Positions 1 through 26,837 are shown, counted from the stretch's first letter. The stretch is DNA of 26,837 nucleotides from Methanobacteriota archaeon (GCA_034722635.1 JAYEOC010000108.1:1-26837); one strand, 5' to 3'. A program made the numbers and translations. Notes: generated by a model from the letters alone, not told the origin.

Positions 1-194
1 TCCATGTTACTAAAATTAGTGATATGTATATAAATAAAACTAAGCATAATATATGTATGAATACCTGGACTAAGCCCTGTTTAAGATCGGTTCTAAAACA
101 TATTACTCAAAATGGTTATAGTTACGGATTAAAGACTGAAAACTTTTTTACCGCACTTCTGTAAAATACGATTTAACGTGTTTGCCCTACCGTG

Positions 195-584
195 TCAAGC
201 GGATTTTAGAATATTCACTATCTCTTCTGCCGTCTTGGTCCAGTCTGCGGCCTTGCTTAGTGTCCCTTTTGCACCCGCATCAAGTGCGTTTCTCTCTACC
301 TCGGTTCCCGCATAAGCGGTGAACAGGTAAATGTTTGCTGCCGGATCGTCATCCATTATCTTTCTGGTTGCTTCCACACCGTTCATCACCGGCATCTTGA
401 TGTCCATAAGCACGAGGTCGGGCTTCTTACCCCTGTTTGCCAACTTGCTGTACTGCTCAACACCAGCCTTGCCATGCCGGGCAGAATGCACTGTGAACGT
501 ATGCAGCTTGTGCTTCATCAGATAAAGTGGCAGAAGTGTGTGAAACTGTTCTTCATCTTCCACAAGCAAGATAATATAGTCCAT
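195..584 (-). CDS. Single-domain response regulator (CheY-like receiver), paralog of 4790..5179
   Basis: 129 aa with LLVEDEE acidic pocket, LVLMD phospho-acceptor, FTAY and conserved Lys (SK). GAGGGGG SD-like sequence upstream. 84/129 residues identical, without gaps, to 4790..5179 by hand alignment. Confidence 0.95.
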   Translation of the reverse strand: MDYIILLVEDEEQFHTLLPLYLMKHKLHTFTVHSARHGKAGVEQYSKLANRGKKPDLVLMDIKMPVMNGVEATRKIMDDDPAANIYLFTAYAGTEVERNALDAGAKGTLSKAADWTKTAEEIVNILKSA

Positions 585-603
585 TTCTATCCCCCCTCTT
601 CTC

Positions 604-2934
604 TTAATAAACCTCGTCCTTTAAATAGCTTCCCGTCAGCGCATCCCGTGTCAGTTTCTGGACTTCATTGTTCCTTTCGCGTATTGTCCGAAGCATCTCT
701 CTTTGCTCGTCATCCAGATTGCGTGATTCCAGCATCAACTCGATATATCCACCCATTACCGTCACCGGCGTGATGATTCTGTGTGACGTCTCCTTTAGAA
801 AATGCTCTCTCAAACTATAAGCTCTCGTTATCTGCTCTTTCGAGTCTTCAAGCAGTTCTACATGTTCTTGCAATGACCGAGCCAGGAGTTTCAATTGCTC
901 TTCCGCAAGTTTGCGTTTGGTTACATCGCGAAAAATCGTTAATTTTGATATTGTACCGTCAACATGTCTCATTGGCGTCTCAATAATGTCGTAAGTCTTG
1001 TTCATTCTGGGTGAGTACCATTCCCACTCCACTACCTTTCTTTTCTGCACCTCCGCGATTTTGCAATTGGTGCAGGGTTCGTCTCTGTTATGAATCACGT
1101 CATAGCAAGTCCTACCGGTCCCATCTCCTAGTTCATTAATCAATGCCTTGTTCATAAACTCGATTTTATAGTCCTTCGACACCATGTACACACCATCAAC
1201 CATGCTTTCAAATATCTGATTCATGTTGTCCCGCTCTGCTTTTATCCGCTCCATCAGCGCCACTTCTTTTGTTACATCTCTGCTCACACGGACTGTGCCA
1301 ACGGGTACGCCATTTCGGTCCTTCAATAACGCCACGGAAATGCTGATCTGCACAGAGTGTTTATTTTTATTCAGCACCGTTGTTCTGTAATTTTTAAGCG
1401 TGCCTTCTCTCAGCACTGTTTCCATTATGCTGATCGCTTCTTCGGATTCCGCGTAAAATCTTTTGTTTGATCTCCCAACCACCTCCTCCGCTGTATAACC
1501 CATGTAGTCCTCTGCACCTTTATTCCACTCTCGCACAATTCCGTCCATATCCACAACAACAATCGCATCTGCAGAACTCTCAATTACATTGTTCAGATAC
1601 GCTTCTGTTTCTCTCAACTGCCTCTCGGACTCTGCCAGTAGCACATTCGCACGTTTACGCGCTTCTTCTAGCTCCATATTGTGCAGCGCAAACGCTATGT
1701 TGCCCGCCACCTTAATCAAGAGTTCCTTTTCCTCTTCACTTACTGTGACTCCGGCTGCAACCGATATGGCAAGCAACCCGAAAAGCCGGTCTGCGTGCTC
1801 GACACGGATGAGCACCGTTTTTGTACCCGCGCATGTATCTTTGAATACACAATCTTCGTTGTCGCTGGCTTTGTCCTGGACTATAAGCGGATCTTTCTGT
1901 GCAAGTGCATTCGTGATGCAAGGCGGGAAATCCCCGGCCTTCAAATGTTTACAAAAACGTGCGACATCGTCCATTAAACAGGAACCCTTGAGTGTGGTAA
2001 ATCTCTTTCCATCCTTTAAAAGTCCAACCCATGCGGCATCGTAGTTTCGTGCATCTATCAGGGCATTGCAGGCTTTCTGGAGCAGACGGTCCCTGTCCTT
2101 CTCAACCAGAATTAACTGATCCACATTCATGATGGCTTTGAGGACTCTGTTTAAGTGCTCTATGCGTTCTTCAGCACGCTTACGCACCGTGATGTCTTTT
2201 GAAACTACCGTTACCGCCCTAACTCTGCCCATTTCGTGTGTTTTAACCGGACTTAGTGTCTTGATGAAGTATTGTCCCTCGCTATTTTCATATTCGTGCT
2301 GAACCGATGCGCCGGTGTTAAAAACGTGTGTTACCTTCTCTGCAAACCCTTTCGCATCATCATCCGAATGAAACGCGCGGTATGGTTGTCCTAAATATTG
2401 ATCGCTTGACAAGCTCAACCGTGATATATGTTTCTCGTTCATGAACAGATACCGGCAATTCTTGTCCACGAGATATACAGAATCTTTTGTGGACTCGACA
2501 AGGGAGCGGTACCTCTCTTCGTTCTTCTGCAAAGCCGTTTCTGCTCTTCTTTTCGCTTCTAGCAGTTGATATGCGTCAGAAGTCCTTTTTACCGTTGATA
2601 GCAACTCTTCCAGGTTCATCGGTTTCTCGATGTAACAGGAAGCACCGGCTTTTAACGCTTCTATCGCCGTCTCCTTGGATGCAAACGCGGTGACTATGAT
2701 AGGTGCGGTGTCAACGTTGATACTTTTTAGTCCTTTTACCACCTCTAATCCTGTAATGTCCGGGAGCTTCAAGTCCACCAGGCAAATAGGGTACGTTTCT
2801 TTCTTTGCAATCGCTAAAGCCTTTTTACCCGTTCCTGCTGTCGTTACCTTGTAACCTTCATCAACAAGAATATCGCTTAGCGTCTCACGCATCTCCGCAT
2901 CATCTTCAACGATGAGAATGGATGTGTTATTCAT
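604..2934 (-). CDS. REC-PAS-GAF-PAS-PAS-DHp(HisKA-only) signalling protein lacking a HATPase domain
   Basis: N-terminal receiver (VEDD...CLVD...TA...KP), three PAS domains ending KDIT/RDVT/RDVT, one Cys-rich GAF, and a C-terminal ETSHRIITPV H-box helix pair followed by the stop. No N, G1, F or G2 boxes. Confidence 0.9.
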   Translation of the reverse strand: MNNTSILIVEDDAEMRETLSDILVDEGYKVTTAGTGKKALAIAKKETYPICLVDLKLPDITGLEVVKGLKSINVDTAPIIVTAFASKETAIEALKAGASCYIEKPMNLEELLSTVKRTSDAYQLLEAKRRAETALQKNEERYRSLVESTKDSVYLVDKNCRYLFMNEKHISRLSLSSDQYLGQPYRAFHSDDDAKGFAEKVTHVFNTGASVQHEYENSEGQYFIKTLSPVKTHEMGRVRAVTVVSKDITVRKRAEERIEHLNRVLKAIMNVDQLILVEKDRDRLLQKACNALIDARNYDAAWVGLLKDGKRFTTLKGSCLMDDVARFCKHLKAGDFPPCITNALAQKDPLIVQDKASDNEDCVFKDTCAGTKTVLIRVEHADRLFGLLAISVAAGVTVSEEEKELLIKVAGNIAFALHNMELEEARKRANVLLAESERQLRETEAYLNNVIESSADAIVVVDMDGIVREWNKGAEDYMGYTAEEVVGRSNKRFYAESEEAISIMETVLREGTLKNYRTTVLNKNKHSVQISISVALLKDRNGVPVGTVRVSRDVTKEVALMERIKAERDNMNQIFESMVDGVYMVSKDYKIEFMNKALINELGDGTGRTCYDVIHNRDEPCTNCKIAEVQKRKVVEWEWYSPRMNKTYDIIETPMRHVDGTISKLTIFRDVTKRKLAEEQLKLLARSLQEHVELLEDSKEQITRAYSLREHFLKETSHRIITPVTVMGGYIELMLESRNLDDEQREMLRTIRERNNEVQKLTRDALTGSYLKDEVY

Positions 2935-2977
2935 ATATATCCCTATTTGTCGTTCTTAAAAATAAAACTTTCCTAAT

Positions 2978-4756
2978 TCAACCCTGTGAAAGCGGTAACG
3001 TAAAACAAACAGTGCACCCTTTACCCTTCTCGGACTCTATCCAGATGCGACCTCCATGCACATATATTATCCGTTTCACGATTGCGAGCCCCGCACCAGT
3101 ACCCATGCTATCGGTATCCACCTTATAAAACAAATCGAACACCTTCTCGTGCTTATTCCTGTCTATCCCAATCCCATTATCCGCCACAAAAAAAACGGTT
3201 GCATCGCTTTCTACCCGGTACCCGAACTCTATTTCTGGCTGCGGTTGCTCACCCATGTAATTTATGCTGTTTGTTATAAGATTCACAAGCACCTCGACTA
3301 TCCTCATCCGGTCAACATGAACAGCCGGAAAGTCATCTGCCACTGATAGTTCTACACCACTCGAATTTAGTTGTTCCCGTGTTTGTTCCTGTGCTTCTCG
3401 AACAAGTTCAAAAAAAGGCACATCTTCCGCGGGATTCGCCACACGACCAATGCGCGACAGTTCTAACGTGTCATTCAGAAGGTTATTCATCTTTGTAACC
3501 GTAGTTTCTATGTACTTCAAATCGCGTTCTACACCTTCCGCTTCTTTTTGTTTCAAATCGTCTCGTAGCAAACCCGCAAAACCGCGAATCGAGACAAGAG
3601 GCGCTTTCAGGTCGTGCGAGACGGTATAAGCGAAACTATCCAGCGCAGTGTTCTTTACTTCAAGCTCTTTCAGGAGGTTTTCTCGTTCCGCCTCCCTCTG
3701 CTTCTGCTCGGTGATGTCTCTATGATTCGCCATATGTGCTATAACGTTGCCTTCATCATCCATTACTCTTGACGAAGATACAACTATTGGAAATAGAGTA
3801 CCATTTTTTCTCTTCGCAATTAATTCCCCCGTCCATCCCTCTTCCAATGTTGTCCTAAGTGCCTCTTCCAGCTTTGGTATTTGATCCTCAGAATATATGG
3901 TGGCAATCTCGGCCCCGATTAACTCTTCTCTTGAATAGCCGAACATTTTAGTAAACGTTTCATTCACATATGTAATCCTACCCTTGAGATCGCCCATAGC
4001 CATGCCATCAATCGAACTGTCCACAGAATGCGAAAATAGTCTCAGTTTTTCTTCTGTCTTCTTACGCTCGGAGATGTCTCGTGCAACAGCAAGCCTGCCA
4101 CTGGGCTGCCCGTCCGAGTCCAATATGGTGGTGACGTTTAATTCTATGGGTAGTCGCTTTCCATCCTTAAGCAAAAGCTCAATCTCATAAAGCGCAATTG
4201 TTTCACCGGAAAGCCCTCTTCTGAAGCGTTCAACCGTGGATTCACGGTATTCAGGGGCAATAACTTCCGTAAAGTGATGTCCTATTACATCCTCCGGAAG
4301 GTAACCGGTAGCCTCTTCAAATCTTTGGCTGAGATAGGTAAACTTGCCTTCCGTATCTAAAGCAACCACTACATCGTGTATGTTTTCAACTACTGTCCGG
4401 TATTTCTCCTTCTTCTTCCGCAGTGTCTCCTCAGCCTTCGCAATCTGCTCGCTTAGCATAGCAACTACAAAAGCGACAATTACAAACATAAGAGCGCGAA
4501 TGAAGTCGTATGCCGGGGCTACTGACTCACTAGGCAAGGTGCAGTGGCTAAGTATCAGCAGTGCAGCTAAAAAAATCGCCACAACTAAACCATTCCGTTT
4601 CCACCACATCGCAGCTAAAATAATCGGAATGTAAAAGAAATGAGTAAAAACAACGCAGATTGACAATACCGTATGAAAATAATACGTGATAACGCAACAA
4701 ATACCTAAAAGAAATGCCATTATCATACATTTGTATTTGCCGTCCAGTTCTATCAT
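2978..4756 (-). CDS. Membrane-bound sensor histidine kinase (about 4 TM helices, PAS-PAS-HisKA-HATPase)
   Basis: Hydrophobic N-terminus (HFFYIPIILAAMWW), two PAS domains, H-box SHDLKAPL, N-box NLITNSINY, G1 DNGIGI, F-box VFDLF, G2 GTGAGLAIV. Confidence 0.95.
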   Translation of the reverse strand: MIELDGKYKCMIMAFLLGICCVITYYFHTVLSICVVFTHFFYIPIILAAMWWKRNGLVVAIFLAALLILSHCTLPSESVAPAYDFIRALMFVIVAFVVAMLSEQIAKAEETLRKKKEKYRTVVENIHDVVVALDTEGKFTYLSQRFEEATGYLPEDVIGHHFTEVIAPEYRESTVERFRRGLSGETIALYEIELLLKDGKRLPIELNVTTILDSDGQPSGRLAVARDISERKKTEEKLRLFSHSVDSSIDGMAMGDLKGRITYVNETFTKMFGYSREELIGAEIATIYSEDQIPKLEEALRTTLEEGWTGELIAKRKNGTLFPIVVSSSRVMDDEGNVIAHMANHRDITEQKQREAERENLLKELEVKNTALDSFAYTVSHDLKAPLVSIRGFAGLLRDDLKQKEAEGVERDLKYIETTVTKMNNLLNDTLELSRIGRVANPAEDVPFFELVREAQEQTREQLNSSGVELSVADDFPAVHVDRMRIVEVLVNLITNSINYMGEQPQPEIEFGYRVESDATVFFVADNGIGIDRNKHEKVFDLFYKVDTDSMGTGAGLAIVKRIIYVHGGRIWIESEKGKGCTVCFTLPLSQG

Positions 4757-4789
4757 AAGGTCACCAGATCATAAACTTATACTTCGGTT

Positions 4790-5179
4790 TCACGTGGATT
4801 CCAGAATAGTCACAATCGTGTTTACCGTCTTGTACCAATCCGAGGATTTGCTTATTGTACCTTTTGCACCGGCATCGAGCGCTTCTTGTTCTACCTCGGT
4901 ATTTGCGTAGGCGGTGAACAGGTAAACGTTTGCTTTCGGGTCGTTAGCCATTATCCGTATAGTTGATTCCACACCGTCCATCACCGGCATTCGGAGGTCC
5001 ATAAGCACGAGGTCGGGCTTCTGCCCGTTTACTGCTAGTTTGTTGTACAGATCAACCCCTGCCGCGCCATTTTCGGCTGAATGCACAGTAAAAATATGCT
5101 TCTCGTGCCGCACAAGAAAAAGTGGCAGTAGTTTGTGAATCGGTTCTTCGTCATCCACAATCAAGACTGTGTAGTCCAT
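4790..5179 (-). CDS. Single-domain response regulator (CheY-like receiver), paralog of 195..584
   Basis: 129 aa with IVDDEE, LVLMD, FTAY and SK motifs. Starts 3 bp after the stop of 5183..6184. Confidence 0.95.
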   Translation of the reverse strand: MDYTVLIVDDEEPIHKLLPLFLVRHEKHIFTVHSAENGAAGVDLYNKLAVNGQKPDLVLMDLRMPVMDGVESTIRIMANDPKANVYLFTAYANTEVEQEALDAGAKGTISKSSDWYKTVNTIVTILEST

Positions 5180-5182
5180 TTT

Positions 5183-6184
5183 TTATTCCACATACTCCTT
5201 TAGATACTTTCCCGCTAACGCATCCGTCACCAGTTCCTGTATCTCCTTGTTTCTTTCGCGTATGATTCTAAGATACTCTTTTTGCTGGTCGTCAAGATCG
5301 GCGGATTCCTCTAACAAATCGGTGTATCCTCCGATAATCGCCACCGGAGTGATAATTTGGTGTGACGTTTCTTTTAGGAAGTGTTCTCGCAATCTATAAG
5401 CAGCTTTTACCCGCTCTTCTGCACGTTTGCGCTCTGTGATGTCCCTGGTAGCACCCTGTATTCCCACCGGATTTCCAGCCGCATCAAATAGTATCTTAGT
5501 AGCTATCTCAACATCTATCTTCTCGCCATTCTTATGCCATAGTTGCATTTCAAACGTTACACCACTCGCTTCCTGACCTTTCTTCAGTCCCTCCTTCGCG
5601 GCATTCAAACAAAAAGCCATATCTTCCGGCGAACAATGCTCATATAACGAACTTCCAACCCATTCTTCAGGCGTAAACCCAACCATTTGAAGAACAGAAG
5701 GATTGACATACTTAAATTCAAAGTCCAAATTCATTAGCCAGATACAATCAGCAGTGTTATCTGCCAGTAGATGATACATCTCCTCACTCGCTTTTAATTG
5801 CATCTCCGCTCGGCATTTGTAAAGCCCCATCTCGATGGACGCGAAAAGCTGCCGTTCCTGAAACGGTTTAACAAGATAAGCATACGGTTCGGTGCTTTTC
5901 GCTTTCTCTATCAGCCAAAGATCCGTGTATGCCGTCAGAAATATAACCGGAATATCGGTCTTCTCTTTTATCTCGTGCGAAGCGTCAATGCCGTTTTTAT
6001 GCCCTATCAGCACAATATCCATCAATATCAAATCAGGCATAAGCGAAACCGCCTTTTTCACTGCCTCATCTGCGCTGGCGGCACGACCCACCACCTCGTA
6101 ACCTACATTGGTAACCACCATTTCCAGGTCTTCTGCCACGATAGCTTCATCTTCCACGATTAAGATACGCGCCTTTTTTGCCAT
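5183..6184 (-). CDS. REC-PAS-DHp(HisKA-only) signalling protein lacking a HATPase domain
   Basis: Receiver (VEDE...LMD...LTAY...KPF), one PAS ending RDIT, and a C-terminal ETSHQIITPV DHp. Stop lies 58 aa after the His and there is no catalytic domain. Confidence 0.9.
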   Translation of the reverse strand: MAKKARILIVEDEAIVAEDLEMVVTNVGYEVVGRAASADEAVKKAVSLMPDLILMDIVLIGHKNGIDASHEIKEKTDIPVIFLTAYTDLWLIEKAKSTEPYAYLVKPFQERQLFASIEMGLYKCRAEMQLKASEEMYHLLADNTADCIWLMNLDFEFKYVNPSVLQMVGFTPEEWVGSSLYEHCSPEDMAFCLNAAKEGLKKGQEASGVTFEMQLWHKNGEKIDVEIATKILFDAAGNPVGIQGATRDITERKRAEERVKAAYRLREHFLKETSHQIITPVAIIGGYTDLLEESADLDDQQKEYLRIIRERNKEIQELVTDALAGKYLKEYVE

Positions 6185-6386
6185 TTTTACACCTATTGCG
6201 TTCGTTTAACTCTATAATACATGACCCCGCACTCACATCTGTCAAGACAACCGCAGAGCTGAGCGAAATAGGCACGCCAAAAATCAGTCGCCCCTTCCCC
6301 CACCGTATCTCTTTTAGTGTCATATAGGTTATATCATAGGTGGTAGTAGCACCATATATAACTTTCGGATACATTTCAGGTGGAGC

Positions 6387-6478
6387 TTACAGGTGCCAAT
6401 GCTGTAGCAATTCAACACTGGCTTGCATAAATTCTTTTGTTCGCTCTTCGACTTGCTCTTTTATCTCTTTCCACTCAT
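6387..6478 (-). pseudogene. Possible remnant of a gene start encoding a signalling-helix-like segment
   Basis: ATG overlaps the TGA of 6475..8037 (ATGA) with GAGGT upstream. It reads MSGKR*, but adding one A to the A-run gives MSGKEIKEQVEERTKEFMQASVELLQ, resembling the (L)EQRVEERTxEL coiled-coil of kinases. Confidence 0.35.
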
Positions 6479-8037
6479 TCTTCTACCTCGAACGCTATTG
6501 TAAATGTTGTTCCTTTCTCGCTTATGATCTCCAGTTTTCCCCGTAACTGGTCTTCCACAAGAATTTTTACCAGATGCAGCCCAAGAGTTTTCGTTGTATT
6601 GAAGTCGAATCCTTCGGGTAGTCCAACGCCGTCATCACTTACGGTCAGACAAACCGCACCTTCTTCCGGTGCCGAGAGACTAACCTCGATCTTACCTTCC
6701 GCCCTGTTCACAAAAGCATGTTTAAATGCGTTTGTTAACAATTCATTCACAACTAACCCGAAAGGTACAGCAATTGAGATTGGAAGTGTAAAGTCAACTA
6801 CATGAACAGCCGGCGTGATTTTTGTATCGCGAACCCGGTAACCCATGAACAATTGCCGTATCAATCCATCCACAAACCCCTTCATGTTTATCTCAGATAA
6901 GTTTCCGCTTTCGTACAGTTTCGTATGTATAAGTGCCATTGTATTTATCCGGTCTCTTGATTCTAAGAGTACCGCACTCGTATTAGCGTCTTTGGCTGCG
7001 CGTGCTTGCAGATTCAGCAGGCTCGATATGACCTGAAGGTTGTTCTTTACGCGGTGATGTATCTCCAGCAACAGCACCTCTTTCTCTTTTAGGGATGCTT
7101 TTAGCTGCTCTTCCGCCTGCTTCCGTACCACTTCCAGCTCCATGTCGTGGAGCCCAAACGCAATATCTCCCGCCACTTCCTCCAGCAGTCCCTTCTCTTC
7201 TTCGTCCACTGCGACATCTGGTGCAAGCAATACCGCAAGCAACCCGAAAAACTTTCCGGCATGTTCGACACGAATAATCGCAGCTTCTTTGCCGACACAA
7301 GCGTCTTTGAAGACGCAATCACCGCATTCCCTGGTTTTGTCCAGAACTACAAAACTGTCTTTTTGTGCAAGCGCGTTTTTTATGCACGGCGGATGATCAC
7401 CACCCAGCACATGTTCACAGAAACGAGTAACGTCTTCACGGAAGCCGGAACCCTTGACGGTGGCAAAAGCTTCGCCATCTTCTAAGAATCCGAGCCATGC
7501 GGCATCGTAGCCCCATGCTTCTGCCAGAGTATCGCAGGCGTTCTGCAACATAGTATCACGGTCTTTCTCCATCACAATCAACTGATTTACACCCCTGATG
7601 GCTTTGAGGACGCTGTTCAGATGCTTGATGTGCGTTCCCGTCTTCTTGCGCTCGATTGCGTAGCGTATGGTACGTACCAGTAACTCGCTGTCCAGTTTGT
7701 TCTTAGGCAGATAGTCCTGTGCACCCTCTTGCACTGCCGCAATAGCAAGTTCGGCATCGTCTAGACCCGTCAGCATCACGATTGGCACATCTGGTACTTG
7801 CGCGTGTACAGTGATGAAAGTGTCCAGCCCAGAACTATCCGGCAGTCCGAGGTCCAGCAGAACCGCATTTATATCTGCTGCGGCAAGGCGCTCCAGCCCT
7901 GTTGAGAGCCTATCCGCTTGCTCCAGTGCGAACACAGAGTCACCTGCTTCTGACAGCATCTCCTGTATCAAACGTGCGTCTCCCGAGTTATCTTCAACCA
8001 GCAGAACCTTTATCCTGGTAGCGTGCATAAAGTTCAT
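6475..8037 (-). CDS. Hybrid REC-GAF-HisKA_2-HATPase histidine kinase
   Basis: Receiver LLVEDN...LLDLGLPD, Cys-rich GAF, HisKA_2 H-box [12 protein letters not shown]-box [24 protein letters not shown]. Start overlaps the stop of 8034..8477. Confidence 0.95.
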
Positions 8038-8477
8038 TTGTTTCCATCGAGTGGCAATTTCACTATCGTAAACCAGAACTCTTCGATAGACCTAACTACC
8101 GTGATGAACTGGTCCAGATCAACAGGTTTGGTGATATAACAGTTCGCATGCAGGTCATAGGCTTTGAAGACGTCCTCTTCTGCCTTTGAGGTAGTCAGCA
8201 CAACCACGGGGATGCGTTTCAGGTCGGAATCCGCTTTGATCTCTGCGAGCACCTCACGACCATCTTTCTTCGGCAGGTTCAAATCGAGCAGTACTAGATC
8301 AGGTCGCGGCGCATCCGTATAACTCCCGACTCTACGCAAGAACGCCAAAGACTCTAAACCATCCTCTACCACATGCAGGTTGTTGTGCAGTTTACCGTCT
8401 CTGAGTACTTCTCGTGTCAGACGCACATCGCCGGGGTTGTCTTCTACCAACAAAATCTCTATCGAGTTTCCTATCAT
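8034..8477 (-). CDS. Rcp1-like single-domain response regulator
   Basis: [27 protein letters not shown] and [10 protein letters not shown], the typical partner of SHDLQEP-class kinases. Confidence 0.95.
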
Positions 8478-8582
8478 TTCTTACTCCATTTTCGTAATTC
8501 TGTCTTTGTGATTCGCTTATAAATATGCTCTTTATACGATCCTGGTGCATTCGCTTTTCATAACCCCAATAGTCATCATATA

Positions 8583-8711
8583 TTAAAAAGGTAGGGTTGC
8601 TAATCCGTATTGCTCTTCCTTATAAAATCCCGCTGGCGTCTCATAAGCCCAAACCACTATCTCCCGAACTTTATTCAAAACCTCTAAATCCTTAACGCTT
8701 TTGATGTTCAT
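8583..8711 (-). pseudogene. Truncated four-helix-bundle (23S IVS protein/Avd-like family) N-terminal fragment
   Basis: [42 protein letters not shown] matches the family N-terminus pattern (KSFxDLxV...Y...FPKEExYGL). It stops before the conserved RRAAVSIxxNIAEG helix and overlaps the last 20 bp of the upstream kinase. Confidence 0.65.
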
Positions 8712-11568
8712 GTTGCGCGGTTCTTTTCGATCCCCGACCTGGAATGGTAAAGGAAAAGGTTGTGCCTTTCCCGTGTTCTGACTCCACCCAGATCCGTCCG
8801 CCGTGCTGCTCCACGATCTTCTTGCATACCGCAAGCCCGATGCCTGTACCCGAATACTCGCCCCTGCCATGCAGCCGCTGGAATATCACAAAGATGCGGT
8901 CGAAGAATTCCGGCTCGATCCCGATGCCGTTATCGGCAACCGAAAAGACCCATTCATCCGCTTTTTGCTCTGCCGAGATGTGAATATGCAGAGGCTCTTC
9001 GCTACGGAACTTAATGGCATTACTTACCAGGTTCTGAAACAACTGAACCAGTTGTGAAGCGTCTGCTATTACGGTCGGCAGTGCATCGTGGGTCACCACC
9101 GCGCCGCTCTCTTCGATCGCCACTTTCAAATTGGTAAGCACCTGCTCAAGGACAGCTTCGCAGTCTGTCGGCTCGAATGGTTTGCCGTGTGTACCCACAC
9201 GCGAAAATGCCAGCAAGTCATGGATCAGCGTTTGCATTCGATTCGCGCCATCCACAGCATAACCTATGAACTCGTCCGCGTCAGAATCGAGTTTGCCTTT
9301 GTAGCGCCTCTCAAGAAGCTGTACATAGCTTGACACCATACGCAAAGGCTCCTGCAGGTCATGAGACGCGACATAGGCAAACTGCTCCAGTTCGGCATTA
9401 GAATGTTTCAGATCTGTTACGCTCTGGCGCAGCGCCTCTTCGGCACGTTTGCGCTCTTCATCCAGTTCCAGGGCATGAATAGCAAAAGCAATATCTTCGG
9501 CTACTTCTTTGAACAAGCCTTGCTCTTCCTTATATACAGCGAGTTCTGCAGGGACTGCAACAGAAAGCAGACCATAACCCTTTCCCTCATGTTCCAACCG
9601 GATGGTCATTGCCTTTCTGCCTTCATACAATTCCACGAGAGGACAATCTGTGCAGGTGGAGACCGGATCATCAATTACTATAACCTCTGATTGTGTAAGC
9701 GCCTTCTGAGCGCATTCGGTCAACTCTCCCTGTTTCAGTCGAGTGACCATAAGCTCAAATGACTCCCCCAATCCTGCTTCGGCAGAGGTTACAAGTCTTC
9801 CTGAGTCATCCAATAGAGCTATCCAGGCGCTATGATAGCCGCGAGTCTCGATTAGATTATTACAAGCACCTTGAAGCAGCCTGCTGCGATCTTTTTCCTT
9901 TGTGATAAGTTGATTAACATTTCGTATGGCACGTAGCACAAGGTTGAGATGTGCCATCCTTTCCTCCAAATGCTTGCGTTCGCTGATGTCACGTGCAACC
10001 ACCAGCAGACGTTCACGCCCCCCAACGACTGCGCTCTTCATACTTAGTTCCTCCCAGAACAGATGTCCGGATTTGTGTTTAGCCATCCATTCAAAGACCT
10101 GCGGCCTCCCTGCTGCGGCCTTATTCATCCACTCGGTGGCTTCTTCCTGGGTGTACGGCACTTCGCCCATGCTTATGGTTTGCACATCGAGTCTGCTGAA
10201 TTCCTCGCGGGTATATCCGTACATCTCACACGCCGCGTTGTTGACGTTAAGGATTGCTCCGGTCTCTATGTCCTGGATAAATATCGCATCATTGATCGAA
10301 TCGAAAATCGTCCGAAACCGATCCTCACTCTCGCGCAGCGTATTCTCCGCTCGCTTACGCCTTGATATATTCACAATAAGGCCGATGATGATCAACGTTT
10401 GCAGGATTATAAATGCAATTATAGCCCAAATCAGCGCTTTGTTCTCTGCATAGAACGAGTGCGGTTTGTTGACAACGATACTGTCTTCGGGCAGGTCGGA
10501 AACCTTGACACCCCACCGCTGCAACTGCTCGTAATCAAACATATATTGGGTTTGTGGTTCTGTTAAAACAGGAATGTCCCGCACCTTTTCCCCCATCAGG
10601 ATGCGCTTTGCCATCTCTGCTGCGATCTGACCATGATAAAAACCGCCAAACAGTTTACCACCAACGATACCATAAGGCAAAACCTGGACAGAATAGCCAT
10701 ACATTGGCCGTGCACTTGCTTTTGATACGCGCGCGACAGCTTCTTCGAAGGAGTAATACCTTCCCGACTTATCGCGATTGTATGTCACAAAAAGCACTAT
10801 GGTATCATCGGATAATTTGCTTACCTCATCCTCTATCTGCTCCAGGGATAAACATTCATCTATACGGGTCATCCTGACATCTTCGTAATATTTGAAAAGC
10901 TCTTGTATCTGACCCCAGAGATATTCCCCCGTAGGTGTGTTGTCAACAACAAAGACTATTTGCTTAGTCCCCGGATGCAAATTTAAACCAAGGTCTATTG
11001 TTTCTTTTATCGATTGAAGCTCAATAATCCCTGTAAATTCGTCTGGATCTATAAGAGCAGGAGCTTCAAGATTATTTACTCCGCAGAACACTACTGGCGT
11101 ACCTGGAAATAGATCTTTATGATACTCACGGAGAAAATTGAATGCGTTATCATCGGAAGATATAATCAAATCAAATGTTTGGTTGCCGTATTTATACTTA
11201 TACAAGTCATATAATTTCTCTTTGTACTGACTATCATATTTTGTGGCTTTAGAATCCATATATTCTATCCTAAGCTCAATGTTGTTTTCTTCGGGTTTTA
11301 TGATTGATTCTATCCCTTTTACAATATTGTCCGTCTGAACAAAACCTTTGTTATACGAATTCAGCACGAGCACTCGTCTCGTCTGCTCCTCCTGTGCATT
11401 CGCTACCGGGATAAAGACGGAGAGGCTAATAATAAGTGCGATGCTAATAAAAGCAAAAAATATAACTGGATGGCTGTGTATATTCTCGCGTGTGCTTGCC
11501 ATATCGGCTTTGTGTGCTTCTGATTCATGCCACAGATAAAGTGCATCTTTATACTTATTGGGCGTCAT
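8692..11568 (-). CDS. Membrane sensor histidine kinase: extracytoplasmic ABC-substrate-binding-like domain, TM, PAS, GAF, HisKA (SHDLQEP class), HATPase
   Basis: Signal/TM segment ([15 protein letters not shown]), VLVLNSY...EYMD periplasmic-binding-protein-like domain, second TM ([16 protein letters not shown]), [46 protein letters not shown]. True start may be the ATG at 11502. Confidence 0.93.
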
Positions 11569-11603
11569 GTGCTAAGCTATTTACACGAGAAGGTGGTCTT
11601 CAC

Positions 11604-11619
11604 ATAAAAGCTTTTCGGT
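11604..11619 (-). promoter_or_regulatory. Archaeal BRE/TATA promoter of the signalling cluster
   Basis: Minus strand reads ACCGAAAAGCTTTTAT, a purine-rich BRE followed by a TATA-like box, about 35 bp upstream of the first in-frame ATG. Confidence 0.6.
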
Positions 11620-11638
11620 CGCTCGTAGTACAGAACGA

Positions 11639-11676
11639 TGCGGATATGAATGTGCAGGGCTAAATTCATATCTGCA
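11639..11676. other. Inverted repeat / hairpin (terminator or operator candidate)
   Basis: TGCGGATATGAAT-N12-ATTCATATCTGCA: 13-bp arms with one mismatch, between the orphan gene's 3' end and the kinase promoter. Confidence 0.55.
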
Positions 11677-11719
11677 ATTACTCCTACATCACCCATAATA
11701 GACGCGCTATATTTTTATG

Positions 11720-12229
11720 CTAATATACATACCCCGCAAGTAAAGGATCGGGCATCATGTCTGTCGCCATAAACTCATCCTCGAAGACCGCTTCTGCCGG
11801 TTCTATCTCTTCTGCTACTACTTGTACGCCAGCCACGAGTTTACCGCGTATCTTCTTCTGCATTCTGTCCTGTATCCTGAGTCCCTCTGATTCGTGTACT
11901 AACTCGTCTATTGATAGTAGTATGTCCAGAACTAAGTGTTCCGCAGCGTGTACTCTTTCAGAAGACCCGGCCGGTACAGGACCCTTACCAGTTCTTTCTG
12001 CCGCTATCGCGAGATCCACCACGATATTGCCGTTTACCGCTTGCTGCGTTACCTCTTCTATCTTAATTCCCGCGGATTTCCGCACTAACTCGTCTATTGA
12101 TAGTAGTATGTCCAGCATAAATCGCTCCGAGTCAATAGTGCAGCCATAAGTACCGTCTCTAACAGGACCAATTATTCCCGATACATCCTCTATCGCTATG
12201 TTCATGTTTAGCACATTTTCATATTCCAT
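11720..12229 (-). CDS. Hypothetical protein with two ~62-aa internal repeats and an acidic tail
   Basis: 169-aa ORF with AT-rich upstream region. LDILLSIDELV occurs twice, 62 codons apart. No family recognised. Confidence 0.75.
   Translation of the reverse strand: MEYENVLNMNIAIEDVSGIIGPVRDGTYGCTIDSERFMLDILLSIDELVRKSAGIKIEEVTQQAVNGNIVVDLAIAAERTGKGPVPAGSSERVHAAEHLVLDILLSIDELVHESEGLRIQDRMQKKIRGKLVAGVQVVAEEIEPAEAVFEDEFMATDMMPDPLLAGYVY
11898..12115. repeat. Perfect 32-bp direct repeat (11898-11929 and 12084-12115)
   Basis: ACTAACTCGTCTATTGATAGTAGTATGTCCAG is present twice, with a period of 186 bp. Confidence 0.95.
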
Positions 12230-12363
12230 TTTTTTTGTCTCCTTTTTTGTTACCTTTTGGTAAAGCTATATAGTTGAAAAGGCACTAAAAAAGGTTCCGA
12301 ATGGCTATAGTTTTTTAGCGAATATGTGCAATTTTTTTTAGTGATATGTTATAAAAAAATGTG

Positions 12364-12462
12364 ATGATAAGGGAAAGCGTGTGTGGGAAGGTGGAGAGTT
12401 GTTGCGATGGCACAACACCATGCGGATTTCGGTGTGCTTGTGACATTTACTGCGCGTATTAA
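12364..12462 (+). CDS. Possible 32-aa Cys-rich microprotein (below the ORF-track cutoff)
   Basis: MIRESVCGKVESCCDGTTPCGFRCACDIYCAY*, with 7 Cys. Divergent from 11720..12229 across an AT-rich spacer. No clear SD. Confidence 0.3.
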   Translation: MIRESVCGKVESCCDGTTPCGFRCACDIYCAY

Positions 12463-12513
12463 ACGTCATTAGGGCACTCCCAGTAAATTCACCCAGTTTG
12501 ATAAATGCCGTGG

Positions 12514-12658
12514 ACACAGATTTCATAGATTTACACAGACGCTACTGTCCTGATGATTAAGTTTTTACGGGTTGAACAGGAAAGAAAATCGAAAATGATA
12601 GCCACAGAGACCACAGAGCAGCGGAAAGATACTCGGTGCTCTCGGTGTACTCGGTGGC
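12514..12658. repeat. Short-unit repeat / palindromic element cluster
   Basis: ACACAGATTTCATAGATTTACACAGAC (12514-12540), then GCCACAGAGACCACAGAG (12601-12618) facing CTCGGTGCTCTCGGTGTACTCGGTGGC (12632-12658) as an imperfect inverted repeat built of 9-bp units. Confidence 0.7.
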
Positions 12659-12759
12659 AAAAAATATACTTCATATACCATAAAAAATATGCTTTCATGT
12701 AGTTTTCTTGTAGTTGAAGAGCGGCTACAACACACAAATTCGGGTTGCCCTAATCCAGT

Positions 12760-13052
12760 TCATACAATAGCAGAAGCCACGGCATTGCCAAATTCTTCGG
12801 CTGCGTCCGGACCACTACCCGTAATGATTTAACCGTCTCGTTCCACAGCAGCACCCGTAAATATAGCACCTTTCTTCTTATCCACCTCTACTGTCGCATC
12901 AAACATACCTGTCGCTCGCAAAACACTCTTCGAGGCGATTGTTACCTCTGCCCCCGAACGGCTAAAATCGCCTGCGGTTCCTGCAGCTCCTCGTCCCGGA
13001 AATTAGTGGGCGCCACAACCATCAAAATCCTCTTTCCTTTCAGGTCCACCAT
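12760..13052 (-). pseudogene. DJ-1/PfpI-family pseudogene with a frameshift, an in-frame stop and an internal deletion
   Basis: GAGGT SD plus ATG at 13052. Reads MVDLKGKRILMVVAPTNFRDEELQEPQAIL, then a frameshift at the G5 run (12951-12955), then AEVTIASKSVLRATGMFDATVEVD|KKKGAIFTGAAVERDG*IITGSGPDAAEEFGNAVASAIV*. The central GGxG and nucleophile-Cys region is absent. Confidence 0.85.
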
Positions 13053-13488
13053 TCTTTTCGTACCTCAAATATGTCCAGTAATAATAGCTGGCGCCTTATT
13101 CATTTTATTGGGTTCGATAGCCATTGTTTATTCTTGCTATGAGCTAATATACTACTTGATGCAGGGCGGCGAAAGAACTGCAATTGCTGTATTTGTTCAA
13201 TGTGCCGAATACTATTTAATCACACTCACTTTTGTCCTCGTGGGACAGACGGTCATGAACCTTGCTTGCTCTACGGAGTTAAAAACGGAAGACCTGGGGA
13301 AATTGAAGGCGAGTTTACTGGCGATGATCATATCAATCTCAGGTGTCGCCTTCATAGAGTTGATTCTCGGATGCGACACAGCAGCAGAATTAGGTATAGA
13401 TATACTCTATGTGGGCGTGGGAATTGCAAGTGTTATAGTTGCACTGGGTATTTTTATCCACCTGGGTATGCACAAGAAGGAAGAATAG
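13006..13488 (+). CDS. YqhA/UPF0114-like membrane protein, probably 5'-truncated
   Basis: Several TM helices. EDLGKLKASLLAMII...FIE and DILYVGVGIASVIVALG resemble the YqhA family. The GTG at 13006 lies inside the opposite-strand PfpI remnant, so the real start is unclear; family-like sequence begins near 13075. Confidence 0.6.
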   Translation: MGATTIKILFPFRSTILFVPQICPVIIAGALFILLGSIAIVYSCYELIYYLMQGGERTAIAVFVQCAEYYLITLTFVLVGQTVMNLACSTELKTEDLGKLKASLLAMIISISGVAFIELILGCDTAAELGIDILYVGVGIASVIVALGIFIHLGMHKKEE

Positions 13489-13577
13489 TAAAGCAAAAAA
13501 AAACATCCGGCAACTGTTATTTTTAGCCGTTTTTGGCATCAAATGGCTGTTCCATTTCCAAACTATCTTCAGAATGA

Positions 13578-14027
13578 GGTCGTGTCCCAATTTTGCAGAA
13601 AAGTATATATACCCTGCATTACAAAATGTCCAGATTACGGAAAGAAAGGGAAGGGGAATATAAGGCTAAAGGAACACTATGGCAGAGGGTTGTATTTGGA
13701 AACGAGGAAGAAGTGCTCAGCGCACTAAAATTGGCAGGAAACACCATTAACACGTCTTACATAGAACGGAACAATCCCACCGTCAGGAATGGTGTGAGTA
13801 GACTGATCAGGAAGACAATCGATTTCTCTAAGCGTGTAGACCCGCTGATAATGCGTTTGTGCCTGTTCTTTGCATGGTTCAACCTCGTTAAACCCCACAG
13901 TGCACTAAAAACCGAAATTGCGGATGGTTGACGGCGTTGGAAACAAAGAACTCCTGCAATGGCTGCTAACCTCTCGGGTCACGTCTGGACATTAGAAGAG
14001 TTGTTCCGGTTTAAACCACATCCGTAG
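13578..14027 (+). mobile_element. IS1-family element remnant (internally deleted, inactive transposase)
   Basis: IS1-like left end GGTCGTGTCCCAA (13578). The N-terminal Zn-ribbon fragment CITKCPDYGKKGKGNIRLKEHYG is joined out of frame near 13682 to the C-terminus QRVVFG...INTSYIERNN..R...FSK...FNLVKPH. An in-frame TGA at 13929 is followed by RTPAMAANLSGHVWTLEEL, ending at the TAG at 14027. Confidence 0.85.
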
Positions 14028-14128
14028 CAGGCGAATACCGGGATTATGCAGTGGTGCGATAGGTCTGTTTAGCGTAAGCTCTCTTATTTTTCAAGCCATT
14101 TGCCCGTGCATACATGTGCATTTTATAT

Positions 14129-14256
14129 TAGACTTGTTGCGATATAAAATCATATAAAATACAGCATTCTAAGGCGTCCATTGCACCGTGCGTATTGCCT
14201 CCTTTTTACGGATAGCCCTTCTCCTGGCTTTTCTACATCATTTCGCAATAAGTCTA
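14129..14256. mobile_element. Candidate MITE (~124 bp) with terminal inverted repeats and a possible TA target duplication
   Basis: TAGACTTGTTGCGATAT (14129-14145) versus the reverse complement of ATTTCGCAATAAGTCTA (14240-14256): 15/17 match. The interior is non-coding. Confidence 0.6.
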
Positions 14257-14264
14257 TTGATTAA

Positions 14265-16115
14265 TTATGATTCACCCACAGTCTCCCAAAAAGCCATTAT
14301 TTCCGCTTCACTTGCGTTAATATCCAAACCCGCCTCAAATACTTCATTAAAAACCTTCACCGCAGTTCGCTCATTACCATGCACGAATCCACGTACGACA
14401 AACGATTCTTCACCGATCAAAAGCTCTTTCGGATCTTCAACCTTAGCTCTTAGCTCATCAACCGCGCCCGTTTCAAATACGCTCTTCAAAAGTGTATAAT
14501 ACCGCACGGCAGCGATGCCGTACTCGGAGTCACACAACAGAGCAATATCATTCACACCCGCAAATGTGTCCGGTAAATTTACTTTATCCGGTTCGAGTTT
14601 TTGTCCATGTGTCTCTTCATGTATCTCAGCAAACGTTTTCCCGTCCTCTTCGCTTACATATTCGAATAACATCCATTCATAGAACTTGTTAAACGCCTTT
14701 TCACATTTCGCCTTTGACTTGAATGTAGGGACCGCAACCTCAAAATAGGTGATGAACGCATCGTGTGTCGCTTTTAACTTTTCCTTCGCATCTTTCAACA
14801 TTTTTCCGGCTTTTGCCTCTTCAATAAGGTGTTTTAACGTCTCGCTGTAATCATCGGTATGCAGCATCAGAGTGCCAGCCGTAAAGTATAAGTCGCCCCA
14901 GGGGTAGATATACCGGGAGAACGTCTGCCCCACTGCCACCGATGAATATGCTTCTACCAGCTCGTATTCCTTATCTGTTGCCATATCTTTAACCTTGAGT
15001 TTGAATGTGGCATTGTCCACAGCAACAATCTCAAAAAAACTTTCTACCGGACTGCCAAGCCCTTTCAACCGGTCTCTTGTCGTGTCGCTGAGTCCTTTCT
15101 CCTCGGCATACACAATCCCCGGTACTTTTCCATTCGGCAGTTCCCGCTGGAACAAGAACCAGTTCATAAACTCGTAACTGTCCTCGTATTTGATCTCCGT
15201 CTGGTTCTTCTCTTTCAGGTATTCCGCCCGCGCTTTCGTTATCTCTGTGTCCAGGTTCTTCTCGGCATATACATTTATGTCTCCTAGCAACCGCATGGCT
15301 TCTTGATAAACCCTCACTGCCCTCGCATCTTCACCCGTCAGGTCCTTCATCCGCTCCATTCTGCTTATATTGCGCTTCATTTCTTCCAGAAAAACATCAG
15401 CCACGTCTTCTCCTGCACGCTCGCATATCTTCATAGCAGTTTGTAACGCCACAAACGCATCTTCATATCTACCCTGCAACTCTAAGAAGTAGCCGTAGTT
15501 CGCCCACACTAGTTTATCATTGGTCGTGTCGAGCATCCGCCGGAATTCCACTTCGGCTTCAAAAAACATACTTTCACGTTCATAAAAGTCCACGAGTAAA
15601 GAATGAGCTGTAAGCTCTGCCGGGTTATCTTCAAGAATGGCTTTTAGAAGTCTCTCACCTGCGTCCTTGTTTTTTTCTATTAATCTCTCTTTCAGCCACT
15701 TGTGTACTCCTGAGTCATCCAGAAACTTTAATATTACATCGGGGAAACCATCGGCATTCTTTGGTTCGTCCGCCACCAATACGGTGCATACATCTTCAAA
15801 ATCTGCCAGCAACCAGACATCAAAGCTGTGAACGATTTTTAGTTCTTCTTCTTCGTCCACGCCCGCTTTGGTTATTGCCAACTCATGTGCTTTCAACCCA
15901 TTATCTTCGTTCCGCATAATCATTTTGTTCTTATTCATATACCGATTAAAAATCCGTTGCACGTTATCCCGATCTCTTCTACTGAGACGTCCGGCGGTTT
16001 CCTCGGATGCCGCTCGTTGTAGATCAATGAAAAAGCCCCAGGCTTTCACTGCACTCTCATCTGTCTCATCCAGTTCAAAAAAATTAGTTATCAACTCACT
16101 TTTATCCATTGCCAT
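14265..16115 (-). CDS. TPR-containing hypothetical protein (about 616 aa)
   Basis: Long acidic ORF with TPR-like helices (AHSLLVDFYERESMFFEAEVEFRRML; VWANYGYFLELQGRYEDA). Likely ATG at 16115 or 16109, directly after nadX; the ORF track starts at TTG 16127. Confidence 0.85.
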   Translation of the reverse strand: MAMDKSELITNFFELDETDESAVKAWGFFIDLQRAASEETAGRLSRRDRDNVQRIFNRYMNKNKMIMRNEDNGLKAHELAITKAGVDEEEELKIVHSFDVWLLADFEDVCTVLVADEPKNADGFPDVILKFLDDSGVHKWLKERLIEKNKDAGERLLKAILEDNPAELTAHSLLVDFYERESMFFEAEVEFRRMLDTTNDKLVWANYGYFLELQGRYEDAFVALQTAMKICERAGEDVADVFLEEMKRNISRMERMKDLTGEDARAVRVYQEAMRLLGDINVYAEKNLDTEITKARAEYLKEKNQTEIKYEDSYEFMNWFLFQRELPNGKVPGIVYAEEKGLSDTTRDRLKGLGSPVESFFEIVAVDNATFKLKVKDMATDKEYELVEAYSSVAVGQTFSRYIYPWGDLYFTAGTLMLHTDDYSETLKHLIEEAKAGKMLKDAKEKLKATHDAFITYFEVAVPTFKSKAKCEKAFNKFYEWMLFEYVSEEDGKTFAEIHEETHGQKLEPDKVNLPDTFAGVNDIALLCDSEYGIAAVRYYTLLKSVFETGAVDELRAKVEDPKELLIGEESFVVRGFVHGNERTAVKVFNEVFEAGLDINASEAEIMAFWETVGES

Positions 16116-16127
16116 ATTTACACCCAA

Positions 16128-16964
16128 CTATGTCCCAACCCTTATTGGATATGAGATCCTCTTCAGCGTTGCGATCGCGGAAAGAGCGGCTAAATAGCTC
16201 GTCTTCGGATTCGTAGCAGACGGGACGTTTTCCACCCGCACGAACAGTTTCCCGAATTCGCCCTGCACTTTTACTTCATGCACGTTCTTCCTTGCCGTTG
16301 GATCCGCAACTATCTTCACTCTCGTTGCTTTTGATCCTATACCAGCAAGGCTTAAAGCAGCAGCTACATTCACGTTCTCGGGGAAATATTTCACCGCTTC
16401 CTTCGCGTTACCCACGAACAACGTTTCCGCTCGCTCTAAAGAAGACAAATCTAGTCCTTTTGCTTTTACGTACTCATTTCCTTCAAAACCACGTGGCGGT
16501 TTTATTGTCGTCAACTCTATCGAGTCTATCCCCGCCATAGCCCCTGATTTTATGCCGTCCAGTCCCGCTACCGCACCGGAGGGGATATAGACCTTACAGC
16601 TTTTCTCCTTCGCGATGCGTTCTATCTCCTCATAAAGGCCTTCAATACAGAGCAATGCACCAACGCTCAGTATCATTACATCCTTACCCGACCTCAATGC
16701 GGGTATCACAAACTCACGAACCGCATCTTGCGATGCACACTCTATTACCAGATCCACATCCTTTAAAATCGCTGCCAGCCCGTGGCTATCAGATTTGGTT
16801 ATCGCAGGCTTCTTCTTCAGGCTTGCATACAGGCGTTCTATATTCTCGGGATGGTTATCAATCAAAAAAATCAGTTCCATCGCCATGTCATCCCCATCTA
16901 CCGCCTTGCATATCTCGCTGCCGATAGCACCGCAGCCAATTACACCCACTCTTATTTTTTCCAT
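16128..16964 (-). CDS. nadX: L-aspartate dehydrogenase (NAD biosynthesis)
   Basis: GCGAIG Rossmann motif, ECASQDAV, LSVGAL, PSGAVAGLD, FPENVNVAAAL, NVHEV and NPKTSYLAA motifs. Divergent from nadC. Confidence 0.93.
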   Translation of the reverse strand: MEKIRVGVIGCGAIGSEICKAVDGDDMAMELIFLIDNHPENIERLYASLKKKPAITKSDSHGLAAILKDVDLVIECASQDAVREFVIPALRSGKDVMILSVGALLCIEGLYEEIERIAKEKSCKVYIPSGAVAGLDGIKSGAMAGIDSIELTTIKPPRGFEGNEYVKAKGLDLSSLERAETLFVGNAKEAVKYFPENVNVAAALSLAGIGSKATRVKIVADPTARKNVHEVKVQGEFGKLFVRVENVPSATNPKTSYLAALSAIATLKRISYPIRVGT

Positions 16965-17000
16965 CTATTACAAAAAGGTAGATTGTGGTAAGTAAAGTTA

Positions 17001-17048
17001 TTCTTTGGTACTGCATTTTTTTTCGTGAACGAATGTTTTTGATAAATC
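17001..17048. promoter_or_regulatory. Back-to-back (divergent) promoter region for nadX and nadC
   Basis: TACCAAAGAA BRE-like sequence on the minus strand and AACGAA-TGTTTTTGATAAA on the plus strand. Similar to 20487-20528. Confidence 0.5.
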
Positions 17049-17073
17049 AATCATTACTTTCCAAGAGTGGAGT

Positions 17074-17904
17074 TTGCAAATGCTGCTAAGAGAGATAGAA
17101 AGTTTTCTGGAAGAGGATGTAGGGCATGAGGATTACGAGGATATAGTGCCATATACTGAATGTAAAGCGGAGATAACGGTGCGAGCAGAAGGCGTCCTTG
17201 CAGGTTTGGACGAGGCAAAACAGATATGTGACTATCAGAATGTTAATTATTCCTCGGAATTTGAAGAGGGGGATCGAATAAAGCGTGACGATACTATTTT
17301 GACTGTGTGGGGCGCAGGAGCGAAGATATTGAAGGTGGAACGGTTGGTGCTAAATTTCATGGGTCGAATGAGTGGCATTGCTACTTTAACAAGCAGGTTT
17401 GTAAACGATGCAAGACACGTAAATGCAGCGATAAAAGTGGCAGGTACGCGGAAGACGACACCGGGGTTTCGGAAATACGAGAAGAAAGCGATAACTGTCG
17501 GGGGCGGTGACCCGCACAGATTCGGGCTATACGAAACGGTACTAATAAAAGATAATCATATAATGCTGATGGGCCTGGAGAACGCGATAAAGAAGGCAAA
17601 AGCGAAGGTTAGCTTCACACGGAAGATCGAAGTGGAAGTAGAAAGCCTGGAAGATGCGCTCAGGGCGGCGGAATTGAACGTGGACATAATCATGCTGGAT
17701 AACATGAAATCCAGAGAAGTGAAAGAGTGTGTGCGTATGCTGACGGAGAAAGGCTTCCGAGACGGTGTGATTTTAGAAGCTTCGGGTGAGATAACACTAG
17801 ATAATATACAGGAGTTTGCAGCTACGGGCGTTGATGTCGTATCAAGTGGTATGCTTACACATTCTGCTACGTGGCTGGGCCTCTCATTGCATGTTGTGGA
17901 ATAG
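17074..17904 (+). CDS. nadC: Nicotinate-nucleotide pyrophosphorylase (quinolinate phosphoribosyltransferase)
   Basis: TRKTTPG, HRFGL, IKDNH, EVEV, MLDN, EASG and VDVVSSG motifs. Start is TTG 17074 or ATG 17080, with GGAG upstream. Confidence 0.97.
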   Translation: MQMLLREIESFLEEDVGHEDYEDIVPYTECKAEITVRAEGVLAGLDEAKQICDYQNVNYSSEFEEGDRIKRDDTILTVWGAGAKILKVERLVLNFMGRMSGIATLTSRFVNDARHVNAAIKVAGTRKTTPGFRKYEKKAITVGGGDPHRFGLYETVLIKDNHIMLMGLENAIKKAKAKVSFTRKIEVEVESLEDALRAAELNVDIIMLDNMKSREVKECVRMLTEKGFRDGVILEASGEITLDNIQEFAATGVDVVSSGMLTHSATWLGLSLHVVE

Positions 17905-17938
17905 AGAATCAAATCGCATACAGTCAGGCATCAATTAA

Positions 17939-18655
17939 TCATTCCCGGTTCAACAAATAGTGCATAACCTGACTGCCGATATAAAGCGCAGTTAACACAA
18001 CAATAATAGCTGCCGGATATACAAACAACGACAGAGAGACAGCATAAAGGAAGAACAACGCGGAAAAAAGGATTAGCGATATTATTACTAACCAACTGTT
18101 CTTTAATTTCCTGTACTGTATCCGGCTGATCATAAAAAGGCATAAAATGCCCATTAAAATCACCAGGATATAGGCACAGCCAGGGATTGCCAGTTCGACA
18201 GCCAGTAGCATAAAAGAAGCTAACAAAATCGCACTGCCCGTAATTGGTAATCCCACAAACACGTTTTGCTGCGATATTTTTGCATCGTATCGCGCAAGCC
18301 GTAACATCCCACAGATCATATACGCACCACAGAACGCAGATACAACCACCACCTGTGGATATGTCAGTGTCACCGAGGAAAAGCTTTTTATGACTACAAA
18401 GGCAACAACTGCTGGTGCAACACCAAAAGAAACCATATCGGCAAGCGAATCGAGATACCGGCCTATGGGCGAAGACTCCACAGTTCTCGCCACGAAGCCA
18501 TCTAAGCCGTCAATTACCGTTGCTACTAAGATAAACACGAGTGCCGTTTTCTGTGCCCTTGTACTTCCGCCTTCAAGCACAAGTAATATGGCTGCGAATC
18601 CGAACAAGGCATTACAGACAGAGAGTAGATCCGGCAGTTTTATTAGCTTTAACAT
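17939..18655 (-). CDS. pssA: CDP-alcohol phosphatidyltransferase, archaetidylserine synthase-like
   Basis: DGLDGFVAR...SSPIGRYLDSLADMVSFG signature, LRLARY and FVGLPI motifs, multiple TM helices. Likely start MLKLIKLPD at 18655; the ORF track extends to 18736. Confidence 0.88.
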   Translation of the reverse strand: MLKLIKLPDLLSVCNALFGFAAILLVLEGGSTRAQKTALVFILVATVIDGLDGFVARTVESSPIGRYLDSLADMVSFGVAPAVVAFVVIKSFSSVTLTYPQVVVVSAFCGAYMICGMLRLARYDAKISQQNVFVGLPITGSAILLASFMLLAVELAIPGCAYILVILMGILCLFMISRIQYRKLKNSWLVIISLILFSALFFLYAVSLSLFVYPAAIIVVLTALYIGSQVMHYLLNRE

Positions 18656-18713
18656 GCTATCTGTGTAGATACCGCTGCCACCGATGCGTATTACCATACT
18701 ATCTTGTCCTACT

Positions 18714-19694
18714 CTATTCTTTAGGTGTCTTACCAATATAAAAGAACCGTTTTATTCCACGGTTGTAATCGCTCCATATACCCTCTTTTCCTTTCGCTTC
18801 CTCTTGCTTCTGCAGTTGTAGGAATTCCTTGAGCTGAGCGTCAAGCAAGTCGGCATAACACAATGCCTGTGCCTCTGCGAACATGGGTTTCACCGGCGAA
18901 CCCCATTCACCGAAGTTGTGATGACTCAGAATGAGATGTAGCAATCTAAGCTTGAGTTCCCGCGGGAAACCCGTAATCGCAGTTATTTTTCCCTCCACCA
19001 TGCGATAGCCAAGGACAATATGGTCCATAAGACCGCCTTCCGCGGTTACGTCTATTCGGAACGCATATTCATACACTTTTGTCTTCCCTATGTCGTGCAG
19101 AATGGCACCAGTAAGCAACAAATCACGGTCAAGCTCGGGGTACTGCCGGATGATGGTTCTGCATAGCATCACAACCGTGTGCGTATGTTCTAACAACCCG
19201 CCGATATAATTATGGTGATGTACTTTAGCGGCTGGCGCAGTTTTAAATGATTCCACGAATGCAGGGTCACGTAGGAACGAAAAGACCAATTGCTTAAGAT
19301 AATCATTCGTCATACCCGCCGCGGTTTTTTCTATTTCTGCAAATAACCGATTCGTGTTCTTCGATGCCCGGGGTAGATACTCGGATACGCTTTCGTTTTC
19401 GGTGTTTTTTACAATTCCCGGTAGCTCGAAGATCAACTGTAAACGACCTTTAAATGATTCTACCATACCCTTTATGCGGATAATATCGCCGGGGTCGAAC
19501 AAAGCAGCCGCTTCTTCTGCTCGCTCCCAGCATTTCGCCCATATACTGCCCGAGTTATCCCCGAATTTCGCTTGCAGGTAGTAGCCTTCCCTCGTCACAA
19601 ATCCCTTTAGCTCCTTCTCCAGCACGAGAAAAGTAGTATCAACTGAATCACCCACCTTCAAATCCTGCACCTTTTTCGTTTTCGATTCGCTCAT
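18714..19694 (-). CDS. OB-fold + HD-domain 3'-5' exoribonuclease, YhaM/Cbf1-like
   Basis: N-terminal OB fold (GDNSGSIWAKCWE), APAAKVHHHNYIGGLLEH, LHDIGK, HLILSHH..GEWGSP and AD.LDA motifs. Confidence 0.9.
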   Translation of the reverse strand: MSESKTKKVQDLKVGDSVDTTFLVLEKELKGFVTREGYYLQAKFGDNSGSIWAKCWERAEEAAALFDPGDIIRIKGMVESFKGRLQLIFELPGIVKNTENESVSEYLPRASKNTNRLFAEIEKTAAGMTNDYLKQLVFSFLRDPAFVESFKTAPAAKVHHHNYIGGLLEHTHTVVMLCRTIIRQYPELDRDLLLTGAILHDIGKTKVYEYAFRIDVTAEGGLMDHIVLGYRMVEGKITAITGFPRELKLRLLHLILSHHNFGEWGSPVKPMFAEAQALCYADLLDAQLKEFLQLQKQEEAKGKEGIWSDYNRGIKRFFYIGKTPKE

Positions 19695-19782
19695 ATTTCT
19701 TTCGCTCCAATACTAAAGTATATTTTTCTAAACAATTCCCTTTCGGAACCACCACCTTTGGAAGTACAGCGAAAAGCACAAG

Positions 19783-20442
19783 TCAAAGAAGCTGGAAATA
19801 GGACGCTATGAATTCATAATTCCGTTTGACATTGCTTTTACCGCTTATGAAGGCTCCATGCCCGGGCAGTAAAAGTTCCACATCCAGTGCAGACATCCTA
19901 TTAATAGACCTAATCAGCTCTTTACCATCACCAAAAGGTAAGTCATCCCGTCCAATACTTTTCTCAAACATTAAATCACCGCAGAACAACACTTTTTCAT
20001 CTGCGGCGTAAAGGCATATACTATCCGGAGAATGCCCCGGTGTAGGTAATATGCTCAACTCTTTGTTTCCAAGGCTCAGCACATCATCAAACACAATATC
20101 CGCCTCGAATTTACTTGATTTGCTAATGCCCAGGAACCGCGAAGCTTCTTTTATCATAACGTCAAGATATTCCAACTGTACTGAATGCAACGCAACTTTT
20201 GCGCCTGAAATATCCTTGAACGCTGCTGTTGCGTCACAGTGGTCAGGATGAAGATGCGTAATCAGTATAGAATCAATACTTTCGGGGTCAAAACCATCTG
20301 ATTGCAGCTCTTCAAGCAGCCGCGCGAGATACTTTTCCCGACCCGGATCTACAATAACCGTAATATCCGCCTTTATCACGTACGTGTTCGCATCGAGCAC
20401 ACCTCGCTCCTTATACCAGTACAAACCTTCTTGTATTTTCAT
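19783..20442 (-). CDS. Metallo-beta-lactamase-fold hydrolase (glyoxalase II-like)
   Basis: THLHPDH, TPGHSPDS, CGDL and LPGHG metal-binding motifs. Confidence 0.92.
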   Translation of the reverse strand: MKIQEGLYWYKERGVLDANTYVIKADITVIVDPGREKYLARLLEELQSDGFDPESIDSILITHLHPDHCDATAAFKDISGAKVALHSVQLEYLDVMIKEASRFLGISKSSKFEADIVFDDVLSLGNKELSILPTPGHSPDSICLYAADEKVLFCGDLMFEKSIGRDDLPFGDGKELIRSINRMSALDVELLLPGHGAFISGKSNVKRNYEFIASYFQLL

Positions 20443-20486
20443 AGCTTAAATCATCTAAATGGATGTTAGATTACAGGCACATATAT

Positions 20487-20528
20487 TTCTTTGGTAAATG
20501 CTTTTTTGAATGAACGGTTTTTTAAACC
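20487..20528. promoter_or_regulatory. Back-to-back promoter region for the MBL hydrolase and apgM
   Basis: TACCAAAGAAATATAT on the minus strand and TGAACGGTTTTTTAAACC on the plus strand. Similar to 17001-17048. Confidence 0.5.
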
Positions 20529-20606
20529 TTAACAAATAGATATAGTTAGCATTCAATTCTTATCCGCATAAGCATAAACAGGGAATACATTGTTCAAGGC
20601 GAAAAG

Positions 20607-21836
20607 ATGAGCGAAAGAACAAGCTATGGTAAAGCGGTATTGGTAGTATGTGATGGCCTTGGAGACCGCCCCACGGTCGAAGGGAAGACACCGTTGCAAG
20701 CTGCGGATACGCCCAATCTGGATGCCATAAGCGAAGCGGGTATAAATGGCTTGGTGACCGTAATAGCCCCCGGGATAGTACCAGGAAGTGATACCGCACA
20801 TCTTGCCCTCTTTGGGTACGATCCCTACGAGTTTTATCCCGGTAGGGGCGTGTTTGAAGTGCTCGGTGCCGATATGTCACTAAACAAAGGTGATGTAGCG
20901 TTTCGAGCGAATTTTGCGACTGTAGATGATGATTTGCGGGTCTTAGACAGACGGGCAGGAAGGAAAGGTAGTAAAGCCATGGCAAAACTGTTGAACGGGC
21001 TTGAAATAGATGATGTCCGGATATCTCTGGAAAATACCACGGAGCACCGAGACGCGCTTGTGATGACAGGCTCAAATCTTTCTCGCGACGTATCGAATGT
21101 GGACTCACATGTGGCGGGAAGCATTGTAGCAGAATGTAAACCGCTTAAGGATACCGATGCCGCGAAGAAGACCGCAAAAATTGTGAATGAATTTGTACGG
21201 AAGAGTTATGAACTCCTGAACCATCATCCGGAGAATGAAGATAGAAGACGGAACGGAGAACTACCTGCGAATATTATACTTCTAAGAGGTGCGGGTAGTT
21301 ACAGGCAAGTGCCGCCGATGAGCGAAAGGCAAGGATTTAGTACTGCCTGCGTGGCTGGTGCTTCGCTCTATAAGGGAGTTGCAAAGTATGTCGGGATGGA
21401 TGTCATTCCAGTTGAGGGTGCAACCGGCAAATCCGATACGAATTTGAAGACTAAGGCAGAAGCGACATTGCATGCACTGGAACACTACGATTTTGTGTTC
21501 GCGCATATAAAAGCGACAGATAGCTTTGGACATGACGGCGACTTTGAAGGTAAGCGCGAGATGATTTCACGAATAGATAGCGAGTTTATGAGCAGGCTAA
21601 AAGAGACTGATGCGTATATCGTCATTACTGCGGATCATAGCACGCCGGTGTCACTAAAACGGCATAGTAGCGACCCTACACCCATTGTCATGAATGGTGC
21701 GGGCGTTAGAAGAGATAAAGTAGATTCTTATGACGAGATTGCCGTTGCTTCCGGTGGATTGGGCAGGATAAGAGGCTTGGATTTAGTTCCGATATTATCG
21801 GACTGTATGGGTTATTATAAAATGTATGGGACATGA
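20607..21836 (+). CDS. apgM: 2,3-bisphosphoglycerate-independent phosphoglycerate mutase (archaeal type)
   Basis: DGLGDRP, TPLQAADTPNLD, PGSDTAHL, GRGVFE, HIKATDSFGHDG and TADHSTP...HSSDP motifs. Confidence 0.95.
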   Translation: MSERTSYGKAVLVVCDGLGDRPTVEGKTPLQAADTPNLDAISEAGINGLVTVIAPGIVPGSDTAHLALFGYDPYEFYPGRGVFEVLGADMSLNKGDVAFRANFATVDDDLRVLDRRAGRKGSKAMAKLLNGLEIDDVRISLENTTEHRDALVMTGSNLSRDVSNVDSHVAGSIVAECKPLKDTDAAKKTAKIVNEFVRKSYELLNHHPENEDRRRNGELPANIILLRGAGSYRQVPPMSERQGFSTACVAGASLYKGVAKYVGMDVIPVEGATGKSDTNLKTKAEATLHALEHYDFVFAHIKATDSFGHDGDFEGKREMISRIDSEFMSRLKETDAYIVITADHSTPVSLKRHSSDPTPIVMNGAGVRRDKVDSYDEIAVASGGLGRIRGLDLVPILSDCMGYYKMYGT

Positions 21837-22006
21837 ATATGTGTACGCGAATAAGGGTTGAACTTGCTTTGGAACGGTACAGGACAAATGAATCATCGTT
21901 AGCAAAATCGGCTGAACTCGCCGGGCTTACTACGGTAGAATTCAAGAAACTTATTGCTGATAGAGGTATAGCAAAGGAGATAGAGGAAGAGGGTACATCT
22001 GCGTAA
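21833..22006 (+). CDS. UPF0175-family small protein, probably N-terminally truncated (not in the ORF track)
   Basis: 57 aa: MNMCTRIRVELALERYRTNESSLAKSAELAGLTTVEFKKLIADRGI... matches the family pattern ELA..LY....SL.KAAELAG.....F..L..RGI. ATG overlaps the apgM stop (ATGA). Confidence 0.7.
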   Translation: MNMCTRIRVELALERYRTNESSLAKSAELAGLTTVEFKKLIADRGIAKEIEEEGTSA

Positions 22007-22085
22007 TAAAACAATAAGTTTAACCCGATAGTGAACAAGAATAAATAATAACGATTCATGACTGTTTCAATGTTACAACGCTAAA

Positions 22086-22793
22086 ATGATCGAAGTTTCT
22101 CTTGTTTTACCAGCATACAACGAAGCAGAAAGGTTAAGAGATACAGTTAGGCAAGTAGCGGATGCGTTACAAAAAATGAGCACTTCGTTCGAGATTATCA
22201 TCGCGGAAGACGGCTCAACTGATGGTACCAGCAATACCGCAGACGAACTGGCAAAAGAATTTACTTATGTGACGCATCTGCACAGTAACGAGAGGTTAGG
22301 TCGCGGCAAAGCGTTAAATCGTGCGTTTAAGTCATCAAAAGGTGAAATTGTCGCGTACATTGATGTTGACCTTGCAACCGACTTGAAACACCTCGACGAG
22401 TTGATTGAATCAATACGAGAAGGTTACGACATCGCAACGGGCTCCCGAATGTTAAAAGATAGCGATGTGAAACGGTCTTTTACACGATTGGTCGCGAGCA
22501 AGGGCTTCAATTTCATGACACGGCATTTACTAAAGTCCGAGCTAAAAGATCATCAATGCGGCTTTAAAGCATTCAAAAGGGAGTCGTTAATCGCTATTCT
22601 GGATACTGTAAAGGACAATCACTGGTTCTGGGATACTGAGATACTGGTGAGAGCACAAAGGGAAGGATACCGGGTAAAAGAGTTTCCCGTGAGATGGCGA
22701 TGTGACAACCAAACAAAAGTGGATTTGAAGAGAGATGTAATAGAGATGGGTACACAAATTTTAAGGCTCTGGCGTGAGCTTAGACATACGTAA
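22086..22793 (+). CDS. GT2 glycosyltransferase, dolichyl-phosphate glycosyltransferase-like
   Basis: VLPAYNE, EDGSTDG, GRGKAL, DVD (DxD), D.QCGFKAF, WFWDTE and EFPVRW motifs. Confidence 0.92.
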   Translation: MIEVSLVLPAYNEAERLRDTVRQVADALQKMSTSFEIIIAEDGSTDGTSNTADELAKEFTYVTHLHSNERLGRGKALNRAFKSSKGEIVAYIDVDLATDLKHLDELIESIREGYDIATGSRMLKDSDVKRSFTRLVASKGFNFMTRHLLKSELKDHQCGFKAFKRESLIAILDTVKDNHWFWDTEILVRAQREGYRVKEFPVRWRCDNQTKVDLKRDVIEMGTQILRLWRELRHT

Positions 22794-22844
22794 TTGTGGT
22801 TTTCCCAAATAAGGGATGTATTCTATGGTGGTGTTTCACGAAAT

Positions 22845-24020
22845 ATGAACGAAAAGACGAAAAGGTTTGTACGGGGCAAATACAGGGATTATTACAGAAC
22901 TGCGCAGATAGAACTCCTGTCGGATTTAAGGATGCGGGAACTGGCATTCGTTCATTTTGACCCGTCTTACCCTGCGAAACTCGTGATGAGGCGGCACAAA
23001 TCCTTTAACACAGATGTTGACTTAGTGAATTACCTCAAGGAGCATGCACCGGCTCATGCCTACCATTCCGCTGCGATTTATAAATATCCCGCGGGCCCGA
23101 ATATGGCAAGCAAAGACTGGATCGGTGCGGATTTGATCTTTGACCTCGATGCCGACCACGTGGTGGATGAATCCGAGCTTCCGGACTATTCTTATGAGGA
23201 CCTGCTGGTACTTGTGAAAAAAGAGACAGTAAAATTGATTGACTTTCTGCTTAACGATTTCGGATTCCAAGAAGACGAGCTCGAGCTTATATTCTCGGGG
23301 TCAAGGGGCTATCACATACATATACTGAAGCAAGAGGTACGAAAGCTTGGCAGTCGAGAACGGCGTGAAATAGTTGATTATATCACGGCTACGGGGCTCG
23401 ATATGGATAGTTTCCTGAAAGGTAGTGGCACGGTAGAGAAAGAAGATTTGAAGTTTACTCGTGATGGCTGGGGAAAACTACTACTAAAAGGGCTGATAGA
23501 GTTCCTGCACGAAATAGCGGCAATGGAAGAGAAAGAGGCTATCCAGGTAGTAAACCGTGCAGGAGTGAAAGAGCGAAGGAAAGCGGAAGAGATAATCAGG
23601 ATTGCCCGAGATGAGACCGTGATGGAACGGATAGAACAAGGCGAAATACCTCAGTTCGCTAAGTCCATTAGATGGGATAAAATAACAGGGGCAGTAACAA
23701 AGACAGTACGAGTAAAATCAGCGGATAAACCTGATGAACCCGTGACTGCAGACATAAAACGGCTTATCCGGCTGCCGACCTCGCTGCATGGCAAATCGAG
23801 TTTTGTAGTAAAACCGTTAAAACTAGCAACTTTTGATGAGTTCGACCCTTTAGAAGATGCGGTTGTCTTCGGCGATTCGCCCGTGGAAGTACAGATGGTT
23901 CGTAGCGCCGCGATAAAGCTGAAAGGCGAGAGCTATAAGCTAGAAGAAGGCGAAACCGCTTCGTTACCGGAACATGTTGCGCTTTTTTTCATGTGTCGTG
24001 GCGCCGCCGAGTGCGTTTAA
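22845..24020 (+). CDS. priS: Archaeal DNA primase small (catalytic) subunit
   Basis: MRRH, HAYHSAAIY, DLIFDLDAD (DxD), FSGSRGYH and D.PVTADIKRLIRLPTSLHGK motifs. Likely ATG at 22845; the ORF track starts at TTG 22794. Confidence 0.96.
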   Translation: MNEKTKRFVRGKYRDYYRTAQIELLSDLRMRELAFVHFDPSYPAKLVMRRHKSFNTDVDLVNYLKEHAPAHAYHSAAIYKYPAGPNMASKDWIGADLIFDLDADHVVDESELPDYSYEDLLVLVKKETVKLIDFLLNDFGFQEDELELIFSGSRGYHIHILKQEVRKLGSRERREIVDYITATGLDMDSFLKGSGTVEKEDLKFTRDGWGKLLLKGLIEFLHEIAAMEEKEAIQVVNRAGVKERRKAEEIIRIARDETVMERIEQGEIPQFAKSIRWDKITGAVTKTVRVKSADKPDEPVTADIKRLIRLPTSLHGKSSFVVKPLKLATFDEFDPLEDAVVFGDSPVEVQMVRSAAIKLKGESYKLEEGETASLPEHVALFFMCRGAAECV

Positions 24021-24037
24021 CAACCTATTTTGTACGG

Positions 24038-25081
24038 TTACCCGTAATATTGCCCGGTTTTACGTTTTCTGAGTAGATAGATGAAGAACGGTGCACCGAA
24101 GAATGCTGTGATTATGCCAACCGGTAACTCGCCTAATAACCGTGCCAATGCGTCCGTCCAGACAAGAAAGATACCGCCTACCAATGCGGAAGCGGGAAAA
24201 AGTATGCGGTGATCCGGTCCCACGATCATTCGCGTGATGTGCGGTATTATCAGGCCGACAAAGCCAATAGTGCCTGCGAAGGCGACCGCGGCTGCTGTTA
24301 TGAATGCTGAGAGCACCAAAAGTATTCTCTTTACGCCTTCTACGTTAATCCCCAATGTCTGCGCGGATTCCTCGCCAAGCAGCATTGCGTTCAGGTCCTT
24401 TGCAAAGATGTAAATCAGGACGAAGCAGACGCTAACAGGCAAAAGCGTTATTTTCACCTGTGTCCAGTTAGCGAGCCAGAAACCGCCCATCAACCAGAAG
24501 AAGATGTTGTGTAATGATTTGCCCGCGATCGCCATGATGAGGAATAATATAGCGCCTAAGAATAACGAAACTGCTATCCCCGTGAGCAGCAATGTGTCTA
24601 TCGGTATTCTTCCGCCTACTTTTGCAAGGTTATAGACAAGGAAAGTGGCGAACACGGCGCCGAAAAAAGCCAGGAACGGCGTGGTGTAAATCGAGAGGAA
24701 CTGCTGTAGAAACGCAATAGAAATAGCAGCGCCAACTGCAGCGCCTGATGAAATACCGATTATGTAGGGGTCAGCCATGGGATTTTTGAATAGCCCCTGC
24801 AATGTAGTTCCCGCGGTTGCCAGTGCTGCACCGACCATTATCGCCAGGAATATCCGTGGCAGTCGAATATCAAAGATTATTATGTCAGTCACGGAAGAAG
24901 GCGCTTCGCCGAGCTGAAGTTTGTACCATATCAAAGAGACTATTTCCAGCGGCGAGACATAAACAGGACCTATTGCCGTTGCCAATACGATAGTAAAACA
25001 TAGAATTACAATTAAATAGACCATGACCATTTTCCAGTGCATGAATTTCAAAGTATGCGTTGCTTTTGCTTCTTCTGTCAT
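24038..25081 (-). CDS. FecCD/BtuC-family ABC permease (cobalamin or iron-chelate)
   Basis: IRLPRI, QGLFKNPMADPYIIGISSGA, LGEESAQTLG, GFVGLIIPH and GAPFFIYLL motifs. No binding-protein or ATPase gene adjacent. Confidence 0.93.
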   Translation of the reverse strand: MTEEAKATHTLKFMHWKMVMVYLIVILCFTIVLATAIGPVYVSPLEIVSLIWYKLQLGEAPSSVTDIIIFDIRLPRIFLAIMVGAALATAGTTLQGLFKNPMADPYIIGISSGAAVGAAISIAFLQQFLSIYTTPFLAFFGAVFATFLVYNLAKVGGRIPIDTLLLTGIAVSLFLGAILFLIMAIAGKSLHNIFFWLMGGFWLANWTQVKITLLPVSVCFVLIYIFAKDLNAMLLGEESAQTLGINVEGVKRILLVLSAFITAAAVAFAGTIGFVGLIIPHITRMIVGPDHRILFPASALVGGIFLVWTDALARLLGELPVGIITAFFGAPFFIYLLRKRKTGQYYG

Positions 25082-25275
25082 CTTTCACTCTCCGACCCCG
25101 CAAAAAAGCCCAGTTGAGCGTTCTATACCGGCAACTACCGTTTTGGGCATTGCTATATTACTCATAAGACCGGGCACATCATAAAGTATTTGGTCTTTAT
25201 GCTTTTCTCTTTACGAAAAATCCGATCATTATAAATAGAGGCAGAGTATTGTAATAGCGAAGGTGAGAGAACGTA

Positions 25276-26238
25276 ATGATAAGTGTGAATGAGTATGGAA
25301 TAGACGTATTTGAGGAGATGATGGACAATTCGGAGGAGCTCCAGGTAGGTATTTTGGAGCTGGATAACGGGACCACGATAATAGATGCAGGAGTGGAAGA
25401 AACAGGTGGATTTGAGGCTGGGTTATACGTGTCGAGGATATGCATGGCCGACCTTGCGGACATACGATTCAGCACTTTTGACCTCGGAACATTATCGTGC
25501 CCCGCGATAGAGCTTACCACCGACCATCCGATAATCGCCTGTATGGCATCGCAATTTGCGGGGTGGAGTATAAGCGTGAAGAAATTCTTTGGTATGGGTT
25601 CAGGACCTGCAAGGGCTCTTTCCCTAAATCCAAAGGAACTGTATGAGAAGATAGGGTACGAGGATGATACACCCGAAGCGGTATTGGTTCTTGAAAGTAG
25701 TGTGATACCAGATGAAGAAGTGACCGCGAAGATAGCGGCTGATTGCAAGGTGGACTCGGAAGACCTGTATATCGTAGTCGCACCAACCGCTTCGATCGCC
25801 GGTTCTGTGCAGATAGCGGCAAGGGGGGTAGAGACGGGTATCCACAAATTCGAGTCCATAGGATTTGATATAAACAGCATAACACATGGGTATGGTATTA
25901 TACCAATCTCGCCTATTGTGGGTAATGATGTGGAGTGCATGGGCTCGACCAACGACTGTATCATCTACTGTGGTCGCATGTCTTATACCATAGACTATGA
26001 TAATGTGGAAGAGCTGAAGGACTACGTGAAGAAAGTGCCTTCGCATACATCCAAAGATTACGGACAGCCGTTCTACAAGACGTTTAAGGAAGCGGGATTC
26101 GACTTCTACAAAGTAGATGCGGGTATGTTTGCACCTGCGGAGGTCACAGTAAACGAGATAAATAGCGGCAAAACTTTTACAAGCGGTAAGATAAATACCG
26201 ATGTGTTGCTGGAATCTTTCGGTGTAGAGAGTTTATAA
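25276..26238 (+). CDS. mch: Methenyl-tetrahydromethanopterin cyclohydrolase
   Basis: [60 protein letters not shown] and [13 protein letters not shown] motifs. Confidence 0.97.
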
Positions 26239-26257
26239 GTAGTAATTTGGAGCGTGG

Positions 26258-26298
26258 CTGCCGGAGCTTACCGGCAGTTCCTATTTCTTTTTTGTTTT
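26258..26298 (+). terminator. Hairpin plus T-rich tract after mch
   Basis: CTGCCGG-agctta-CCGGCAG (7-bp stem) followed by TTCCTATTTCTTTTTTGTTTTT. Confidence 0.65.
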
Positions 26299-26341
26299 TA
26301 AAGCTTTTGTTTTAAGAGACGGTTAGTAGTATTCGAACGAA

Positions 26342-26735
<394 letters not shown>

Positions 26736-26837
26736 TCGGTAAAACATTTAAACCGCATTATCATCAATTAACATTTAAAATTTGTTTTTGGTAGTGTTTT
26801 TTGGCATTGCCCTATCTTTTACTGCTTCTGTTAGTGC

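Follow-up and report, generated by a model that had tools for sequence, protein, structure and literature searches.

The window, the whole stretch of 26,837 bases that was analysed, comes from a methane-oxidising ANME-1 archaeon and carries a row of eight two-component genes, all on the same strand (Table 1). Six of these had been described in a first-pass annotation, and all six are found on the minus strand at the coordinates it gave. It was equally exact on the missing ATPase domains, the His codons, the 58 residues that follow the His and the two identity counts (45/69 and 84/129) given below. The gene cluster itself is larger than the six genes, since a further receiver and a further kinase, k3, which stands at its head, extend the row to eight.

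The 147-residue receiver shares 4 bases with the beginning of P0266, the HisKA_2 kinase, which sits 290 bases upstream of P0002. Only 3 bases separate the stop of P0002 from the start of sREC2, and 19 bases separate the stop of P0001 from that of sREC1. P0267 is placed between the two pairs, 33 bases past sREC2 and 43 bases ahead of P0001. Downstream of sREC1, the window runs on for only another 194 bases to base 1, where the contig ends as well.

Table 1. Two-component genes in the window, with domain matches and H-box motifs.
Gene product	Position	Strand	Domains and remarks
sREC1, single-domain receiver, 129 aa	195-584	-	Pfam REC
P0001, DHp* protein 1, 776 aa	604-2934	-	Pfam REC-PAS-GAF-PAS-PAS-HisKA
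P0267, complete membrane kinase	2978-4756	-	Pfam DUF4118-like TM region-PAS-PAS-HisKA-HATPase_c; H-box SHDLKAPL
sREC2, single-domain receiver, 129 aa	4790-5179	-	Pfam REC
P0002, DHp* protein 2, 333 aa	5183-6184	-	Pfam REC-PAS-HisKA
P0266, complete kinase	6475-8037	-	Pfam REC-GAF-HisKA_2-HATPase_c; H-box EIHHRVKN
Single receiver, 147 aa, outside the sREC subfamily	8034-8477	-	sREC HMM score only 22 bits
k3, complete kinase	8692-11568	-	ABC_sub_bind-PAS-GAF-HisKA-HATPase_c; H-box SHDLQEPL

A clade of sensors ending in a bare HisKA hairpin

P0001 and P0002 both end in a HisKA hairpin, here called DHp*. The Pfam HisKA model (PF00512, gathering cut-off 26.9 bits) scores 36.4 and 40.8 bits in the two proteins, while neither has a Pfam match to HATPase_c. 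A profile search of the PDB with DHp* matched HisKA kinases only, such as 7z8n, 4jas and SrrB. There is no Pfam match to the Hpt domain (PF01627) in the eight cluster proteins and none to SPOB_a in the DHp* proteins, in which nothing follows helix 2. The AF2 model of P0002 consists of a REC domain (residues 1-120), a PAS domain (147-248) and two helices (250-294 and 299-323), after which the protein ends. The His is residue 718 of 776 in P0001 (codon 781-783, CAC) and residue 275 of 333 in P0002 (codon 5360-5362, CAC), so that 58 residues remain in each, and the last 69 residues of the two proteins are identical at 45 positions. Their H-boxes read KETSH-R-IITP in P0001 and KETSH-Q-IITP in P0002, with Arg and Gln, respectively, at H+1 and Thr at H+4 in both. 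Neither has the acidic residue at H+1 on which autophosphorylation of HisKA kinases depends.

An HMM of this tail, which scores 148 bits in P0002 and 140 bits in P0001, was searched among 1.84 billion representatives. The DHp* sequences make up a separate clade, with about 37 clusters (50% identity) that score at least 82 bits; ordinary kinases follow at 74 bits or below. None of the ~37 clusters runs on into an ATPase domain, and all of the hairpins are C-terminal: at most 19 residues (median 4) follow the DHp match in the clade, compared with a median of 406 in ordinary kinases. The end point had been described as exactly 58 residues past the His, which is right for the two paralogs; across the family it falls 54-66 residues after the His in about 90% of members. 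The suggestion that the truncation was selected and did not arise by decay has held up, as every member of the clade stops just past DHp helix 2. All MAGs in which the family was found belong to ANME-1 or ANME-2.

The clade has a diagnostic H-box, E-T-S-H-R-I-I-T-P. The His and the Pro at H+5 are invariant, and Glu is present at H-3 in 36/36 clade representatives. H+1 is Arg in 35 of 36 and Lys in the remaining one, whereas it is Glu or Asp in 172/174 ordinary HisKA domains. Thr occupies H+4 in 36/36 representatives, a conservation that is not separable from that of its surroundings because the whole H-box is invariant; in ordinary HisKA domains, the same position is Thr or Asn in 172/174. In HisKA kinases, the acidic residue at H+1 is needed for kinase activity only and the Thr or Asn at H+4 for phosphatase activity only, while the requirement for the His in phosphatase activity is variable and not strict (Willett & Kirby 2012, PMC3510030). 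Substitution of H+1 in CrdS by A, D, G or Q in all cases gave a kinase-dead but phosphatase-competent protein, and the outcome was the same for H+1 Ala in HK853, HK4262 and HK1190 (PMC3510030).

The N-terminal REC is missing from about half of the DHp* members, whose inputs are instead PAS only, PAS-GAF, TM-GAF-PAS, dCache-HAMP or membrane domains. REC-fused and REC-less members nevertheless make up one sequence family. Where the REC is present, a single N-terminal REC subfamily stays with DHp* while the middle domains differ. Its E11/D12, D56, T84 and K106 are nearly invariant (at least 90%; 18 REC-fused proteins, alignment A4), and a 19-row alignment (A1), which contains a non-REC fragment of P0001, gives the same picture save for K106.

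The conserved unit is a pair

The two downstream receivers, sREC1 and sREC2, are identical at 84 of 129 positions without gaps. They belong to a distinct subfamily, with sREC2 scoring 269 bits against the sREC HMM and generic receivers 14-44 bits, and D10/E11, D61, T89 and K111 are invariant among 29 homologs. An sREC gene directly follows 36 of the 40 distinct DHp* genes, mostly after a gap of 2-22 bases. The DHp* tail and sREC occur together in 21 of 79 genomes of the class; one genome has only the tail, four have only sREC and 53 have neither. The DHp* and sREC trees are largely congruent, and their terminal clades match. The conserved unit is thus a pair, consisting of a sensor that ends in a bare HisKA hairpin and its dedicated sREC. 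In some DHp* loci (L001, L050, L052 and L053), dual-REC proteins are found as well.

A kinase is frequent in the neighbourhood of the pair but not obligatory. In many relatives, the nearest 5 kb contain no kinase; this is so at each of the 11 ANME-2 loci, which are bare two-gene pairs. The two kinases that precede the pairs in the window come from different families, P0266 being a HisKA_2 kinase with its own N-terminal REC and P0267 a membrane HisKA kinase. Orthologs of P0267 occupy the same position only within the genus (L042, L043 and L048). L048 also carries an ortholog of P0001, equal to it in length. HisKA_2 kinases lie near the pair at eight loci from several genera; at seven they have an N-terminal REC and lie upstream (the window, WIN, and L040, L042, L044, L045, L052 and L001), and at L036 the kinase has no REC and lies downstream of sREC. 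Other sREC paralogs are found directly upstream of complete, k3-related HisKA kinases, and the DHp and CA domains of k3 are 74-81% identical to those of kinases that, in sister genomes, immediately follow unlinked sREC paralogs. With k3-type kinases beside sREC paralogs and P0267 after sREC2, kinases able to charge the sREC family are thus available.

These observations change the unit that had been proposed for the locus. The first-pass annotation described a repeated triad of kinase, hybrid and REC, which gives way to the DHp*-sREC pair, since the upstream kinases are unrelated and many loci are kinase-free. It asked whether the tail is always terminal, fused to a REC and followed by this REC subfamily; the tail is indeed terminal and sREC does follow (36/40), but REC fusion is seen in only about half. 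Two of the findings that would have spoken against its reading, homologs that continue into HATPase and a lack of conserved synteny with the REC, did not occur.

What DHp* may do to its receiver

DHp* may well be a non-autophosphorylating, sensor-gated protein that removes phosphate from sREC~P, either as a phosphatase or as a phosphate drain; this appears the most likely reading at present. The lost kinase residue, the kept phosphatase residue and the kinase-type inputs together lean towards a phosphatase. DHp* would be unable to charge itself from ATP and would contact sREC through the usual kinase-regulator interface, under the control of the fused upstream sensor, which in the window comprises a phosphorylatable REC together with PAS/GAF domains. 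Complete kinases, for example P0267 or those of the k3 type, would supply sREC with phosphate, and sREC~P would then be dephosphorylated by Thr-assisted hydrolysis. Phosphate might also be transferred back from sREC to the His and, in REC-fused members, onward to the N-terminal Asp. Inputs typical of sensor kinases, as in the REC-less members, would be more readily expected of a phosphatase switched by signals than of a passive shuttle. However, the absolute conservation of the His and the adjacent basic residue would also suit a phospho-histidine intermediate.

The same two features, an invariant His and a conserved basic H+1, are in keeping with a forward relay, which is less likely but a serious alternative. 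Here, phosphate would pass from a complete kinase to the N-terminal REC of the hybrid, on to the His of DHp* and finally to Asp61 of sREC, gated by the PAS/GAF domains; this would equal a sensor-equipped, single-chain Spo0F plus Spo0B. The phospho-acceptor residues are intact in both the N-terminal REC domains and sREC, one REC subfamily is kept with DHp* despite the changing middle domains, and a HisKA_2 kinase recurs beside the module at eight loci, in seven with its own N-terminal REC. The transfer from RedD to RedE provides a precedent for Asp-to-His transfer onto an HK-like DHp (PMC2755868). However, with about half of the family REC-less and the ANME-2 loci reduced to bare pairs, the internal Asp1 is not a property of the family, which thus cannot as a rule work through a step from Asp1 to His2 within the chain. 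Many loci have no adjacent kinase, and the two putative first kinases belong to unrelated families. The known DHp-type shuttles, Spo0B and ChpT, are not known to have sensor domains, and in P0001 the five domains between REC and DHp would probably make transfer within the chain sterically demanding.

DHp* might also work without any phosphoryl chemistry, by dimerising or docking and thereby sequestering or scaffolding sREC, with the sensors setting its availability. Proteins of the REC-(PAS/GAF)n-HisKA type have been suggested to act through dimerisation and protein-protein contacts (Galperin et al., PMC5847659), and single-domain receivers operate through partner binding. This is nevertheless improbable, as no cluster departs from the His, Thr and Pro of the H-box and the catalytic residues of sREC are all invariant, a degree of conservation that would not be expected from pure docking.

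There is also a slim chance that DHp* is one half of a split kinase, receiving its phosphate in trans from a separate protein with an ATPase domain and then donating it to sREC. The partner could be the neighbouring HisKA_2 kinase, since such kinases recur beside the module and the Glu at H-3 and Arg at H+1 are common to DHp* and the neighbour's H-box (E-x-x-H-R), although this likeness is of two residues only. Alternatively, it could be of the H-box-less MsmS/RdmS kind; H-box-less kinases of Methanosarcina hydrolyse ATP, and a different partner has been put forward as their phosphorylation target (PMC11784639). Against this, loss of the acidic H+1 abolishes HisKA autophosphorylation (PMC3510030), no stand-alone ATPase-domain gene is conserved next to the module at the loci examined, and many loci have kinase-free surroundings.

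Decayed or mis-assembled kinases, whose ATPase domain would have gone in recent times or through a contig or frameshift error, can practically be dismissed: in one sister genome (L042) the ortholog of P0001 is split among three frames and is missing its first 235 residues, but the tail is the best conserved stretch of the protein, stops only 3 and 19 bases ahead of the receiver starts leave no space for a decayed ATPase domain, and the distribution of the family, with an end point shared by ~37 clusters (50% identity) and 40 ANME-1 and ANME-2 loci, refutes this explanation. P0001 and P0002 are intact genes, not remnants.

Relation to known systems

Spo0B of Bacillus and ChpT of Caulobacter are kinase-derived hairpin dimers in which a His relays phosphate between receivers without autokinase activity. 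They keep a degenerate, CA-like α/β domain and are not known to carry sensor or REC domains, whereas DHp* matches HisKA, not SPOB_a, ends after helix 2 and bears kinase-type sensors. Phosphatases provide a second comparison. Domain A of EnvZ, an isolated DHp, is reportedly a phosphatase on its cognate regulator, but this is a laboratory fragment, while DHp* is a natural and conserved CA-less protein. A bacteriophytochrome of Deinococcus is a phosphatase-only sensor kinase whose phosphatase is switched by signal; there the CA domain is kept.

In the “four-component” system RedCDEF of Myxococcus xanthus, the complete kinase RedC charges the receivers, and RedE, an HK-like protein incapable of autophosphorylation, takes phosphate from the receiver RedD and dephosphorylates the stable single-domain receiver RedF (PMC2755868). 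The putative action of DHp* on sREC resembles in its logic that of RedE on RedF, as a functional analogy only; the sequence relationship is limited to the HisKA fold. The dual-REC proteins in some DHp* loci are another likeness to RedCDEF; in the window, by contrast, DHp* has a receiver and sensors on the same chain. RedE also presumably keeps an ATPase-like domain, while DHp* is without one.

The architectures of P0001 and P0002 fit a class already catalogued by Galperin et al. (2018), archaeal REC-(PAS/GAF)n-HisKA proteins without HATPase_c; the same census lists a “HisKA, no HATPase” class, exemplified by AF_1472 (PMC5847659). Both classes are experimentally unexplored, with suggested roles in phosphotransfer or as phosphatases (PMC5847659), so that “undescribed”, the word first used, is too strong for the arrangement. 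The census, however, deals with architectures only, whereas DHp* is a sequence clade that is confined to ANME-1 and ANME-2 and is recognised by a diagnostic H-box, a fixed end and a dedicated receiver subfamily encoded just downstream. DHp* and sREC together thus represent a conserved ANME module within a catalogued but functionally unstudied class of proteins.

The gene cluster in the window

The first-pass annotation had read the cluster as six ORFs, forming a twice-repeated triad of kinase, REC-sensor-DHp hybrid and single receiver that would act as a forward phosphorelay. All six ORFs were confirmed, but the cluster is larger than was proposed, as a further receiver and the kinase k3 also belong to it.

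Features of the signalling cluster and unassigned neighbouring ORFs in the window (domains by Pfam)
Feature	Position	Strand	Domains and remarks
sREC1	195-584	minus	REC
P0001, 776 aa	604-2934	minus	REC-PAS-GAF-PAS-PAS-HisKA
P0267	2978-4756	minus	membrane-PAS-PAS-HisKA-HATPase_c
sREC2	4790-5179	minus	REC
P0002, 333 aa	5183-6184	minus	REC-PAS-HisKA
P0266	6475-8037	minus	REC-GAF-HisKA_2-HATPase_c
Additional receiver	8034-8477		4-base overlap with the start of the HisKA_2 kinase P0266
k3	8692-11568		counted as the fourth complete kinase; heads the cluster
ORF, 169 aa	11720-12229	minus	no Pfam match
ORF, 620 aa	14265-16127	minus	no Pfam match

The two hybrids, P0001 and P0002, lack an ATPase domain by Pfam and end in a bare HisKA hairpin, here called DHp*. 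Both stop 58 residues after the histidine (His718 of 776 and His275 of 333), which is encoded by CAC in either gene (781-783 and 5360-5362). The identities reported earlier between their tails (45/69) and between the receivers that follow them (84/129) were reproduced by BLASTP. These dedicated single-domain receivers, sREC1 and sREC2, begin 19 and 3 bases past the stop codons of P0001 and P0002, respectively, so that no sequence has been lost after the hybrids through a frameshift. As modelled by AlphaFold2 (mean pLDDT 82.6), P0002 has a REC domain followed by a long connecting helix, the PAS domain and two helices (residues 250-294 and 299-323), after which the chain ends. The genes within 6184-195 are separated by 3, 33, 43 and 19 bases, with 290 bases to the HisKA_2 kinase P0266; judged by this spacing, 6184-195 looks like one unit.

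Three of the signalling proteins have a GAF module in common, located approximately at 1595-2184 (P0001 residues 251-447), 7150-7560 (P0266) and 9470-9890 (k3), which carries a flanking LN.VLKAI..V.QLI..EKDRD motif and several cysteines. The P0001 copy is 56% identical to the GAF domain of a HisKA_2 kinase at a related locus, L042. Divergent NAD biosynthesis genes, for aspartate dehydrogenase and quinolinate phosphoribosyltransferase, adjoin the cluster (16128-16964, minus, and 17074-17904, plus).

The DHp* family and its receiver

Homologs of P0002 include many REC-PAS-HisKA proteins of 333-358 aa without HATPase_c (47-87% identity), as well as REC-HisKA proteins of about 205-212 aa. By far the best-conserved part of the alignments is the last ~80 residues, with the consensus AYSLREHFLKETSHRIITPV.IIGGYTDLLLES.NLDD.QKE.IRIIRERN.EIQKLV.DALAGKYLEEE. 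A search of 1.84 billion representatives with a profile built on this tail gave about 37 clusters at 82-151 bits; in each, the match reaches the C-terminus, leaving at most 19 residues (median 4). The next match scores 74 bits, and all lower ones are long kinases of the ordinary kind, in which the DHp is internal and a median of 406 residues follows the match. Among 40 distinct DHp* genes from genomes, about 90% end 54-66 residues past the histidine. Because every one of these clusters ends at the hairpin, the continuation into HATPase that had been named as grounds against the proposal does not occur in the clade.

What precedes the hairpin is variable. Pfam identifies PAS-DHp*, triple PAS-DHp*, TM(DUF4118)-GAF-PAS-DHp*, TM-HAMP-DHp*, dCache-HAMP-DHp* and PAS-GAF-DHp*, along with REC-REC-PAS-DHp* and REC-PAS-PAS-GAF-DHp*. 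Roughly half of the members have no receiver domain, and the REC fusion, which was taken to be part of the architecture, is therefore not a conserved feature of the family.

Contigs with the family are labelled Methanophagales/ANME-1, ANME-2 (Ca. Methanogaster and Methanosarcinales MAGs), “Halobacteriota” and, in one case, Ca. Syntrophoarchaeum, a genome that GTDB places in the window’s family. Within the window’s class, the module is found only in its own family (21/65 genomes, including 7/7 of the genus), and a sample of 347 genomes from the phylum’s other families gave no match at E ≤ 1e-15. The MAG to which the window belongs measures 1.04 Mb and is 51% complete.

With an HMM made from the two downstream receivers of the window, the ORF immediately behind the DHp* gene scores 170-270 bits in almost all loci, compared to 14-44 bits for other receivers. 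This sREC comes next after 36 of the 40 distinct DHp* genes, mostly at a distance of 2-22 bases, and the predicted synteny with the receiver is thus conserved. All 29 aligned sRECs keep the acidic pair, Asp61, Thr89 and Lys111 without exception. The residues at D+2 (R/K) and T+2 (Y) were considered as marks of a long-lived phosphate, an idea that was dropped since the source offers general rules only. Among the 79 genomes that make up the class, DHp* and sREC occur together in 21 and are both absent from 53; a DHp* fragment occurs alone in one and sREC alone in four, two of these being fragments. As related genomes do not count as independent observations, these numbers are descriptive.

The same terminal groups appear in a tree built on the DHp* tails and in one built on the sRECs, although the alignments are short and support is weak. 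The first pair of the window (P0001 and sREC1) groups with L048 and L036 and the second (P0002 and sREC2) with L042-L044 in both trees, and on this basis the two would be paralogous pairs of long standing whose members have not been separated. Covariation across 34 DHp*-sREC pairs gives only a hint of contact: interface-like positions are among the top pairs (e.g., DHp H+12 with sREC residue 20), in a small sample dominated by the ANME-1/ANME-2 split. When two DHp* copies were folded with the N-terminal REC of P0002 and sREC2, an “other chain” control, in which the N-terminal REC was replaced but the DHp was still present, scored as high as the real complex, so that the formal outcome of “no support” is neutral as to binding.

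The conserved unit and neighbouring kinases

The unit that is duplicated and conserved is the DHp*-sREC pair and not the triad, because the “first” kinases of the two triads belong to different families; nor is the adjacent kinase conserved. P0267, the membrane kinase, is found in its position only within the window’s own genus. A HisKA_2 kinase lies near the pair in eight loci from several genera; seven of these kinases are upstream and have an N-terminal REC, usually with a small or dual receiver before them, while the one in L036 lacks REC and is downstream of sREC. All 11 ANME-2 loci are bare pairs, consisting of a PAS-GAF-DHp* gene of 643-650 aa and an sREC gene, with no kinase or further receiver within 5 kb of the pair. 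L004 and several ANME-1 loci are likewise bare pairs.

Genomes of the window’s genus have 2-4 sREC copies compared to 1-2 DHp* genes. An unlinked third sREC paralog is found directly upstream of complete PAS-HisKA-HATPase kinases (L090:2843-6560 and L092:4614-7586), whose DHp and CA domains are 74-81% identical to those of k3. A HisKA_2 kinase comes after sREC in L096 and L036, and P0267 starts 33 bases after sREC2. Since unlinked copies and sREC2 adjoin complete kinases, the sREC family thus occurs in classical regulator-kinase pairs as well.

Some loci have unusual arrangements. L095 encodes, at 3846-5873 (minus), a 675-aa receiver with a long HEAT/PBS-lyase repeat array, an unusual output, which has a REC-PAS-HisKA-HATPase kinase on one side and an sREC paralog on the other. 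In L049 (622-4924), tandem dCache-HAMP-DHp* and REC-PAS-DHp* genes are followed by one sREC; the 275-aa ORF between them has a PAS fragment and weak matches to SPOB_a and HATPase_c. In L042, from the sister genome G047, the P0001 ortholog (6734-8521) is spread over three reading frames and lacks its first 235 residues, being either a pseudogene or an assembly error, and is followed by tandem sREC genes (8559-8945 and 9104-9484).

H-box, mechanism and relation to known systems

The H-box of the clade is distinctive. Among 36 clade representatives, H+1 is Arg in 35 and Lys in one (in P0002 it is Gln), and H+4 Thr, H+5 Pro and H-3 Glu are present in all 36. Of the nearest 174 ordinary HisKA domains, 172 have Glu/Asp at H+1 and 172 have Thr/Asn at H+4, and H-3 is mostly Asn. 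Willett and Kirby (PMC3510030) found, in CrdS, HK853 and two more HisKA kinases, that the acid at H+1 is required for kinase activity only and Thr/Asn at H+4 for phosphatase activity only. Substitution of H+1 in CrdS by A, D, G or Q abolished kinase activity and left phosphatase activity intact, and Ala had the same outcome in the other three. Because of these substitutions and the residues of the clade, the natural H-box of DHp* appears to be of the “kinase-dead, phosphatase-competent” type, which fits with the missing ATPase domain.

DHp* thus lacks both an ATPase domain and the autophosphorylation residue, but retains the histidine as well as the Thr used for phosphatase activity. A single receiver that can be phosphorylated is its genomic neighbour and is inherited along with it, and its inputs are of the kinds that switch sensor kinases. 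DHp* would dock sREC at the usual DHp-receiver interface, where its sensors would control the outcome. Our tentative preference is that DHp* acts as a phosphatase or phosphate drain for sREC. Complete kinases would charge sREC, and DHp* would strip the phosphate when the inputs permit. This would occur through Thr-assisted hydrolysis, possibly with back-transfer to the histidine and, where a REC is fused, onward to its Asp. For the members without REC, about half of the family, such a role is the most parsimonious; it matches the H-box chemistry and is what a bifunctional kinase might be expected to keep after losing its CA domain. A precedent is RedE acting on RedF (PMC2755868), and Galperin et al. 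(PMC5847659) raise a phosphatase role as a possibility.

A forward relay in REC-fused members such as the two of the window, from kinase to N-terminal Asp, DHp* His and sREC Asp, with PAS/GAF domains gating the His step, is a less likely but serious rival; DHp* would then be a genuine second-histidine phosphotransferase. In its favour, the histidine is invariant and has a basic residue beside it, a single N-terminal REC subfamily stays with DHp* despite differing middle domains, and HisKA_2 kinases recur, most of them REC-fused. An obligatory internal relay is not supported, as the REC fusion is not conserved. If true, no earlier multi-step phosphorelay of archaea would have used a naked HisKA hairpin in place of an HPt domain, and no earlier relay would have had a histidine shuttle with sensors of its own. 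The phosphatase and relay readings are not mutually exclusive, because RedE does both in the RedCDEF system (PMC2755868).

That DHp* has a purely structural role is improbable. A split kinase is more improbable still: no conserved stand-alone ATPase-domain gene was found beside the module in the DHp* loci examined. The idea is barely kept alive by a likeness to HisKA_2 that may be only a curiosity, in that the H-boxes of DHp* (K-E-T-S-H-R/Q, at 5348-5374) and of the HisKA_2 kinase P0266 (L-E-I-H-H-R, at 6990-7020, within EIHHRVKN) have Glu (H-3) and Arg (H+1) in common, positions at which ordinary HisKA has Asn and Glu. Decay or an assembly artefact was rejected as the origin of the DHp* genes and has virtually no chance of being correct; the discrete, always-terminal clade confirms that the truncated architecture is selected. 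Of the earlier interpretation, selection and the DHp-REC partnership thus stand, while the triad and the obligatory relay do not.

The module has so far been found only in the anaerobic methane-oxidising archaea ANME-1 and ANME-2. To our knowledge, there are no genetic systems for ANME archaea, and their regulation is almost unknown; a literature search on two-component systems in ANME found nothing relevant. The family offers a good experimental way into archaeal signalling and a well-defined test case: the clade is small and sharply bounded, its cognate receiver is unambiguous, its H-box is naturally of the “kinase-dead, phosphatase-intact” type, and a fused receiver is present in some members and absent from others.

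DHp* does not belong with Spo0B/ChpT, as it has no SPOB_a match in Pfam and no alpha/beta domain and does have sensor domains; membership of P0001 and P0002 among HPt proteins was likewise rejected by Pfam. The architecture is not undescribed, as had been claimed: REC-(PAS)n-HisKA (18 proteins, e.g., AF_1472) and “HisKA, no HATPase” are listed as archaeal classes in PMC5847659. According to that paper, no protein of either class had been studied, and they might serve as phospho-acceptors, in phosphotransfer or as phosphatases. In archaeal signalling, “HisKA, no HATPase” and REC-(PAS/GAF)n-HisKA proteins have been catalogued but are a blank as to function. The present analysis newly delimits a discrete clade that is restricted to ANME and marked by a diagnostic H-box and a fixed end point. 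It also identifies the cognate receiver family, unites REC-fused and REC-less forms in one family and re-parses the gene cluster. On present evidence, the DHp* family is a well-bounded member of a catalogued class and not a new kind of system.
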